From the IMG/VR virus record IMGVR_UViG_2939702853_000005, positions 9,323 through 73,322 of that record: a DNA stretch of 64,000 nt. One strand, written 5' to 3'. Both the position numbers and the translations under genes were made by a program. The notes below the pieces were generated by a model. The model ran no database searches, was not told the DNA's origin, and was given only the letters and a program-made list of their open reading frames with translations. This document shows positions 1-64,000 of this stretch, in pieces. Every line of letters starts with the position of its first letter. Positions within the stretch are counted from its first letter, which is position 1. The stretch is from a virus (lineage: Duplodnaviria; Caudoviricetes).

Positions 1-494
1 TAATAAAAGAAATTACTTTCATTAAAAACTAAAAATTTTTCATTAAAAACAAATCCCATCATTTCTATGCCGTATATATTGATTACCTCAGCTACATTAT
101 TTCCTTTTACTCTAACTCTGTAGCTTGTATAAAATTCGTCGGTAGTAATTGTAAACGTCAATTTACCGTTATTCACTTTCCAGTCTGAGACCGAATAATT
201 ACTTTTTGTATCTAATACTACCCATGTAGTTTCATTATTACTGGCTTCAAACACCCAAGAATTAGGAGGAGCATTACTTTCTACACAATAGAGTGAGTAT
301 GCTCCTAATAGTACAGGTTTCGTAAAAGTATAGCATACCCAAGTATTTGTGTCCCTGTAAGTTCCATAGAATGTATTATCATCTCCATCGAAAGCTTTAT
401 ACCCATAATAAACACCGTTGGCAGTTGAATACGTGACTTTACCTTCCGGGGCCGTATTGGATGTCATCTTTGGTATTAAATTAACAAGTTTCAT
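1..494 (-). CDS. Discoidin (F5/8 type C)-like tail fibre/receptor-binding protein, 3' end runs off window
   Basis: Manual translation from ATG at 494 (RBS GAAAGGAG): MKLVNLIPKMTSNTAPEGKV...YKAFDGDD...SWVFEASNNETTWVVLD; open to position 1; same motifs as discoidin domains of the next two genes. Confidence 0.8.
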   Translation of the reverse strand, partial: MKLVNLIPKMTSNTAPEGKVTYSTANGVYYGYKAFDGDDNTFYGTYRDTNTWVCYTFTKPVLLGAYSLYCVESNAPPNSWVFEASNNETTWVVLDTKSNYSVSDWKVNNGKLTFTITTDEFYTSYRVRVKGNNVAEVINIYGIEMMGFVFNEKFLVFNESNFFY

Positions 495-546
495 AAACTC
501 ATCTCCTTTCAAAGTTTAAATAAATCAATCATTTTATTTTGAATGA

Positions 547-1761
547 TTAAGTAATTGTTACTTTTTTAATCAGTATTTTAGATGTATCTAATCTTTGCTT
601 AAAAACTTTTCCCGATCCCATTTCTATACTATTAGTTTTGAGTTTGATTGAATTGTACTTATCTTCTAGATTGACTACATCTCTTTTTTTATATCCATAC
701 TTAATGTAATCACTCTCAATCGGTACTGTATTAATTAAGACAGGAACAGAGCTGTAAAACTGAACCATAGAAATTCCCACCCGATCAGATATCGTTGTTG
801 CTTTTGTTGTCTCTAATTTGTAGTAAATATAGGGATCAGAATTAACTACACCAAAAGATTTAATATTGGCAGTATCAGCCTTTTGATTAGTTCTTTCATC
901 AAGTAGTTTCCAATTTACCCCATCATTTGAACAGAGAAATTTAAAATCTACTAGGCCAGCTATAAACTCATATCTTCTCACAATTGTTGGGGGGTTAAAT
1001 TTGTAGCCTATATATACAGGCGATGTGGCAGTCGGAACAAAACTTGAGATGTATTTGGTCGTATAATCATCATCAAAAGATCGCCAAGCAATGTTATCAT
1101 AATAAGCGGAGGAACTGATAGCAGTTCCATTGGTTCCAGTGTTTGAATTTAATTTTGGAACGAGGGCATTAAAAATAGCTCCACAAGAAACATTGTTCTC
1201 AGGGTCTATTACAACGAATCTATCAGAAAAAGTCATTGTGTAGGGATTAAATCCGTTAGGTGGCGAATATGTAAATGGTACTGCTCCAAAATTAAAGGTA
1301 ACTGTTTTTGTATCTCCATTTCCACCACCAACATGTAAAGGACAAACTTCTCCCATGTTTTGTAGATCGGTATGTGATATACCCATGCTGGTTCCATTTT
1401 TAAAAAACTCTAAAATGTAATTATCTAAGTCTAAAGCAATCCCAATGATATCTCCAATTCTCCAAGCCGCTCCATACAATATGCCTTCGGGATATTTGTA
1501 TCCGTTGCTCCCAGAATAAACTCTTAAAGCTGTGTTTCCTGCTATGGCACTATTCTGTACATAACTATTACTTGCCACACCAATAGAAGACGATGTGTTG
1601 CCGCCATTAAACTTCACTTCCCAATACCATTTTCCCGAACTCTTGCCAACAGTAGCTTTAATACTGAAACCATAAAGATTAGTAAGAGTTAGATTTCCAT
1701 TTGACAAGGTATTGCCAATGCTTAAATTATCGGGATTTAACGTCACCTTAATGGATTCCAT
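547..1761 (-). CDS. SPRY(B30.2)-domain plus discoidin-domain tail fibre protein
   Basis: SPRY motifs (GKSSGKWYWEV, GDIIGIALDLD, FFKNG, TFNFGAVPFTYSPPNGF), then IPKLNSN...WRSFDD...SNDGVNW discoidin. Confidence 0.8.
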   Translation of the reverse strand: MESIKVTLNPDNLSIGNTLSNGNLTLTNLYGFSIKATVGKSSGKWYWEVKFNGGNTSSSIGVASNSYVQNSAIAGNTALRVYSGSNGYKYPEGILYGAAWRIGDIIGIALDLDNYILEFFKNGTSMGISHTDLQNMGEVCPLHVGGGNGDTKTVTFNFGAVPFTYSPPNGFNPYTMTFSDRFVVIDPENNVSCGAIFNALVPKLNSNTGTNGTAISSSAYYDNIAWRSFDDDYTTKYISSFVPTATSPVYIGYKFNPPTIVRRYEFIAGLVDFKFLCSNDGVNWKLLDERTNQKADTANIKSFGVVNSDPYIYYKLETTKATTISDRVGISMVQFYSSVPVLINTVPIESDYIKYGYKKRDVVNLEDKYNSIKLKTNSIEMGSGKVFKQRLDTSKILIKKVTIT

Positions 1762-1774
1762 CTTCAGTCTCCTC

Positions 1775-3229
1775 TCATTCGAATTTAATTGTGTTTACCT
1801 TTTGTTTATTTAGATCGACTCTATGTCTAAATACTTTACCCGAATCTAGGACAGTACTCGAAATCAAACTATTACTGTATCTATTTAAACGAGAGCTAAG
1901 GTTTAATGCATTGTCAAAATTCATTCCATAATTCATAAATGAATTTTCGTTGTTATCTGATATTGAAATTAGACTTGGTATATTTAAGAGTTCGAACATT
2001 TTTAGTTCCCCAACAGTAGTATAGTCTGTAGCTCCGTTATTTGCTGTCCAATTCAATCTATACATATTAAAAGATTTGATGTTATCAATTTCAAATACCT
2101 TGTCAGTTGTAGGAGTTGTCCAGCTCTGTTTTGTTTGTCTGTCTAAGATTTCCCAATTTCCATTAAACCCATCAGTACTATCATTGCTGCCTTCAAATAT
2201 CCAATTTCTAGGTAAACGATTATAACTATTCAGCGTCCCATTTCGAACGGCATATTTAGCAATAATTTTAGGTGTTGTAAATTTATAACCTAAGAATCCA
2301 ACACCGCCCGAACTATAGGTGGCGCAATAACCTTCGAGTTCATCTGTTTGGTTGAATGCAAGGTAGGCTTCATTGACCCCCATCGCACCTTTTGAAAAAG
2401 CCAATCCAGACGTGGCGTTGTTCGTCATTTTAGGAATAATTGTTGTATCGGAAACTTTTTTTGAAGTAGTAGAGAAGAATTTATTGTTTGATGAAAGTAT
2501 TACTTTAATATACTTTAGGGTACCCCAAGCAAATTCACCATTGTATACGCCGTTCGTAGTTGTTTCTGTGGATGGATTATAGTCGCTGTCAAAGGTAGTG
2601 ACTATATTACCAATATCAGAGGTGAAATTATTGGCTATTGCACAATTAATAAAGTCACCAGTTGTTACACGTGCATTCGTGTCCTTGTCTAGAAAGGTGG
2701 GTAGAATGCAACAATTCACGTATTCCAATTTTACAATGGTTGCTCCACTCGAATTACCTGAATACATCAAATAATTAGTAGGAGAATAAGGAGTTTTATC
2801 CCAAACGCAGTTTTGAAAAGATAGATTAAGTGTTGTCCCATCAAACAGGTATTCAAATATTCGTGCGTCTCCAGCACTACTTTGTTTTTGAATAATTAGA
2901 CCAATAATTTTATTTAACTTTTTCATAACTATAGTGCCACCTGAAGTGCCAGTTAGATTTAATATTACTCGTTTAGTTTTATCTCTTAGAGTAATAGCTG
3001 CAATAGTGATATCGTAATTAGTATTAAATATGGATGTAAGCTTAGACTCAGTGTATGTTCCTTCTTTTGCTATATAAATCAAGGTATTATCCATAGTAAC
3101 GGAAGATACTGCTTTTGATATCGTTTTAAATGGAGAATTAGCAGAACCACTATTTGCATCGTTACCTGTCGTGCCATCCACATATAAAACTCTGGAGAAC
3201 GAATCAAGAAATCCACCAAAACTAGGCAT
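1775..3229 (-). CDS. Tail fibre-like protein: beta-helix-type N-terminus plus discoidin domain
   Basis: LYVDGTTGNDANSGSANSPFKTISKAV N-terminal motif; IIPKMTNN...AFNQ...WIFEGSND discoidin; C-terminal SGKVF module. Confidence 0.7.
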   Translation of the reverse strand: MPSFGGFLDSFSRVLYVDGTTGNDANSGSANSPFKTISKAVSSVTMDNTLIYIAKEGTYTESKLTSIFNTNYDITIAAITLRDKTKRVILNLTGTSGGTIVMKKLNKIIGLIIQKQSSAGDARIFEYLFDGTTLNLSFQNCVWDKTPYSPTNYLMYSGNSSGATIVKLEYVNCCILPTFLDKDTNARVTTGDFINCAIANNFTSDIGNIVTTFDSDYNPSTETTTNGVYNGEFAWGTLKYIKVILSSNNKFFSTTSKKVSDTTIIPKMTNNATSGLAFSKGAMGVNEAYLAFNQTDELEGYCATYSSGGVGFLGYKFTTPKIIAKYAVRNGTLNSYNRLPRNWIFEGSNDSTDGFNGNWEILDRQTKQSWTTPTTDKVFEIDNIKSFNMYRLNWTANNGATDYTTVGELKMFELLNIPSLISISDNNENSFMNYGMNFDNALNLSSRLNRYSNSLISSTVLDSGKVFRHRVDLNKQKVNTIKFE

Positions 3230-3258
3230 TTTTTATCACCGTCCTTTGAATAAAATTG

Positions 3259-3516
3259 TTATTTTACTGTAATGCCTGTAATGTCAAAATACTTCTTTAT
3301 GTCAACTGTGGATTTAAATACTTTACCTGAACCCAACACTCCATTGTCACTCATAGATTGATTGATCGTTTTGGCATTTCGACTTAGCACATTTAAATCA
3401 TCCATCCCTTTTGTCGTAAAGGTATCTTTAGTGGGGATAGTTGTAGCAACTGTTTGCCACGTTCCATTTAAAAATGTTTTGTATGTACCCTTATCATTGA
3501 TGAGGTGTTTTTGCAT
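3259..3516 (-). CDS. Small virion protein consisting only of the shared GSGKVF C-terminal module
   Basis: 85 aa with RBS; its C-terminus aligns with those of the two adjacent fibre genes. Confidence 0.7.
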   Translation of the reverse strand: MQKHLINDKGTYKTFLNGTWQTVATTIPTKDTFTTKGMDDLNVLSRNAKTINQSMSDNGVLGSGKVFKSTVDIKKYFDITGITVK

Positions 3517-3525
3517 ATATTCCTC

Positions 3526-4104
3526 CTATTTTTGAACACTAGATAGAGAGTCGATTTTTTTCCAAATAGTTTTATCGATTGTTTTTCTATATAAGCGCCC
3601 ATCTTCTGACCAAGATGAGTCTACGACATAATCAAGAGTATAATTACGTTTCATCTCTAGATAGTCATTAGATGTATTCAAGTATTCATTGTTGTAGCGA
3701 CCATCATTGAATTCATCTACAGTAAAATTTAGATTTTCGGTAGGAGAACTGAATAGTTCAATTTTGATACGTGCATATGTATTTGTAGGCGACTGGATAG
3801 AACCATCGATACCAACTTCCATATAAGGAGACCATTCGATACCATCAATTGAGGATTGCGTATAAATTTTAAATGTTGAAGTTGTGCCGTTAACAATTGT
3901 ATTCTTTACAACTTTCTCAAATGATTTAATCTTATCGGCAATTTGAATCATCTCTGATTGCCAAGATCCAGATGAGGCATAAACTATCTTGCCTGCGTCA
4001 CTTTTTTGCAATTCAACTAGCTGAAGTTTGCCATCTTTATAAATCGTGTTATCGTATTTACCTTTTGATAAATCTATTGGAAATCCTATTTCGGTTATAC
4101 TCAT
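3526..4104 (-). CDS. Phage tail/baseplate-associated protein
   Basis: Co-oriented in tail cluster; GSWQS...SSIDGIEWS...YARIKIEL motif shared with 6977..7615. Confidence 0.6.
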   Translation of the reverse strand: MSITEIGFPIDLSKGKYDNTIYKDGKLQLVELQKSDAGKIVYASSGSWQSEMIQIADKIKSFEKVVKNTIVNGTTSTFKIYTQSSIDGIEWSPYMEVGIDGSIQSPTNTYARIKIELFSSPTENLNFTVDEFNDGRYNNEYLNTSNDYLEMKRNYTLDYVVDSSWSEDGRLYRKTIDKTIWKKIDSLSSVQK

Positions 4105-4719
4105 TTATCTCAGCTCCCAATTTAGATTGTTGCTCATATTTGCTAGTAGGGGAGCATGTACTTCTTCAGATACGAGTCCATTATTACGGATAATTAATTT
4201 TCCGTCCAAATTCTTATCAGAAGTGACCTTGATTTGAAAATATATAGCATCTCGAAAAGGAATGGAGCAGATACATTGAAAATTAATGTTTACGCCTTCT
4301 AATTGCATTTGTTTTTTGTAGCCGATGTTATATTGCTCTACTCGACTAGCGAATCTTCCGTTTTCTTCTCTCGTTAGCAGATTAGCATCGCTTGAAGCGT
4401 CTTTGTATTGAATGATATCGTTATACAGGAAGGTTCGCCCTGTTAGCGGATATTCATTTTCTTCAGTTGCATATGAAATCATAAAACGATGACCATTAAC
4501 ATTGAAGATACCGTTAGCTACATCGAAGTAGATTTGTGATCCTTCGCCAATGTAACCAAAGGCAAGTAATTTATCTTTCTCGATAGAGGCAAATTCATTA
4601 TGTTTGTTGTTGTGTGTGTCGTATTCAAGAAGAGATGTTGAATCCCAGTAGTCAGCCACCCAGATGAACTGTTGAAAGGGAACGGGCGAACGACTGTATT
4701 GCATATTACCTAGAATCAT
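4105..4719 (-). CDS. Hypothetical phage protein (tail cluster)
   Basis: 204-aa ORF, GGAGG RBS, abuts downstream gene. Confidence 0.6.
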   Translation of the reverse strand: MILGNMQYSRSPVPFQQFIWVADYWDSTSLLEYDTHNNKHNEFASIEKDKLLAFGYIGEGSQIYFDVANGIFNVNGHRFMISYATEENEYPLTGRTFLYNDIIQYKDASSDANLLTREENGRFASRVEQYNIGYKKQMQLEGVNINFQCICSIPFRDAIYFQIKVTSDKNLDGKLIIRNNGLVSEEVHAPLLANMSNNLNWELR

Positions 4720-4736
4720 ATGTAACCTCCCTAAAA

Positions 4737-4765
4737 CTAAAATAGACAGGGAGATTATCCCTGCC
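4737..4765 (-). terminator. Probable intrinsic terminator
   Basis: Minus strand GGCAGGGA-TAATC-TCCCTGTC followed by TATTTT. Confidence 0.5.
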
Positions 4766-4794
4766 TCAATGATTCGTTACTTCAATTTAATCTT

Positions 4795-5364
4795 TTACAC
4801 ATATCTGTAAGAAACACGCAGCTTAAAATTCTGTTTGCCGCTTGAAGCATCCAAAGGTACAGCACATTGCAATGTAACAGTTACATAGTTACCTGCTGCA
4901 TCCAATGGTGTACCGTTATTAGCTACACCTAGAATTTCTTTGGCTCCCGGCTTGAATGGAGTATCATAAACTGTACCATCCCAATTTTTCGTTGTGCTTC
5001 CAGTTGTACCGATTGGCTTAGAAGCAATTTTACCAATCTTTGAACTATCTTGATCAAGGTCAGTCTCCTGTAAAGTATCCACTTGAGCATGGAACCAACT
5101 ATTTTTCACTACTTCTACTACATTACCAACTGTATCACCTGTACCACCCGTCACGTCACGAGTGGTTATTGTGCAGTCTTCCATTTTTGCTACGTCTGTT
5201 TTACCTGTGCCTTTTGTGGCATCATATCTGTTGTTCCAAATATTGAAAGTAAAAGGTGAAGATTTAGTATCCGCATCAATAACACCGAAATCTTGTGTAA
5301 TTATTTCAGTTGCATGCGTAGAATTTCTCCATTCAATCACTGGTTGAAGACCCATATGTATCAC
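4795..5364 (-). CDS. Hypothetical virion structural protein (beta-rich)
   Basis: 189-aa ORF in tail operon, 2 nt from upstream gene. Confidence 0.6.
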   Translation of the reverse strand: MIHMGLQPVIEWRNSTHATEIITQDFGVIDADTKSSPFTFNIWNNRYDATKGTGKTDVAKMEDCTITTRDVTGGTGDTVGNVVEVVKNSWFHAQVDTLQETDLDQDSSKIGKIASKPIGTTGSTTKNWDGTVYDTPFKPGAKEILGVANNGTPLDAAGNYVTVTLQCAVPLDASSGKQNFKLRVSYRYV

Positions 5365-5366
5365 TC

Positions 5367-6518
5367 CTAAGTTCTAACTGTTATTGTTACTGTTAAATTC
5401 TGAATATTAATTCCATTCTTAATTGTGTTAACTCTAAAAACGTCTCCTGCGTTTACGGTCTTTGCTTTGACTTCTAATGTCTTGTCATCGAAATGCTTTA
5501 GTGCTTCAAAGTGAATCTTTTTATTTAAGATACTAGTCCAAGTATTTAAATCTCTTGATTTCTCTATGTCTAGTTCTGTTTCTGTATCGCCCTCTACACC
5601 TAAGTAAGCCTTAATTTCTACAATCTCTCCATTGAAAGGGAAGGCTGCTAATCCGAATGGTTCTACAAATACATAAGAATCCTTGCATAGCACAATAACT
5701 CTATCCTGTACTTCTAATGGAATATCATTTACCTTTTCAAGCAATGCTACCGTCATTAGCCCATCTTTATCCTTGCTAACTGGCTGAAGATTGTCTCCAA
5801 ACAGGTCAATTGGTATCCAGCGATTACCATCATAGCGATATCGAATGCCATCTTTTGTAGTTTGAACTGTCCAACCAAGTTCAGGGTGAGGGTAAGTAGC
5901 AGTCAGTTCCTGCATATCTCTGACGTAAGGTTTGAAAGCAAGTCTTGTGGTTTTATATGCATCTATTGCATTGTTAGCTGCATTGTTCGCTAAATCTGCT
6001 GCTTGATTGGCGTTGTCTGCTGCTTTTTCTGCTGTGCTTGTAGCAACTTGAGATTGTCTAATAATTTCTTCGAGTCTACCAATTGCTAATTGAGTGTCGT
6101 TTAGTCGTTGATATGCTTCGTCTACAATATCTTGTAGAGTCTTCACAATGTCTGGATGGCGTTGCACCATAGCATATATACGTGATGCAGGTTGCATAAC
6201 TAAGCCTTTGCCCATGTAGCGACATAGCTTTGTCGTACCTTCTAGCGAGGGATGGACTTGGATTGCTCCAGTCTGATATTGTACAAGAAACTCATTTTCA
6301 TTTATAAATGGTCTGTTTTCAAACACTTGCTGACTAATCTCTGTTAATCCAGCAATGGAAACACCGTGAGCAGAGGAAGGCAGTTCAAACAATGTTATAA
6401 GTCCATTCATAACAGGCAATGAATCAGCACGATTAATAAATGGATCTTCAGGTGTCCCCTTGCGAGTAATCATTATTACGGGATCATTTAACTCTAAGTA
6501 AGTATGTAATTCTGGCAA
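5367..6518 (-). CDS. Baseplate/tail fibre attachment protein with central coiled coil
   Basis: Ala/Asn-rich coiled coil (AEKAADNANQAADLANNAANN), then YPHPELGWTV...YRYDGNRW fibre-type motif. Confidence 0.6.
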   Translation of the reverse strand: MPELHTYLELNDPVIMITRKGTPEDPFINRADSLPVMNGLITLFELPSSAHGVSIAGLTEISQQVFENRPFINENEFLVQYQTGAIQVHPSLEGTTKLCRYMGKGLVMQPASRIYAMVQRHPDIVKTLQDIVDEAYQRLNDTQLAIGRLEEIIRQSQVATSTAEKAADNANQAADLANNAANNAIDAYKTTRLAFKPYVRDMQELTATYPHPELGWTVQTTKDGIRYRYDGNRWIPIDLFGDNLQPVSKDKDGLMTVALLEKVNDIPLEVQDRVIVLCKDSYVFVEPFGLAAFPFNGEIVEIKAYLGVEGDTETELDIEKSRDLNTWTSILNKKIHFEALKHFDDKTLEVKAKTVNAGDVFRVNTIKNGINIQNLTVTITVRT

Positions 6519-6533
6519 TATTTCACCTCCTCA

Positions 6534-6965
6534 CTAGCTTGAAATGTTTAACTTATCATTGCCAGTTTCAATCGTAGTGTCTGTATTTAGCATAGTTTTG
6601 ACAGTAGAACCTATGAGTGCTACAGCTTTACCATTATAAAAAACCTTCTGGCTACCAGTTGCTATCTCACCATTTCCGCTACCTGATGTACCGGGAGAGA
6701 TAGAAGTAATGTGACCTTTTGGTGCTCGTGGAGGAGGGTTAGCTTCCCAACTTTCAGCAGTTTTATCGCCAACTGTTGCTAGGGAAATGCCATTCAAAAA
6801 TATTTTATTGGAACAGACAATTTTACCAATCACATCGGCATTGGTATTGCCAGAACCAGGCGTAGGTCTATGTCTTCTGCCTTCCTCATATACATAATTA
6901 AAGTGTACATAGTCCTTTTTTGTTGATAGCTTTATTTCAGAACCATTCAACGCTACTCCAGCCAT
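6534..6965 (-). CDS. PAAR-like spike-tip protein
   Basis: Repeats KIFLNGISLATVGD and IATGSQKVFYNGKAVALIGS typical of PAAR proteins. Confidence 0.75.
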   Translation of the reverse strand: MAGVALNGSEIKLSTKKDYVHFNYVYEEGRRHRPTPGSGNTNADVIGKIVCSNKIFLNGISLATVGDKTAESWEANPPPRAPKGHITSISPGTSGSGNGEIATGSQKVFYNGKAVALIGSTVKTMLNTDTTIETGNDKLNISS

Positions 6966-6976
6966 ATGACACCTCC

Positions 6977-7615
6977 TTAAATTCTCTTATATTGATACCT
7001 CCATTTGATATCTGCATCTCCATCAACTTTGAACACATTCTTTCCGACAGGTAAACTTAGGTAATTGTCGTTGAAATCTTTATACCGATAAGTTACAGCA
7101 AGCGTGGTCTCAATGTCTTGACGCTCGTTGTTTACATACACCGTTTCACCATCCACAAGTCCAGTAAACCTAAACTGCTCGTTATTACGAGATGTGTTGG
7201 TCATAGTAAAATCACCGCTACCAACTTTAGTGATCCATATTTCAGGCCGGCAAGGGAGATCGCCTTTGTTGTGAAACACAAGTACTGGTTGAAAATGAAG
7301 TGTGGTATTGGGATCAAAGAAGGGGCGAATAGAATAGTCCGTTGTCTGAATAATTACGCGAATACTCAATTTTGTATTGTAGAGAGGAGTATCTTCATTT
7401 ATTTCAGGTATTTCTCCACCGTTAACGCAGTTACGCCATTCAGACCAATTGCGTCCATCGTCTGACTTACGAGACTGAACAACTATCGTTGATCCTTCAG
7501 GTTGTGTCTGATTCCACGATATTTTGCTTAATGCTCCATCGGTTACAACAGGTATAGTGACTGTAGGATATGTATAGATGCCATTTTTATTTGTGAGCGA
7601 ATTCCAAGTAGCCAT
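6977..7615 (-). CDS. Distal tail (Dit) C-terminal-domain-like protein
   Basis: C-half NKGDLPCRPEIWI...GETVYVNNE...FNDNYLSLPVGKNVFKV resembles siphophage Dit C-terminal domain. Confidence 0.65.
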   Translation of the reverse strand: MATWNSLTNKNGIYTYPTVTIPVVTDGALSKISWNQTQPEGSTIVVQSRKSDDGRNWSEWRNCVNGGEIPEINEDTPLYNTKLSIRVIIQTTDYSIRPFFDPNTTLHFQPVLVFHNKGDLPCRPEIWITKVGSGDFTMTNTSRNNEQFRFTGLVDGETVYVNNERQDIETTLAVTYRYKDFNDNYLSLPVGKNVFKVDGDADIKWRYQYKRI

Positions 7616-7617
7616 AG

Positions 7618-8262
7618 TTATTCAATCTTCCCATAGGGTCTAAAGTTAGATGCTACACCAGCTTCTTTCCATTTCAACATCTTATAGCTTACCCAAGAAG
7701 CATTTTTATCGTATGTTGTTTGACCATCTGCCAATCCCCATGTAGGTTCGACGTCACCTGATTCACCAGCTTGGAGACAAACATAAAATCGACCATTGTC
7801 AATAGTGGGTAATACAATATCATCTTTTTTATATTGAGTTGTTGCTTGCCAAGTGTTACTGCCACGAACATCGCCAAATTCTATTCTCACTGATACTGGA
7901 AAGACAGGTTCAGTTAAGCCAGAGTACCCTGACTGGATACATTTATAAATATGTCCATTATCTATAGCAGGAACAATTAAATCGCCATTGGTATATTGTT
8001 TGAGTTTTTGCCACGTTGGGGCGCTAGTACCAGTTCGAGTATTTACCCATCCGATATACTCGCCAGATTTAGGTGTTTTCTTATAAAATCGTTTTGCGAT
8101 GGGATATGTACCAGATAGGGGAAGGGAGTCAACATAGTCATCGCTGTCATCATCTAGTTTTTGAAAATTGTCAGCTAATTCGTTTAATGTATTTTCGATA
8201 TCATCTGTTGCAAAGTTGGGCTTTTTAAGTCCTAGTTTAGTTGTCGTTGTTGACATAGGCAT
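7618..8262 (-). CDS. Short tail fibre with CBM5/12-like carbohydrate-binding repeats
   Basis: N-terminal TTKLGLKKP...DNFQKLD fibre anchor; two repeats WQKLKQYTNGDLIVP..NGHIYKC and WQATTQYKKDDIVLP..NGRFYVC. Confidence 0.7.
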   Translation of the reverse strand: MPMSTTTTKLGLKKPNFATDDIENTLNELADNFQKLDDDSDDYVDSLPLSGTYPIAKRFYKKTPKSGEYIGWVNTRTGTSAPTWQKLKQYTNGDLIVPAIDNGHIYKCIQSGYSGLTEPVFPVSVRIEFGDVRGSNTWQATTQYKKDDIVLPTIDNGRFYVCLQAGESGDVEPTWGLADGQTTYDKNASWVSYKMLKWKEAGVASNFRPYGKIE

Positions 8263-8275
8263 TCTCCTTTCTTAT

Positions 8276-8866
8276 TTAATTTGAAATTTCATACCACTTC
8301 TTCCCACGAAATTCAGTCCACATTGTCTTATTCGGATTCAAGGTAAGTTTGCCATTCTCGATAATAACTTTGTTTCTCTCACCGTTAGTATTGTTTACCT
8401 GTACATCGAATGGCTGGTATCTCCATTGGTAAACTGGTGGATTATAAATAGAAGAGTAAGCGTAGGGAGCATCGCATCGAAAGGTAAGTGTGATATATCC
8501 TTGTCGAGCACAATTGTGGACCAGATTTATATCGTCCACACAAATCGCATAATATATTTTTTCTGGATCATCGGAAAAGAAGAGGGGTTGATAATAAGAT
8601 TGTTCAGTCAGCCACTTAGCGACTTCTCTAATTTTTACGTCATCCCAAGTATCCTCAAAAGCAAAGGATACATTAAACTTTAGCGGCTCTTTTTTTGTTT
8701 GTTGGAAGTATGGCTTGTTCCTGCCTTTGATGGATACTTCGTTAATAGATCGAGAGGCAGCGAAAACTTCTTCTTGCATACCAGACGACATATTAACGTT
8801 TACGATTCCGTAGAAATCGGATTGAATACCAGCATAAGAAAAGTAGAGGGATTCGCGTATTGTCAT
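8276..8866 (-). CDS. Distal tail protein (Dit) N-terminal domain, YomH-like
   Basis: FSYAGIQS..YGIVNV...EVSIKGRNKPYF...YQPLFFSDDPEKIYY...GYITLTFRCDAPYAYS; ATG at 8866 after GGAGGTG. Confidence 0.75.
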   Translation of the reverse strand: MTIRESLYFSYAGIQSDFYGIVNVNMSSGMQEEVFAASRSINEVSIKGRNKPYFQQTKKEPLKFNVSFAFEDTWDDVKIREVAKWLTEQSYYQPLFFSDDPEKIYYAICVDDINLVHNCARQGYITLTFRCDAPYAYSSIYNPPVYQWRYQPFDVQVNNTNGERNKVIIENGKLTLNPNKTMWTEFRGKKWYEISN

Positions 8867-8896
8867 ATTTATCACCTCCATATTAAATTTAGGCAT

Positions 8897-8928
8897 AATA
8901 AAAAAGCCTTATAAATAAAGGCTTTTGA
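8897..8928 (-). terminator. Intrinsic terminator
   Basis: Minus strand AAAAGCCTT-TATTTAT-AAGGCTTTTTT. Confidence 0.55.
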
Positions 8929-9281
8929 TAGGGGAGAGTCTTTATAAAATTGGGATTTTACGGACTGTTCTGGTCTAATAAAAAGATGAGTTATTGAGGG
9001 ATATTTCAAGTTGAAATAAGCCTATCTAATTTCACTTAAATCATCTAAAGTTTTTTGATTTTTTTGCTGGCTTTTTTCAATAGATTTCAGTAAAGTATTT
9101 AGAAACATGTTCCCCATATCTAATAGGCATCTTACCTACAAAACTTTTCATGATTTCCTGTTGTTTTTTTACTCAATCCATTTTGGGATTTTTTGGGATG
9201 AGTTTAGGTTTCATTTCTCCTCTTTCTCGTATTGTAAATACTCCAAAAGGTGTGATAAAATATTGCCAAGAAGTATATACT

Positions 9282-9412
9282 AAAAAAGAGCAGGATGCGC
9301 TAACATCCTAACTCTTTTGGCAACAGCCGCCTTGAAGAGCGGTCGGCAGTGTCTTGGTACAACGAAATAGACCGTTTACCTTTCCACAGGGCGGTCTATT
9401 TCTTTTTGTTTT
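9282..9412 (+). ncRNA. Putative antisense antitoxin RNA of a type I TA locus
   Basis: Convergent with toxin 3' end; plus-strand hairpin GAAATAGACCG...CGGTCTATTTC followed by T-run at about 9364-9412; toxin-side terminator at 9282-9318. Confidence 0.5.
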
Positions 9413-9509
9413 GATTCAATGCAATAACAATTGTGACGATCAATCCGATCAACGCTACGATCAGCGTACCGAACATCATCATTAATGTTAGAGCATCTTT
9501 AACCTCCAC
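9396..9509 (-). CDS. Putative holin-like type I toxin (37 aa)
   Basis: Not in ORF track; GTG start 8 nt after GGAGG; MEVKDALTLMMMFGTLIVALIGLIVTIVIALNQNKKK has a single TM and basic tail; extended -10 TGGTATAAT upstream. Confidence 0.8.
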   Translation of the reverse strand: MEVKDALTLMMMFGTLIVALIGLIVTIVIALNQNKKK

Positions 9510-9633
9510 AGGCATCACCTCCCTTCGGGGAGACTAGCCGACCGCCCATCTAAGCCATTCTGTTGTTAAGAAATATTATACCATATTGATAGATAAGTGA
9601 AAATGATACATAAGGTGCGTTAGTTTTTTGGAA

Positions 9634-18833: not shown

Positions 18834-21800
18834 TTATAAATTAAAGCCATAATTATTTCCTAAAATACCTCTCTTGGATTGTGTCTTAGCGGCATCAATC
18901 AATTTGGTTAAGATAGTCGATCCTGAATCCTTATCGTTTGCATGAATTTCTACCTTCTCAATGTGAATACTGTTATCGCTAGAGGCAGTAGAAGTATTAT
19001 TGTTTTTAACAATATTGGGGTTAAACGTACTCTTAACCGAATCGACGATGCCGCGGGTTACATCAATGATTTTCAACAAGTTTCCTGTATCGCTTTTATT
19101 TAAGATTAATTCCTTTTGGTGAGCCAATAAGAATTGACCTTCTTTAGGCATATTAGCAGGAGTCATACCGCCAGTTTCAGCAGAGAACGGTTTGATCTTA
19201 TTCAGATAGTCATATGACCCATCTGGGAATCCCCATTTAGAACGCATCGCATCATTTTCTTGTTTTAATTGTTTGAATTGCGCCTGAAGACTTTTAATCT
19301 TATTGGTATCAGGTTTTTTCTCTCTCTGAAGCTGAACTACTTGTTTGGAGATGTTCTCAGCCTTTTGTTTATTAGACAAATATTTGTCCCAATCACCTTT
19401 TTGGCTTGCCTTGTCATCACCTTTACCTGTTCCTGTCCCACCGCCAATTCCTACACTAGAACCGTTGCCTATACCGCTATCCAAATTCAAGAAATCATCG
19501 AGTCTACCTTGATCCATAGAAAGACTATCTAACATGTTCTGCATTTGCTTGCTTGTTTCTAATGATTGTTCTTGGAGGAAAGTGAAGAACTTCGAATACT
19601 CGCCTTTTAATTCATCAATCACAGATTTAACCTTGGTCTTATCGTCGCTCATAAGATCCTGTTTCATCCTGTAGAAACGCTGCTCATCTTCTAAAATATC
19701 ATCATACTTTTGCTCTGTAAGTTCTTTTTCTCTTTCGATGTTATCAGTAATTGCGTCATGAGTTCGATCTTCAGTATCTTTGGTCTTATCTAAATACTTC
19801 TTACGGTCTTCGAGCTGGTCATTTAAACCTTCTTTACGCAATTCACGCTCACGATCAAGTTTAAACTTGTCGATTTCTTCATTCTTTGCATCTAGCTGAT
19901 CGGTTAATTCTTTCCTTTTAGCTTTAGCTTCGTAAGAATTGTTCAACGCAAGCTCATTAATTTTATCTTGAATCTTTTGACGCTCGTCTAGCTTCTTCTT
20001 TAGTTCCTTGTCATAATCATCTGATTCACTTGTCCGATCCAATTCTTGAAGTTGACGTTTAATGATCTCTTCAAATCGGTCTGATTCTTCCTCAAGATTT
20101 TTTAATCGAGCTTCATGCCTTTTATCCTCAGCTTCTTTTTGCTTATCGATAGCCTTTAAAGCCAAATCCTTCTGTTTCTCAACCATCTTCTTATAAGCCT
20201 CAATAATCTTATCAGCAGCAGCAGATTTTATGGAGTAGATCGCATTGTTATACTCAATGTTCTTCAGAGTTAAATCTTGCAAACGTTTAGACAATTCTTC
20301 TTTGTTCTGCAAATTTAACTTTTCATTTTTCAATTGTCTCTCTACAGCTAAAATTTCTTTTTCTGTAGCTACACGTTGCTCGTTTATCAGCCCAATCTGA
20401 GTAATAAGCTCTTGTTGATATGCCTTCGAATTTTCGTCCAACGATTCCATACGAGCCTTAGAAAGAGCTATCTTATCAGCAGCAGCATTAACCTTCTTCT
20501 CATATTCATCAAGATTAGAGACAATAACAGCATAGTATTTTTCCTGTTTCTGTTGTTCAAGCTCCCACCACTTTGTACTGTTGGAAGATTTTTGTTTATC
20601 AAACTCACCAGCCGTAATCTTATTTTGCTTAACAAGGTTATCCAAGTTGATATTCTGAGATACAAGTTCTTTTTGCTGCGCTGTTAGCGACTTAATTTGA
20701 GCAGATTCCTCTTTTCGCCAGTTTGCTGACACTTGATCATATTTAGCCTGTCTGCCTTGAGATTTAGCAATGTCAACATCCAAGGCATCCAACTTGTTCT
20801 GGCTCATTGTTACGTAGTTTTCAATATAATCTACACGAGCTTTATAAATGTTATCGTATGCAGTTGTTCTATTTTTCCGCGCATCTTCTTGAGCCTTATC
20901 CATATCAGAAGCAGAAGGGAGAGTGTACTTGTTTTTAGATTTCCCGCCCGTAACAGAAGAAGTGTCGCCATTATAGTATCTCAATACGTTGCCTACATAA
21001 TTTACGTCACCATAAATCTTGCTGCCTAATTTGTTCTTTTGCATGGCAGAGAACTTTTTCATGTTCTCAGCGCTGTATCCACCATTTTTATTAAAATAAT
21101 CCAGTATTCCCGGCCCCATGTTATACATAGCCAAAGCAACGTCCACATTACCCGTTTGATTTAAATACTTAGCAAACATTGAAGTTCCAGTCTTAATACT
21201 ACTTTCAACGCTAGTATTTTTACCAAGGCTACTGACCTGCATAACATTTTTTATACCATTAGCACCATTGGAGGATTCTTGCTGGATGATGGCTTTGATT
21301 AGCGCAGGGTCTACGCCATTAGCTCCAGCATATTTGTTTATCAAGTCGGCGTTTTTACCAGTTACTTTTGTAGATGTAGAAGTAGAGGGAGACTGAATTT
21401 CTGGAATAGCATTTGCACCGGGAACACGTCTTGCTCCACTATATCTAGTAGACCAATACTTGTCGTTCAGATTCCCTTGCTTTATTCCAGAGTCGCCCAT
21501 CTGCATAAAGTTACCGTCACCCATGTAGAAACCAACATGAGAATTAGCCTTGCCTTTGATAGTATTGAAGAATACAAGGTCGCCTTTTTGCAAATCCTTT
21601 TTATTGGTTACGGCTTGACCCTGCTTAACTTGTTCTTGAGTAGTTCGGGGCAGTTTAATATCAAGGAACTCTTTAAACATTTGCTGCACAAATAGAGAGC
21701 AGTCGGATACAGCAGTAGCTGTAAATTGATCGTAACTAACATTTGATTTAGCAGCTTGACTATATTTGAACGTTTTGGACGAAGACAAGGACAAAGCTTC

Positions 21801-24800
21801 GGAAATCATCGAATCTAAGCCAGTTCCACCTTTTGTAGTAGTGGTAACTTTAGTAGACACTAACTTAGATGGATCTTTAATGCCTTCTGTATACAATTCA
21901 GCTTGCTTTTCAAGAAGTTTTATTTGTTCCTTTAAAGCCTTGCCGTATTCCTCTGTTCCTTTTTTTAATCGACTCATTCGACTAGTTTGTGCATCTTGAG
22001 CAGCAGCAATCGCTTTAAGCTTCTTCTGAGTTTCGGTTAAAATTTCATTAGTCTCTGACAAAGAATCATTATATTGTTCATTTTTCTTTGTAGCTTCTTT
22101 GCTAACACCTAAGTCAGGATCGCTAAATATACCCAACATTTCTTTGGCTTGTTTGGATTTCTCGTCAAGAGCAGATGTAAACTTATCTAATTCACTTCGT
22201 TGTTCTTCAAGTACTTTTGTTCTAAAAGTTGGAACCTCTTGATCTTTTGAAATTCCTAAAGCATTCTTTAACCCATCTGTCATAGGTAATTTGCTTTTAG
22301 CAATCTCTTCATCTATCTTAACAAGCGCTTTCTTAGCGTCTGCTAGATCCTTTATGCTATTAAGCTCAAGACCATAAGCGTTAATGTTGCTAATAACAGA
22401 GTTAATGTTGTTAATTTCACGCTGCTTTTCGCCTTCTAATGCTTGTTTAACCATTAGGATTTGTGCTTGTCTTAGATTCTCAATTGCTCCATTTTCAAGA
22501 ACATAACCATCCTTGACTTTCTTGATACTAGCCGCCAATTGAGGATTTTTCTTTATGAGGTCGGCAACAGTAGCAGCACTTAGGTAGCCATTTTTCTGCT
22601 GGTCATACATGATTTGATTCAATGTCTTTAATTCAGATGCAGAGTCATCTAATGTCTTATTTAACTTTTCCCTAGATTCAGAAGCGTCTTCGGTAGCATT
22701 GGCAACCTTACCCTCTGTGGCAGCTAATTGATCTGATTTGAGTGTGCTTTCAGCGTATAGGACATTAACATCAGCCATGCTGTTTCTTAAGTTAAGAAGT
22801 TCTACTTTTAGTTTATCTACTGCTTTTTTTTGTTCTTCGTATTCTTTTACTCTGAATTGATGTACATTAGGCCCTTTTAAATACAATGCTTTATTATTAA
22901 GAGTGGCTTCAGCCTTAGCTATTTCATCTTGCTTGTCTTTAATATCTTGATTAATAGAGTTTTTTTGAGAGATTAAACTTTGACGGTTCAATTCTTCTTT
23001 TTCAAGTTTTAAAGCCTTCAATACTGCAATTTCTTTATTTGCAGCTTCTTCTGTAAATCCTGCCGCCTTCAGTCTTGCCAATCCTTCATCACCAATGGTA
23101 ACAGCTATAGCTTTTGAAATTTCATCTAATTGCTTTTTCGCCTTGCCTTGGGCTATTTCTGATAGAGTACCGCTATTGACAACCTTGGTAAGATCATTGT
23201 GTGCCTTAATTAATTTAGGAAAGAAGTCGATTTGTCTATCTATTTGACTTATCTGTTGTTCTCTAGCCGAGATATTATCTTTAATCTTTTGTGTTTCATC
23301 TCTTTGAGCTTTTTCTGCTGTTCCCATTCCAAGTGCTAGGGAGGCTAGTAAACCAATAGCTACAGATATACCCATAGTTGCTACACTTGTCATAACAGCG
23401 GCTCTTGCAGAAGCAGCAGTTTGTGCATTAATTGCTACTGTAGTTGCCTCTGTAGCAACCGTTCTTCCAACTTCGGCGGTTGTAGCAGTTCTAGAAGTAA
23501 CTGCATGTGCAGCATTAGCCACTGAACTGGCAGTTACAGCAGTAGTTTCAGAATTCGTAACTACGACTAATCCTTGTCTCATACCTCTAACAACAGTTAA
23601 TGAATCAATCACATTTTTTACAGGAGATTTTAAAGCAAGGAAAGCTGCACCCAACCCCACAGTAGCAGCAGTTACACCGAAAACACTTGAAGGTATCTTT
23701 GTTAAACCAATAAACAGTTGATCGGTTATGTCGAGTACAGTTTTAATCATACTTCGCAATCCATCGTTACCAGCAGTATTGAATATATCAATGAAAGAGG
23801 TTTTTACTTGTGATGCTTTGCGAGAGATAGTATCCATCTGGGTAGTCAAGTACTCTAATGTTGAACCAGTTGAACCGATAGAATATGCCGTACCAAGTAG
23901 GATATCACCCGGATTTAATGAAGCAGCCAATTTAGCGTATTGATAAACCCCACGGGAAATAGCCGCGTATGATTGAGTTAAATCATAGTTTTTATCTGTA
24001 ACAGCAACAGAAAGGTCAAGTAGAATATCTTCAGCCTTACGCCATTGCTCAACACCATTTACAACTTCCTTGGTTTTAACACCTAACTTTTCAATTTCAC
24101 TAACTGCTTTACCTGTACGAATAGTACCCAATACGGTTTTCCACATGTTACCCAAGTTTTCACCAGATAAAGCAGTATTACGCATACCCGATGAAATCAA
24201 ACCGTTCATAAAATCAAAACTAACACCAGTCTCTTGAGCAATTTTACCTGTGCGTTCAAATGCTGCACCCAAGTCTCTAGCAGGAGCCATAGTTTCGTGC
24301 GCTACCTTGCTCCAAGAGTCAAGGATTCGACCTCCATATAGTTGTGCATCATTTGTATTCTTAAGTTGTACACCATATTGAGCAAGCACAGATTCCATTG
24401 ATTTTGTGGCATCTTCAAGACTCACCAGGTCAACTGTTGAAAGCATAGTAGATTGACGCACTAGGGTCTGAACAACACCAACATCTTTATACATACGACC
24501 CCAGAGACGTGCAGACTCAATTACGTCATTAATAGCAGCGCCTTGATCGTGTGCTGTTTGAATGAATTGTTTAGATTGATCATTGACTTTTTGCATGTCT
24601 AAAGCGCCGTGTTGCAAGCCTTGGAAGTAATGTTCGTTAGTCTGGATATATCCAGCCATCTTTGTTTCAATATCAACCATACCTTTAAATCCTTCTGAAA
24701 TAGAAGAAAATACAGTACCATACAACGCACCAGCAATTAAATGTGCGCCAATCGACTTGAATGCATGGCTAACCTTATCGCCAAATGACTGAACTTGCGT

Positions 24801-25826
24801 ACTTGCAGTTTTAGCGGAAGACTCTAAATCCCTGAATCCTTGTTGTATCTGTTTGATTTTATTTTTCAAACCAGAATCATTAATGTCTAATTTTGAAGCA
24901 TTGTTCAAAAGAGAAGTCAGATCAGCTTGATTAACTGTTGACCCATATTTAGTATTTAAACGTTTAGCGCTTGCTTCAGCTTGTTGTTTAAACTCATTCA
25001 GATTTTGGAGTTTACTTTGATTGGTTTTCGTTTCAGATATTTCTTGTTGTCGTAGGTTTCTAGTCCACCAATCCGCGTATTCTTTTCTAGATTGTTGATT
25101 TTTTAAATCAGCGGCTCTTTGTAGTTCAGCATTCTTTTGAATACCCTGCTGTTGATTTGTTGCTAGTTGTCTCTCTGAATCTCTAACTCTTTCCATAGAC
25201 TTAATACGTCCATCATACATCTGATTGACAAGAGACTCTTGATCTTTCAACATTTTAGCATGGTTAATTATCTCGTCGTACTTCTTTACAGTGCCATTTT
25301 GATCAATATTAGCTGTAACTTTTTGTCCAGTTTCTTTATTTTCGTATGTATTTTTATAACCAACTACTTGACCTTTACCATTCTTAATAGCTTTCTCGTT
25401 TGCTAGATTATAGCCTTTTAACTCAGCTTCCAATTGTTGAATTGACTTTCGTTGTTTATCATATGCTTCAGTCTCTTGCTGTAACTTCATTCTATGTTCA
25501 TCAATAACTTTATTGGTCTTGGTAATGATATTGTTGTCGGCTGATCTTAGTTCAGTTATTTTTTCTATGCTTCCATCTAATCGTTTATATGTAGTTGTAG
25601 TTTCACTAACAATCTTATTTTGCTGCTCCATTGCTAAATTTAACTTATTGGCAGCGGATACAAAGCTATTCATAGTTGCTACAAAACTCTTATCAATATT
25701 GATTTTAATATTCAAACTTTGAAGAGAAGGGTGTTTGCTTAGAGCCTTCAATTTTTCATTGATGTTTTTAACACTGGAACCCATATTGAGGTCAGCTTGC
25801 ACTAAAATTTTTAATCTATCAGGCAT
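18834..25826 (-). CDS. Tape measure protein with NlpC/P60 peptidase and SLT lytic transglycosylase domains
   Basis: 2330 aa, mostly coiled coil; DCSLFVQ...LPRT...GDLVFF...HVGFYMGDG; GVDPALIKAIIQQESS...ALAMYNMGPG. Confidence 0.93.
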   Translation of the reverse strand: MPDRLKILVQADLNMGSSVKNINEKLKALSKHPSLQSLNIKINIDKSFVATMNSFVSAANKLNLAMEQQNKIVSETTTTYKRLDGSIEKITELRSADNNIITKTNKVIDEHRMKLQQETEAYDKQRKSIQQLEAELKGYNLANEKAIKNGKGQVVGYKNTYENKETGQKVTANIDQNGTVKKYDEIINHAKMLKDQESLVNQMYDGRIKSMERVRDSERQLATNQQQGIQKNAELQRAADLKNQQSRKEYADWWTRNLRQQEISETKTNQSKLQNLNEFKQQAEASAKRLNTKYGSTVNQADLTSLLNNASKLDINDSGLKNKIKQIQQGFRDLESSAKTASTQVQSFGDKVSHAFKSIGAHLIAGALYGTVFSSISEGFKGMVDIETKMAGYIQTNEHYFQGLQHGALDMQKVNDQSKQFIQTAHDQGAAINDVIESARLWGRMYKDVGVVQTLVRQSTMLSTVDLVSLEDATKSMESVLAQYGVQLKNTNDAQLYGGRILDSWSKVAHETMAPARDLGAAFERTGKIAQETGVSFDFMNGLISSGMRNTALSGENLGNMWKTVLGTIRTGKAVSEIEKLGVKTKEVVNGVEQWRKAEDILLDLSVAVTDKNYDLTQSYAAISRGVYQYAKLAASLNPGDILLGTAYSIGSTGSTLEYLTTQMDTISRKASQVKTSFIDIFNTAGNDGLRSMIKTVLDITDQLFIGLTKIPSSVFGVTAATVGLGAAFLALKSPVKNVIDSLTVVRGMRQGLVVVTNSETTAVTASSVANAAHAVTSRTATTAEVGRTVATEATTVAINAQTAASARAAVMTSVATMGISVAIGLLASLALGMGTAEKAQRDETQKIKDNISAREQQISQIDRQIDFFPKLIKAHNDLTKVVNSGTLSEIAQGKAKKQLDEISKAIAVTIGDEGLARLKAAGFTEEAANKEIAVLKALKLEKEELNRQSLISQKNSINQDIKDKQDEIAKAEATLNNKALYLKGPNVHQFRVKEYEEQKKAVDKLKVELLNLRNSMADVNVLYAESTLKSDQLAATEGKVANATEDASESREKLNKTLDDSASELKTLNQIMYDQQKNGYLSAATVADLIKKNPQLAASIKKVKDGYVLENGAIENLRQAQILMVKQALEGEKQREINNINSVISNINAYGLELNSIKDLADAKKALVKIDEEIAKSKLPMTDGLKNALGISKDQEVPTFRTKVLEEQRSELDKFTSALDEKSKQAKEMLGIFSDPDLGVSKEATKKNEQYNDSLSETNEILTETQKKLKAIAAAQDAQTSRMSRLKKGTEEYGKALKEQIKLLEKQAELYTEGIKDPSKLVSTKVTTTTKGGTGLDSMISEALSLSSSKTFKYSQAAKSNVSYDQFTATAVSDCSLFVQQMFKEFLDIKLPRTTQEQVKQGQAVTNKKDLQKGDLVFFNTIKGKANSHVGFYMGDGNFMQMGDSGIKQGNLNDKYWSTRYSGARRVPGANAIPEIQSPSTSTSTKVTGKNADLINKYAGANGVDPALIKAIIQQESSNGANGIKNVMQVSSLGKNTSVESSIKTGTSMFAKYLNQTGNVDVALAMYNMGPGILDYFNKNGGYSAENMKKFSAMQKNKLGSKIYGDVNYVGNVLRYYNGDTSSVTGGKSKNKYTLPSASDMDKAQEDARKNRTTAYDNIYKARVDYIENYVTMSQNKLDALDVDIAKSQGRQAKYDQVSANWRKEESAQIKSLTAQQKELVSQNINLDNLVKQNKITAGEFDKQKSSNSTKWWELEQQKQEKYYAVIVSNLDEYEKKVNAAADKIALSKARMESLDENSKAYQQELITQIGLINEQRVATEKEILAVERQLKNEKLNLQNKEELSKRLQDLTLKNIEYNNAIYSIKSAAADKIIEAYKKMVEKQKDLALKAIDKQKEAEDKRHEARLKNLEEESDRFEEIIKRQLQELDRTSESDDYDKELKKKLDERQKIQDKINELALNNSYEAKAKRKELTDQLDAKNEEIDKFKLDRERELRKEGLNDQLEDRKKYLDKTKDTEDRTHDAITDNIEREKELTEQKYDDILEDEQRFYRMKQDLMSDDKTKVKSVIDELKGEYSKFFTFLQEQSLETSKQMQNMLDSLSMDQGRLDDFLNLDSGIGNGSSVGIGGGTGTGKGDDKASQKGDWDKYLSNKQKAENISKQVVQLQREKKPDTNKIKSLQAQFKQLKQENDAMRSKWGFPDGSYDYLNKIKPFSAETGGMTPANMPKEGQFLLAHQKELILNKSDTGNLLKIIDVTRGIVDSVKSTFNPNIVKNNNTSTASSDNSIHIEKVEIHANDKDSGSTILTKLIDAAKTQSKRGILGNNYGFNL

Positions 25827-25893
25827 TACGTTTAAGTCACTTCCTTTTTTTACTTTTATAAAATAGAAAAAAGAAGAGACTTAATATCTCTTC

Positions 25894-26316
25894 TTACTGT
25901 TCATCCTTATATTTAATTTGTTCTACAATTTCACAGAAACGGTCATACCAATCAGCAGCAATACCTTCAAACTCGGTGGGGCCACGATTAATTACCGATT
26001 CTTTGATAGATAGAAGCATCAATTTTCGTTCTTCGGTTTCATCGATAACGATTTCTTCTTTGTGTAAGCTGTGTATTTCCGACAGACGCTCATTGTTATT
26101 TTCAAACGTATACTTACCATCTTCTACAACAGGTTCACCGTCAGAGCCTTTAATGACATAATCCATATTTATATCATTTGTGTCGTTTAGAAATTCATCG
26201 TAGTGTTCTAGAAGGAGCTTCTTAAACTTTACTTTATGTCTACTGTCGGTTCTATCAGTCTTTAATGTATCGAGATAGGCAATAAAATTTTCAAGTTCAA
26301 ATTTGTATAGTTTCAT
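25894..26316 (-). CDS. Hypothetical phage protein (DUF1617-like)
   Basis: 140-aa acidic helical ORF with RBS, followed by terminator-like hairpin. Confidence 0.55.
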   Translation of the reverse strand: MKLYKFELENFIAYLDTLKTDRTDSRHKVKFKKLLLEHYDEFLNDTNDINMDYVIKGSDGEPVVEDGKYTFENNNERLSEIHSLHKEEIVIDETEERKLMLLSIKESVINRGPTEFEGIAADWYDRFCEIVEQIKYKDEQ

Positions 26317-26364
26317 TTTGACTCCCTTTAAATTAAGATATGTAGTTGTGATAAAAGGATAGTT

Positions 26365-26538
26365 TTACTTAATCCAACACGTGATGTGGGGTTCCTGCCA
26401 GCGCTCTTTATTGAAAAGAAGAGGATTATTAGGATAATGTTTATGAGATGGGAATGTTCTATCAAAAGTAAGAAGATAAAATGCCGCAATCTCTTCGGAT
26501 GTACCCTCGACTTTAATACCATTGATTTTAGCTTTCAT
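26365..26538 (-). CDS. Small hypothetical protein
   Basis: ATG at 26538 after GGAGGAG; MKAKINGIKVEGTSEEIA. Confidence 0.45.
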   Translation of the reverse strand: MKAKINGIKVEGTSEEIAAFYLLTFDRTFPSHKHYPNNPLLFNKERWQEPHITCWIK

Positions 26539-27574
26539 GTTCAACTCCTCCTTCGTCATCTTTACCAATATGGCTCTTCAGCTTGCCTAAACTCTTCCAT
26601 TTACGATCTTTAGCTGTTAAATCGTTGTAGATACGATACATGTCGGCACTCGTCCAACCCATAAGTTCAATAATAAAGTCTGACTCAAGTCCAATACGAG
26701 TTAGGTTTGTAACTAGATAGTGTCGAAGGGAGTGAAAATAGAAGGGGGTCTCCAAAAACTTTTCCCACTTAGTACTCCAACTTCTAACTGTACCGACCTC
26801 TGCTGGCTCACCATCCGATTTAATAAAGAGGAAGTCATGTTCTTTATTGTTCTTCAGCATAATCTTTTCTCGTTCAACGATCCAAGCTTGGTAATAAGGC
26901 CAGAACTTTTCTTTGAATATGTATTTATATAATAGCTTCCCTTGCTTACCAAAACCTTTAGTCTTAATTTCTTTAGTGGTTTCTAAGAATAGACCGTCAA
27001 AGGCCGTATTATTCTCATCAATAATCGAAGTTGTAAACCTCAGCAATTCAGAAACCCTTGCACCACTGTTTGCAGCCAAAGCGAGAAGACATGCTTCTTG
27101 AGGTTTATTCAAGTCATTACTCAAATGTTTGAGAAGGGCATCAACCTGTTCTTCGAGTAAAATAGTTTTCTCTCGAACAGGATTATTCTTAAGGTTGTCA
27201 ATCGATTTAAGAATAACATTACGGAAATTTGGATATTCATCATCAAAAAAGTTCTCAATAAAATTAGAAAAACTACTTAAACAAGATTTCATTCTACCGA
27301 AACGTTTGGGACTCCATTTAAGTTCTTCAATTGCATAACTAAAGAAATCAGAAAATTCTATCTTTTTAATGTCCACAAAGAACTTATTATCGTTCTCAAG
27401 GAGATTCCAAGTGAAAAATATATTCAAATCACTTTTATATCCCTTGATAGTTCCATCCGAGCATTTCATATTTTTTTCTTTTATAAAACGATTAATCATT
27501 TTAACGTTCTTTGGATTAAACTGTGCAGTTAATTCATCACTGGTGATTACTTTCATGTAAGTTTTTCTTGCCAT
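26528..27574 (-). CDS. Tyrosine recombinase in the tail region (YomM-like)
   Basis: Catalytic set ARVSE (R), TKG (K), HSLRH (HxxR), GW, C-terminal Y. Confidence 0.88.
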   Translation of the reverse strand: MARKTYMKVITSDELTAQFNPKNVKMINRFIKEKNMKCSDGTIKGYKSDLNIFFTWNLLENDNKFFVDIKKIEFSDFFSYAIEELKWSPKRFGRMKSCLSSFSNFIENFFDDEYPNFRNVILKSIDNLKNNPVREKTILLEEQVDALLKHLSNDLNKPQEACLLALAANSGARVSELLRFTTSIIDENNTAFDGLFLETTKEIKTKGFGKQGKLLYKYIFKEKFWPYYQAWIVEREKIMLKNNKEHDFLFIKSDGEPAEVGTVRSWSTKWEKFLETPFYFHSLRHYLVTNLTRIGLESDFIIELMGWTSADMYRIYNDLTAKDRKWKSLGKLKSHIGKDDEGGVEHES

Positions 27575-27677
27575 TCACATCAAATCCTTATGTATTATTA
27601 ATGAGTATTTAGGTGAACTCATCACGGTATTTTGCAATCATATAAAACACTCCCTATGTTTGTATAAAATAGCTCTT

Positions 27678-28112
27678 TTACTTAACTTCCACATCGAGTC
27701 CTTGTCGTTCCAATCCTCTATGAAGAGCTGCAACATGAGCATTTGTATTATGCAACTCCTCGACAGTCTTTTCGACGAATGGGCGAGGACGACCAGAATA
27801 AGCGAATTCAAAATCATAACCCTGTCCAGTTTCTACAACTAGGCTAACGTTCTTACTTCCATCCATACGCTGGCTTTCAATGGATACAGTATCTTGTCCA
27901 ATCATTTCAACTGCAATATTACGTTCATCGGTGAGACCCCCTTGATCGCGTTGCCTCTCATAGACAGTAGGAGTGTATACATCATAAACATTATCCTCTA
28001 TGGACTGTTTCAAATTATCTTTAACTGTGTGAGCGACATCAACTTGCAAAGCTGAAGCGATTTTTTGCTTCAATAGTCTTTCCAATTCAGCAAAATTATT
28101 CGCTGTCGGCAT
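27678..28112 (-). CDS. Tail completion protein (HK97 gp10-like)
   Basis: VYDVYTP..YER...GGL and PRPFVEKT motifs; likely start ATG 28112. Confidence 0.6.
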   Translation of the reverse strand: MPTANNFAELERLLKQKIASALQVDVAHTVKDNLKQSIEDNVYDVYTPTVYERQRDQGGLTDERNIAVEMIGQDTVSIESQRMDGSKNVSLVVETGQGYDFEFAYSGRPRPFVEKTVEELHNTNAHVAALHRGLERQGLDVEVK

Positions 28113-28575
28113 CAGAGTTTGCCTCGTTACTATTCGTTTCTTCATTTGCTTTTCTTTCAATCTCAGCAAAATTATCTGCTATTTCCTTAAAACGCTTCTC
28201 TAATTTTTTGACCTGAATCTCAGGTAATTTATTTACTACTTCTACGAAAATGTTTGTGTTCAATAAATTCTCATACACCTTAATCAAAGTCTGAAAGTCA
28301 TTTTTATTAGGAATGGGGAGGTCTGTAAATTCTCGCAACATCAAAGTAGATCCAATTTGTGAAGCAATTTGACTGAATGTTAATTCTGTAAGTTGTGATT
28401 TTTCAATCCCTTGGACAACTTCTATGAGTCCTGTAAAAATGTTGTTGATTGAACTTTCTTTGAAGTTTTGCTTAATAGTCACTTCAAATTGACCATCCAG
28501 AATGGGATGTGTTTTCGTCTGTTCAAGCTCTTTGCTGAGTTTATTCAATTCTGTAGCTGTTATTTTTTTAGTCAA
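28096..28575 (-). CDS. Putative tail assembly chaperone
   Basis: 159-aa helical ORF between tail tube block and tape measure. Confidence 0.45.
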   Translation of the reverse strand: MTKKITATELNKLSKELEQTKTHPILDGQFEVTIKQNFKESSINNIFTGLIEVVQGIEKSQLTELTFSQIASQIGSTLMLREFTDLPIPNKNDFQTLIKVYENLLNTNIFVEVVNKLPEIQVKKLEKRFKEIADNFAEIERKANEETNSNEANSDADSE

Positions 28576-28590
28576 TAATCACACTCTCCT

Positions 28591-29685
28591 TTATTGTGGA
28601 AATGTTTCGTCCAACACCTTAGACCATTTCTCTTCCCATCTTTTACTATCAAATGCCATCGAAACTTCTCGGGCATTCTTACCAAATGTTTCGGCTTTAT
28701 CTCTATTGTGATATAAATACTCAATTGAATTGCATAGATTGTCTACAGTAGGCTTGATCAGTAATCCATTGTATCCATCGATAATTAGATCGCTTAATCC
28801 ACCTACACAGCTAGCTATAACTGGCTTTCCAAATGCCTGTGCTTCAATGCAGCTCAAACTTGTACCTTCTGCACCGAGAGTGGGGATTAATACTATGTCT
28901 GCTTGTTCGTAAGCACGATACATCTTATTCATATCAAAATGTTCCCATCGAACTCGATCTTGAGTATTTACCCATCGCTTAAATTGCTGTTCGCCTTCAA
29001 TAGTGCCTCTGCCTACAAAGTAAAACTCCATGTCTTTGTATTTGGGGAGAAGTTTCTTAGATGCTTCAGCCGCCAACAAATATCCTCTTAATTCATGAAG
29101 TCTGCGAGGAATAAGCACTGTAAATTTACCTTTTCCTTTTTTCTCTCTAGGTTTAAAGGTGTCGGTATTGACATAGTTCGGTATGTATTCAAATTTATCA
29201 TATAGTTTTGGATATAAAGCTTTAGTCCAACCAATAGTGTTTGTATCTACAGAAACAATTTTTCCTACACGGCGGTAGCAGTCTCTAATGTATTCATTGT
29301 ATCCTTTAGCGTGATACCAGTCTTGAATTTCATTGTCCCACCAGATACCATGTGAAATGGCAATGGAGTTCTTTCGAGCTTCTGGAAAAGCAAGGGTGGC
29401 AACAAAATAGATAGTGTAATCATAATTCTCTGTCCGTTTATGAAACTCAATCGTTAAATCTGGAAAAGATTCTTTGTCACCAATGGGGCAGGGGATACCA
29501 GTTATTTTTACATCCTTGAAACTCTTTACCCAAGACGTAGTGGATGCTTGAAAAACATCTACACTATAATTCTTTTTTCTTAATAGACGTACAAGATCAA
29601 TTAAATACCTTTCGCCGCCACCCATTTGAGTATATGTTCCAGTTAGATCAAAGAATTGCGTTGTCAAAAGTGCTACTTTTTTCAT
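28591..29685 (-). CDS. Glycosyltransferase family 4 (GT-B)
   Basis: MGGGERY; EGTSLSCIEAQAFGKPVIASCVGGLSDLI signature; start ATG 29685 after GGAG. Confidence 0.92.
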   Translation of the reverse strand: MKKVALLTTQFFDLTGTYTQMGGGERYLIDLVRLLRKKNYSVDVFQASTTSWVKSFKDVKITGIPCPIGDKESFPDLTIEFHKRTENYDYTIYFVATLAFPEARKNSIAISHGIWWDNEIQDWYHAKGYNEYIRDCYRRVGKIVSVDTNTIGWTKALYPKLYDKFEYIPNYVNTDTFKPREKKGKGKFTVLIPRRLHELRGYLLAAEASKKLLPKYKDMEFYFVGRGTIEGEQQFKRWVNTQDRVRWEHFDMNKMYRAYEQADIVLIPTLGAEGTSLSCIEAQAFGKPVIASCVGGLSDLIIDGYNGLLIKPTVDNLCNSIEYLYHNRDKAETFGKNAREVSMAFDSKRWEEKWSKVLDETFPQ

Positions 29686-30682
29686 CTTTTTCTCCTTTGA
29701 AAAATTCCTTAATAGCGCCGTTAATGATTTCAAATCTATCATCCCATGAATTGTATTTAGCCATTTCTTTGGCTTTATTTTTGTAGTCATTACACTTAGA
29801 TACTTTAATTGCTTTATGAATATTTTTTATGAATTCTTTGTGGTTTCTGCTTACAAATACTACATCTTTATAATCATCCATTTCAGGAATATCGGTTGCT
29901 ACTACTGGAGTGCCATGAGCAAGTGATTCATAAACTTTCAAAGGATTACTGAAGTCACTGATTTGACAGCGTTGAAACGGGAGAAGGGTAACATCTGCGT
30001 GATGATAATAAGCTTGAAGTTCTTGGTATCCTTTTGAACCCAAATAATGAACCCCTTTAGGCATTTCTTTAATACCCCAAGGAAGTCCAACAACCAAAAC
30101 TTGATATTTCTTCGCTATTTTCTCCATAAGCAATAGGTCGCACCAATTCGACGTGAGCGCACCTGAGAATAATACGATAGGCTTATTTCTTTTATTGAAT
30201 GGAGTCAAGTCTTCAGGAATAGGATAGTCGAGATCTCCTAATTCATTAAAACAAGCATTTCGAACCAAGTGTACATTTTTATGTTGCTTACTTCTTAGTT
30301 CTAGCAGAGGTTTAGAAGCAGCCAATAAAATATCTGCCTTACTTATCATGTTTACTTCTTCATGTTCGTTTTCTGGGAAATTGTCCAGAGAATCGTAAAT
30401 AACTAAATCGGCTTCAATACTCTCTAAATCCATATGACGCATAGCCCAAGAAGAAAAATATATGTCAACTTTAGGATTTCTCTTTAAAAAGACTTCCCAG
30501 TTATGATAAACCTCAAGTGTATCAGAGATGCGATCACGCACTTTGTCTGTTCGTTGAGTGTAATTAACCCAATAGACCATGTACCCATTTTCAGAAAAAT
30601 ACTTCATAAGATGATGCGGTCGCTGTTGTAATGGCTGATCGAAGTCAATAGTATTGGCATAAACAATCGTTTTTTGTTTCAT
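29648..30682 (-). CDS. Glycosyltransferase, GT4/TuaH-like (GT-B)
   Basis: QRPHHLM; YDSLD; SNPLKVYESLAHGTPVVAT; NSWDDR. Confidence 0.88.
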   Translation of the reverse strand: MKQKTIVYANTIDFDQPLQQRPHHLMKYFSENGYMVYWVNYTQRTDKVRDRISDTLEVYHNWEVFLKRNPKVDIYFSSWAMRHMDLESIEADLVIYDSLDNFPENEHEEVNMISKADILLAASKPLLELRSKQHKNVHLVRNACFNELGDLDYPIPEDLTPFNKRNKPIVLFSGALTSNWCDLLLMEKIAKKYQVLVVGLPWGIKEMPKGVHYLGSKGYQELQAYYHHADVTLLPFQRCQISDFSNPLKVYESLAHGTPVVATDIPEMDDYKDVVFVSRNHKEFIKNIHKAIKVSKCNDYKNKAKEMAKYNSWDDRFEIINGAIKEFFKGEKDEKSSTFDNAIL

Positions 30683-31441
30683 TTAGTTCTCCCTAAGATA
30701 TCTTTCTAAATAATCTTGTGACATAATATGATGCGAGAACACGCCTAAATCACAGTAAAGCTCAAACCCTTTGTCTTGAGCCATCTTGCAAAAATATGCG
30801 TCCTCTCCTTGTGGATGAAATCCGTATTTTACTGATTTATAAACTTTGCGACTTAACATGATAATTGCTCCCGTAAGATCAACCTGTATAAGAACAGAAG
30901 ATGGGAGGAAGGGTGCATTTTTCACTTGATTATTTACAATATGTTCAAAGTAACCCTTGGTATTAATCTTCATGATGTTAGGAAATAAATATGGTTTATC
31001 AGGATTAGAGATATAGCCGTTCCAAATTAATCCCGACACAATATCTCGTTTATGCTTGAGTAGATTATTAATGATATCAGGTTGAACGAGGATATCCGTG
31101 TCTATAAACATCAGATGATCAGTTTTAGTCTTTGACATGATATAATTCCGTAATTTACTCAAATGAGTATATATATAATTGTTTCTTACATTTAAATCTC
31201 TTTTATCTACTGGTGCATTGCGATTATATACATCAATTCGTATATTTTTATATGTATGTTTATTTTCTTTTTTGAAACTATTCAAAATATCCAACGAAAT
31301 ATCTTCAGAATCGTTTACTACGAATAATAATTCCATCTTTGCTTTTGGATAATCAATGTCCAGAATATGTTGTAAATAAGAAGGAAGAATCCAAGCTCTA
31401 TTTCTAATTGGTGCAGCTATTGTGACTGTTGACGTATTCAA
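30683..31441 (-). CDS. Glycosyltransferase family 2 (GT-A)
   Basis: VTIAAPIRNR..., VVNDSED, DxD motif FIDTD, GEDAYFC. Confidence 0.9.
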   Translation of the reverse strand: MNTSTVTIAAPIRNRAWILPSYLQHILDIDYPKAKMELLFVVNDSEDISLDILNSFKKENKHTYKNIRIDVYNRNAPVDKRDLNVRNNYIYTHLSKLRNYIMSKTKTDHLMFIDTDILVQPDIINNLLKHKRDIVSGLIWNGYISNPDKPYLFPNIMKINTKGYFEHIVNNQVKNAPFLPSSVLIQVDLTGAIIMLSRKVYKSVKYGFHPQGEDAYFCKMAQDKGFELYCDLGVFSHHIMSQDYLERYLREN

Positions 31442-31460
31442 AACTTTCTCCTTTTATGGC

Positions 31461-31488
31461 ATAGCCAAGTCCCGAAGGACTCAGCTAT
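31461..31488 (-). other. Stable cUUCGg hairpin between tail tube and GT genes, without U-tract
   Basis: Minus strand ATAGCTGAGTCC-TTCG-GGACTTGGCTAT. Confidence 0.55.
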
Positions 31489-31499
31489 AATTTTATTGT

Positions 31500-32297
31500 T
31501 TAAATCATTTCATTTGCATCATAAATGGTCATAGTATAAAGCTGTGTGCTATTTTGTGGTTTTAGAATTTCCAAAGGAATGTCAAATACCGAAGGATCGC
31601 CACCGGCAGCCATATCAATTTTCCATCCATCTTCCATTTTGGCATTTGTGATATCAATCTGAGCCGCATAATCCTGTTTATCTCCAACTGCTCGAACAAT
31701 GACATCAAGTATAACTCTATATGTTCCAGCAAACTTATCAGAAGAGACGGTAATAGTTTTCGCAGATGCACCTGATTGAGTTTTGTAGTATGCAACGATT
31801 TCTGTGTTATCTTCAAACTCTCCATCGGAAAAGGTCAATTCTTTACCAGTAATGGAATATGTGCCTTTACTCAAGGCTCCCACAGCGAATTCAATCTCTT
31901 TTTCGTGAACACCTTCATTTGAAAGCAGATATACGCTATTCAATCCTTCGACTGGAGTCGCTGGAGTATAGTTAAGTGTAGCTTTATTATTAACGATTTT
32001 AATTTCATCACGTTGAATAATTGGTGCTACACCTTTTTGGATATCATTTCCTGTCATCATCGCAATTACTTCATTTGTAAATACTGCATCTTGCAAAGGA
32101 ACCTTTGCGCCTCTGTTACCAGAAAACCCAACAATTTTGTTGTTTCCTTCGCCACCTTGGGCATAGACAGTATCTGCTGAATTCTCAATTCCAGAAGTCT
32201 TTAAATTTTTAAGTTGAACTTTTGCTTTACCCGTTTTCAGGTCGTAAAATGTAGCTTTGGCAACTGCTCGAATTGCCCAAATATCTGGCGTTGACAT
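31500..32297 (-). CDS. Major tail tube protein (YomU-like)
   Basis: LKTSGIENSADTVYAQGG.GN, ITVSSDKFAGTYRV...D, W..DMAAGGDPSVFD; position after head-tail genes. Confidence 0.8.
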   Translation of the reverse strand: MSTPDIWAIRAVAKATFYDLKTGKAKVQLKNLKTSGIENSADTVYAQGGEGNNKIVGFSGNRGAKVPLQDAVFTNEVIAMMTGNDIQKGVAPIIQRDEIKIVNNKATLNYTPATPVEGLNSVYLLSNEGVHEKEIEFAVGALSKGTYSITGKELTFSDGEFEDNTEIVAYYKTQSGASAKTITVSSDKFAGTYRVILDVIVRAVGDKQDYAAQIDITNAKMEDGWKIDMAAGGDPSVFDIPLEILKPQNSTQLYTMTIYDANEMI

Positions 32298-32321
32298 TTT
32301 TAAATCTCTCCTATGTATAAG

Positions 32322-33038
32322 CTATTGTTTTAATTTGTTTGCCCAATGAATATCAGACAATTTAATATTTTTACCGTCTATTGTTCCTGCATAGAGTGCG
32401 GTAATGGTATGACGGTAGTTGTCAATACTATTTGTGACATACAATCCATTGTAAATTTGATAAATATTTAACTTAAATAAATCAAAAAGGCTTAACCCAT
32501 TGTTTTTCCAAGCTAAACCAGCGACGATACTATGCAAATCTACTTTTTCTTTTGGTTTTGGTCTCTTAGCATCTTCTTTTAACATTTCTTCTATCATTTT
32601 GGCTGCTCGTGAATTTGCTGGATTGAACTCAGGCTCATTCTGTATTTCAACGTTATTCCCAAGTTTAATAACCGTTTGTATAGTGTCAAAATTGTTGTGG
32701 TTTATCTGTCCTTGACCAATCCCAATAAATACATTATCTTCACCTTCTAGTAAAATAGCTTTCTCACCGAAAAATAATTCAATGGCTGCAAAAGCGTGGT
32801 ATTTAAACATCTCATCTTGATAGCAATATGCAAAGAAAATATCGAAGTTGGAAAGTGGTTTCGCCCAATCGCTTCTAATTGTTTCTTTGTCAATCAACAT
32901 AGCAGCCAGATAAGCATTGTAAACTGACATATTTAACTCGGTTATTGTTTGGAGAGTAGGGATAGTTAACGTTCCAGCTTGGTCAATTTGGATAGGTAGG
33001 CCACCAAGTAATTTAAAATGTATATCTAGTTCATCCAA
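32322..33038 (-). CDS. Tail-associated protein (YomV-like)
   Basis: SPbeta-like synteny; LNIYQ..N...YAG motif. Confidence 0.55.
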   Translation of the reverse strand: MDELDIHFKLLGGLPIQIDQAGTLTIPTLQTITELNMSVYNAYLAAMLIDKETIRSDWAKPLSNFDIFFAYCYQDEMFKYHAFAAIELFFGEKAILLEGEDNVFIGIGQGQINHNNFDTIQTVIKLGNNVEIQNEPEFNPANSRAAKMIEEMLKEDAKRPKPKEKVDLHSIVAGLAWKNNGLSLFDLFKLNIYQIYNGLYVTNSIDNYRHTITALYAGTIDGKNIKLSDIHWANKLKQ

Positions 33039-33047
33039 ATAACCACC

Positions 33048-33521
33048 TCAATTAAAATCCCAAAGTTTATATTGTATATAAAAGCCCACATACTTTTCAT
33101 TCACAAACATCTCGTCCATTCGATAAAACTGCAACTTACCGATGCCGAGATTTTCGTTCTCATTAAATAAATCATCTATGTAGGCCAATATATGATCATA
33201 TCTTAAAACCTCATAATCAGTAAGAATCAAATCTTTGTGTACTAGTACTTGAAAATGAAGTAATCCCGACTTGAACTGTGAGCCAGCAGGTCGATAATCC
33301 TTAAAAGAGAATGTTACATAAGCTGAAGCTGAGTCGGCTAATGTGGGAACATGATTAAAGGGGAAAATATTCTTATTGATCAGCTCCGAGGGATCTTCGA
33401 TATCTGGTTGTTCAAAATAGTTACTTTGTTCGCACCAAACAGATTTGCAAAGTTCCTGTGAACTAAGTAAATGATTCAGTACGATCATGCGATTTTTACC
33501 CAATTCCTCAAGTCTGGACAT
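33048..33521 (-). CDS. Tail terminator/completion protein (putative)
   Basis: Synteny; RYDHIL..IDDLFN..LGIGKL motif. Confidence 0.5.
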   Translation of the reverse strand: MSRLEELGKNRMIVLNHLLSSQELCKSVWCEQSNYFEQPDIEDPSELINKNIFPFNHVPTLADSASAYVTFSFKDYRPAGSQFKSGLLHFQVLVHKDLILTDYEVLRYDHILAYIDDLFNENENLGIGKLQFYRMDEMFVNEKYVGFYIQYKLWDFN

Positions 33522-33522
33522 G

Positions 33523-34032
33523 TTAGTTCACAATAAAATCTCTGGTCAGTACATATTCCAGAAAACCACTAGTGTTCATATCCCTTGTATCATCAAATGT
33601 AGCGACGACCTTATCTACCTGATCTAGTGTGAGTGGAGTGGTACGATGTATTTCTTCGCCAAGACTATTTCGAACTTTGACCTTATAGTAGTTACCGTTT
33701 GGTTGCAGATTACCCAATTCATACGTCAAAGCAATACATTTTAAAGCTTCAAGTGCAGAACCTTTATCTATGTGAGTTTCTTTGGCGAATGCCAATTTAA
33801 ACTTATTGTCTGTAGCAATCGAATAAGCGTATTTGAATTGTGGGTTAATAGCTACATCCAGATCAGCATCAATGATTTCAACTGTGGGTGTTGCACTGAT
33901 AATTACAGAATTATCAATCCCAGATGAGTGCTGAATAGAGTAGGGAAGGGGGGAGAAGATGAGCCAATTATTTGTAGCTCCTTGAACAAATTGCTCAAGT
34001 TTAAGTTCTCCAAAACGGATGATGGCCTGCAT
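33523..34032 (-). CDS. Hypothetical virion protein
   Basis: 169 aa, tightly packed in head-tail block. Confidence 0.55.
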   Translation of the reverse strand: MQAIIRFGELKLEQFVQGATNNWLIFSPLPYSIQHSSGIDNSVIISATPTVEIIDADLDVAINPQFKYAYSIATDNKFKLAFAKETHIDKGSALEALKCIALTYELGNLQPNGNYYKVKVRNSLGEEIHRTTPLTLDQVDKVVATFDDTRDMNTSGFLEYVLTRDFIVN

Positions 34033-34043
34033 GGATACACTCC

Positions 34044-35249
34044 TTATAGTAATGATTTGATTTCAATTTCTTTTGATGCACAAGCTAATCTGGTAGAGTT
34101 TTCAACATGCAAAATTACTCTTCCTTTTTTGTTATTAGCTTTAATTTTACAAACCTGTCCGTCTTGTTCGATTAAGGTAGCTAAACTGGTAGGAGTTACA
34201 CTGTCTTCTTCAGTTAACCAAAAATGAGCCTTGTCTTGTCGATCAACCCCATTATCTTTAAACGAGCAAGCAAAGGATTTAGTCATGTTGTATTTAATGA
34301 AGTCGTCGCCTGAAATGTGGGCAGTGTAATTATTTGTAGTAGAGGACGTTATGTTTACTTGAATGGTTTGCGATATATTTCTAAATGAAATGGTTATTTT
34401 ACTTGTTCCTTTTTTAAGAGGAGTTACTAAACCAGTAGGAGAGACAGATACAATAGTTTCGTCATCAACAGAATATATAATTTTATCATCGATTTCTATT
34501 ACCTTTGAATTATTGGTTAGTTCGATGTTCAATTGCAGAGCTTGATTTTCTTCAATCGCAACAACATCTTTAACATTCAAAACATTCAGTTGGTAGTCAG
34601 CGATACTACCATTGTAATCGGCAATCTCAAGTTCTAAATTATCAGCAGGAATTATATCTTGCTCTTCAAGAGTCAAGTTTATTAATCCATCGATTAGACG
34701 ATTAATCCCCACAGTCTTCCAAGCACGACCATCAATAATAAACCTTCTATTTTTCTTTATTTTTTCGGTCTGATTATTTTTTTGAACTGTTATTTGTCGT
34801 CTCTCATTTGGCATCATTAAGATTCGACCTTCCTGAATACCAAAGTTAGACGATGTATCGGTTTTGAAGGAGAGTGGAGTTTCTTGTATTTCACCTTGAC
34901 CATCCAACCACTTAAGAGTTGAATAACAAATTAGAATTACACCACGATGATATATTTCCATATCATCAACATGGTTGCATAACCAAGTCTTATCCCTCCA
35001 TATAACCAAATCGCCCATTTTCAACGGATAATTCAATGCAACAATATTTTTTTGTTCTCGAACATCTCCATCATCGGTAATCCAAACTTCTTGATTTGAT
35101 TCTCCATTGATATTCACTTGAAAATAATTAGGAAATTGCGAAAACGTTGAACTCATAACTTGTTTCGTATGAATGATGTTTCTGTCTCTGACATTTGTTT
35201 TACAGTTAGAAAGATATGACTTATATGCCTTATATGCCTTGTATCTCAC
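34044..35249 (-). CDS. Head-tail adaptor/stopper with Ig-like (Big_2) domain
   Basis: YSVDDETIVSVSPTGLVTPLKKGTSKITIS Ig-like repeat. Confidence 0.65.
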   Translation of the reverse strand: MRYKAYKAYKSYLSNCKTNVRDRNIIHTKQVMSSTFSQFPNYFQVNINGESNQEVWITDDGDVREQKNIVALNYPLKMGDLVIWRDKTWLCNHVDDMEIYHRGVILICYSTLKWLDGQGEIQETPLSFKTDTSSNFGIQEGRILMMPNERRQITVQKNNQTEKIKKNRRFIIDGRAWKTVGINRLIDGLINLTLEEQDIIPADNLELEIADYNGSIADYQLNVLNVKDVVAIEENQALQLNIELTNNSKVIEIDDKIIYSVDDETIVSVSPTGLVTPLKKGTSKITISFRNISQTIQVNITSSTTNNYTAHISGDDFIKYNMTKSFACSFKDNGVDRQDKAHFWLTEEDSVTPTSLATLIEQDGQVCKIKANNKKGRVILHVENSTRLACASKEIEIKSLL

Positions 35250-35250
35250 A

Positions 35251-35676
35251 CTAATTCACGCTCATATTTTTTAAATAGTATTGCATCATCAGCGAATCGG
35301 CACGTTCAATAGCTTTGTCCCGTAATACAGCTTTTTCTTTAAAGTTCTGAGATTCGCTATACCTTTTCCAGTCTGATGATGAAATCGCCAATCTCATATC
35401 AAGAATATTATTTACCTCTTTTTCAAACCATTCACCAAGCATAAGTTGCGACAGAATTTCTTGCTCTAATTCGGTTAAATCAGCAGTAAAGTTTTTATTT
35501 TCTTCATCTCTGTCAGACAGATCGCTTTTACAGTAGCTGAACTTAACCAAGCCTGATTTAAGAAATCCTGTAAGATAATCTTCGTAATCTTCAATTGAGC
35601 GTAGAAACATTTCATCAATAGTATAATCTTGAATTTTACTTTGAAATCTTTCGAATATTTTTGAATATGGGGTCAT
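35251..35676 (-). CDS. Head-tail connector (YomZ-like)
   Basis: TPYSKIFERFQSKIQDY...LTELEQEILSQLM...SSSDWKRYSES pattern. Confidence 0.65.
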   Translation of the reverse strand: MTPYSKIFERFQSKIQDYTIDEMFLRSIEDYEDYLTGFLKSGLVKFSYCKSDLSDRDEENKNFTADLTELEQEILSQLMLGEWFEKEVNNILDMRLAISSSDWKRYSESQNFKEKAVLRDKAIERADSLMMQYYLKNMSVN

Positions 35677-35689
35677 AATTAATCCCCCT

Positions 35690-36376
35690 TTATGCGTTAT
35701 TCTTTACTTTAGCCAGTTCATACAAATCTTGTTTGACCAATTTACCAATAGCATCAATCTTATATCTGTCTTGAAATTTATTATCATTAGTCGCAATGCC
35801 AACCACAATTCTTTCGATGATATTTTCTTTTAACGTTGGAGATACAGAATTCAAAGTATCAATAATTTCATCAATATCAAGAGAGATAATGTTATCAATT
35901 GTTTCACGACTCACAAATTTTTGATAAACATCGTCGAGATACAAAGCTTTAACTGCTTTTTCACTTTGAATGAGAAATGCTCCTTCGTGAGCAAACTTAG
36001 TATGGTTGTCTACAATTGCTCGAACATCTTCAAAGGTAATCGTCTTAGAGCTACCGAAATCGTTAAATCTGATGGTAGATGTAGTGCCTGTAAGATTCAG
36101 ACCTCCATTAGTCAGAGAGACCACCCTGATATATTCACGAGGATCAATATCCAATTTATCCTCAACAGATTCAAACAGAGAATTAACTTTTTTAGCTTCT
36201 GTTTTGATTTCCTCATGAGAAGTTTCAATTTTTTTATTTTTCTCCAGTAAGTCTTCAACTAGAGAAGTAAGTTTAGCAACTTGGTCTTCTAAAGCGATTT
36301 CTTTTTCTGTTTTTTGAGAAGGTTCATTATTTGTGTTTTCAGTATTAGTAATCTCCATTTTTTTTGGTGCTGCCAT
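35690..36376 (-). CDS. Head-associated protein (YonA-like)
   Basis: Directly downstream of capsid as in SPbeta. Confidence 0.55.
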   Translation of the reverse strand: MAAPKKMEITNTENTNNEPSQKTEKEIALEDQVAKLTSLVEDLLEKNKKIETSHEEIKTEAKKVNSLFESVEDKLDIDPREYIRVVSLTNGGLNLTGTTSTIRFNDFGSSKTITFEDVRAIVDNHTKFAHEGAFLIQSEKAVKALYLDDVYQKFVSRETIDNIISLDIDEIIDTLNSVSPTLKENIIERIVVGIATNDNKFQDRYKIDAIGKLVKQDLYELAKVKNNA

Positions 36377-36400
36377 CTATATGCCTCCCTATTATTTAAT

Positions 36401-36432
36401 AAAAAAGGTCGATAAGAATATACTTACCGACC
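36401..36432 (-). terminator. Intrinsic terminator after major capsid gene
   Basis: Minus strand GGTCGGTAAG-TATATT-CTTATCGACC-TTTTTT. Confidence 0.65.
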
Positions 36433-36439
36433 AATGATT

Positions 36440-37549
36440 TTATGAGAATTTATACAAACCATAAGCTGCTGCGGTAATCAACTGCACATCGTAATGCTGT
36501 GCAACAGAGTAACCCACAGTACGATCTGCGTTATCTTCTGGTTTGGATTGAGTGATTTCTGTGTTACCTTCGAATCCAATTTTAACAAGCTTATCAGAGC
36601 CAGAAGAGAGTACAACGGCGAAGTCACCGTCAATAGCAAAATCATCGCTATTCGGTTTCAAACGTTGTCCAATTTCAAACAGTTCTGTTCCTTGGAAATT
36701 GCCCAAATGTCCAGTTTTATTAAACTCTTGTCCAAGACCAAATTGAAGGTATTGATTTTCGGGTAGGATACGGGCAAGAGCAGTCTTAGTGCCGAACACT
36801 ACACTCTTATCTGTGTTATTTGCAGCAGAAACACGTTGAACCAGATTGTTGAAAGCTGTAGAAGTAAATGCTGCATTTTCTTTATATTTAGCACCCAGAG
36901 TAGTAAAAGAGTCATAAATAGAAGAGTAGATGCGAGTAGTGATATCTGTTTCAATTGCCTGAGCCACACGTGCAACCCATGCTCCCCAATTTGTTTTTCC
37001 TGCGAGTACTCGGTACAATTCTTCATAAATCTCTACAGTTCTACGTTGAGGTGTAAGCGTTACATCTTTTCCGAACAAACGTTGACGTTGATTGCCGCGT
37101 TGCCCGTTAGCCTTTGTACTAACCACAAACAAATCAGGGCTGTCTACGTGAAACAGAAGTTGATCTCCCCAATTTACATTCTTAACATCAGCAAATTGAT
37201 AAAAACTATCAAGCACTGTTTCAGGGATGACAATATCCAATGTTTGAGCGACCAAGGCAAAAGTAGCCCATTGGACATTTGGATTAGAAGCGATCATACC
37301 TTCAGTAAAATTAGTATCAGATGGAATACCTGCTAGACGGTAAGCCTCTTTTTTCAAGCCTTTGGTAAACAATTCTTGTTTTGCGTCAAGGTTTACACCA
37401 TCATTTGCATACTGAGCATACTTATTAAAACGACCATCTTTGTTGCGGTTTTGATAGCAATAGTGATACCATGCTTCCACCCCAGCTTGTACAACATCTT
37501 TTTCGGTTTGTGACATATTAAAAAACTTAAGATTACTATAGTTTTTCAT
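36440..37549 (-). CDS. Major capsid protein (YonB-like, HK97 fold)
   Basis: 369 aa after decoration and scaffold genes; FADVKNVNWGDQ..F, G.F.GTEL.EI pattern; followed by terminator. Confidence 0.82.
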   Translation of the reverse strand: MKNYSNLKFFNMSQTEKDVVQAGVEAWYHYCYQNRNKDGRFNKYAQYANDGVNLDAKQELFTKGLKKEAYRLAGIPSDTNFTEGMIASNPNVQWATFALVAQTLDIVIPETVLDSFYQFADVKNVNWGDQLLFHVDSPDLFVVSTKANGQRGNQRQRLFGKDVTLTPQRRTVEIYEELYRVLAGKTNWGAWVARVAQAIETDITTRIYSSIYDSFTTLGAKYKENAAFTSTAFNNLVQRVSAANNTDKSVVFGTKTALARILPENQYLQFGLGQEFNKTGHLGNFQGTELFEIGQRLKPNSDDFAIDGDFAVVLSSGSDKLVKIGFEGNTEITQSKPEDNADRTVGYSVAQHYDVQLITAAAYGLYKFS

Positions 37550-37578
37550 ACTAAATTAGTTCCTCCAATTATTATGTA

Positions 37579-38085
37579 TTAGGCTTCTTTAATTACTTGC
37601 AATTTTGTAGCTGGTACACGAGTACGACCAACCGAAATAGTTGTTTTTTCCAAAACTAACAATGCTACTTTTGTTGTTCCAATAGTTGCACTAGCAATGC
37701 CTTTATATTTACCATCTTGTGGAATAACGTATTGATCTACAACAGTTACACCATCAATACCATCGTCAGTAATAGTGAACGTATCACCATTCTTAAGACG
37801 AAATGCACGAGCAGGGGTGTTGGCTTTATTGGTGAATAGAGCAGGGTCACTTACATCAATTCGAAATCCATTAACTTCTGGAATTTCTGGGCTTGCAACC
37901 AACAACACTTCTTGAGCTGTAACATCAGTTGGAGTTGCAGCGATTCGAACTTCTGGATTACCGGGTAACACTCCTTTTAGAACTACAAAACTACCGTTAT
38001 CTACCGCTACAGGTAGTTGCACAGACTGAATAAAGCTGTCTACTTTTGTACCAGCCATCAGATTAAGATTTACAATTGTACTCAT
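37579..38085 (-). CDS. Capsid decoration protein (YonC-like)
   Basis: DNGSFVVLKG...F.NKANTPARAFRL..GD.F pattern; position between scaffold and capsid. Confidence 0.7.
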   Translation of the reverse strand: MSTIVNLNLMAGTKVDSFIQSVQLPVAVDNGSFVVLKGVLPGNPEVRIAATPTDVTAQEVLLVASPEIPEVNGFRIDVSDPALFTNKANTPARAFRLKNGDTFTITDDGIDGVTVVDQYVIPQDGKYKGIASATIGTTKVALLVLEKTTISVGRTRVPATKLQVIKEA

Positions 38086-38112
38086 TTAAAATATTTCCTC
38101 CTATTATTTGGT

Positions 38113-39624
38113 TTATTGAGAAAGTCTATCCCAAACTGTTTTGGGCATTTCTTTATTTTGTTCACTGTCATCTGGAAGCCCCATTGAAATAAAATTAAAA
38201 TTCTTTGACTTTGTAGTTTCGATAATACGATCACATACGTAAGATTTGACTTCCTTTTCAAATTCAGCAAAAGTAGTAAACGTGGAGCGCTTTTCTGTAA
38301 ACTTAGCCTTTTCATCTTCTGTGAGTAGAGTAGGGTAAGAGTTGAATAGTTCATCGATTTTTTCTACATCTTCAGCTTCTTTAAACTTTGAAATTTCTTC
38401 TTGAAGTTCGTTGATTTTCTCATCTTTAGATGTAATTTGAGATTCTACTTCAGTGAATTTCTCTTGAATTTCAGTTAATTTTTGATTCAAAGAAAGAATG
38501 GCTTCATCTTTACCCTCGATTTTTTCAGTAAACTCTGCTACCACAGTTTCTTTCTCAGTTTTTTCTTTGTTCAATACTTCTGTTGCTTTGCTGTTAATTA
38601 AATCAATAGTGGATTTAAAGGTGTTGATCTCGTCATCAGTTTCTTCGCCATCTACCCAATCAACAGGGGAATATTTGATTCTTGACAGAGTGTCGAAATC
38701 AATTACAACGTTGTCTCCTTGCATACTGTAGGATGCTTTTTTATATTTGTATCCGTCTTGTACATCACAAAGATAGATGTAATTTTCATCAAAATCACTG
38801 AGATAGTAAGAACATCTTTCTACAGATTCTCCATACCAGTTCGTACCTATGTATGTCTTTTTACTGAGCGAATTATCAATTTCTTCGTATAATTGATTGG
38901 TAGTCAATTTAAAAAGTGACGCAATTTCTTTTTTATTTTTATGCAATTGAAAATCATCCTCCTTGCTACATTTTGTTTGTGCATCACTGTCCTTGAAATG
39001 ATGCAGAAACGAATTTAATTCTTTTATTTTTTTGTTGAAATCGTCATCCAAAGAAAACTGCTCAATTTTTGCATGAGCGTCAATCATACCAGTACCATAT
39101 TTTTTTCCTAATAGGGTAACGCCAGTATATCTAAAGGATTTGATATCTAAGATTTTTGTCTCTTTGTCATACACAGACTCGTCTATTACAATTTCGATTG
39201 ACAACTTAGTTTCTTCTTGATTGCTGATGATAGTGATTTCATCTTGAGCATACACATTCCATATGTATCCATCTACAACAGCATAATTTCTACCATCTAT
39301 CTCTTCATAATGATAGTTATTATTAACAGCAGAAATTACCCCGATGGGTTTTTCAATGTATGTAATTTTATCTTCAACTTCGTCGTATTCCATTTCATGC
39401 TCACCAAAATCATCACCTTCAATATGGGCAAGTATAGGAATGTTTATTACAGACGATTCTGCGCTCTTTAACACATCAAAATCAATGTTACTTTTATTGT
39501 TATTTACACCGTCATGAGATATCCACATTCTTAATCTTGAAAATCTAGAATCGTTAAGAGGTTCAATTTCATAGTTCTCGACGAATAGAGTAACTTTTTT
39601 TTTCTTATTTTTTATAATTATCAC
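38113..39624 (-). CDS. Prohead protease/scaffold (YonD-like)
   Basis: N-terminal HDGVNNN...SIEI...F.YTGVTLLG protease-like domain; acidic coiled-coil C-terminus. Confidence 0.8.
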   Translation of the reverse strand: MIIIKNKKKKVTLFVENYEIEPLNDSRFSRLRMWISHDGVNNNKSNIDFDVLKSAESSVINIPILAHIEGDDFGEHEMEYDEVEDKITYIEKPIGVISAVNNNYHYEEIDGRNYAVVDGYIWNVYAQDEITIISNQEETKLSIEIVIDESVYDKETKILDIKSFRYTGVTLLGKKYGTGMIDAHAKIEQFSLDDDFNKKIKELNSFLHHFKDSDAQTKCSKEDDFQLHKNKKEIASLFKLTTNQLYEEIDNSLSKKTYIGTNWYGESVERCSYYLSDFDENYIYLCDVQDGYKYKKASYSMQGDNVVIDFDTLSRIKYSPVDWVDGEETDDEINTFKSTIDLINSKATEVLNKEKTEKETVVAEFTEKIEGKDEAILSLNQKLTEIQEKFTEVESQITSKDEKINELQEEISKFKEAEDVEKIDELFNSYPTLLTEDEKAKFTEKRSTFTTFAEFEKEVKSYVCDRIIETTKSKNFNFISMGLPDDSEQNKEMPKTVWDRLSQ

Positions 39625-39638
39625 CTCCTCAAAAGAAT

Positions 39639-41192
39639 CTAACGATTATTTAGATCCAGATCTCTTGTCTTTGCACCATCATCACTAATATCGTTGTCAG
39701 ATACTTTTGGACGACCGCCTTCCTTGCCACCATTTTGAACATGAGAGCTGGAAAGAGGGACAAGATATTTTTCAACTAGATTGATGCTATTTTCATAAGC
39801 CAGCAGACTCTGCATATCATCGGGATTGACCCCCATAGCAACCGACACTAAAGTTTTGGAATATCCAAATTGAGCAGCTTTAAGATAGGCTTCTAATTTT
39901 TCATTCCAATTAAAAACAGTTATATCTGGGAAAACAACTTTGTGACGATACTTCCCTGTTTTACTTTTTAGATAACTGTTAATGAAACGCTCAAATTGGC
40001 GATACATATGTATCACATAGCCTTCATCCACTTTGATTGATGCCTGTAAACCAGAAGCATTTAATGCTCCTTCGCCAAACAATACAGGACTAGAACCCGC
40101 AGCTTGATAAAAATTTTGTTGGCTGTAGCCAACTATATTGTTCTGTGTTTGTGATTGATTAAAATCTACAGTTTTTAGTTCGAATGGAGTTGTTGCTACT
40201 TTTACTCCATTAGGTACACCAGCTTGAAGAATGGCAGTATACTGACCTGCAACATTGGGATCAATTGCAAAATTGTTTGCTACGGAAGCACCTTTGGTAT
40301 CGCTCTTCATCGGGATTTGTCCAACAATTATCTTCCAAGTTTCAAGCTCGGTTTTTGTTTTCAGTAAACCTTTATAATGTTCTATTTCAGCACTATCTAA
40401 AAATAACCCCATTAAAGGAGGGGTTAGTCCAGCTCTTGTTTCATCGAATTTAAATACTGGTGCTTTTATGGGATCAAGAGGCTGCCAATAAAAATAACGA
40501 TCTTTTCTATTTTTATCGGTATTAACAAAGTCACTATAATAATCACTGAATTCAGACGCAAAATCATTAATATTCACACCTGATTGTAAAAAGTAGTACA
40601 TATTAAAAGCATATTGATATCCATATTCGGTTTTATTGATGATCTTGCAATATTTTGCTGGCATTTCTTGCAAAGCGACAGAATCACCAAACTCACGAAC
40701 GTAATAGAATTTAGCATCTTCCAAGATTACACCTTTTAAAATATTTGGAAAGGTAGACTTGGGCGATAGTTTTTCAACAATGTCTACAGCTTTTCTTCTA
40801 GATTTTTTAAAAGCTGTAGATTTCATATCTTCTTCGTCAGCGTTAGTGGCAACTATAAATGAGTCAAAGGTAGGTATGGTTGAATAATAGTTAACCAATC
40901 GATTAAACTGCATTACCACATTAAAAAGGTACTGACTTAAATCCTTTAGAGCGTCTTCGTTAGCTTTTGGATTTTTAATCATTTCTTCAATCTTTTTTCG
41001 ATCAAATGTAGTAGGGGACATGTTCAAGGATTTTAACAATTCGTTTTGCCATAGTGGACTGAATAGAGAACCGCTTTGATAACTGTTAGATAGTGCTTTG
41101 GCGAATTGTAGCGCATATTCATCGTTTGCAGTAGAGAGAAGAGGGGGTGATTCTCCGTCTTTAGATGTAACTGTATTTCTTTTTCTGGTCAT
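39639..41192 (-). CDS. Portal protein (YonE-like)
   Basis: 517 aa directly after terminase; GGRPK C-terminal motif. Confidence 0.8.
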   Translation of the reverse strand: MTRKRNTVTSKDGESPPLLSTANDEYALQFAKALSNSYQSGSLFSPLWQNELLKSLNMSPTTFDRKKIEEMIKNPKANEDALKDLSQYLFNVVMQFNRLVNYYSTIPTFDSFIVATNADEEDMKSTAFKKSRRKAVDIVEKLSPKSTFPNILKGVILEDAKFYYVREFGDSVALQEMPAKYCKIINKTEYGYQYAFNMYYFLQSGVNINDFASEFSDYYSDFVNTDKNRKDRYFYWQPLDPIKAPVFKFDETRAGLTPPLMGLFLDSAEIEHYKGLLKTKTELETWKIIVGQIPMKSDTKGASVANNFAIDPNVAGQYTAILQAGVPNGVKVATTPFELKTVDFNQSQTQNNIVGYSQQNFYQAAGSSPVLFGEGALNASGLQASIKVDEGYVIHMYRQFERFINSYLKSKTGKYRHKVVFPDITVFNWNEKLEAYLKAAQFGYSKTLVSVAMGVNPDDMQSLLAYENSINLVEKYLVPLSSSHVQNGGKEGGRPKVSDNDISDDGAKTRDLDLNNR

Positions 41193-41225
41193 TTTTCACA
41201 TCCTTTCTTATGAGTATTGATAATC

Positions 41226-42980
41226 CTAAGATATGTATAGATAATCAAGGATGTTGCTCACAAAAGCTGGTTGGATTTTGTTATTTTGTTCCTTTAAATG
41301 TATCCAAAATAGTCCATACATTAAAGCGGAAAATTTATCTTTTTTAATTCTAGAAGAAACGCGTTCAACTTTAGTGTCATTTCCACTCTGTTTATATTTA
41401 AGATTCATTATCTCTTCGCATAGTATATCTGTTAGTACATAAGGAATCTGCAATCTTGATATCTCATCGCTGTCTTTTATCTTATGTTTCGTCTTCTTTT
41501 CTAAATCTTTAATTCCTTCGTGCGGAGATTTTAACAATCCAACATCCATTTTGGCGAATGTTTGCATGAAATGATTTATCATATCACTTTCTCGTGTTTC
41601 TTTATTTTGAGATTTCAACGCAAACACCATAGGTATGCTATTTTCCGCTTGGTATTTATCGTATCTGTCGTCGTTAACCACTGAGTACGGGGGGTTGCCA
41701 TCGTCTAAATCAAGCACAAGATTATCAACCACAGAAACGCCCAGACCGTTGGCGTCGATCACAAGTATACTTGCTTTAAATTCGTTCACTTTCTGTTTTA
41801 AAAACTTTGCTTGTAATTGGCTATGTTGCCCTTCCATTGAGAAAATATTAACCACTTCTTTAACGTAGTTACCATTGCTTTTGGGTGTAATTTTGTACAC
41901 TACAAGACATGACAGTGCATTTTCATCACCCTCATTACGACTGACATCGTAAGCAAGGACATATTCAACGTTTTCGCTTCCGCAATGTTCCCATTCAGCT
42001 ACGCCTACGATTCTCGTCTTATTTAGTTTTTCATCAGATACCAAACTGTCAGATGAACTCCCTGTCCAAAGGGACTCGTACTCCCGCATAAAATCCATAA
42101 TTGAGTATGTAGGAGAATCTTTAAGTGCCTCAACAAAATCAATGTCTAATTGTTCATAAAGGCAAGGAAGTTCATAAGAATTTCCAATACAAAAAGCGGA
42201 TTTTCCGTCCATCATTTCATTGTAAACTTCTCTTAGTTTCTCAAAAGCAAATTGCTGTTGAGTTCCTGCGGTTGTAATGTATATTTCAGATTTATGTAAT
42301 TCATTTGGATCAATTGACCCACTCATAGATGTTCTGTTGTTAGCCATTAGAGGGATAATGACGCTGTTAAGAACATCTCCATTAAACTTTTTGTCAGCAA
42401 TTTCTTCTATTGCTCCACCAAATCTTCGTCCACCACGAGTTGCATCTGACATTTGAACAACATCGTATCTTGAACCATTATGAAAAATTACTCTAATATA
42501 ATCTTTTTGCAAACTAATGTCTTTTACTTCACTTTTAAGCATTGGGTAGTGATCAAAAATTTCATCAAGTTTTTCAGAAACGATTTTTGTGGCTTGTTCT
42601 TTACCGGGGGCGCAAATGAACAGTCTGGTTTTCGGATAAAAAATACATTTTAAGATATAGGCTAAATTTTGAAGGTAGCTTTTCGAAGTCCCACGAGTAG
42701 CCGTGAGATATACTTTTCTGTAACGCAACATTATTCGCAAATAAATTCTTTGATAAAAATATAATTGGATTTTTGAATCGGGAGAAGAGGTGAAGTCTAA
42801 AAAGTGATCGGGGTAATGCCTAAAATAACTGCAATACTCTCTCCATTTATCTTTCATGTCGTCAAAACTTTTCAACATTAATTCATTGACGTTATTCGTT
42901 TCAAAGTTTTCTGGTGATTTGAACGCATCTGCGTCTAGGTGTTTTCTGTCTCGTTGACTGTAGTTTTTATGTGAAGCCAT
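41226..42980 (-). CDS. terL: Terminase large subunit (YonF-like)
   Basis: Walker A ATRGTSKS, RGGRRFGGAIEE, YITTAG, nuclease YDVSR and KDKFSA. Confidence 0.92.
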   Translation of the reverse strand: MASHKNYSQRDRKHLDADAFKSPENFETNNVNELMLKSFDDMKDKWREYCSYFRHYPDHFLDFTSSPDSKIQLYFYQRIYLRIMLRYRKVYLTATRGTSKSYLQNLAYILKCIFYPKTRLFICAPGKEQATKIVSEKLDEIFDHYPMLKSEVKDISLQKDYIRVIFHNGSRYDVVQMSDATRGGRRFGGAIEEIADKKFNGDVLNSVIIPLMANNRTSMSGSIDPNELHKSEIYITTAGTQQQFAFEKLREVYNEMMDGKSAFCIGNSYELPCLYEQLDIDFVEALKDSPTYSIMDFMREYESLWTGSSSDSLVSDEKLNKTRIVGVAEWEHCGSENVEYVLAYDVSRNEGDENALSCLVVYKITPKSNGNYVKEVVNIFSMEGQHSQLQAKFLKQKVNEFKASILVIDANGLGVSVVDNLVLDLDDGNPPYSVVNDDRYDKYQAENSIPMVFALKSQNKETRESDMINHFMQTFAKMDVGLLKSPHEGIKDLEKKTKHKIKDSDEISRLQIPYVLTDILCEEIMNLKYKQSGNDTKVERVSSRIKKDKFSALMYGLFWIHLKEQNNKIQPAFVSNILDYLYIS

Positions 42981-42982
42981 GT

Positions 42983-43876
42983 TTACTCCATCACATCTTC
43001 AGAATCTATCTTAGGAGTGTCAGACGGAGGCTCAGACATTCGATCTATCTTATTTAGTCTTAAAGTGAAATTTTCTATATGCATAATCGTTTTGTCAACC
43101 ATATCTTGATCAATTCCCTTAATTTTACGATAATACTCCCAAGGAGGAATGTGCCCATCCTTTTCTACCTCTGCATAGATAGTACTGAAGTTTCTGATTC
43201 CACCTGTCTTATCTGCTTCCGTTTTGTCGGATGCACGAAACTTGCTGTCTGCCATGTATTTTGAAAATAAATCTCCAAGCTGTTTGACTTGCCCGTATCT
43301 ACCAGCCTCTAATTCCTTATCCATCTTCAAAGAGATAACAGATAGTTTTTTAAGATATGTTTCGTCACTAGGTGTTTCTATTTTATTGGAAGTTTTCATT
43401 TTTTGATAAAAGTCTTCTAATTTGATAAAGTCTTCTGCTTCATAGTTTGAACCCCACCGCAAAATTATTTCTGGGGTAATTGCAAAATCAAACTTATATT
43501 TTTTATTTTCATCGTCTTGGTAATTCTCAATATCCATATCATCTTCAAAAATAGAGTCTTTCCAAGTTAAATGTCTATTGTGAGCAAGTTGCACATTCTT
43601 CATATACACTCCAAAAATAGTCATTTTACGTCTTACAGCTTCCTCTTTTGAGGATTCCCATAAATTACAGACAAATGGACGATTTAGTTTCATAAGTTGG
43701 TCTTGAACTTCGCCTATATTTTCGGTGTTAACACTAGTTACTACACAGTTTTTGCAAACGGGGTATAGCTTGTCCGCATATTCGTCTGATTCTGATTTAT
43801 AGTATTTATCTACTGTTTGAGATTTATTACATTTCAAACATACCTTCTTTAATCTATCCGATTTATCTGCCAACAT
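42983..43876 (-). CDS. Zinc-finger protein upstream of terminase (YonG-like, possible small terminase)
   Basis: CLKC...CKNC; start ATG 43876 after GAAGGTG. Confidence 0.55.
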   Translation of the reverse strand: MLADKSDRLKKVCLKCNKSQTVDKYYKSESDEYADKLYPVCKNCVVTSVNTENIGEVQDQLMKLNRPFVCNLWESSKEEAVRRKMTIFGVYMKNVQLAHNRHLTWKDSIFEDDMDIENYQDDENKKYKFDFAITPEIILRWGSNYEAEDFIKLEDFYQKMKTSNKIETPSDETYLKKLSVISLKMDKELEAGRYGQVKQLGDLFSKYMADSKFRASDKTEADKTGGIRNFSTIYAEVEKDGHIPPWEYYRKIKGIDQDMVDKTIMHIENFTLRLNKIDRMSEPPSDTPKIDSEDVME

Positions 43877-44046
43877 TTCACCTTCTTTGTATAGAAGAAC
43901 ATAATAAAATTCCCATTTGATAAAAAGCATGGGGTAGGAGGGAGTAGCCTGTTTAAAGGTTCCTATTACGGAACCTCCCCATGAAGAACACATAAGAAAA
44001 AGCCTGATAAAACATACAACTCAGGCAATTGATTTATGTATTCTTC

Positions 44047-45243
44047 TCAGTGATATTGTTTTATATCTTGTAAATTAATATCTATTTTGTACTCAATCCG
44101 TTCATTCTCATCAAAAATATGCATCTTCTGCATTGCGTCTGCATACATACGTTTACTGATTGCGTAAGAATCAGCACCACAAAGACTACCATTCGAAATT
44201 ACGGTTGTCCTACCAAAATCCTTTACAGTGTCATGATGAATATGACCTTGGAAGAGATATTGAGGAATTACTCCGAGGAATTGAGGTAGTTGTCGAGCTG
44301 AGCTTGAAACATGATCTATATCGCCGTGAACATAGGCATGTGGCTTCGAAAATGTAGTATCTACATAATACCCATCTTCACCTTTTAGGATTTCAATATT
44401 TCTAAAATTACGTAAACGACTCTCCATATACCAAGGAATTAGATTTTCAAAGTTTTCCTTAAGTAGAGAGTCGTTTTTATTTGCTATTGTTCTTGAGTGA
44501 TTTCCGTTTAGGCAAATAACTCTGACTTTGGGAACATACTTAGATATTTCAACTACAGCTTCAGATAATCGCTCTGATATGTATTGAATTTGAGATATAA
44601 CATCTTCGCTTTGTTCAATTCTTGATGTTAAATGGATAAAGCCAGCAATTTGGTCTCCAATAGAAGCGATTGACAACTCATCAACATTGTGTTTTTGGCA
44701 GTAATGTATTGTTTTTGATACTAAATGACTAAAACGTATATCAAATATTTCTGGATTGTATTTATTTAAAGAATTATCAGATCCTTGCCCATAGTGAAAA
44801 TCACTCCACAACACATTCGCCCTGATGAAAGAAGAACTCTCCTTGACTGGAGAGTAGGGGAGAGGCTTAAATTTTTCAAGTTGCTTTATGCTTGATGAAA
44901 TTTCTTCTTTCAGATGCTCAAACTTAGCAATCATCTTAATTTTGTTATTTAATTCGCGCTTTTGATCTTGAAATTGATACTTTTGCTTTTGTAATTCAAT
45001 AGTTTTATCTTGAATTTCACGTATATATTCATCGGTTGACGACTTTTTTAAGCCAATTGAGATGCCACGCGTAAGTAAATGAAACTCTTTGCGATATTTA
45101 GACTCTGTAAAATCTTCGTTAAGAAACTCATTCATATGCGTAGCAATTTTACTCCAAGACAAGCCCAACTCATCTTTATTGGAACCAATTCGTATAAGGT
45201 ATTCCTCGTATGTTTCGTTATCTAATGATTGAAGAGGAGTCAT
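44047..45243 (-). CDS. Calcineurin-like metallophosphoesterase (YonJ-like)
   Basis: SDFHYG, GD, GNH, HGD, GHIHH motifs. Confidence 0.85.
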   Translation of the reverse strand: MTPLQSLDNETYEEYLIRIGSNKDELGLSWSKIATHMNEFLNEDFTESKYRKEFHLLTRGISIGLKKSSTDEYIREIQDKTIELQKQKYQFQDQKRELNNKIKMIAKFEHLKEEISSSIKQLEKFKPLPYSPVKESSSFIRANVLWSDFHYGQGSDNSLNKYNPEIFDIRFSHLVSKTIHYCQKHNVDELSIASIGDQIAGFIHLTSRIEQSEDVISQIQYISERLSEAVVEISKYVPKVRVICLNGNHSRTIANKNDSLLKENFENLIPWYMESRLRNFRNIEILKGEDGYYVDTTFSKPHAYVHGDIDHVSSSARQLPQFLGVIPQYLFQGHIHHDTVKDFGRTTVISNGSLCGADSYAISKRMYADAMQKMHIFDENERIEYKIDINLQDIKQYH

Positions 45244-45247
45244 TCAT

Positions 45248-45418
45248 TTACTCCTCTTCAATTTCTAGTCCAACTGGAATTTCATAATCCTCAATCGGAG
45301 CAACTTTGATTTTTTCACCATCAATTGTAATGGTGATCTTAGAGGCATTAGGGTATAGCCCAAAGGCTGCTTCCCGAATTCCATTCAAGCCAACCAATTT
45401 CTCTTTATTTGATTCCAT
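45248..45418 (-). CDS. Small hypothetical protein (56 aa)
   Basis: Not in ORF track; MESNKEKLVGLNGIREAAFGLYPNASKITITIDGEKIKVAPIEDYEIPVGLEIEEE with GGAG RBS. Confidence 0.6.
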   Translation of the reverse strand: MESNKEKLVGLNGIREAAFGLYPNASKITITIDGEKIKVAPIEDYEIPVGLEIEEE

Positions 45419-45498
45419 ATATATTTGCTCCCTATATTATGTATTTTTTGAGTCTAATCTAAATCTGCTTTTTGTAGCTCACCTTGTTTGGGTGAGAT

Positions 45499-45808
45499 AG
45501 AGGGGGAGATTCTCCCCTCTTAAAGTATTACAGCTTGTTTTCATCAGTCATCAGTCTGCCATGTCTCATCTTGCGGGTTCCTTTGTTCAAGGCTTAGTTA
45601 AGAATGAAGTCAATGTAGGGCGGCGTATCCTGATCTCTGGTAACTTCCATATTTGTATATAGTAAGCGCGTAGATTACCTTTTCTACTTCATTGACTTAT
45701 ATCTGGCTTGTGCCAACTTTACCACTTACTCTTCTATGGTGGTGAAACACCGATTTTTCTGATCCTTGTATATTTTCATCTACCCACATGATCCAGTGAG
45801 TAGACGTT
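45499..45808 (-). ncRNA. Candidate structured non-coding RNA
   Basis: ORF-free, raised GC, multiple nested helices and 3' GC hairpin AGAGGGGAGAATCTCCCCCTCT. Confidence 0.5.
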
Positions 45809-45834
45809 TTAGTTTATGTATAATTAAAATAAAA

Positions 45835-46158
45835 TTACTGTTTTACTGTGTCTTTCAGAGCTTTAGCGGCTTTAAATGCTGGTTTTTTGGATGCTGCGAT
45901 AGCAATAGTGGCCTGCGTCTTAGCTGTATCAGCATCTACACCTTGCTCTTTGAGTTCTGCTAGCAGTTTCGGATTAATGCCGTTTCGAGCAGCGGTTTCA
46001 CGCACCTCAAATGTACCAAAACCAGCAATCTTAATTTCTTCGCCTTTAGCCAATGCACTTGTAATAGTAGCCAATGTAGATTCAACTACTGCCTCAACAT
46101 CTTTTTTTGTGTAGCCCGTAGTTTCTGCGATTGTCTTTACCAATTCTGTTTTATTCAT
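45835..46158 (-). CDS. hup: HU family DNA-binding protein with extended arm
   Basis: MNKTELV...GEEIKIAGFGTFEVRE.AARNGINP...PAFKAAKALKD. Confidence 0.93.
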   Translation of the reverse strand: MNKTELVKTIAETTGYTKKDVEAVVESTLATITSALAKGEEIKIAGFGTFEVRETAARNGINPKLLAELKEQGVDADTAKTQATIAIAASKKPAFKAAKALKDTVKQ

Positions 46159-46308
46159 GTTATAATTATCTCCCTTAATATTGTTTTTTGTTTGATGGGG
46201 GATGATGTAAAGATCTCTTCGCTTTGTATATCAGTCAAAACTTGTCCCCCTTAAAGACTATTAAGCGAATTGAAAAAAAGATTAAAAAATCCAATAAAAC
46301 ACTAGGTT

Positions 46309-48927
46309 TTATGTATACCGCTCGTTTCGTTCCTCATGGGGACAGTTTTTACTTCTTTGTTTTCTCTTTTTATCTCGCTCTTTTGCCTTTCTTATTATCT
46401 TAAAACAGTCCAAACAATAAATTTGACGCTGTTTAGTTATAGTATAATTTTGTCCACATCTTTCGCATCTTCCCATCTTATTTAGATTTCTCAATAAATT
46501 TGCTACTATAATATCACCGAATGATGACCATAAAGTTGTCTTGAAATTACTCTTTTTATTGTTATACAAGTATTCAATTAATACATCAACAATTTCATAC
46601 TTATTCTTTTTACTACTTGAAAATATAGTTTCTCTTATTAATGAATAATGAAATAACTCGTCATTTGACTTTGTGGTTCCATCGGTAAAAAACATAAATT
46701 TTTTGTTTTTATCTAATTTTGTATATGCGTCAACAACATTCTCGTCAATTAGTACAGGAATCGTAGGATCGCTCAATAAAAGACTATAGTTGAATTTACC
46801 AAGACCAGCATTTTTAAAATTAATTCTCGGATTGGGTACAAGGTTTGATAGACGATTCATTACACTGTTATTAGAAACCTCAACTTTATTTTCCTCTTTG
46901 TCTTTTGCATACATAAAAAATTTAGGTGCTTTTGTTTTAGTATGATTTAATATAATTTTCTTTATTTGCTCTGGACGTTCTGGTTTATACAATGTTTTTG
47001 CATAGTCGATTGTAAAGTTGTTTTCCATACACAAAGTTTTGATAACATTAAGGTCAATATTATCACTGTTCCAAATCTTAGTAATATCATTACTAATGAT
47101 TCCAATGTTTCCCCCCGTATAAGCAGCATTTAATCCGTCAAATATACTTTTACTATTGATAAGTTCCGCTCCTGCTTTAGCCATCTCATAATAAAGGGGG
47201 TATATACCTTGCATATTCCTTTTTGCTGCATTAACAAGTGTTTCATCACAACAGACTAAAGCTTTGTCACCATCATTATCAAACATCAGTATTTTACTTA
47301 TGGGGTCATGAATGCTGGTATACAAGCTCTTAGTTACAAACCACCGTTTCATCTCTTTATTCTTAGTATTTTTCCTTATCGCATGTTCTCTATAAAGATG
47401 TGGACTTCTCAGGCAATCTAAATCAATAGCATTTTCGAATAAATCGCAGAATACTTCTGCATTCTCTAATAACCCTTTGGGTTGGTCAATTTCCAAGAAA
47501 AGATACTCACAAAAAGCATATAAGTCAGGGCTTATGAACGTATACTTGCCATTCACATCAACTTTTCCTGCTTTAGCATGTTTGATTAAGCTTTTTTTCA
47601 CTTGTTTGATTGTTTCTTTGCTATAGGTATCGTTTAATAGCTCTGGATATATTTCTAATGCTTTTTGAAAACTATTTTTATTCTTATTATAATTTGTGAC
47701 TCCCAAGGTTTTTAGCATTGTGTTTTTGTCAGTTCCAATTTTATGAATATCTTGTACTGTTTCAGAACTTATGATTTTTAGCTCCCGATCTGTTATATCG
47801 GTTAACGTTTGTAGCATTTGATAATTCAATTTAGCATTCCCAATCGTGTCATCTTCTTCATTACACTTTCCAGCTTGACAGTTATAATTTAAATATTTAT
47901 CTATGTATTCTGACCAAGAATTATAGTATTTCCACATTTTGAACTGACTCTTTGTAAAAATAACCTCTATTTCCTCTTTTAACACGTCATGTTCTTTACC
48001 ATAAATATCTTTGATGATTCCATACCTACTATAACCTTGTTGTTTGTTTTTTTCTCTTAAGAATTTATCAAAGGGAAAGGGGACTAGCAACCCTTTGACC
48101 CAAGGAAGACGAATCATCATTGCTTTTTTACTTTTGCGCGGTAAAATCATTCCGCAACCATCTGTATGCTCAATGGGGACATCCATAGTTTTGCGTTCAA
48201 TGTCGTAGGTTTTATCTGAAATGAAGTCAACGGTAGTTTTTAAAGTTGTAGTCATATCATCCACGACAATGGATTTATTAATATCAAAATCAAGCCATTG
48301 CTCAGTTGCACTATTACAAAGAGCTAGGTACGCCAAATACTTGTTAATGTTCACGCCACCAAGTTCATTGATTTTATCAATAGTTAGTCCACACATTAAT
48401 GTGCGCTGATTCCTATGAAAAACTGTTTCTTTTATAAAAACAGTTTTTTTTGTTCTAATTTGCCCAGCACTTGCTGTAAAACAAACATATTTCTCATTAT
48501 TATAGAGGAATCCGTTAACAATAATATCCTCCAGTACATCGAAAAAATATGTTTGAACTATAATTATATCTCTAAATAAACTATTTTCTTTGATTTGAAG
48601 CACTCTAGTTAGAGTTGAGTCAAATACAGACACAATATTCTTCAGGTTGTTACTATCAACTTCGCTTGGACGAAGAGACCTGATGGTTTTGTTGTATCTA
48701 AAAAGGGTATAGAGTAATTCTTTCGATTTCTTTATTCGTTTATTGGTGTATTTTATGTAGCGGTTAACTTTATCTAATAAAAACCCATCATTTAATTTCT
48801 TATTTTTTATTTCTTTTAATGTTGTTCTAAATTTATAGTTCCGTTTTTGTCTTCTATGTATTTTCATTTCTGTCTCATTGTAAAAAGCGCTAGTATCAAC
48901 ACTAAAAATATGTACTTGTTTATTCAA
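46309..48927 (-). CDS. yonO: YonO-like single-subunit DNA-dependent RNA polymerase
   Basis: 872 aa; catalytic MFDNDGD; SAGQIR, RLPWVKG, LRSPHL motifs; SPbeta-like position. Confidence 0.9.
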   Translation of the reverse strand: MNKQVHIFSVDTSAFYNETEMKIHRRQKRNYKFRTTLKEIKNKKLNDGFLLDKVNRYIKYTNKRIKKSKELLYTLFRYNKTIRSLRPSEVDSNNLKNIVSVFDSTLTRVLQIKENSLFRDIIIVQTYFFDVLEDIIVNGFLYNNEKYVCFTASAGQIRTKKTVFIKETVFHRNQRTLMCGLTIDKINELGGVNINKYLAYLALCNSATEQWLDFDINKSIVVDDMTTTLKTTVDFISDKTYDIERKTMDVPIEHTDGCGMILPRKSKKAMMIRLPWVKGLLVPFPFDKFLREKNKQQGYSRYGIIKDIYGKEHDVLKEEIEVIFTKSQFKMWKYYNSWSEYIDKYLNYNCQAGKCNEEDDTIGNAKLNYQMLQTLTDITDRELKIISSETVQDIHKIGTDKNTMLKTLGVTNYNKNKNSFQKALEIYPELLNDTYSKETIKQVKKSLIKHAKAGKVDVNGKYTFISPDLYAFCEYLFLEIDQPKGLLENAEVFCDLFENAIDLDCLRSPHLYREHAIRKNTKNKEMKRWFVTKSLYTSIHDPISKILMFDNDGDKALVCCDETLVNAAKRNMQGIYPLYYEMAKAGAELINSKSIFDGLNAAYTGGNIGIISNDITKIWNSDNIDLNVIKTLCMENNFTIDYAKTLYKPERPEQIKKIILNHTKTKAPKFFMYAKDKEENKVEVSNNSVMNRLSNLVPNPRINFKNAGLGKFNYSLLLSDPTIPVLIDENVVDAYTKLDKNKKFMFFTDGTTKSNDELFHYSLIRETIFSSSKKNKYEIVDVLIEYLYNNKKSNFKTTLWSSFGDIIVANLLRNLNKMGRCERCGQNYTITKQRQIYCLDCFKIIRKAKERDKKRKQRSKNCPHEERNERYT

Positions 48928-49925
48928 ATTAATTTACGTTCTCTCCTTTGTGAAAGATAGTTGCCCAAAATAGCAGTAATATACTTGTAATACCAGTCAT
49001 AGTCTGTGAATTCCTTGCGTTTGTTGTAGTAGTTAACCCTAAGAATAGCAATTCCTTTACTACGACAATAAGCATCCTTTATTTCATCTCTATGTTTCGC
49101 TGCTATTCTTCTAGTTGATTTATGATCATACTGATGTTCCACATCATCTATTTCAACAAGAGATAAAATGCCTCCGTTTGACCCGAAAACAACAAAGTCG
49201 AATTTTAGAGGTTGTTTATTCTCACCTTTCAGATCATCAAAAGAATATTGAATTTTAAAATTGTAATCGTGATTTTTCAAATAATCGTAAACAACTCTTT
49301 CAGAGAAAGGGAGATTGCAAACAGGGCATCCACGGCCTTTCTTGATGTTTGTGGGTGTAATGCCCCATTTGTACTTATCGATATTACATTTCACGGAAAC
49401 TGAGAGTGTACTTTTTTGATATGGAGAGAGAAGTTTATAATTTTTACTTCTCAGTATTCCTATAATTTCTTCTTCAAAGTTTCCTTTTCTGCCAGAACAG
49501 TAGGGACACCATTGAGACTTGCTAAACAAGCAGTCAGCCGTAGTAAAGAAATTGGGATGATTTTTGACTCCACAATCAATCTCATATGTACTTTTAGCTG
49601 TTTTCCATTTAGGACTTATTAGGTTACCACCTTTAGATTCACAAAGGTTTCTAAGTCGTTTAAAAAGATATACGTGATCTTTTTTGTTTTTACAACAAAC
49701 ACTACTTTTTAAATTACTGCTACAAGCGCCGCAAGGAGAAAAGCTCTTTGCTAATATATTCTTTGCGTTCATGGTTTTACGTACATCTCCATGATCATTA
49801 CAATGGTAAATGAACGATATAGGTTCTGTGCCACCGTTATAATCACTTATAATTTTGACTCGATCTCCAAATTTATCATACACTTTCTTTCTGAATTCTT
49901 CTGTAGTCTGCTTTTTGATCCCCAA
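48924..49925 (-). CDS. Zinc-ribbon plus PD-(D/E)XK nuclease (free-standing homing-type endonuclease)
   Basis: WCPYCSG, GCPVC; QYSFDDL...PLKFDF.V...VEIDDVEH...DEIKDAYC. Confidence 0.7.
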   Translation of the reverse strand: MGIKKQTTEEFRKKVYDKFGDRVKIISDYNGGTEPISFIYHCNDHGDVRKTMNAKNILAKSFSPCGACSSNLKSSVCCKNKKDHVYLFKRLRNLCESKGGNLISPKWKTAKSTYEIDCGVKNHPNFFTTADCLFSKSQWCPYCSGRKGNFEEEIIGILRSKNYKLLSPYQKSTLSVSVKCNIDKYKWGITPTNIKKGRGCPVCNLPFSERVVYDYLKNHDYNFKIQYSFDDLKGENKQPLKFDFVVFGSNGGILSLVEIDDVEHQYDHKSTRRIAAKHRDEIKDAYCRSKGIAILRVNYYNKRKEFTDYDWYYKYITAILGNYLSQRRERKLI

Positions 49926-49965
49926 AAACCAATGTCTCCTTTCATTTATTATTTTATATGTATTT

Positions 49966-50220
49966 TTACTTACTAAAAGCTATTTCATTTTCTTTACTGG
50001 CTACTGTCTTATATGGCTCTCGATAATACTTATTTTGCGCTTCATTCTTAAGCCAAAAAACTTCATCGTCGTACTCTTCTATGTATTCAATACAATCCTC
50101 TGTACCTTCTAACATCCAATCTGATACATTTCTCTCATCAAACACATCTACTTTATACCCATCATAGTACAAATCCTCCCATGTAGTAATAGAATGATTC
50201 CCTTTGCTTCGTTTTTCCAT
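49966..50220 (-). CDS. Small acidic hypothetical protein
   Basis: ORF with GAGGGG RBS upstream of nuclease/RNAP. Confidence 0.45.
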   Translation of the reverse strand: MEKRSKGNHSITTWEDLYYDGYKVDVFDERNVSDWMLEGTEDCIEYIEEYDDEVFWLKNEAQNKYYREPYKTVASKENEIAFSK

Positions 50221-50392
50221 TATGTATTTATTTCCCCTCAATTTTTTATTTTTATATCAGAGACAAGTTATCTCTGTGTTCACAATATATCACGTCGCTA
50301 TAAATTCGTCAATAAAAAAGATAATTTAATTATATTTACTTATTGGAAGAGTAAATGTATAATGTATATAAGATGAAAGGGGGTTGCGTCAC

Positions 50393-51445
50393 ATGAGCGC
50401 AATAACAAATAATATAGTTGGATTACATAATAGAAGCGTGTACGAAGATATTGAAACGCACCTAAATAGTTTCGAAAGTAAATTTACTTCAAACACCTAT
50501 AGAAATAGTTTGGCTAAATTTTTTATGTGGTACAGCAAGGGAAAGGATATGTCTTCATTAAAAAAAGAGGATTTGACAATAAGAAATGCAGATATATTGA
50601 GATATAGAAATTTTCTGGTGGGATTGAAAGATGAAGAAGGAGGCAGATTTTATACAAACACCACAGTAAATAATCATATAGCTGCAATTCAAAGTTTATA
50701 TTCTTTTTTTGAGAAAAATGATTATGATGTTAAAGCTATCACAACACATATAAAACCATTATCAGATGACTCGAAGAGATGTGGCACTTTATATCCTCAT
50801 GAAGCTGAACGGATGGCTATCATTATAGAAAAAACAAAAAAAGGAAATGAAAAATCTGCACTGATTCGAATGGCTTACACAACGAGCTTTCGTAAAAGTT
50901 CACTTCTGAATCTAGAGTGGGATGATATAGTATATAATGATGTTCACGACTACTATGAGGTCTATATTGTTGGTAAAGGTGGAATAAAGCATGTTATGCC
51001 TATTGAGCCTGAATTGTACAGCTATCTGCTTAAGATAAAAGAGCAGCCTTATTACAAGCAGTACGCAGACAATAAGGTATTTCATTTAGATACTAAAACG
51101 ATACAAAAGATGATGGGTTATTTAAAACAAGAATTAAATATCCCAACAGAAAGAAATGTGGTATTCCACAGCCTTCGAAATGTAGCAAGTAGTTTTGGAA
51201 CTCTTGAAGAAGCAAAGAAACATTACAATCATTCGAGTTACGATGTTACTGAACGTTACAGACACAAGGACAATGACTTAAGTAACAGCTTGAGCTTAAG
51301 AATTAGTAATCAAATTACTGATTCAATATTTGAAGAATTGTCAAAAGAAGAGTTGATTGAGATTATTCGAAGTCAACACGAAGGAGTGATTTTTCAAATG
51401 AAGAGAGATGCAAAAAAAATAAAAGAAGACAAGGAGAATTACTAA
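50393..51445 (+). CDS. Tyrosine recombinase-family protein
   Basis: SAM-like N-domain; TSFRKSSL (R), GKGG (K), FHSLRN (HxxR), NHSS..VTERY (H, Y). Confidence 0.85.
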   Translation: MSAITNNIVGLHNRSVYEDIETHLNSFESKFTSNTYRNSLAKFFMWYSKGKDMSSLKKEDLTIRNADILRYRNFLVGLKDEEGGRFYTNTTVNNHIAAIQSLYSFFEKNDYDVKAITTHIKPLSDDSKRCGTLYPHEAERMAIIIEKTKKGNEKSALIRMAYTTSFRKSSLLNLEWDDIVYNDVHDYYEVYIVGKGGIKHVMPIEPELYSYLLKIKEQPYYKQYADNKVFHLDTKTIQKMMGYLKQELNIPTERNVVFHSLRNVASSFGTLEEAKKHYNHSSYDVTERYRHKDNDLSNSLSLRISNQITDSIFEELSKEELIEIIRSQHEGVIFQMKRDAKKIKEDKENY

Positions 51446-51447
51446 TT

Positions 51448-53622
51448 TTGAATAGTGATATTATTGAAATTAACTTAAAGCCAGTGAAAAAATTGTATTA
51501 CGGCTCCGATTTTGGTGTGTTTTCATGTGTCTCAAACTCAACAAGTGTAGTAAATAATCAATATGGTAATTTTGTAATCAATGGGCCAATGCCAGAATTG
51601 AGTTTGAAGGCTGAATATGTTGCAAGATTACACTATGTTCAACACAAAAAATATGGATGGGGTTATGAGGTACAAAATATACGCCAAGAACTGCCTAATA
51701 CAATAAAAGGACAACATGCATTTTTACGGTCAATTCTAAGCGAAGCGCAATGTGAACCGATCATTGAAAGGTATCCGAATGAAGATATTATTGAAATGAT
51801 AAGAAGTGGTACACTTAATTATTCAGAAATTAAAGGGATAGGCAAAAAAACTTTTAATAAGATAAGAGAAAAAGTGAATGATAACTTTAACATACAAGAG
51901 GTATTAATTGAGTTATCTCAATACGGTGTTACTTACACTGTCATTAAAAAATTGCTAGAACGATATTATAACTCGCCAACTATAGTAGTTCAAAAGATCA
52001 AGGAAAATCCATATATATTGTGTGAAGAAGTAAATGGGTTAGGATTTAAAAAAGTCGATGGCTATGCTTTGATGATGAATATTGAAGAGAATTCTCCGTA
52101 TAGATTGGTGGCTGCTATTGACTACATACTCAAAGACGAAGAAAGTAAAAACGGTCATTGTTGGATTAATATCGATCATATGAAAAAATCAATGATATAT
52201 CTGTTAAATTTATCAAGCGAAATAATCTCCAACTTTCTAACAAGAGAGAATCTAAGGAGTTTTTATTTGGACGAGACCAGAATAGCTTTGAAAAGGGCAT
52301 ATCAAGATGAACTAAAAATTTTCAACAAAATAATGGAATTATTAAAAGGAGATCCATATAGAATTGAAAATATAGAGAATAAGATTGAAAAAGTTGAGAA
52401 TGAACAAGGTTTTAAATTTACAGAAGAACAAAGACAAACAATCTTTGATTGCGTTGAACATAATGTAGTTATAATATCTGGTAAAGCAGGTACAGGTAAA
52501 ACTTCCGTTCTCAAAGGAATATTAAAAATCTTGGACGAATATACATATGAGACATGTGCATTTAGTGGTAAAGCTTCTCAAAGAATCATAGAATCTACGG
52601 GATTAACATCTCAAACAATACATAGGCTTCTTGGATACAATCCTAAAATGGGATTTTTATATGATCATGACAATCCTTTGTACCAACAAGTTATTGTTCC
52701 AGATGAAGGAAGTATGATTCCAAGTTATCTATTTAGATCGCTAATAGTTGCAATTCCAAATGGACATAAACTTATAATGCTTGGGGATGTGGAACAATTA
52801 GCGGCTGTAGGTTCTGGTAAGCCCTTTATTGATATGATAGATAGTAAAAAAATAAAAGTTTGTGAGTTAACACAAGTACATAGACAAGCAATGAAATCAG
52901 GGATATTAGTGGCAGCTAATACTATACGAGAAGGAAATCAGATTGTTCAAGCAAACGATTATACGCCAAAAGTAGTAGGAGATTTAAAAGATTTATTTTT
53001 ATATCCCAAAGTAAATAGTCAAGATATTTATAATCATATAATAGAGTTATGCAAAAGCAATAAAGATAGGTTCAACTTAAAAGAGTTCCAAGTAATTGTA
53101 CCAATGAAGAATAAAGGGATACTTTCAACTAAGAATTTAAATCATGCACTCCAAAATATATTTAATTGTAATTCAGAAAATGGACTAAAAAGGGCAGATA
53201 TATTTTTTAAAACTGGAGACAAAATAATAAAAAATGGAAATGACTATGACAATGGAGTTTTCAATGGAACAATAGGATTCATTGCTTGTGTTGATTATGA
53301 AAACGATGCTTTAACTGTAGATTTCATGGGAGTAGAAGAACAAGTAATCTATAAACGAGAGCAGTTGTTGCAGATCGATCTTGCATACGCATTAACTACA
53401 CATCGGGTTCAGGGCAGTCAATTCGATAATGTTATTTATGCGCTTGATTATTCATCTTATATGCTTCTCAATAGACAACAAGTGTATACGGGCCTGACTA
53501 GAGCAATTAAAAGGTGTGTGTTTATTTTCGAGTTAAAGGCTTTAATAAGAGCTACTCAAACAAACGATACGAATAAAAGAAATACTTTTCTCAAAGAAAT
53601 GTTACAAAAAGGAGTCAACTAA
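51448..53622 (+). CDS. recD2: RecD2-like SF1B DNA helicase
   Basis: HhH-containing N-terminus, Walker A GKAGTGKT, DEGSM, GDVEQL, YALTTHRVQGSQF, YTGLTRA. Confidence 0.92.
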   Translation: MNSDIIEINLKPVKKLYYGSDFGVFSCVSNSTSVVNNQYGNFVINGPMPELSLKAEYVARLHYVQHKKYGWGYEVQNIRQELPNTIKGQHAFLRSILSEAQCEPIIERYPNEDIIEMIRSGTLNYSEIKGIGKKTFNKIREKVNDNFNIQEVLIELSQYGVTYTVIKKLLERYYNSPTIVVQKIKENPYILCEEVNGLGFKKVDGYALMMNIEENSPYRLVAAIDYILKDEESKNGHCWINIDHMKKSMIYLLNLSSEIISNFLTRENLRSFYLDETRIALKRAYQDELKIFNKIMELLKGDPYRIENIENKIEKVENEQGFKFTEEQRQTIFDCVEHNVVIISGKAGTGKTSVLKGILKILDEYTYETCAFSGKASQRIIESTGLTSQTIHRLLGYNPKMGFLYDHDNPLYQQVIVPDEGSMIPSYLFRSLIVAIPNGHKLIMLGDVEQLAAVGSGKPFIDMIDSKKIKVCELTQVHRQAMKSGILVAANTIREGNQIVQANDYTPKVVGDLKDLFLYPKVNSQDIYNHIIELCKSNKDRFNLKEFQVIVPMKNKGILSTKNLNHALQNIFNCNSENGLKRADIFFKTGDKIIKNGNDYDNGVFNGTIGFIACVDYENDALTVDFMGVEEQVIYKREQLLQIDLAYALTTHRVQGSQFDNVIYALDYSSYMLLNRQQVYTGLTRAIKRCVFIFELKALIRATQTNDTNKRNTFLKEMLQKGVN

Positions 53623-53624
53623 TT

Positions 53625-54623
53625 ATGAATTTAAAAAATATACATAAAGGATTTGTAGCAAAAAATTATAAACATATGTGTGAGGTATTAGAGGAAGAGG
53701 TTAAAGAGGGTAATTCAAAAAACTCTCAATTAAAAGTCTGGAATAGTTATTTTGAATATGAAAAACGCGGCAATAAACTCGTAATAAAAAGAGTATATAA
53801 GAAACCAAAAGCAATTCCAGATACAAGAGGAGGAAATAAACTTCCTTATTTAGAAAATATAAATGATTTATTGATACAAATATTATTAAGGGCTAAAGGC
53901 TATAAATTTATACTATCCAAAAATAGGCTGTTATTGATGTTGAATATGATCAATGGGAAATATAATACAGGCAAAGATAATATAGAATATCTATGCAAAC
54001 ATTTAAAAATGGATAAAGTAGATATTTATGATTTTTACAATAGTACCGATGACACATTAAAAAGGAATTTAGAATCATCGCTAAAAGACTTGAAAAATAA
54101 AAAAGCAATTTTTTATAAAACTGTATTGATGATCTGTAAGAATAATGATGTGCATAGAGCAAGTGATGACGAAGAAGAAATGGTTTTAACAGTACAATCA
54201 AGAGTTCTAGAAAGTATGGGATATAAAGGATTGATCGAAGTGTTTAGAGATGGTGTCATTGAAGAATTTACTGAAATGAGTAATACAATACTATATAATG
54301 ACTATGGAATTTCTTATGTTTTTGAAGCATACGATGTGACCTTAAACAAAGATAAACTTATTGATTTAAAAAAAATTAATGATAAGAAGCTTTTCAAGCT
54401 AGAAAATTGCATCAATATATCAATAAAAGATAGACTGCTCGATAATACTGGCAAACGTGTCACACGAGAAATTGAAAAATGGGATGACGGATTTGGTGAG
54501 TTCAATAGTAAAACAGCATTTAGAGCAAACAGTGATTATTATGCAAATCAAGAGAAATTGATAGATATATTTGTAGATGCAAACAGTAAATTCAACATGA
54601 CTGAATTGAATAAAAGTCAATAA
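53625..54623 (+). CDS. Hypothetical DNA-binding protein, possible replication initiator
   Basis: Basic 332-aa ORF coupled to helicase and followed by a long structured non-coding region. Confidence 0.45.
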   Translation: MNLKNIHKGFVAKNYKHMCEVLEEEVKEGNSKNSQLKVWNSYFEYEKRGNKLVIKRVYKKPKAIPDTRGGNKLPYLENINDLLIQILLRAKGYKFILSKNRLLLMLNMINGKYNTGKDNIEYLCKHLKMDKVDIYDFYNSTDDTLKRNLESSLKDLKNKKAIFYKTVLMICKNNDVHRASDDEEEMVLTVQSRVLESMGYKGLIEVFRDGVIEEFTEMSNTILYNDYGISYVFEAYDVTLNKDKLIDLKKINDKKLFKLENCINISIKDRLLDNTGKRVTREIEKWDDGFGEFNSKTAFRANSDYYANQEKLIDIFVDANSKFNMTELNKSQ

Positions 54624-54653
54624 AATAAAGGGTTTTTGTATCAAAAAAGCATC

Positions 54654-54715
54654 AAAAGTTGAACAGCAAAAAATCTTAATAATAATATATATAGGGTTTT
54701 TGCTGTTCAACTTTT
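54654..54715. repeat. Perfect 19-bp inverted repeat with 24-bp AT-rich spacer
   Basis: AAAAGTTGAACAGCAAAAA (54654-54672) / TTTTTGCTGTTCAACTTTT (54697-54715). Confidence 0.9.
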
Positions 54716-54819
54716 TTATAAAAAACTGGCTTAAACATTGGATAAATTGATGATTTTTGTGATGAAAAAAGTGATTATAGTCAAAATTGATTGAATCAGA
54801 ATTAGCCGCATAGGGTGAA

Positions 54820-54891
54820 TTGCCGTAGGCAAGAGGGAAACGGCGGCAGGTCGATAAAACGTTTACGAAGCGTAGCGAAGTGTTTTGTCGA
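54820..54891. other. GC-rich hairpins resembling a plasmid single-strand origin
   Basis: TTGCC-GTA-GGCAA; TCGATAAAAC...GTTTTGTCGA with TAGCGA (CS-6-like) in loop. Confidence 0.4.
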
Positions 54892-55721
54892 GATGGTAAG
54901 AGAGTTTCCCTATATTTGTGGGTAAGGTCAAAAGAATCGTCACAAAAAATTAGCAAGCTAATTATTTCGTTCCGTCATCCAGTCACAGGTGACTGTCTGT
55001 AATTTGTATTTTCTCTGATAAATAATGAACAGTCATTCTTCGTGTTAATTTGGATTCTATTGTTCGAATCATAGATTGATCTATAGGAATGAAATTATTT
55101 GGTGGATGGTTAATGGAAGGGTAGGGTAAAGAAGACAAATTATAAAACTCTATACTTTTCTATGTAGGAGTTATGAGACCCAAGGTGAATTTAACAATCA
55201 GTCAAATGGGATTAAATAATAAGTTTGTTGACGAATATATGGGCAATTAATTGTATTTCGGATTATAAGGTAAGACATTCAGAAATGGATGTCTTTTTTG
55301 CTTGTCTTGAGGGAAGTTAAAATACCTTCAATCGTGATGATAAAAAAGCTCAATCGTGAATATAGATAAATTGACTAAAAACACTTATAGAATAAGGATA
55401 ATTGAGTGTGTCGAGTTAAGTAATGATATGCTGAATCGCAAAAGGGTAGATGTGTAAAGGGTAATTTAATAAATATTAGATGAAAATAGCCGAAAAAGGC
55501 ATGGTTACAGGATTGTAATAGGAGATAAAAAATAGATAAACAAAGGGGAGTTACGATTGAGTTTACGATTGAGATAAGGTGAAAATACGATGAAATAGTT
55601 ACAAAATTTTAATATAAAGAAGGAGTGAAAAAATAACTTCAGTGTCGAAGTGGAAGTGCTACAGCATTATTTGTAAAAAATAGATGTTGATTGGATGTAA
55701 ACCACCCCCCGGTATACTCTC

Positions 55722-55757
55722 CTAGATACCATATAAGTATAGTTGTATGGTATCTAG
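55722..55757. repeat. 12-bp inverted repeat next to a C-run
   Basis: CTAGATACCATA / TATGGTATCTAG, preceded by ACCACCCCCCGG at 55701. Confidence 0.8.
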
Positions 55758-56145
55758 AGAAGGACAATGAATAGAAAATACTTGACAAAATGGTGTGAAT
55801 ATAATTCTATGAAATTGTAAAAAAATACTAAATATACTAGTTTAAATTTGAAACCTTTGGGCCGATAAGGAGGAGGGCAGAGGGGCAGCAAGTCGTTGTA
55901 ATCGGTAGGTGACACGAATGGCATTAGACAAGACTATCACCAATTATATTGTATCATATATATTAACTGCCAACCATATCATTATAAATTAAATTGTACA
56001 CAATATAATATCATCAAATTTAATATCAACCAACTTAATGCTCTCCATCTACCATTACCATTTACTCTATCTCGCTCACTCAATACCATGACACAATCAC
56101 TCATGCATCTTACCATAATTATCAAGTCTCATCAATTTCAATAAG

Positions 56146-56200
56146 CAAAAATAATTAAATCCTTGTAATATCATACCGTCTGTGTTATAATTATATATGT
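56146..56200 (+). promoter_or_regulatory. SigA-type early promoter with upstream AAAWATAATTAAA motif
   Basis: TTGTAA...TGTTATAAT; motif recurs at about 56873, 59594, 60448, 61334. Confidence 0.6.
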
Positions 56201-56230
56201 AAGGAAGAGACGCAGAAAGGAGGTGGTAAC

Positions 56231-56431
56231 ATGATAGAAACGATAGGCAAAATACTTGCAACGGTTGGGGCTGCATTAACCACAACAATACTTGCAATGA
56301 ACTTCTTCCCTGACAAGGCCAGAAAGATTGCTGATACTGAAAAGGTTAAAGCTGAAACAGAGAAAATAAAGGAGGAAACAAGAAGGCTCAAACTTGAGAA
56401 TGACAAGCTAGAACGTGACAATCAGGTATAA
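56231..56431 (+). CDS. Small membrane protein (N-terminal TM plus charged tail), YonT-like type I toxin candidate
   Basis: GGAGGTG RBS; hydrophobic N-terminus; followed by hairpin GAAGGAGTC-GAATT-GACTCCTTC. Confidence 0.6.
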   Translation: MIETIGKILATVGAALTTTILAMNFFPDKARKIADTEKVKAETEKIKEETRRLKLENDKLERDNQV

Positions 56432-56542
56432 TACATATATCCTGTATGGGCTGAAGGAGTCGAATTGACTCCTTCTAATCTCTAGGATACAATAACATTG
56501 AGTTTGTTGTGATACGGTATCAAATGTGAAAGGAGATTGTAC

Positions 56543-56704
56543 ATGACCAACAATAAGACGATAGCTACGCGTATACTATCGGTCATTGTATTCCTTATTG
56601 GATGTGTCTTGCTAGGTATGGATAGTACAACATTGCCCACCTTCCTACCTTATGCATTCATCTTTATAAGTGTAATAACCTTTGTAGCTTCAATCAGAAA
56701 GTAA
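56543..56704 (+). CDS. Small two-TM protein (53 aa)
   Basis: Not in ORF track; MTNNKTIATRILSVIVFLIGCVLLGMDSTTLPTFLPYAFIFISVITFVASIRK; AAGGAG RBS. Confidence 0.6.
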   Translation: MTNNKTIATRILSVIVFLIGCVLLGMDSTTLPTFLPYAFIFISVITFVASIRK

Positions 56705-56961
56705 TAAGACATACCATATGTAATCATCAGGTTGTACGCTGTGTACAGCTCTTACAAGCAGATATAGGCCTAGGCAATAACATGTCTAGGCTCTTTACTA
56801 TGCCGTTATTCTTTTACCTACATCAACAAGCTACTTAGGTCTATTCAAATCCTACCTATCAAATTCAATAAGTAAATATAATTAAATAAATACTGTACAT
56901 TATACTAGACATATGTTATAATTATATATGTAAGGGATACACACCGAAAGGTGGTGACACC

Positions 56962-57153
56962 ATGCAAGAATACATACCTTACATTGCTCTAATCATAAAC
57001 TTTCTCGGTTTTGCGCTTCGGATTCTCAAATTCATCTTTGATGAAAAACGAGCAAGACGCAAAGAGGAAGCAGAACGATTAGACAAGCTCAAAGAAGCTG
57101 AAAATGAAAAGAGTGCATTTCCTCCTAGAAAGGAAACACACTCAAAGCGTTGA
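56962..57153 (+). CDS. Small membrane protein (N-terminal TM plus charged tail), YonT-like type I toxin candidate
   Basis: Same promoter/RBS layout as 56231; YIALIINFLGFALRILKFIF TM. Confidence 0.6.
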   Translation: MQEYIPYIALIINFLGFALRILKFIFDEKRARRKEEAERLDKLKEAENEKSAFPPRKETHSKR

Positions 57154-57254
57154 AGCTTTAAACAACTAGGGGAATCAAATGGTTCCCTTAGTTCCTCACC
57201 TACATATTATCATAAGCGTTGACTATAGACAACATAAAGGAGGAATTACACTAT

Positions 57255-57425
57255 ATGAAACGATTTATTAAACGTATACCATCAAATGTATTGCTTATTA
57301 TCTGTGCCATTGCATCTTTATTTATTGAGTATCCAAATTCAATAAGATTTGTTGCTTGGATATTAGCGGCTTTAATGATCGCAACAGGTGTATTGGGCAT
57401 CATAAGAGATAAAAATAATAAGTAA
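57255..57425 (+). CDS. Small two-TM protein
   Basis: ATG at 57255 after GGAGG; two hydrophobic segments. Confidence 0.6.
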   Translation: MKRFIKRIPSNVLLIICAIASLFIEYPNSIRFVAWILAALMIATGVLGIIRDKNNK

Positions 57426-57517
57426 TGAATAAGCCTGATATTCTAATGTAGCAACAAATTACCTTTCTTATCTCATGTGATACAATATTGCTATTACTCT
57501 TGATAGGATGGGATGTT

Positions 57518-58024
57518 ATGAATGACGATATATTGAAGCAAATAGAAATACCACCTAAGCTGCAAGAACATCTGAATTTAATGAAAAAGGTTATGGATAG
57601 CGATTACTATAAGACTGCATTTGATATGGTTTCTAAGTATGACAATCTGAAGCCTACCATTGACCATATAAAACAAATAAAACCATCTCTTGATTTGGTG
57701 AAAGATATACCATCTGAATACTTTAAACTAAATGAGATAACGCAAAAGTTCTTTAATCAAATACCAACTTCGACTAACAATAAAACTGACCGTTTATCCA
57801 ATAATGATATTCCAACTACTCATGACGTGGATGAGTTTTTTGATACAGTTGAAAAAATCGTGCCACAGATAGATGATGAGGAATGTCGCAATGATGTACA
57901 ACAACTCGTTACTGAGGCCAAGAAAGAATATAAATTCTTTGATTGGCATGAAGTAACAATGACAAAGGTTATCCCTTGGATTCTTGCAATAGTTGCGCTC
58001 ATTAATGCTATATATCATTCGTAG
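57518..58024 (+). CDS. Hypothetical protein with C-terminal hydrophobic anchor
   Basis: ORF ending VIPWILAIVALINAIYHS, followed by terminator. Confidence 0.55.
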   Translation: MNDDILKQIEIPPKLQEHLNLMKKVMDSDYYKTAFDMVSKYDNLKPTIDHIKQIKPSLDLVKDIPSEYFKLNEITQKFFNQIPTSTNNKTDRLSNNDIPTTHDVDEFFDTVEKIVPQIDDEECRNDVQQLVTEAKKEYKFFDWHEVTMTKVIPWILAIVALINAIYHS

Positions 58025-58042
58025 ATAATACCATACACAAAC

Positions 58043-58073
58043 AAGCCTAGATGATCCTGTCTAGGCTCTTTTT
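58043..58073 (+). terminator. Intrinsic terminator
   Basis: AGCCTAGA-TGATCCTG-TCTAGGCT-CTTTTTT; related hairpin at about 56766-56795. Confidence 0.7.
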
Positions 58074-58157
58074 CTGCTTACTGTTTAGGGTTGTATAAAC
58101 GATTCACTTACTCGGTATCATATTCATTTTTTCAATTGTAGACAATTCCTCATTGGT

Positions 58158-58376
58158 TTACTTTTCAATTTTAACGGTAATCAATTGCGCTAAATCAGTT
58201 AGTTCAAACGTTCTCATAATAGTAGTAATTTGTTCCCGTGAAAATGTTTTATTTACATTTCTAGCCCATTCACTAATAGTTGCCTCGCGTATACCCATTT
58301 CTTTATGTGCTGTCTTAAAATCCCATCCACGTTGTTTCAGTAGGAAATTAAGATGACATTCTATAACGATATTCAT
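58158..58376 (-). CDS. Cro/C1-type (Xre) HTH regulator
   Basis: LNFLLKQRGW...MGIREATISEWARN...ITTIMRTFEL..LITV. Confidence 0.8.
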   Translation of the reverse strand: MNIVIECHLNFLLKQRGWDFKTAHKEMGIREATISEWARNVNKTFSREQITTIMRTFELTDLAQLITVKIEK

Positions 58377-58528
58377 TTCAATAAACCTCCAGATGTATCC
58401 TTTGTATTCTTATTATAAGGAGTGATTACGATATGTGCAATTACGAAAATCGAATTTATTTGTTTACAAATACGAATTTCGCATCTATAATAGAAATATA
58501 AAGAAGAACACAAAGGAGACGATACATA

Positions 58529-59113
58529 ATGAACAAACTAATTGGATGCAAGGTATTTGGAAATTGGGGTATGGCAGGATGGGATTATGGAATTGTTGTA
58601 AATGAATTTTCTGACTCTCTAGGTACAGACGTTACTATTGAATGGGAGGACGGACGACAACAAACTGTGGACGAAAAAGATATTGTAGAAATCAATGACG
58701 ATACTGATATTGAAACTGTAGGCTTTTACATCGATGTAAAAGGAGAATACCTTTCATCGAATATAAATGTTCAAATCACCAAAGAAGCCAGACTTCCAAA
58801 GGAATCAATTAATCAAGCCGTTACTAATAAATCCAACCACTCACCACGAATCACAAACTATGATTTACTTGATGACCTAGACAAACTTAGAGCATTAACT
58901 TCTTGTCTTGTAGACGCTATTGAGTCTCTTAATGCGCGGACATATGGATATAATTCATTGCTGATATCCGAACAGCAACGTGCTAAAACTATATTCTTTG
59001 AAGAATTAAACACAAATAATGTAAAAATTACTTCGGCAATTATCAATAAGGCTAAACGACTTTCTTGGAATACTTTAGCTTCCTTACTGCATGAATGTAT
59101 TGGCAATAAATAA
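58529..59113 (+). CDS. Hypothetical early protein
   Basis: Divergent from HTH gene; promoter TTTACA..TATAAT and GGAG RBS. Confidence 0.55.
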   Translation: MNKLIGCKVFGNWGMAGWDYGIVVNEFSDSLGTDVTIEWEDGRQQTVDEKDIVEINDDTDIETVGFYIDVKGEYLSSNINVQITKEARLPKESINQAVTNKSNHSPRITNYDLLDDLDKLRALTSCLVDAIESLNARTYGYNSLLISEQQRAKTIFFEELNTNNVKITSAIINKAKRLSWNTLASLLHECIGNK

Positions 59114-59139
59114 ACTTGTTAAAAAGGAGAGGAAGACAA

Positions 59140-59283
59140 ATGACCTATTTAGTTATGTGGGAAGTAAGGATTCCATACAAACATAAAAACAGTAGAATAC
59201 TGCATTATAAAATAAGGAAATATAACAAACCCGCTCAAACACTCGAAGATGCTGAAAAAATAAAGTTAGAAAAAGAGAAATAG
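59140..59283 (+). CDS. Small hypothetical protein (47 aa)
   Basis: Not in ORF track; GGAGAGG RBS; MTYLVMWEVRIPYK... Confidence 0.45.
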   Translation: MTYLVMWEVRIPYKHKNSRILHYKIRKYNKPAQTLEDAEKIKLEKEK

Positions 59284-59641
59284 GGCTATTGGGTGAAGAT
59301 CATTAAAGAATAAGACTTAATAAATTGAGGAGAATGTGAAAATTAATGAAAAACATACGAGTAGTCAAACAAAACGGATCAACCATCATACATAAACTAG
59401 GAACCAACTTAGACATTCTTGAACTATTACGGCTTTCCAAATGGATAGAGTAGATTACGAAGGCAAGTATGTCTATATACATCTAAAAGGGTGAATTAAA
59501 TGAGTTTATGGAGACTCAAAGATAAAATATCGTTTTTATTAAGTGTTACGTTGTGGCTGGTCGGTATAGTAAAAATTTATTTTTAATCTCTATATACAAA
59601 TATAATTAAAATGTTTCACGTGGAACAATAATTTATTAAAG

Positions 59642-59848
59642 GTGGGAATATTAATGGGAAACTTGATGAATAAATATAGTGAGTGGAGAAAAGTATCAGA
59701 ACAAATGTTAGAGGATGGTTTCAGTGGTTCTGTTGATTGCGGAGAATCTATAGTTAGAGATGATTTTTCTCAATACGCAAAACTTGAATCAACAATTAGC
59801 TTTGATGATATGTTTGCTATAGAACTGGAATATGATACAATGTTTTAA
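59642..59848 (+). CDS. Small acidic hypothetical protein
   Basis: 68-aa ORF directly upstream of the Cas11-like gene. Confidence 0.5.
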   Translation: MGILMGNLMNKYSEWRKVSEQMLEDGFSGSVDCGESIVRDDFSQYAKLESTISFDDMFAIELEYDTMF

Positions 59849-59880
59849 AAGTGATTCATTTAACAAGGAGGTCTGAAGCT

Positions 59881-60351
59881 ATGAAAGTAGTAGAAATGGA
59901 CATAAAAATGACAACGAAAAAAGTTATTGAAAGCTTATTATCAGAAAATCCATCTCTCTCTATTTCCACAGATGAAGAATACTATTTTATTTACGGACAG
60001 ATAATAAGTCATTTAACCTATCTGTTGTACAAACAAGAAATAAAATATGTTCACGGTACTGGGAACTATGGATATACAATTAAGCAATGGAAAGAAAAAT
60101 TTGAAAGATGTAATAGTCCAAAAGCTCAAAAGACACAAGTCGAAAACTTTATGAAAGAATACGCTTATTTAATCGACTTAGAAAATAGACATCTAAGAAA
60201 TGGGTTAGCAATGTTTTTTGGATATCGACCAGATAAACCTATGGTGAAATTTGGTTACAAATATTACGCATATGGCACTGCCGTTTCAACGCTTTTTTTG
60301 AAAGATGCTACACAGATTTCTGATTTTAATTTGAATATTAGTTTAGAGTAG
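59881..60351 (+). CDS. Stand-alone Cas8b(Csh1)-C-terminal/Cas11-like protein; candidate anti-CRISPR
   Basis: SISTDEEYYFIYGQ, FMKEYAYLID and LRNGLAMFFGYRP recall the Cas8b C-terminal domain pattern (from memory, not searched); ATG 59881 after AAGGAGG. Confidence 0.5.
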   Translation: MKVVEMDIKMTTKKVIESLLSENPSLSISTDEEYYFIYGQIISHLTYLLYKQEIKYVHGTGNYGYTIKQWKEKFERCNSPKAQKTQVENFMKEYAYLIDLENRHLRNGLAMFFGYRPDKPMVKFGYKYYAYGTAVSTLFLKDATQISDFNLNISLE

Positions 60352-60411
60352 AAAATTAAAATAACCGTAACATAAGATGTACAAAAGAAAACTTAATACA
60401 TATGGAAAATA

Positions 60412-60438
60412 CAACCGTCTAAAAAGGCGGTTTTTTAT
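60412..60438 (+). terminator. Intrinsic terminator
   Basis: AACCGTCT-AAAA-AGGCGGTT-TTTT. Confidence 0.7.
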
Positions 60439-60536
60439 TGTTTTAACATACAAAAATAATTAAATATATTGAAATATATAACGAATTATGTTATAATAAG
60501 TACATAAAGAAGAAACGATAACGAGGTGAAAACACA

Positions 60537-60632
60537 ATGAGTCAATCTAAATTAGCAGTATTAAAAAGCCAATGGCAGCGCAAGCAAGTGTTAAAGGCCC
60601 AAACTGTATTTGGTCACCTAGTACTGAGATAA
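60537..60632 (+). CDS. Small basic peptide (31 aa)
   Basis: Not in ORF track; GAGGTG RBS directly behind a TGTTATAAT promoter. Confidence 0.4.
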   Translation: MSQSKLAVLKSQWQRKQVLKAQTVFGHLVLR

Positions 60633-60682
60633 TTTTAAATCAATAAACAAATATAAATAAATATATAAAGGTGGTAATTAAA

Positions 60683-61318
60683 ATGACAAACTTCAACAGT
60701 ATGAATATGGCAGACAAATTAGACTGGCTGTCTGAATCTCTAGCAACTGAAATTGCTAGGGTCGCATATACATCTTGGAAGCACTTGAACGATGAACAAA
60801 AAGAATTGGTAAAAGTGGCATTTCATGAAGATTTGAATTCTAACAACATTGATGTTACCGACGAACTCATTAAAGCAGTAAAAGCGGAGTTCACAGGATC
60901 TCCTATGGCTTCAATGCTTGTCGAATACATAAGTAAGTTTGCAAAGGTAACGAAACAACTTAAATCGGAGTCCAAAGCAACAATCATTAAATTTAATGAA
61001 TTCGGCTTTCCTGTGATTCTTCATACAGTTATTAAAGGTTTCGAGATTAAACCCTACGCACAATATAATGATTCACTTGTAATTGAACATAAGCCAAAAC
61101 AAAGACGAAAAGTGTGGGAAACAAGGGTTTTGCCTTATGAGGAATTAATGATATATGACGGATGGGTTGATATTGATACTGAAAAAGCTTTGCATAATAT
61201 CATTAAGTCTGATGATTATGTAACAGTTAAACAATCCAAATATGGCTGTTTCGATAAGCGTTTTCTGAGTGATATTAAAGATTTAATCCATAAAGAACCA
61301 TTAGTATTAATAAAATGA
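60683..61318 (+). CDS. Hypothetical early protein
   Basis: 211-aa ORF with AAGGTGG RBS. Confidence 0.55.
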   Translation: MTNFNSMNMADKLDWLSESLATEIARVAYTSWKHLNDEQKELVKVAFHEDLNSNNIDVTDELIKAVKAEFTGSPMASMLVEYISKFAKVTKQLKSESKATIIKFNEFGFPVILHTVIKGFEIKPYAQYNDSLVIEHKPKQRRKVWETRVLPYEELMIYDGWVDIDTEKALHNIIKSDDYVTVKQSKYGCFDKRFLSDIKDLIHKEPLVLIK

Positions 61319-61381
61319 TAATTAGATTCCTATATACAAAAATAATTAAATGTGTTATAATTAATGTATAAATAAGAAGAG

Positions 61382-64000
61382 GTGATTCGGATGTATTATG
61401 GTGATAAGAGAGAGTCAAAAGTAAACATTGCTAGAGTACTTGTTGAAAAGGGTTGGAAAATTTACGGTTACAAAAATGATGAATCTAATATGATGGTTGA
61501 CTATTACTCACCAGCAGACTGGGGCGGAATTGCTGAAAAAGATGGATTTATTCTTTGCATTGATCAATCTAGTTTGTCCTATAGCGGATATGAACAAAAA
61601 GAATACATAGGTGGTAATGCTGAATATAAAACTAATGCACGTATTCAAAAACTTGAGGCAATGATGAATGATGAGGCTTCAACTGATAATGAAAAGGCTT
61701 CTTGTGCAGTATTGATTGAGAAGGAAAAAGAAAAGGCAGGAATGATTGAGAAGTATAAAGTTGTTGAAACGTATCCTACATTTTCGCATCCAAATCCTAA
61801 AAGTTGTTCGTGGCATATTGAAAAAGACGGTCAAATTATCGCTAAGGGTACAGGCGTATTCGCTTGCTATCAAAATAATGACCATATTGAAACTAATCGT
61901 ATCGAACGTGATACTAAAATAAATAAATTGATTGCACGTTTTGAAAAAGCAATTAAAGATACAGGTGCATTAAAAGGTGAAGTGGTTAAGGTTGAAAAGA
62001 AAGTTATTAAACCAGTTGAAAAAGAAGATAAAACTATTAACGTTGACGATGTTTTATCCTTCTCTTATCATGGACATTATTGGGTAGTTACTGAAGTTTA
62101 TAAAAACAAAAATAATTATACTTGTATTGTTTATGAACTCTTAGGAAGTGCAAAGCGTGGCTACCAGCGTTTGAAATGGACAAATACTACACGATACTAT
62201 GAAACATTGGATAGACTTAACAAAGGAATGGAAGAAGGGAAAGTAAAAGTACACACCTTGCAAGAGGTAATAGAATACCAAGAAAAAACAGTGTTTAAGA
62301 AGACATCTCGTAAGCAGAACGTTTCTAATGTTCCAGCCATTGAAACCACAGAAGAAACACAAGAAACAGTAAGTGACAACACAGAAGAAAACGAAGTTGA
62401 AGAACCAGCTACAACTAGACAACTATGGGCATTACATTGCGCTACCAAACTTGACACTAGAGGAATGAAAATTAGCAAAACAAAAGCGTCCGAATTGATT
62501 ACAAAGTCAAAAGCAGGACATAACATTATATTAGAAGTAAAGGCGCATATGAACACTAATGAAACAATTGCACCAGATAAAGAAAATGGATTAATTGGTA
62601 AATCAGGAGAGGTAACGGAGACAAATAATTATAACGAATCACAAATCTATGAAAGCATTGATATTGAAGATCTGGATCAGTATACCGTTTCTGATGAACT
62701 TCAAGCGCGTTTACATTCTTCCAGTATGTTTCAAGTGGATTATAAAAAAGATTGCTATAATACCTTTTTAGAGATTCAGGAAATAGCTAAGAAGACAATT
62801 GATGAAGTAAATGATACATCTATCCAGTACCAGATTAAAAAATACCTTCAGTCATTTAAAAAACGATACTATGAAAAATACATCGAGATTTTAAATCATC
62901 GTGCAAATAATCCATCATGGGCCGTCACTGGTCGTGGAGGGCTGAACGTCAGACGCTATAACAAAATGCAAGACAGATATGGGAATATGTTGGGTGAGTT
63001 TTCAAAGATGAGACAAGGATTCGAAAATAAAATGAACAGATTTAGGGATTCAGTTAGACAAGTAGAGCAAGATAAAATTAAGAAAGCAGTAAATAATGTT
63101 ACGACTACTCTAGAATTTAAAGTAGAACAAAAGGAAATTAATGTTGCTGGGTACAAAGAGAAAGTAAGAACATATAACTATAAAAATTATATGATAGCAA
63201 AATCATGGGGAATGTTTCGGGTGTTTAAGGATGGAAAAGAGGTAGAAACCACACTTAAGACAACAAGTAGATTAGATGAAGCTAAGCAATTTGTCAATTA
63301 TTTAGTTGGAAAAGAAGAGCAGGTAACAGATGAAGCAATAAATAACAGCGATAATAAAAGACGAATTTTACAAGAAGAATCAGGAAGTAAAAATAGCAAT
63401 CAGCAGCAATATATTAGCAAGATTAATAAGCAAATCGAGTCAGCACAAAGGAAAGTGAATGCCTTGTCTGGTGATTATTTAACTAACACATGGAAACGCC
63501 AGCAAGAAGCAGCAAGCCGAGAACAGAAAAAAGATAATTTGAACTTAGAAATTAGTATTCTGGAACATCTAAAAGAAAAGGCAACTAATAACATAATGAA
63601 TGAATTCGACATAGCTCTATTAGTGGGTAGCTTTAGGGAAGATATGAGAGTCAAATATAAATCAAGAGGTAAGCACAATTATGAAGTAAAATATCCGACT
63701 ATTAATCCAGATATCGATGTTAACGGCTGGTGGAATCTAGAGGTTCCGAAATTGCAGAAGCGCTTGAACAAAGCAGGAATACACAATACAGAGCAATACA
63801 ATGAAGCAATAGATAAATATGCTGCACTTGTAAAAGCTATAGAAAGACCAGTCAATCCAATACAACAGAAGATTAAGAAAATGGAAAGTGAAGCTAAGCT
63901 CCGTAAAATTGATGGATATTTTCCGACACCTAAAACAATTGTTCAACGCATGATTGAATTGGCAGACATACAAGATAGTGAAACCTATTTAGCCCCCTAG
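61382..64000 (+). CDS. Large polyvalent-type phage protein with start of an adenine methyltransferase domain, ending at window edge
   Basis: Multi-domain; NNPSWAVTGRGGLNVRRYNK motif; C-terminal GYFPTPKTIV..MIELADI precedes the SAM-binding LEPSAG motif in such MTases. Confidence 0.6.
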   Translation: MIRMYYGDKRESKVNIARVLVEKGWKIYGYKNDESNMMVDYYSPADWGGIAEKDGFILCIDQSSLSYSGYEQKEYIGGNAEYKTNARIQKLEAMMNDEASTDNEKASCAVLIEKEKEKAGMIEKYKVVETYPTFSHPNPKSCSWHIEKDGQIIAKGTGVFACYQNNDHIETNRIERDTKINKLIARFEKAIKDTGALKGEVVKVEKKVIKPVEKEDKTINVDDVLSFSYHGHYWVVTEVYKNKNNYTCIVYELLGSAKRGYQRLKWTNTTRYYETLDRLNKGMEEGKVKVHTLQEVIEYQEKTVFKKTSRKQNVSNVPAIETTEETQETVSDNTEENEVEEPATTRQLWALHCATKLDTRGMKISKTKASELITKSKAGHNIILEVKAHMNTNETIAPDKENGLIGKSGEVTETNNYNESQIYESIDIEDLDQYTVSDELQARLHSSSMFQVDYKKDCYNTFLEIQEIAKKTIDEVNDTSIQYQIKKYLQSFKKRYYEKYIEILNHRANNPSWAVTGRGGLNVRRYNKMQDRYGNMLGEFSKMRQGFENKMNRFRDSVRQVEQDKIKKAVNNVTTTLEFKVEQKEINVAGYKEKVRTYNYKNYMIAKSWGMFRVFKDGKEVETTLKTTSRLDEAKQFVNYLVGKEEQVTDEAINNSDNKRRILQEESGSKNSNQQQYISKINKQIESAQRKVNALSGDYLTNTWKRQQEAASREQKKDNLNLEISILEHLKEKATNNIMNEFDIALLVGSFREDMRVKYKSRGKHNYEVKYPTINPDIDVNGWWNLEVPKLQKRLNKAGIHNTEQYNEAIDKYAALVKAIERPVNPIQQKIKKMESEAKLRKIDGYFPTPKTIVQRMIELADIQDSETYLAP

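What the first reader, a model, noticed from the sequence alone, without database searches (positions are those of the whole stretch)
28591..32297. Three soluble glycosyltransferases directly behind the major tail tube gene: candidate virion glycosylation system in a Firmicutes phage
A GT2, a TuaH-like GT4 and a second GT4 are abutting or overlapping and co-oriented, inserted between the tail tube gene and the chaperone/completion genes, so they should be expressed late with structural proteins. None has an evident TM segment, and the window has no GtrA flippase, GtrB-type membrane partner or sugar-synthesis gene, which argues against classical serotype conversion. Placement away from replication genes argues against DNA hypermodification. 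Capsid/tail glycosylation by phage GTs is established for some actinobacteriophages; I am not aware of it for SPbeta-like Bacillales phages. An initiating GT-A plus two elongating GT-B enzymes could build a glycan on tube, capsid or the Ser/Thr-rich fibres, shielding virions or altering adsorption. A cUUCGg hairpin without U-tract at 31461-31488 may tune tube versus GT mRNA levels.
Basis: partly seen in the sequence, partly recalled or inferred. Interest (0 to 1): 0.85.

Follow-up and report, generated by a model that had tools for sequence, protein, structure and literature searches.

The report
Glycosyltransferase cassette beside phage tail-tube gene
A large Paenibacillus prophage carries three intact, soluble sugar-transferring enzymes wired into its tail operon right after the tail-tube gene, and relatives keep this gene set next to the tube gene, so the phage probably sugar-coats its own particle, which has so far been shown only for mycobacterial phages and is not proven here.

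Summary
Three co-oriented, abutting or overlapping glycosyltransferase genes lie between the tail-tube gene and the tail chaperone genes of a large Paenibacillus prophage: GT1 (GT-A, Anp1-like), GT2 (GT-B) and GT3 (GT4). None has a membrane segment. All three are under purifying selection.

There is no room for a separate promoter, and the essential chaperone and tape-measure genes lie downstream. Late co-transcription is therefore the likely regime (inferred).

New here:
- GT1 plus a GT2-type partner is a conserved core with variable extra transferases.
- This core sits directly after an SPR-type tube gene in all 22 distinct IMG/VR relatives and all 8 copies in the genus sample.
- It sits about 2 kb upstream of the tube gene in a second, apparently tail-only element found in 21 of 93 Paenibacillus genomes.
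- Distant homologues lie in the head modules of other viruses, including an archaeal one.
- Isolated relatives and several Paenibacillus prophages lack the cassette, so it is accessory.

Virion protein glycosylation is the best reading (about 0.45). Cytoplasmic modification of wall polymers remains a serious rival. The enzymes are not detectably related to the mycobacteriophage ones, and the C-terminal acceptor pattern is absent.

First readers of this scan noted the same cassette on other genomes, and many analogous candidates in other phage lineages.

The parts
31500..32297 (-). Major tail tube protein (265 aa), SPR-type
   Evidence: phrog_2729 at 3e-52. Homologues are annotated tail tube or major tail protein in Bacillus phages. 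The AF2 model matches SPR tail tube structures 8ygm/8xkn at TMq 0.71-0.72, E 8e-15.
31460..31489 (-). 13-bp GC-rich hairpin with UUCG loop directly after the tube stop codon, without a U-tract
   Evidence: Fold dG -20.7 kcal/mol, z -3.4. A hairpin sits at the same position in 13 of the 14 relatives examined, most of them followed by a T-run.
30683..31441 (-). GT1: 252-aa GT-A glycosyltransferase (Anp1/GT62-like; DxD at D114-x-D116)
   Evidence: Pfam Anp1 6.5e-14. Invariant DxD and ED motifs in 13 homologues. AF2 pLDDT 94.9. Nearest folds are COLGALT1 (TMq 0.75), Mnn9 and the LH3 GT domain. dN/dS 0.09-0.18.
29648..30682 (-). GT2: 344-aa GT-B glycosyltransferase
   Evidence: Glyco_trans_1_4 1.6e-11. 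A family of about 330-345-aa homologues, mostly metagenomic. Pairs with GT1 in most related and several distant loci. dN/dS 0.06-0.17.
28591..29685 (-). GT3: 364-aa GT4 (GT-B) glycosyltransferase; the ORF is open up to 29790
   Evidence: Glycos_transf_1 1.1e-24 and Glyco_transf_4 9e-8. 98% identical in four other prophages although dS is 0.28-0.34; dN/dS 0.02-0.05. Best solved sequence relative is TarM(Se) at 3e-11.
28096..28575 (-). First tail chaperone-like gene (159 aa), 15 nt after GT3
   Evidence: phrog_7383. In relatives without the cassette, its homologue directly follows the tube gene.
27678..28169 (-). Second chaperone-like gene (163 aa), overlapping the first by 74 nt
   Evidence: phrog_19892. 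Synteny with Sundance gp031/032.
18834..25826 (-). Tape measure protein (2330 aa), downstream in the same operon
   Evidence: ORF. 76-92% identical to the tape measure proteins of related loci. The Sundance homologue is annotated as tape measure.

Best explanation
The three genes form an accessory glycan-building cassette of a large temperate Paenibacillus siphophage. They lie downstream of the attenuating hairpin that follows the tail-tube gene and upstream of the essential chaperone and tape-measure genes. They are therefore most likely transcribed by read-through late in infection, at low, catalytic levels (inferred from the architecture).

All three are soluble Leloir-type enzymes that draw on host nucleotide-sugar pools. 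GT1 (GT-A) together with a GT2-type GT-B enzyme is the conserved core. GT3 and other transferases in relatives are exchangeable additions that vary the glycan.

The most likely acceptor is a phage structural protein, glycosylated in the cytoplasm before or during assembly. The exposed middle domain of the SPR-type tube protein is the prime candidate, and the capsid is a possible second one. The result would be a glycan coat on the virion, as in mycobacteriophages (inferred; no acceptor site identified).
For: Gene structure and coupling.

No promoter signal above chance (39 found against 46 expected), and no terminator between GT1 and the tape-measure gene except the post-tube hairpin.

Purifying selection acts on all three genes.

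Position in relatives:
- In 22 of 22 distinct IMG/VR GT1 homologues (39-82% identity), a tube-family gene lies one or two genes upstream.
- 19 of those 22 have a GT2-family gene just downstream.
- All 8 close copies in the 93-genome genus sample abut a tube gene.
- A second lineage (GT1-like at 36-39% identity) has GT1-like plus GT2-like about 2 kb upstream of a tube of about 20% identity in 21 genomes. That cluster has host genes on the upstream flank and no recognised head genes.
- Distant GT1 homologues lie between terminase and portal, before the protease and major head genes, or in the head module of archaeal virus PhiF1.

Four cassette types keep GT1 but swap partners: GT-B, GT8 or GT32-like.

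No membrane segments, GtrA, nucleotide-sugar genes or thymidylate-synthase homologue are on the contig.

GT1's nearest folds are protein glycosyltransferases: COLGALT1, LH3 and Mnn9.

Against: - There is no direct evidence of any glycan.
- Tube and capsid lack Ser/Thr-rich tails and lack a shared C-terminal Ser; the tube ends ...NEMI.
- GT1 identity does not follow tube type. The tube is 20% identical where GT1 is 75% identical, and each of two tube types occurs both with and without the cassette at 64-74% identity.
- GT3 resembles the wall-teichoic-acid enzyme TarM, and RmlT and TarS appear among GT1's fold and sequence matches.
- One distant GT1 homologue lies beside an exonuclease gene, not a structural gene.
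- In the second lineage a 240-nt gap separates the transferase genes from the tube gene, so co-transcription there is not assured.
- Related genomes are not independent samples.
Confidence: 0.45

Rival explanations
1. The enzymes glycosylate a host cell-wall polymer (wall teichoic acid or secondary cell-wall polymer) at the cytoplasmic face, as TarM, TarS and the prophage-encoded TarP do. This would mask the phage's or tailocin's own receptor, giving superinfection exclusion, protection of progeny from adsorbing to debris, or self-immunity.
For: Soluble GT-A and GT-B enzymes are exactly what Gram-positive bacteria use for this. GT3's best solved sequence relative is TarM(Se) at 3e-11. TarS and RmlT appear among GT1's matches. 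The cassette is accessory and polymorphic, as expected for a receptor-related trait. Its presence in a tail-only cluster would fit self-immunity.
Against: Placement in the middle of a late operon, with no own promoter or terminator, is unlike known conversion genes. Two or three transferases are more than the single sugar usually added to teichoic acid. GT1 is a bare 252-aa catalytic domain with no extra polymer-binding or oligomerisation domain. The link is to the tube gene, 15-25 kb away from the distal tail and fibre genes. Distant homologues sit in head modules.
Confidence: 0.25
2. The site between the tube terminator and the chaperones is simply a permissive insertion point, and the cassette makes some other product, such as a glycolipid or a glycosylated small molecule or non-virion protein.
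For: Extra unrelated genes are also inserted at this spot in some relatives: 412, 378, 326 and 146 aa. Some distant GT1 homologues lie outside structural modules. No acceptor feature was found.
Against: The same GT1/GT2 pair also sits beside the tube gene in a different arrangement (upstream), and in head modules elsewhere. Strong purifying selection, and 22 of 22 positional conservation across 39-82% identity.
Confidence: 0.15
3. The enzymes glycosylate phage DNA (base hypermodification) to escape restriction.
For: Phage DNA glycosylation can use several transferases, and group transfer occurs late, before packaging (PMC13326640 abstract).
Against: Known glycosylated pyrimidines start from a phage thymidylate-synthase homologue. 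The genome has one such gene, on another contig, at 424 bits to the ThyA model. Homologues occur in a cluster without recognisable head or packaging genes. The cassette is far from the replication genes.
Confidence: 0.04

Closest known systems
Mycobacteriophage virion O-glycosylation (Che8, Corndog/cluster O, Myrna; Freeman et al. 2023, known here only through citing papers PMC11600133 and PMC12619734)
   Same: Phage-encoded sets of two to four soluble glycosyltransferases (three tandem genes in cluster O). The targets are capsid and tail tube. The trait is accessory.
   Different: tblastn of GT1, GT2 and GT3 against 50,697 phage records found no actinophage homologue. No mycobacteriophage appears among the top 50 viral fold matches. 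Glycans there sit at the C-termini of capsid and tube, and no shared C-terminal motif exists here. The host phylum differs. Here the genes are glued to the tube gene.
Wall-teichoic-acid glycosyltransferases TarM (GT4), TarS and the prophage-encoded TarP (GT2) of staphylococci, and RmlT of Listeria
   Same: Soluble cytoplasmic GT-A or GT-B enzymes of Bacillota. GT3 matches TarM(Se) at 3e-11. TarS and RmlT are among GT1's matches.
   Different: Those enzymes act singly and carry extra oligomerisation or polymer-binding domains. As far as I know they are expressed by the cell or the lysogen, not from inside a tail operon (own knowledge).
Collagen hydroxylysine galactosyltransferase COLGALT1, the LH3 GT domain and yeast Mnn9 (GT25/GT62-type GT-A enzymes)
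   Same: These are the best fold and profile matches of GT1: TMq 0.75, E 7e-17, profile 2e-12. They are Mn-dependent DxD enzymes acting on protein-linked acceptors.
   Different: Only 13-18% identity, and eukaryotic luminal enzymes. No collagen-like Gly-X-Y repeats are encoded in the window.
Cytoplasmic glycosylation of serine-rich repeat adhesins (GtfA/B, Gtf3, GT8 enzymes, GT-D dGT1) and of the Bacillus spore surface (SpsA, CgeB) (own knowledge)
   Same: Mixed sets of soluble GT4, GT8, GT2 and GT-D enzymes in Bacillota build variable glycans on protein surfaces inside the cell. Related cassettes here contain GT8, CgeB-type (PF13524) and GT-D-like genes. SpsA is a fold neighbour of GT1.
   Different: No serine-rich repeat acceptor is present, and no specific homology was shown.
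Phage SPR tail tube protein, the trigger of the DSR2 NADase defence
   Same: The window's tube has the same two-domain fold. DSR2 binds monomeric tube protein (PMC10981675). A full-length DSR2 exists in the genus.
   Different: Only 18% identity. SPR and SPbeta are not reported to carry transferases here. No link between glycosylation and DSR2 is known.

Membership tests
Mycobacteriophage-type virion glycosylation system | Phage-encoded glycosyltransferases expressed with structural genes | tested here: met
   Three transferase genes lie inside the tail operon. Expression timing is inferred, not measured.
Mycobacteriophage-type virion glycosylation system | Transferases homologous to those of Che8, Corndog or Myrna | tested here: not met
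   tblastn of all three proteins against the phage collection gave no actinophage hit. No mycobacteriophage protein appears in the top 50 BFVD fold matches.
Mycobacteriophage-type virion glycosylation system | Acceptor at the C-termini of both capsid and tail tube | tested here: not met
   The tube ends ...DANEMI. The capsid ends ...YKFS here but ...YKFA...NSLA and ...IMQI in cassette-bearing relatives.
Mycobacteriophage-type virion glycosylation system | Glycan demonstrated on virion proteins | not testable with these tools
   Needs mass spectrometry of virions.
GT-A fold DxD glycosyltransferase (Anp1/GT62-like) | Family profile above the curated cut-off, DxD motif, GT-A fold | tested here: met
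   PF03452 scores 52.4 bits against 28.8. D114 and D116 are invariant. pLDDT 94.9, with GT-A neighbours.
GT4 / GT-B glycosyltransferases (GT2, GT3) | Glycos_transf_1-type C-terminal domain above the cut-off | tested here: met
   GT3: PF00534 87.4 bits. GT2: PF13692 45 bits and PF00534 34.3 bits.
TuaH (teichuronic acid biosynthesis) | NCBIfam equivalog score of at least 550 bits | tested here: not met
   GT2 scores 44.2 bits.
Gtr-type serotype conversion (GtrA/GtrB/GtrC) | GtrA flippase and membrane-bound transferases in the element | tested here: not met
   The three GtrA-family genes of the genome lie on other contigs. The GTs have no membrane helix.
TarM/TarS/TarP-type teichoic acid glycosyltransferase | Specific similarity plus a polymer-binding or oligomerisation domain | tested here: inconclusive
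   GT3 matches TarM at 3e-11 only over the generic C-terminal domain. GT1 is a bare catalytic domain. Activity is not testable here.
Phage DNA glycosylation (hypermodified pyrimidines) | Phage thymidylate-synthase homologue that makes the hydroxylated base | tested here: not met
   The only PF00303 gene of the genome is on contig C10. The requirement is taken from PMC13326640.
SPR-type tail tube protein | Two-domain tube fold matching SPR TTP | tested here: met
   8ygm and 8xkn at TMq 0.71-0.72, TMt 0.77-0.78, E about 1e-14.

The most novel reading that the evidence does not exclude
The cassette glycosylates newly made monomers of the SPR-type tube protein, and one benefit is to blunt tube-sensing abortive-infection defences such as DSR2. 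DSR2 is triggered by monomeric tube protein and is present in the genus. This would explain why the transferase genes cling to the tube gene in two different gene orders. It would be a post-translational, glycan-based anti-defence mechanism.
Probability: 0.06. Interest if true: 0.85.

Novelty: new variant of a known kind. Interest (0 to 1): 0.6.

Why it matters
Virion glycosylation by phage-encoded enzymes has been shown only for mycobacteriophages, where it affects antibody recognition. A second, unrelated enzyme set in phages of Bacillota would show that sugar-coating of phage particles arose more than once and is widespread. This set has a conserved core pair, exchangeable partners and a tight link to the tail-tube gene.

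If confirmed, it would give a defined three-gene system to test what the glycan does: stability, adsorption, or evasion of defences. It would also point to a possible glycosylated tailocin. The enzymes could serve as soluble protein-glycosylation tools. All of this rests on an experiment that has not been done.

Tried and rejected
- RNA evidence: no RNA holder was listed for the 10-kb stretch, so expression timing could not be read.
Contexts of distant homologues came from IMG/VR and genome loci instead.
- The primary paper on mycobacteriophage glycosylation is not held. Only citing papers were used.
- The promoter scan gave no enrichment.
- Searches for acceptor signatures found nothing distinctive: no Ser/Thr-rich segments in structural proteins, no collagen-like repeats, no C-terminal Ser or Gly-Ser on tube and capsid.
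- Comparison of tubes with and without the cassette showed differences only in the generally variable middle domain.
- PADLOC gave no hit for the three enzymes.
- NCBIfam names were all far below cut-off.
- Literature searches found no report of virion glycosylation in phages of Bacillota in the held library.
- The idea that the second lineage is a complete prophage was dropped once its upstream flank proved to be host rib and scp genes.
Full report
WHAT IS THERE

The window is part of contig C11 of a 5.1-Mb genome. Its closest protein relatives come from Paenibacillus, mostly the polymyxa group. On the minus strand runs a long late operon of a large siphophage-type prophage:
- capsid (36440-37549)
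- head-tail genes
- a 265-aa protein (31500-32297)
- three glycosyltransferase genes
- two overlapping chaperone-like genes
- a tyrosine recombinase
- a 140-aa gene
- a 2330-aa tape measure

The 265-aa protein is a tail tube. It belongs to phrog_2729, and its homologues in Bacillus phages are annotated tail tube or major tail protein. [quoted passage not shown]

THE THREE ENZYMES

- GT1 (30683-31441) is a minimal GT-A enzyme. It passes the Anp1 family cut-off and has an invariant DxD. Its model is confident, with pLDDT 94.9.
- GT2 (29648-30682) and GT3 (28591-29685, from the internal ATG behind a good ribosome-binding site) are GT-B enzymes.
- None has a membrane segment.
- Pairwise dN/dS against four other prophages is 0.09-0.18 for GT1, 0.06-0.17 for GT2 and 0.02-0.05 for GT3. 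GT3 is kept at 98% protein identity although synonymous divergence is about 0.3.
- The names suggested by curated models are all far below threshold. 'TuaH' scores 44 against 550 bits.

EXPRESSION (INFERRED)

The tube stop codon is followed by a 13-bp UUCG hairpin without a U-tract and then directly by the GT1 ribosome-binding site. Thirteen of the 14 relatives examined have a non-homologous GC-rich hairpin at the same place, most of them with a T-run. It is therefore the usual attenuator after a major tail gene.

GT1 and GT2 abut, GT2 and GT3 overlap, and the chaperone gene starts 15 nt after GT3. Promoter-like sites are not above chance. The chaperones and tape measure can only be reached through the cassette, so the cassette should be transcribed with them. 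No RNA data could be found.

COMPARATIVE EVIDENCE

Isolated relatives have the tube gene followed directly by the chaperones. These are Brevibacillus Sundance, Lactococcus 949 and Alicyclobacillus KKP_3916. So do several Paenibacillus prophages. The cassette is therefore an accessory insertion.

Among IMG/VR contigs, all 22 distinct GT1 homologues of 39-82% identity have a tube-family gene one or two genes upstream, and 19 have a GT2-family gene just downstream.

Four cassette types share GT1:
- GT1+GT2+GT3
- GT1 plus a 40%-identical GT2 plus a CgeB-type GT-B
- GT1 plus one GT-B
- GT1 plus GT8 plus a GT32-like enzyme

In the 93-genome genus sample, all eight close GT1 copies abut a tube gene.

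A second lineage carries a GT1-like gene (36-39% identity), a GT2-like gene and a 212-aa gene about 2 kb upstream of a tube of about 20% identity. It occurs in 21 genomes. Its upstream flank is host riboflavin and scpAB genes, then a holin, an endolysin and a divergent GT-D-like gene. Downstream lie only tail-type genes. No terminase, portal or capsid was recognised in 60 kb.

More distant GT1 homologues (30-42% identity) lie between terminase and portal together with another transferase, or before the protease and major head genes, or after head-tail genes with a GT2-like partner, or in the head module of the archaeal virus PhiF1. One lies beside an exonuclease and one beside a nucleotide-sugar epimerase. 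Related genomes are not independent, so these counts describe a pattern and are not a test statistic.

WHAT THE ACCEPTOR MIGHT BE

GT1's nearest solved relatives by profile and by fold are collagen hydroxylysine galactosyltransferase, the LH3 transferase domain and Mnn9. Teichoic-acid enzymes (RmlT, TarS), polypeptide GalNAc-transferases and SpsA rank further down. GT3's best sequence match is TarM. This leans slightly towards a protein acceptor for GT1 but does not decide the question.

I found no acceptor signature:
- no Ser/Thr-rich tails
- no collagen-like repeats
- no shared C-terminal Ser on tube and capsid

GT1 identity follows the phage backbone rather than the tube type. Two tube types occur both with and without the cassette.

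RIVALS

Host-surface modification stays open, because Gram-positive teichoic-acid transferases are soluble. It could also explain an accessory, polymorphic trait. Against it stand the mid-operon position, the number of enzymes, the bare catalytic domain of GT1 and the head-module contexts elsewhere.

DNA glycosylation is unlikely. The known routes start from a phage thymidylate-synthase homologue, none is on the contig, and homologues occur in a cluster without packaging genes.

The contig also lacks GtrA, NTP-transferase and epimerase genes, so host sugar nucleotides must be used.

COMPARISON WITH WHAT IS KNOWN

[quoted passage not shown] This locus fails two membership features, enzyme homology and C-terminal acceptor. 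It should therefore be described as possibly working like that system, not as a member.

The tube's fold links it to SPR, whose monomeric tube protein triggers DSR2. A full-length DSR2 exists in one genus genome. A glycan-based escape from such sensors is not excluded. It is unlikely, however, because DSR2 binds the tube-forming domain that must stay free for assembly.

EARLIER NOTES OF THIS SCAN

First readers flagged the same three-gene cassette on other genomes. Many follow-ups proposed virion glycosylation in other phage lineages, using a C-terminal Gly-Ser on capsid and tube as the hallmark. I tested that hallmark here and it is absent.

VERDICT

If true, it would be a new variant of a known kind.

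Noticed in passing
L022 (G002:C1:4161500-4181499) with L105 and L106; same layout in L023-L025: A roughly 30-kb cluster found in 21 of 93 Paenibacillus genomes. In order it holds a holin, an endolysin, a divergent GT-D-like gene, a GT1-like gene, a GT2-like gene, a 212-aa gene, an SPR-type tube, chaperones, a 1291-aa tape measure, distal tail proteins and very large fibre-like proteins. Host rib and scpAB genes flank it upstream, and no terminase, portal or capsid was recognised. It looks like a tail-only, F-type tailocin-like element with its own glycosyltransferases.
   Followed up: partly
window 26528-27574 (-): A tyrosine recombinase (Phage_integrase, 1.6e-20) sits inside the tail operon between the chaperones and the tape measure. 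The same placement is annotated in Brevibacillus phage Sundance and Lactococcus phage 949, so it is a conserved and unexplained feature of this phage group.
   Followed up: no
window 27678-28575 (-): The two chaperone-like ORFs overlap by 74 nt (28096-28169) in different frames. This is the layout expected for a programmed-frameshift tail assembly chaperone pair. No slippery site was sought.
   Followed up: no
L171:2258-5749 (G003): A full-length DSR2 defence protein (PADLOC Dsr2, 4e-140) lies in a Paenibacillus genome that also carries the tail-only cluster with an SPR-type tube.
   Followed up: partly
L021:8950-9657 (Methanobacterium virus PhiF1 ORF15): The only isolated virus with a GT1 homologue (31% identity, 2e-23) is an archaeal virus. 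The gene lies in the head module, upstream of the putative capsid gene.
   Followed up: no
L016:6713-7951; also L026, L041, L046: Some relatives have an extra gene of 326-412 aa inserted between the tube gene and GT1, or between GT1 and GT2. The 412-aa one has no Pfam family.
   Followed up: no
window 36407-36432 (-) and 25871-25895 (-): Canonical terminator-like hairpins with T-runs lie directly after the capsid gene and between the 140-aa gene and the tape measure. Together with the post-tube hairpin, this suggests stepwise attenuation along the late operon.
   Followed up: no
window 12589-13323 (-): A 244-aa protein with an N-terminal hydrophobic segment and a Ser/Thr/Pro-rich linker (16 of 30 residues) lies in the accessory island of the tail region. 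It is the only strongly Ser/Thr-rich protein in the window and probably not a virion protein.
   Followed up: no

What the first reader, a model, noticed from the sequence alone, without database searches (positions are those of the whole stretch)
58158..60438. Stand-alone Cas11-like (Cas8b C-terminal) gene in the early region: candidate Cascade-mimic anti-CRISPR
The 156-aa protein carries motifs in the same order and similar spacing as my recollection of the type I-B Cas8b/Csh1 C-terminal domain, which is also made separately as Cas11: SIxxDEEYYFxxGQ, FMKxYxYLID, NxLAMxxGYxP. No other cas genes or CRISPR array are in the window. It sits in a terminator-bounded cluster of small early genes behind an operator-bearing region, near an Xre HTH, a typical acr/aca-like context. 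Viral Cas homologues that poison type I-B Cascade, including a Cas8b-C/Cas11-like one in Listeria phages, have been described. This would be a candidate against a different I-B variant in Paenibacillaceae, and the neighbouring 68-, 47- and 194-aa ORFs are further anti-defence candidates.
Basis: inference. Interest (0 to 1): 0.75.

Follow-up and report, generated by a model that had tools for sequence, protein, structure and literature searches.

The report
Prophage Cas11-like anti-CRISPR candidate
A large Paenibacillus prophage carries a stand-alone, selectively maintained copy of the small-subunit (Cas11) end of the type I-B CRISPR protein Cas8b, most likely a decoy that disables I-B CRISPR defence; this kind of decoy is already known from Listeria, but this is a separate and untested family.

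Summary
Window 59881-60351 (+) encodes a 156-aa protein with the stated motifs. It is a true homologue of the Cas8b C-terminal (Cas11b) domain: PADLOC Cas8b E 1.4e-9, profile-profile 97.9% (E 4e-13), and a reciprocal HMM search that hits only Cas8b C-termini. The model is all-helical, and its best annotated structural matches are Cas8c C-terminal domains.

It is the last gene of a promoter-to-terminator cassette beside a divergent small HTH gene, in a large siphovirus prophage with no cas genes or array.

The family is tiny: nine stand-alone members, those whose loci were read lying in Paenibacillus/Paenibacillaceae prophage or accessory regions. They form their own clade apart from bona fide Cas8b, and the gene is under purifying selection (dN/dS 0.12).

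The resident host has type I-C, not I-B. The cognate I-B system does occur in the genus (3/92 species), and one of those carries a spacer matching this prophage 35/36 with a TCR PAM-like flank. A relative sits in P. haidiansis, whose apparently intact I-B system has near-perfect spacers against its own prophage.

An AcrIB4-like Cas11 mimic is the best reading (about 0.6), but it is untested. A conserved 64-aa acidic neighbour is a second candidate. This is a new member of a known kind.

The parts
59881..60351 (+). 156-aa stand-alone Cas8b-C-terminal / Cas11b homologue (P0001): the candidate anti-CRISPR
   Evidence: homology. AF2 with 14-sequence alignment gives pLDDT 84.9, six helices; best annotated structural matches are Cas8c C-terminal domains, Z 6.8; dN/dS 0.12 against the L023 orthologue.
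59654..59848 (+). 64-aa acidic protein (pI 4.05), directly upstream; conserved partner and second anti-defence candidate
   Evidence: 54-59% identical in loci where the Cas11-like proteins are only 32-34% identical. Among 401 Paenibacillaceae genomes it was found only in this genome and in G187 and G197, the two I-B carriers of the 200-genome sample. No similarity to Cas8b or to any solved structure.
58529..59113 (+). 194-aa first gene of the cassette, function unknown
   Evidence: no family. Conserved (86%) only in the closest relative L023.
59140..59283 (+). 47-aa basic ORF with SD; followed by two tiny SD-preceded ORFs at 59346-59453 (35 aa) and 59500-59586 (28 aa, hydrophobic)
   Evidence: Read from the sequence. 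No other evidence that they are genes.
58158..58376 (-). 72-aa Cro/C1-type HTH protein, divergently transcribed; aca-like regulator candidate
   Evidence: Pfam HTH_26 E 2.7e-4, 21.6 bits, just under the 22-bit cut-off. Small HTH_26/XRE genes hold the same position in L023, L020/L021 and L006 but are only 16-20% identical.
58438..58491 (.). Divergent promoter/operator region: 22-nt direct repeat (58438-58459, 58467-58488; core ACGAAWWTCG) overlapping the rightward promoter TTTACA-17-TATAAT (58463-58491)
   Evidence: These are consensus matches only.
60413..60432 (+). Intrinsic-terminator-like hairpin plus T-run that ends the cassette; its counterpart upstream is at 58044-58067
25342..25380 (+). 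Protospacer (25345-25380) in the 2330-aa tail gene, with 5' flank TCG. It is matched 35/36 by a spacer of the type I-B array of another species of the same genus (G229).
   Evidence: The flank fits the TCR motif seen at five independent protospacers of these I-B systems.

Best explanation
The 156-aa protein is a phage-borne descendant of Cas11b, the small subunit of type I-B Cascade. Cas11b is normally made by internal translation of the 3' end of cas8b. The protein is expressed from a small HTH-controlled accessory cassette of a large temperate siphovirus. It most likely works as a faulty subunit: it takes a Cas11b/Cas8b-C-terminal-domain position on the belly of I-B Cascade, so the complex assembles but cannot form or hold a productive R-loop, and interference fails. 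This is the mechanism shown or proposed for AcrIB4 of Listeria. Its target would be the Cas8b (PADLOC PDLC01507)-type I-B systems found in a minority of Paenibacillus species, not the type I-C system of the present lysogen. Shown here: the homology, the orphan and mobile context, purifying selection, and that this phage lineage is recorded as a target in a cognate I-B array. Inferred: binding to Cascade and inhibition.
For: Homology to the Cas8b C-terminal domain. Predicted all-helical fold whose best annotated structural matches are the C-terminal (Cas11-equivalent) domains of Cas8c in I-C Cascades (8g9s_K Z 6.8, rmsd 3.7, 118 aligned; 8dej_I Z 6.8), with I-B CAST Cas11 and Cas8 C-terminal domain lower (Z 3.8, 3.5). 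All five Paenibacillaceae cas8b genes have a conserved internal SD plus start that would give a 136-166 aa product, the size of the stand-alone proteins (117-156 aa). Internal translation of Cas11b is documented in PMC11899642 and 10.1101/2020.04.18.045682. The nine stand-alone proteins form one group apart from ten Cas8b C-terminal domains (support 100/99) on a long branch, as reported for AcrIB4. dN/dS is 0.12. The cassette recurs beside small HTH or RHH-like genes in different prophage backgrounds with no cas genes nearby. The cognate I-B system exists in the genus (3/92) and the family (2/200). A G229 I-B spacer matches this prophage 35/36, with the mismatch at position 15 and flank TCG. 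P. haidiansis M1 (G187) carries family member P0006, an I-B operon intact by ORF length, and spacers matching its own prophage 34/35 and 35/36 with TCG/TCA flanks. Precedent and mechanism: AcrIB4 and its predicted replacement of Cas11 (10.1101/2025.06.06.658234).
Against: No functional or binding evidence exists for any member of this family. The lysogen that carries the gene has only type I-C, and none of its spacers matches the window, so the gene has no evident job in this host. Identity to Cas8b C-terminal domains is only 18-20%, and the branch is long, so the ancestral interactions may be lost. Structural Z-scores of 6-7 are within the range the tool warns is common for helical bundles, and the top structural match is an uncharacterised E. 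rectale protein (3e0z, Z 10.4). In the self-targeting genomes the inhibitor could be another gene: the acidic 64-aa partner occurs in G197 without the Cas11-like gene. The relationship to AcrIB4 itself was not tested.
Confidence: 0.6

Rival explanations
1. The Cas11-derived fold has been put to another use in the phage, unrelated to blocking CRISPR. Examples would be a nucleic-acid- or protein-binding helical module for replication, regulation or superinfection exclusion, or a helper that boosts a host Cascade.
For: The host lacks I-B. There is a long branch and only 18-20% identity to Cas8b C-terminal domains. The P0001-P0005 subgroup has a roughly 20-aa C-terminal tail with no counterpart in the shorter stand-alone members and no conserved similarity to Cas8b. 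The best structural match is a non-Cas protein of unknown function (3e0z, Z 10.4). Katz et al. themselves raise pro-CRISPR roles for captured cas genes.
Against: Residues conserved between the stand-alone proteins and Cas8b are spread over the whole domain. The accessory-cassette context with a small regulator is typical of acr loci. There is an association with I-B self-targeting genomes. A cognate I-B spacer targets this phage.
Confidence: 0.17
2. The effective inhibitor of the cassette is the conserved 64-aa acidic protein. The Cas11-like protein is an accessory part (for example a docking adaptor) or a second, independent anti-defence gene.
For: The 64-aa protein is better conserved than the Cas11-like protein across distant loci (54-59% against 32-34%). 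It is small and acidic (pI 4.05). Outside this genome it was found only in the two I-B carriers of the family sample, both with self-targeting spacers. In G197 it stands alone.
Against: Two loci (P. kribbensis L020, P. terrae L022) have the Cas11-like gene without the partner, so each can exist alone. The Cas11-like gene is itself under purifying selection. Nothing is known about the partner's fold or target.
Confidence: 0.13
3. The protein inhibits the resident type I-C Cascade, acting across subtypes by taking the place of Cas11c.
For: The lysogen has a complete I-C locus with 51 repeats. The best annotated structural matches are I-C Cas8c C-terminal domains. The I-C array holds one perfect spacer against another contig of the same genome.
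Against: There is no sequence or profile similarity to the host Cas8c. The stand-alone HMM hit no Cas8c in 93 genomes. Host Cas7c and I-B Cas7b are only 25% identical. The self-target has a 5' flank AGC rather than the TTC PAM known for I-C (own knowledge), so it need not be cleaved. No I-C spacer matches the window.
Confidence: 0.07
4. It is a decaying remnant of a phage-borne I-B CRISPR-Cas system, or a chance similarity.
For: Phage-borne I-B operons exist, for example on a Clostridium phage D-1873 contig.
Against: The frame is intact with its own strong SD. dN/dS is 0.12. Nine members share a conserved core. No other cas fragment or array lies in the window. The statistics rule out chance.
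Confidence: 0.03

Closest known systems
AcrIB4 of Listeria seeligeri mobile elements (Katz et al., bioRxiv 10.1101/2023.06.24.545427; mechanism proposal in 10.1101/2025.06.06.658234)
   Same: A small stand-alone protein homologous only to the last ~90-110 residues of Cas8b (the Cas11b-equivalent domain). It is encoded on a mobile element outside any cas locus, in an accessory gene cluster, and forms its own clade apart from bona fide Cas8b.
   Different: AcrIB4 homologues were reported only in Listeria. This family is in Paenibacillus/Paenibacillaceae prophages and relates to a different Cas8b subfamily (PADLOC PDLC01507). Identity to Cas8b is 18-20% rather than 38%. The window's subgroup carries a C-terminal tail. 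It often travels with a conserved 64-aa acidic partner. Activity is untested. A direct comparison with the AcrIB4 sequence could not be made; tblastn of P0001 against 50,697 phage records found nothing.
Cas11b, the small subunit of type I-B Cascade made by internal in-frame translation of cas8b (PMC11899642; 10.1101/2020.04.18.045682; I-B structure PMC11096372)
   Same: Homologous domain, similar length (117-156 aa against 136-166 aa predicted from the internal starts), all-helical.
   Different: It has its own gene and SD, lies in a prophage far from any cas operon, in a genome without I-B, and is deeply diverged from every sampled Cas8b C-terminal domain.
Other Cas-derived anti-CRISPRs and orphan viral cas genes (AcrIB3 = Cas5-like, AcrVIA2 = Cas3-like; 358 orphan viral cas genes in IMG/VR; Katz et al.)
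   Same: The same evolutionary route: capture of a cas gene or fragment by a phage, kept in an anti-defence locus.
   Different: A different subunit. This family was not found in IMG/VR by pattern scan.
PDB 3e0z, EUBREC_1070 of Eubacterium rectale (107 aa, structural-genomics target, function unknown)
   Same: Best structural match to the model: Z 10.4-10.5, rmsd 3.1 Å, all 107 residues aligned.
   Different: No detectable sequence similarity. Its genomic context and function are unknown to me. No paper in the library mentions it.

Membership tests
Cas8b C-terminal domain / Cas11b (type I-B small subunit) superfamily | Significant sequence-profile similarity to the C-terminal ~110-140 residues of Cas8b | tested here: met
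   PADLOC PDLC01507 E 1.4e-9. hhalign Prob 97.9%, E 4.1e-13, 109 columns. The reciprocal HMM hits only Cas8b C-termini. In 400 Bacilli genomes, all five further hits lie in 576-632 aa Cas8b frames.
Cas8b C-terminal domain / Cas11b (type I-B small subunit) superfamily | Helical-bundle fold of Cas11 / large-subunit C-terminal domain | tested here: inconclusive
   The AF2 model (pLDDT 84.9) has six helices. VIA-align gives Z 6.8 and 6.2 to I-C Cas8c C-terminal domains, and Z 3.8/3.5 to I-B CAST Cas11/Cas8 C-terminal domain. This is below the level the tool regards as specific for helical bundles. Foldseek found nothing at E <= 0.001.
Cas8b C-terminal domain / Cas11b (type I-B small subunit) superfamily | Encoded within or next to a type I-B cas operon and assembled into Cascade as a working subunit | tested here: not met
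   No cas gene or array lies in the window, and the genome has only I-C on another contig. It is therefore a homologue, not a bona fide Cas11b of a resident system. Assembly cannot be tested here.
AcrIB4-type Cas-derived anti-CRISPR | Homology restricted to the Cas8b C-terminal domain, encoded on a mobile element outside CRISPR-Cas loci | tested here: met
   (homology). (phage: terminase, portal, tail, integrases). (relatives in prophage accessory regions).
AcrIB4-type Cas-derived anti-CRISPR | Separate clade from bona fide Cas8b | tested here: met
   Nine stand-alone proteins against ten Cas8b C-terminal domains, bipartition support 100/99. The tree is unrooted and rests on 137 columns.
AcrIB4-type Cas-derived anti-CRISPR | Direct sequence relationship to AcrIB4 itself | not tested
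   No AcrIB4 sequence was obtainable through the tools. P0001 gave no tblastn hit in the phage collection.
AcrIB4-type Cas-derived anti-CRISPR | Inhibits type I-B interference upstream of DNA binding | not testable with these tools
   The evidence is circumstantial only: a cognate I-B spacer against this phage, and self-targeting I-B genomes that carry the family or its partner.
acr-aca locus architecture | Small HTH regulator adjacent to the candidate acr operon | tested here: met
   A divergent 72-aa HTH_26-like gene (21.6 bits against a 22-bit cut-off) with repeat-bearing divergent promoters. The position is conserved but the regulators are not homologous across loci. A role as Aca is inferred.
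Cas11c / Cas8c C-terminal domain (type I-C) | Sequence-profile similarity to Cas8c | tested here: not met
   BLASTP and hhalign against the host Cas8c gave nothing. The stand-alone HMM hit no Cas8c.

The most novel reading that the evidence does not exclude
The Cas11 mimic and the conserved 64-aa acidic protein form a two-part inhibitor. The mimic docks on the Cascade belly in place of Cas11b and positions the acidic partner, or it works across subtypes on both I-B and the resident I-C Cascade. That would be a Cas-derived targeting module coupled to a separate effector, which has not been described for anti-CRISPRs.
Probability: 0.12. Interest if true: 0.72.

Novelty: new member of a known kind. 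Interest (0 to 1): 0.5.

Why it matters
Cas-derived anti-CRISPRs show how phages turn captured defence genes into weapons. AcrIB4 was the only reported Cas11/Cas8b-tail example and was reported only in Listeria.

A second family, in soil Paenibacillus phages and matched to a different Cas8b subfamily, would show that Cas11 mimicry is a recurrent way to disable type I Cascades. Whether it is truly independent of AcrIB4 was not tested. If it is active, it would add an inhibitor for a I-B variant used for endogenous genome editing in Bacillota.

The work also yields two testable natural settings. P. haidiansis M1 and a second Paenibacillaceae genome (G197) have apparently intact I-B loci and perfect or near-perfect self-targeting spacers.

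It also yields a small acidic protein whose distribution tracks those genomes.

Tried and rejected
- **Family libraries:** Pfam, NCBIfam and PHROGs gave nothing for the protein.
- **Full-length relatives by single sequence:** the word-index search for longer relatives found none. phmmer over 1.84 billion representatives found only short stand-alone relatives. The link to Cas8b needed profiles.
- **Solved structures by sequence:** no relative.
- **Structure and fold searches:** AF2 with 5 sequences gave a poor model (pLDDT 50.6). Foldseek against the PDB gave no match at E <= 0.001. The ESM Atlas gave no usable feature hit. Its own poor model gave TM 0.39 to a Csh1 cluster, too weak to count.
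- **Other collections:** the IMG/VR pattern scan and INPHARED tblastn found no relatives. Genome contigs gave only P. haidiansis M1.
- **Host I-C spacers:** none match the window.
- **G187 spacers:** none match the window.
- **Contig junction in G187:** I tried to show that G187 contigs C12 (start) and C23 (end) are one prophage. The gene order fits, but there is no sequence overlap, so this is not shown.
- **Phage lineage in G197:** I looked for the window's phage lineage there. Only a 29%-identical portal was found, on another contig.
- **AcrIB4 search:** Cas8b C-terminal domains used as queries against the phage collection found only a real cas operon on a Clostridium phage D-1873 contig.
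- **The 64-aa partner:** no similarity to Cas8b or to PDB chains, and no Atlas hit.
- **RNA families:** no Rfam match in 55000-64000.
- **Net charge:** does not separate the stand-alone proteins from Cas8b C-terminal domains.
- **Tools unavailable:** No complex prediction, expression data or host-CRISPR typing of the P. terrae and P. kribbensis carriers could be obtained.
Full report
**What is there.** Window 59881-60351 (+) encodes a 156-aa protein (P0001) behind a strong Shine-Dalgarno (AGGAGG, 8 nt before the ATG). It is the last gene of a compact plus-strand unit:
- a promoter-like site at 58463-58491 (TTTACA-17-TATAAT);
- ORFs of 194 aa (58529-59113), 47 aa (59140-59283), two tiny ORFs (59346-59453, 59500-59586) and 64 aa (59654-59848);
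- the 156-aa gene;
- a terminator-like hairpin at 60413-60432.

A 72-aa Cro/C1-type HTH gene (58158-58376, minus strand; Pfam HTH_26 at 21.6 bits against a cut-off of 22) is transcribed divergently. The shared control region holds a 22-nt direct repeat that overlaps the rightward promoter.

The window is a large temperate siphovirus. It has a terminase, portal, minor tail proteins, a 2330-aa tail gene, two integrase-family genes and a RecD2-like helicase, and its portal is about 30% identical to that of Brevibacillus phage Sundance. It lies in a 5.14-Mb genome, at C11:83169-147168, 79 bp from the contig end.

**Is the Cas8b resemblance real?** Yes.
- Pfam, NCBIfam and PHROGs are silent. PADLOC's Cas8b model PDLC01507 matches residues 11-134 to profile positions 437-545 of 559 at E 1.4e-9.
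- I collected five full-length Cas8b genes of this type from Paenibacillaceae genomes and eight stand-alone relatives.
- Profile-profile comparison of the nine stand-alone proteins with the five Cas8b C-terminal domains gives Prob 97.9%, E 4.1e-13 over 109 columns. D31, E33, Y35, G39, Y115 and G132 are invariant across all 14 sequences.
- The reverse test is clean. An HMM built from the stand-alone proteins alone, run in six frames over 93 genomes of the genus, hits only this ORF and the C-terminal ends of the three full-length Cas8b genes.
- In 400 further Bacilli genomes, all five hits lie in 576-632 aa Cas8b frames.
- With the 14-sequence alignment AlphaFold gives a confident six-helix model (pLDDT 84.9, pTM 0.83).
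- An all-against-all structural search puts the C-terminal domains of Cas8c in type I-C Cascades at ranks 2-4 of 48,161 chains (Z 6.8, 6.8, 6.2). I-B CAST Cas11 and the Cas8 C-terminal domain rank lower (Z 3.8, 3.5).
- Those Z-scores are not specific for helical bundles, so I count the fold as consistent rather than proven.
- The top match is an uncharacterised 107-aa E. rectale protein (3e0z, Z 10.4). I could not follow it up.

**Why 'Cas11-like'.** In type I-B and I-C systems the small subunit Cas11 is made by internal in-frame translation of the 3' end of cas8 (10.1101/2020.04.18.045682; PMC11899642). All five Paenibacillaceae cas8b genes have a conserved internal start behind a purine-rich SD (for example GAAGGAGG, 7 nt before the ATG). 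That start would give a product of 136-166 aa. The stand-alone proteins are 117-156 aa and begin at about the same alignment position.

**The family and its contexts.** The family is very small.
- Searches of 5.8 billion clusters and 1.84 billion representatives gave eight relatives. Four are close (46-86% identity; three named P. terrae, Paenibacillus sp. 1-18 and P. kribbensis, the fourth unnamed). Four are distant 117-124-aa forms (31-34%).
- No relative was found in IMG/VR or in 50,697 phage records.
- The six contexts I could read have no cas genes nearby. Five are prophage or phage-type regions:
  - next to the lysis genes at the end of a P2-like prophage of P. kribbensis;
  - at a prophage end in P. 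haidiansis M1;
  - in a contig of the same phage type as the window, upstream of a methyltransferase-helicase gene;
  - in a short contig with the same HTH | X | small | Cas11-like order;
  - in this window.
- The sixth, a 16.6-kb P. terrae contig, has no recognisable phage genes.
- The small divergent regulators share their position but not their sequence (16-20% identity).
- In a maximum-likelihood tree the nine stand-alone proteins are one side of a branch (100/99) against ten Cas8b C-terminal domains from six families, on a long branch. This is the pattern reported for AcrIB4.
- dN/dS between the window gene and its 86%-identical orthologue is 0.12.

**Which CRISPR system could it meet?** Not the resident one.
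- The genome's only Cas1 belongs to a complete type I-C locus (cas3-cas5c-cas8c-cas7c-cas4-cas1-cas2, 51 repeats) on contig C2.
- The protein has no similarity to the host Cas8c.
- Host Cas7c is only 25% identical to I-B Cas7b.
- No host spacer matches the window.
- The matching Cas8b type occurs in 3 of 92 other species of the genus and 2 of 200 sampled genomes of the family.

I extracted the arrays next to those I-B loci. One spacer of the same-genus genome G229 matches window 25345-25380, inside the 2330-aa tail gene, at 35 of 36 positions. The mismatch is at position 15 and the 5' flank is TCG.

Four other protospacers of these I-B systems have flanks TCA, TCA, TCG and TCA. TCR is therefore the likely PAM, and the window's protospacer fits it. 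This phage lineage is thus on record as a target of the cognate I-B system.

**Self-targeting genomes.** P. haidiansis M1 (G187) carries family member P0006 and an I-B operon that is intact by ORF length (cas6-cas8b-cas7-cas5-cas3-cas4-cas1). Its spacers match a resident prophage on contig C12:
- 34/35 in the major tail gene, flank TCG;
- 35/36, flank TCA;
- 31/36.

A further 32/36 match lies 2.8 kb from P0006 itself. Gene order suggests that C12 and the P0006-bearing end of C23 are one prophage, but there is no overlap to prove it. Such genomes are the classical hunting ground for anti-CRISPRs. The inhibitor, however, need not be P0006.

**The 64-aa neighbour.**
- The ORF directly upstream (pI 4.05) is 54-59% identical in loci where the Cas11-like proteins share only 32-34%.
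- Among 401 Paenibacillaceae genomes it was found only in this genome, G187 and G197. G187 and G197 are exactly the two I-B carriers of the earlier 200-genome family sample.
- In G197 it stands without a Cas11-like gene.
- G197's I-B array has three perfect matches to its own genome (36/36, 36/36, 35/35).
- Two loci have the Cas11-like gene without the partner.

The two genes are therefore separable, and each is a candidate. These counts are small, and related genomes are not independent.

**Mechanism.** The best-supported reading is subunit mimicry. A diverged Cas11b keeps enough of the interface to take a small-subunit or Cas8b-C-terminal-domain position in I-B Cascade. The resulting complex cannot complete or stabilise the R-loop.

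For AcrIB4, Cascade still assembles, DNA binding is blocked, and a predicted complex places it where Cas11 binds the Cas8b C-terminal domain. For this family, binding and inhibition are inferred.

I put this reading at about 0.6. The rivals are:
- another, non-CRISPR use of the fold (0.17);
- the acidic partner being the real inhibitor (0.13);
- action on the resident I-C (0.07);
- a remnant or chance similarity (0.03).

**Novelty and score.** This is a new, rare member of a known kind: Cas-derived anti-CRISPR candidates of the AcrIB4 type. It occurs in a new host group and relates to a different Cas8b subfamily. Its conserved acidic companion has a distribution that tracks I-B self-targeting genomes. 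A specialist would find it plausible rather than surprising, so interest is 0.5. Earlier notes of this scan describe similar orphan Cas fragments in other genomes. I did not test them.

Noticed in passing
G000 contig C2:183000-202000 (L004) and C2 ~214-215 kb; contig C29:62016-62050: The host has a complete type I-C locus flanked by arrays (51 repeats in all). One spacer matches the genome's own contig C29 35/35, with 5' flank AGC rather than the TTC PAM known for I-C (own knowledge). I did not look at what lies at C29.
   Followed up: partly
G000 contigs C3:256121-256155 and C51:6088-6123: Type I-B spacers of two other species of the genus (G229, twice; G207) match these places in the window's genome perfectly (35/35, 36/36), both with a TCA flank. 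They are presumably further mobile elements shared across the genus.
   Followed up: no
G187 = Paenibacillus haidiansis M1, C34:221-237 kb, C12:1-35.6 kb, C23:526-542 kb: A self-targeting genome: an I-B operon intact by ORF length, whose spacers match a resident prophage (34/35, 35/36, 31/36, 32/36). C12 and the end of C23 may be one prophage split by the assembly.
   Followed up: partly
G197 C7:318094-331362 (I-B arrays); C20:8698, C15:123911, C5:96638: A second Paenibacillaceae genome with I-B and three perfect self-targeting spacers. It carries the 64-aa acidic protein at C15:24621-24806 without a Cas11-like gene.
   Followed up: partly
window 58529-59113 and 60683-61318: By eye, the C-terminal part of the 194-aa protein (…LNTNNVKITSAIINKAKRLSWNTLASLL…) resembles the N-terminal part of the 211/215-aa protein of the next operon (…LNSNNIDVTDELIKAVKAEFTGSPMASML…). 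This may be a shared module. I did not test it.
   Followed up: no
window 61382-64000 (runs off the window and nearly off the contig): An ORF of more than 872 aa (phrog_27491) ends in a GYFPTP… stretch. In the related contig L023 the corresponding genes are a 727-aa protein and a 1006-aa N6-methyltransferase/DEAD-helicase protein. This may be a DarB-like anti-restriction gene next to the cassette.
   Followed up: no
G000 C11 end (last 95 bp) vs C18:431-525, C19:1-94, C41:19197-19287: The last 95 bp of the window's contig are repeated exactly on three other contigs. The prophage is therefore cut by an assembly repeat, and its right end is not in the window.
   Followed up: no
PDB 3e0z (EUBREC_1070, Eubacterium rectale): An uncharacterised 107-aa helical protein is the best structural match to the model (Z 10.4, all residues aligned), above all Cas chains. 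It may be another orphan Cas11-like protein or only a similar bundle.
   Followed up: no
L046 = ACSJ01000019.1 1-4143 (Clostridium phage D-1873 contig): The contig carries a type I-B operon (3' part of cas8b, cas7, cas5 Hmari subtype, cas3). The first two are annotated only as conserved hypothetical proteins.
   Followed up: partly
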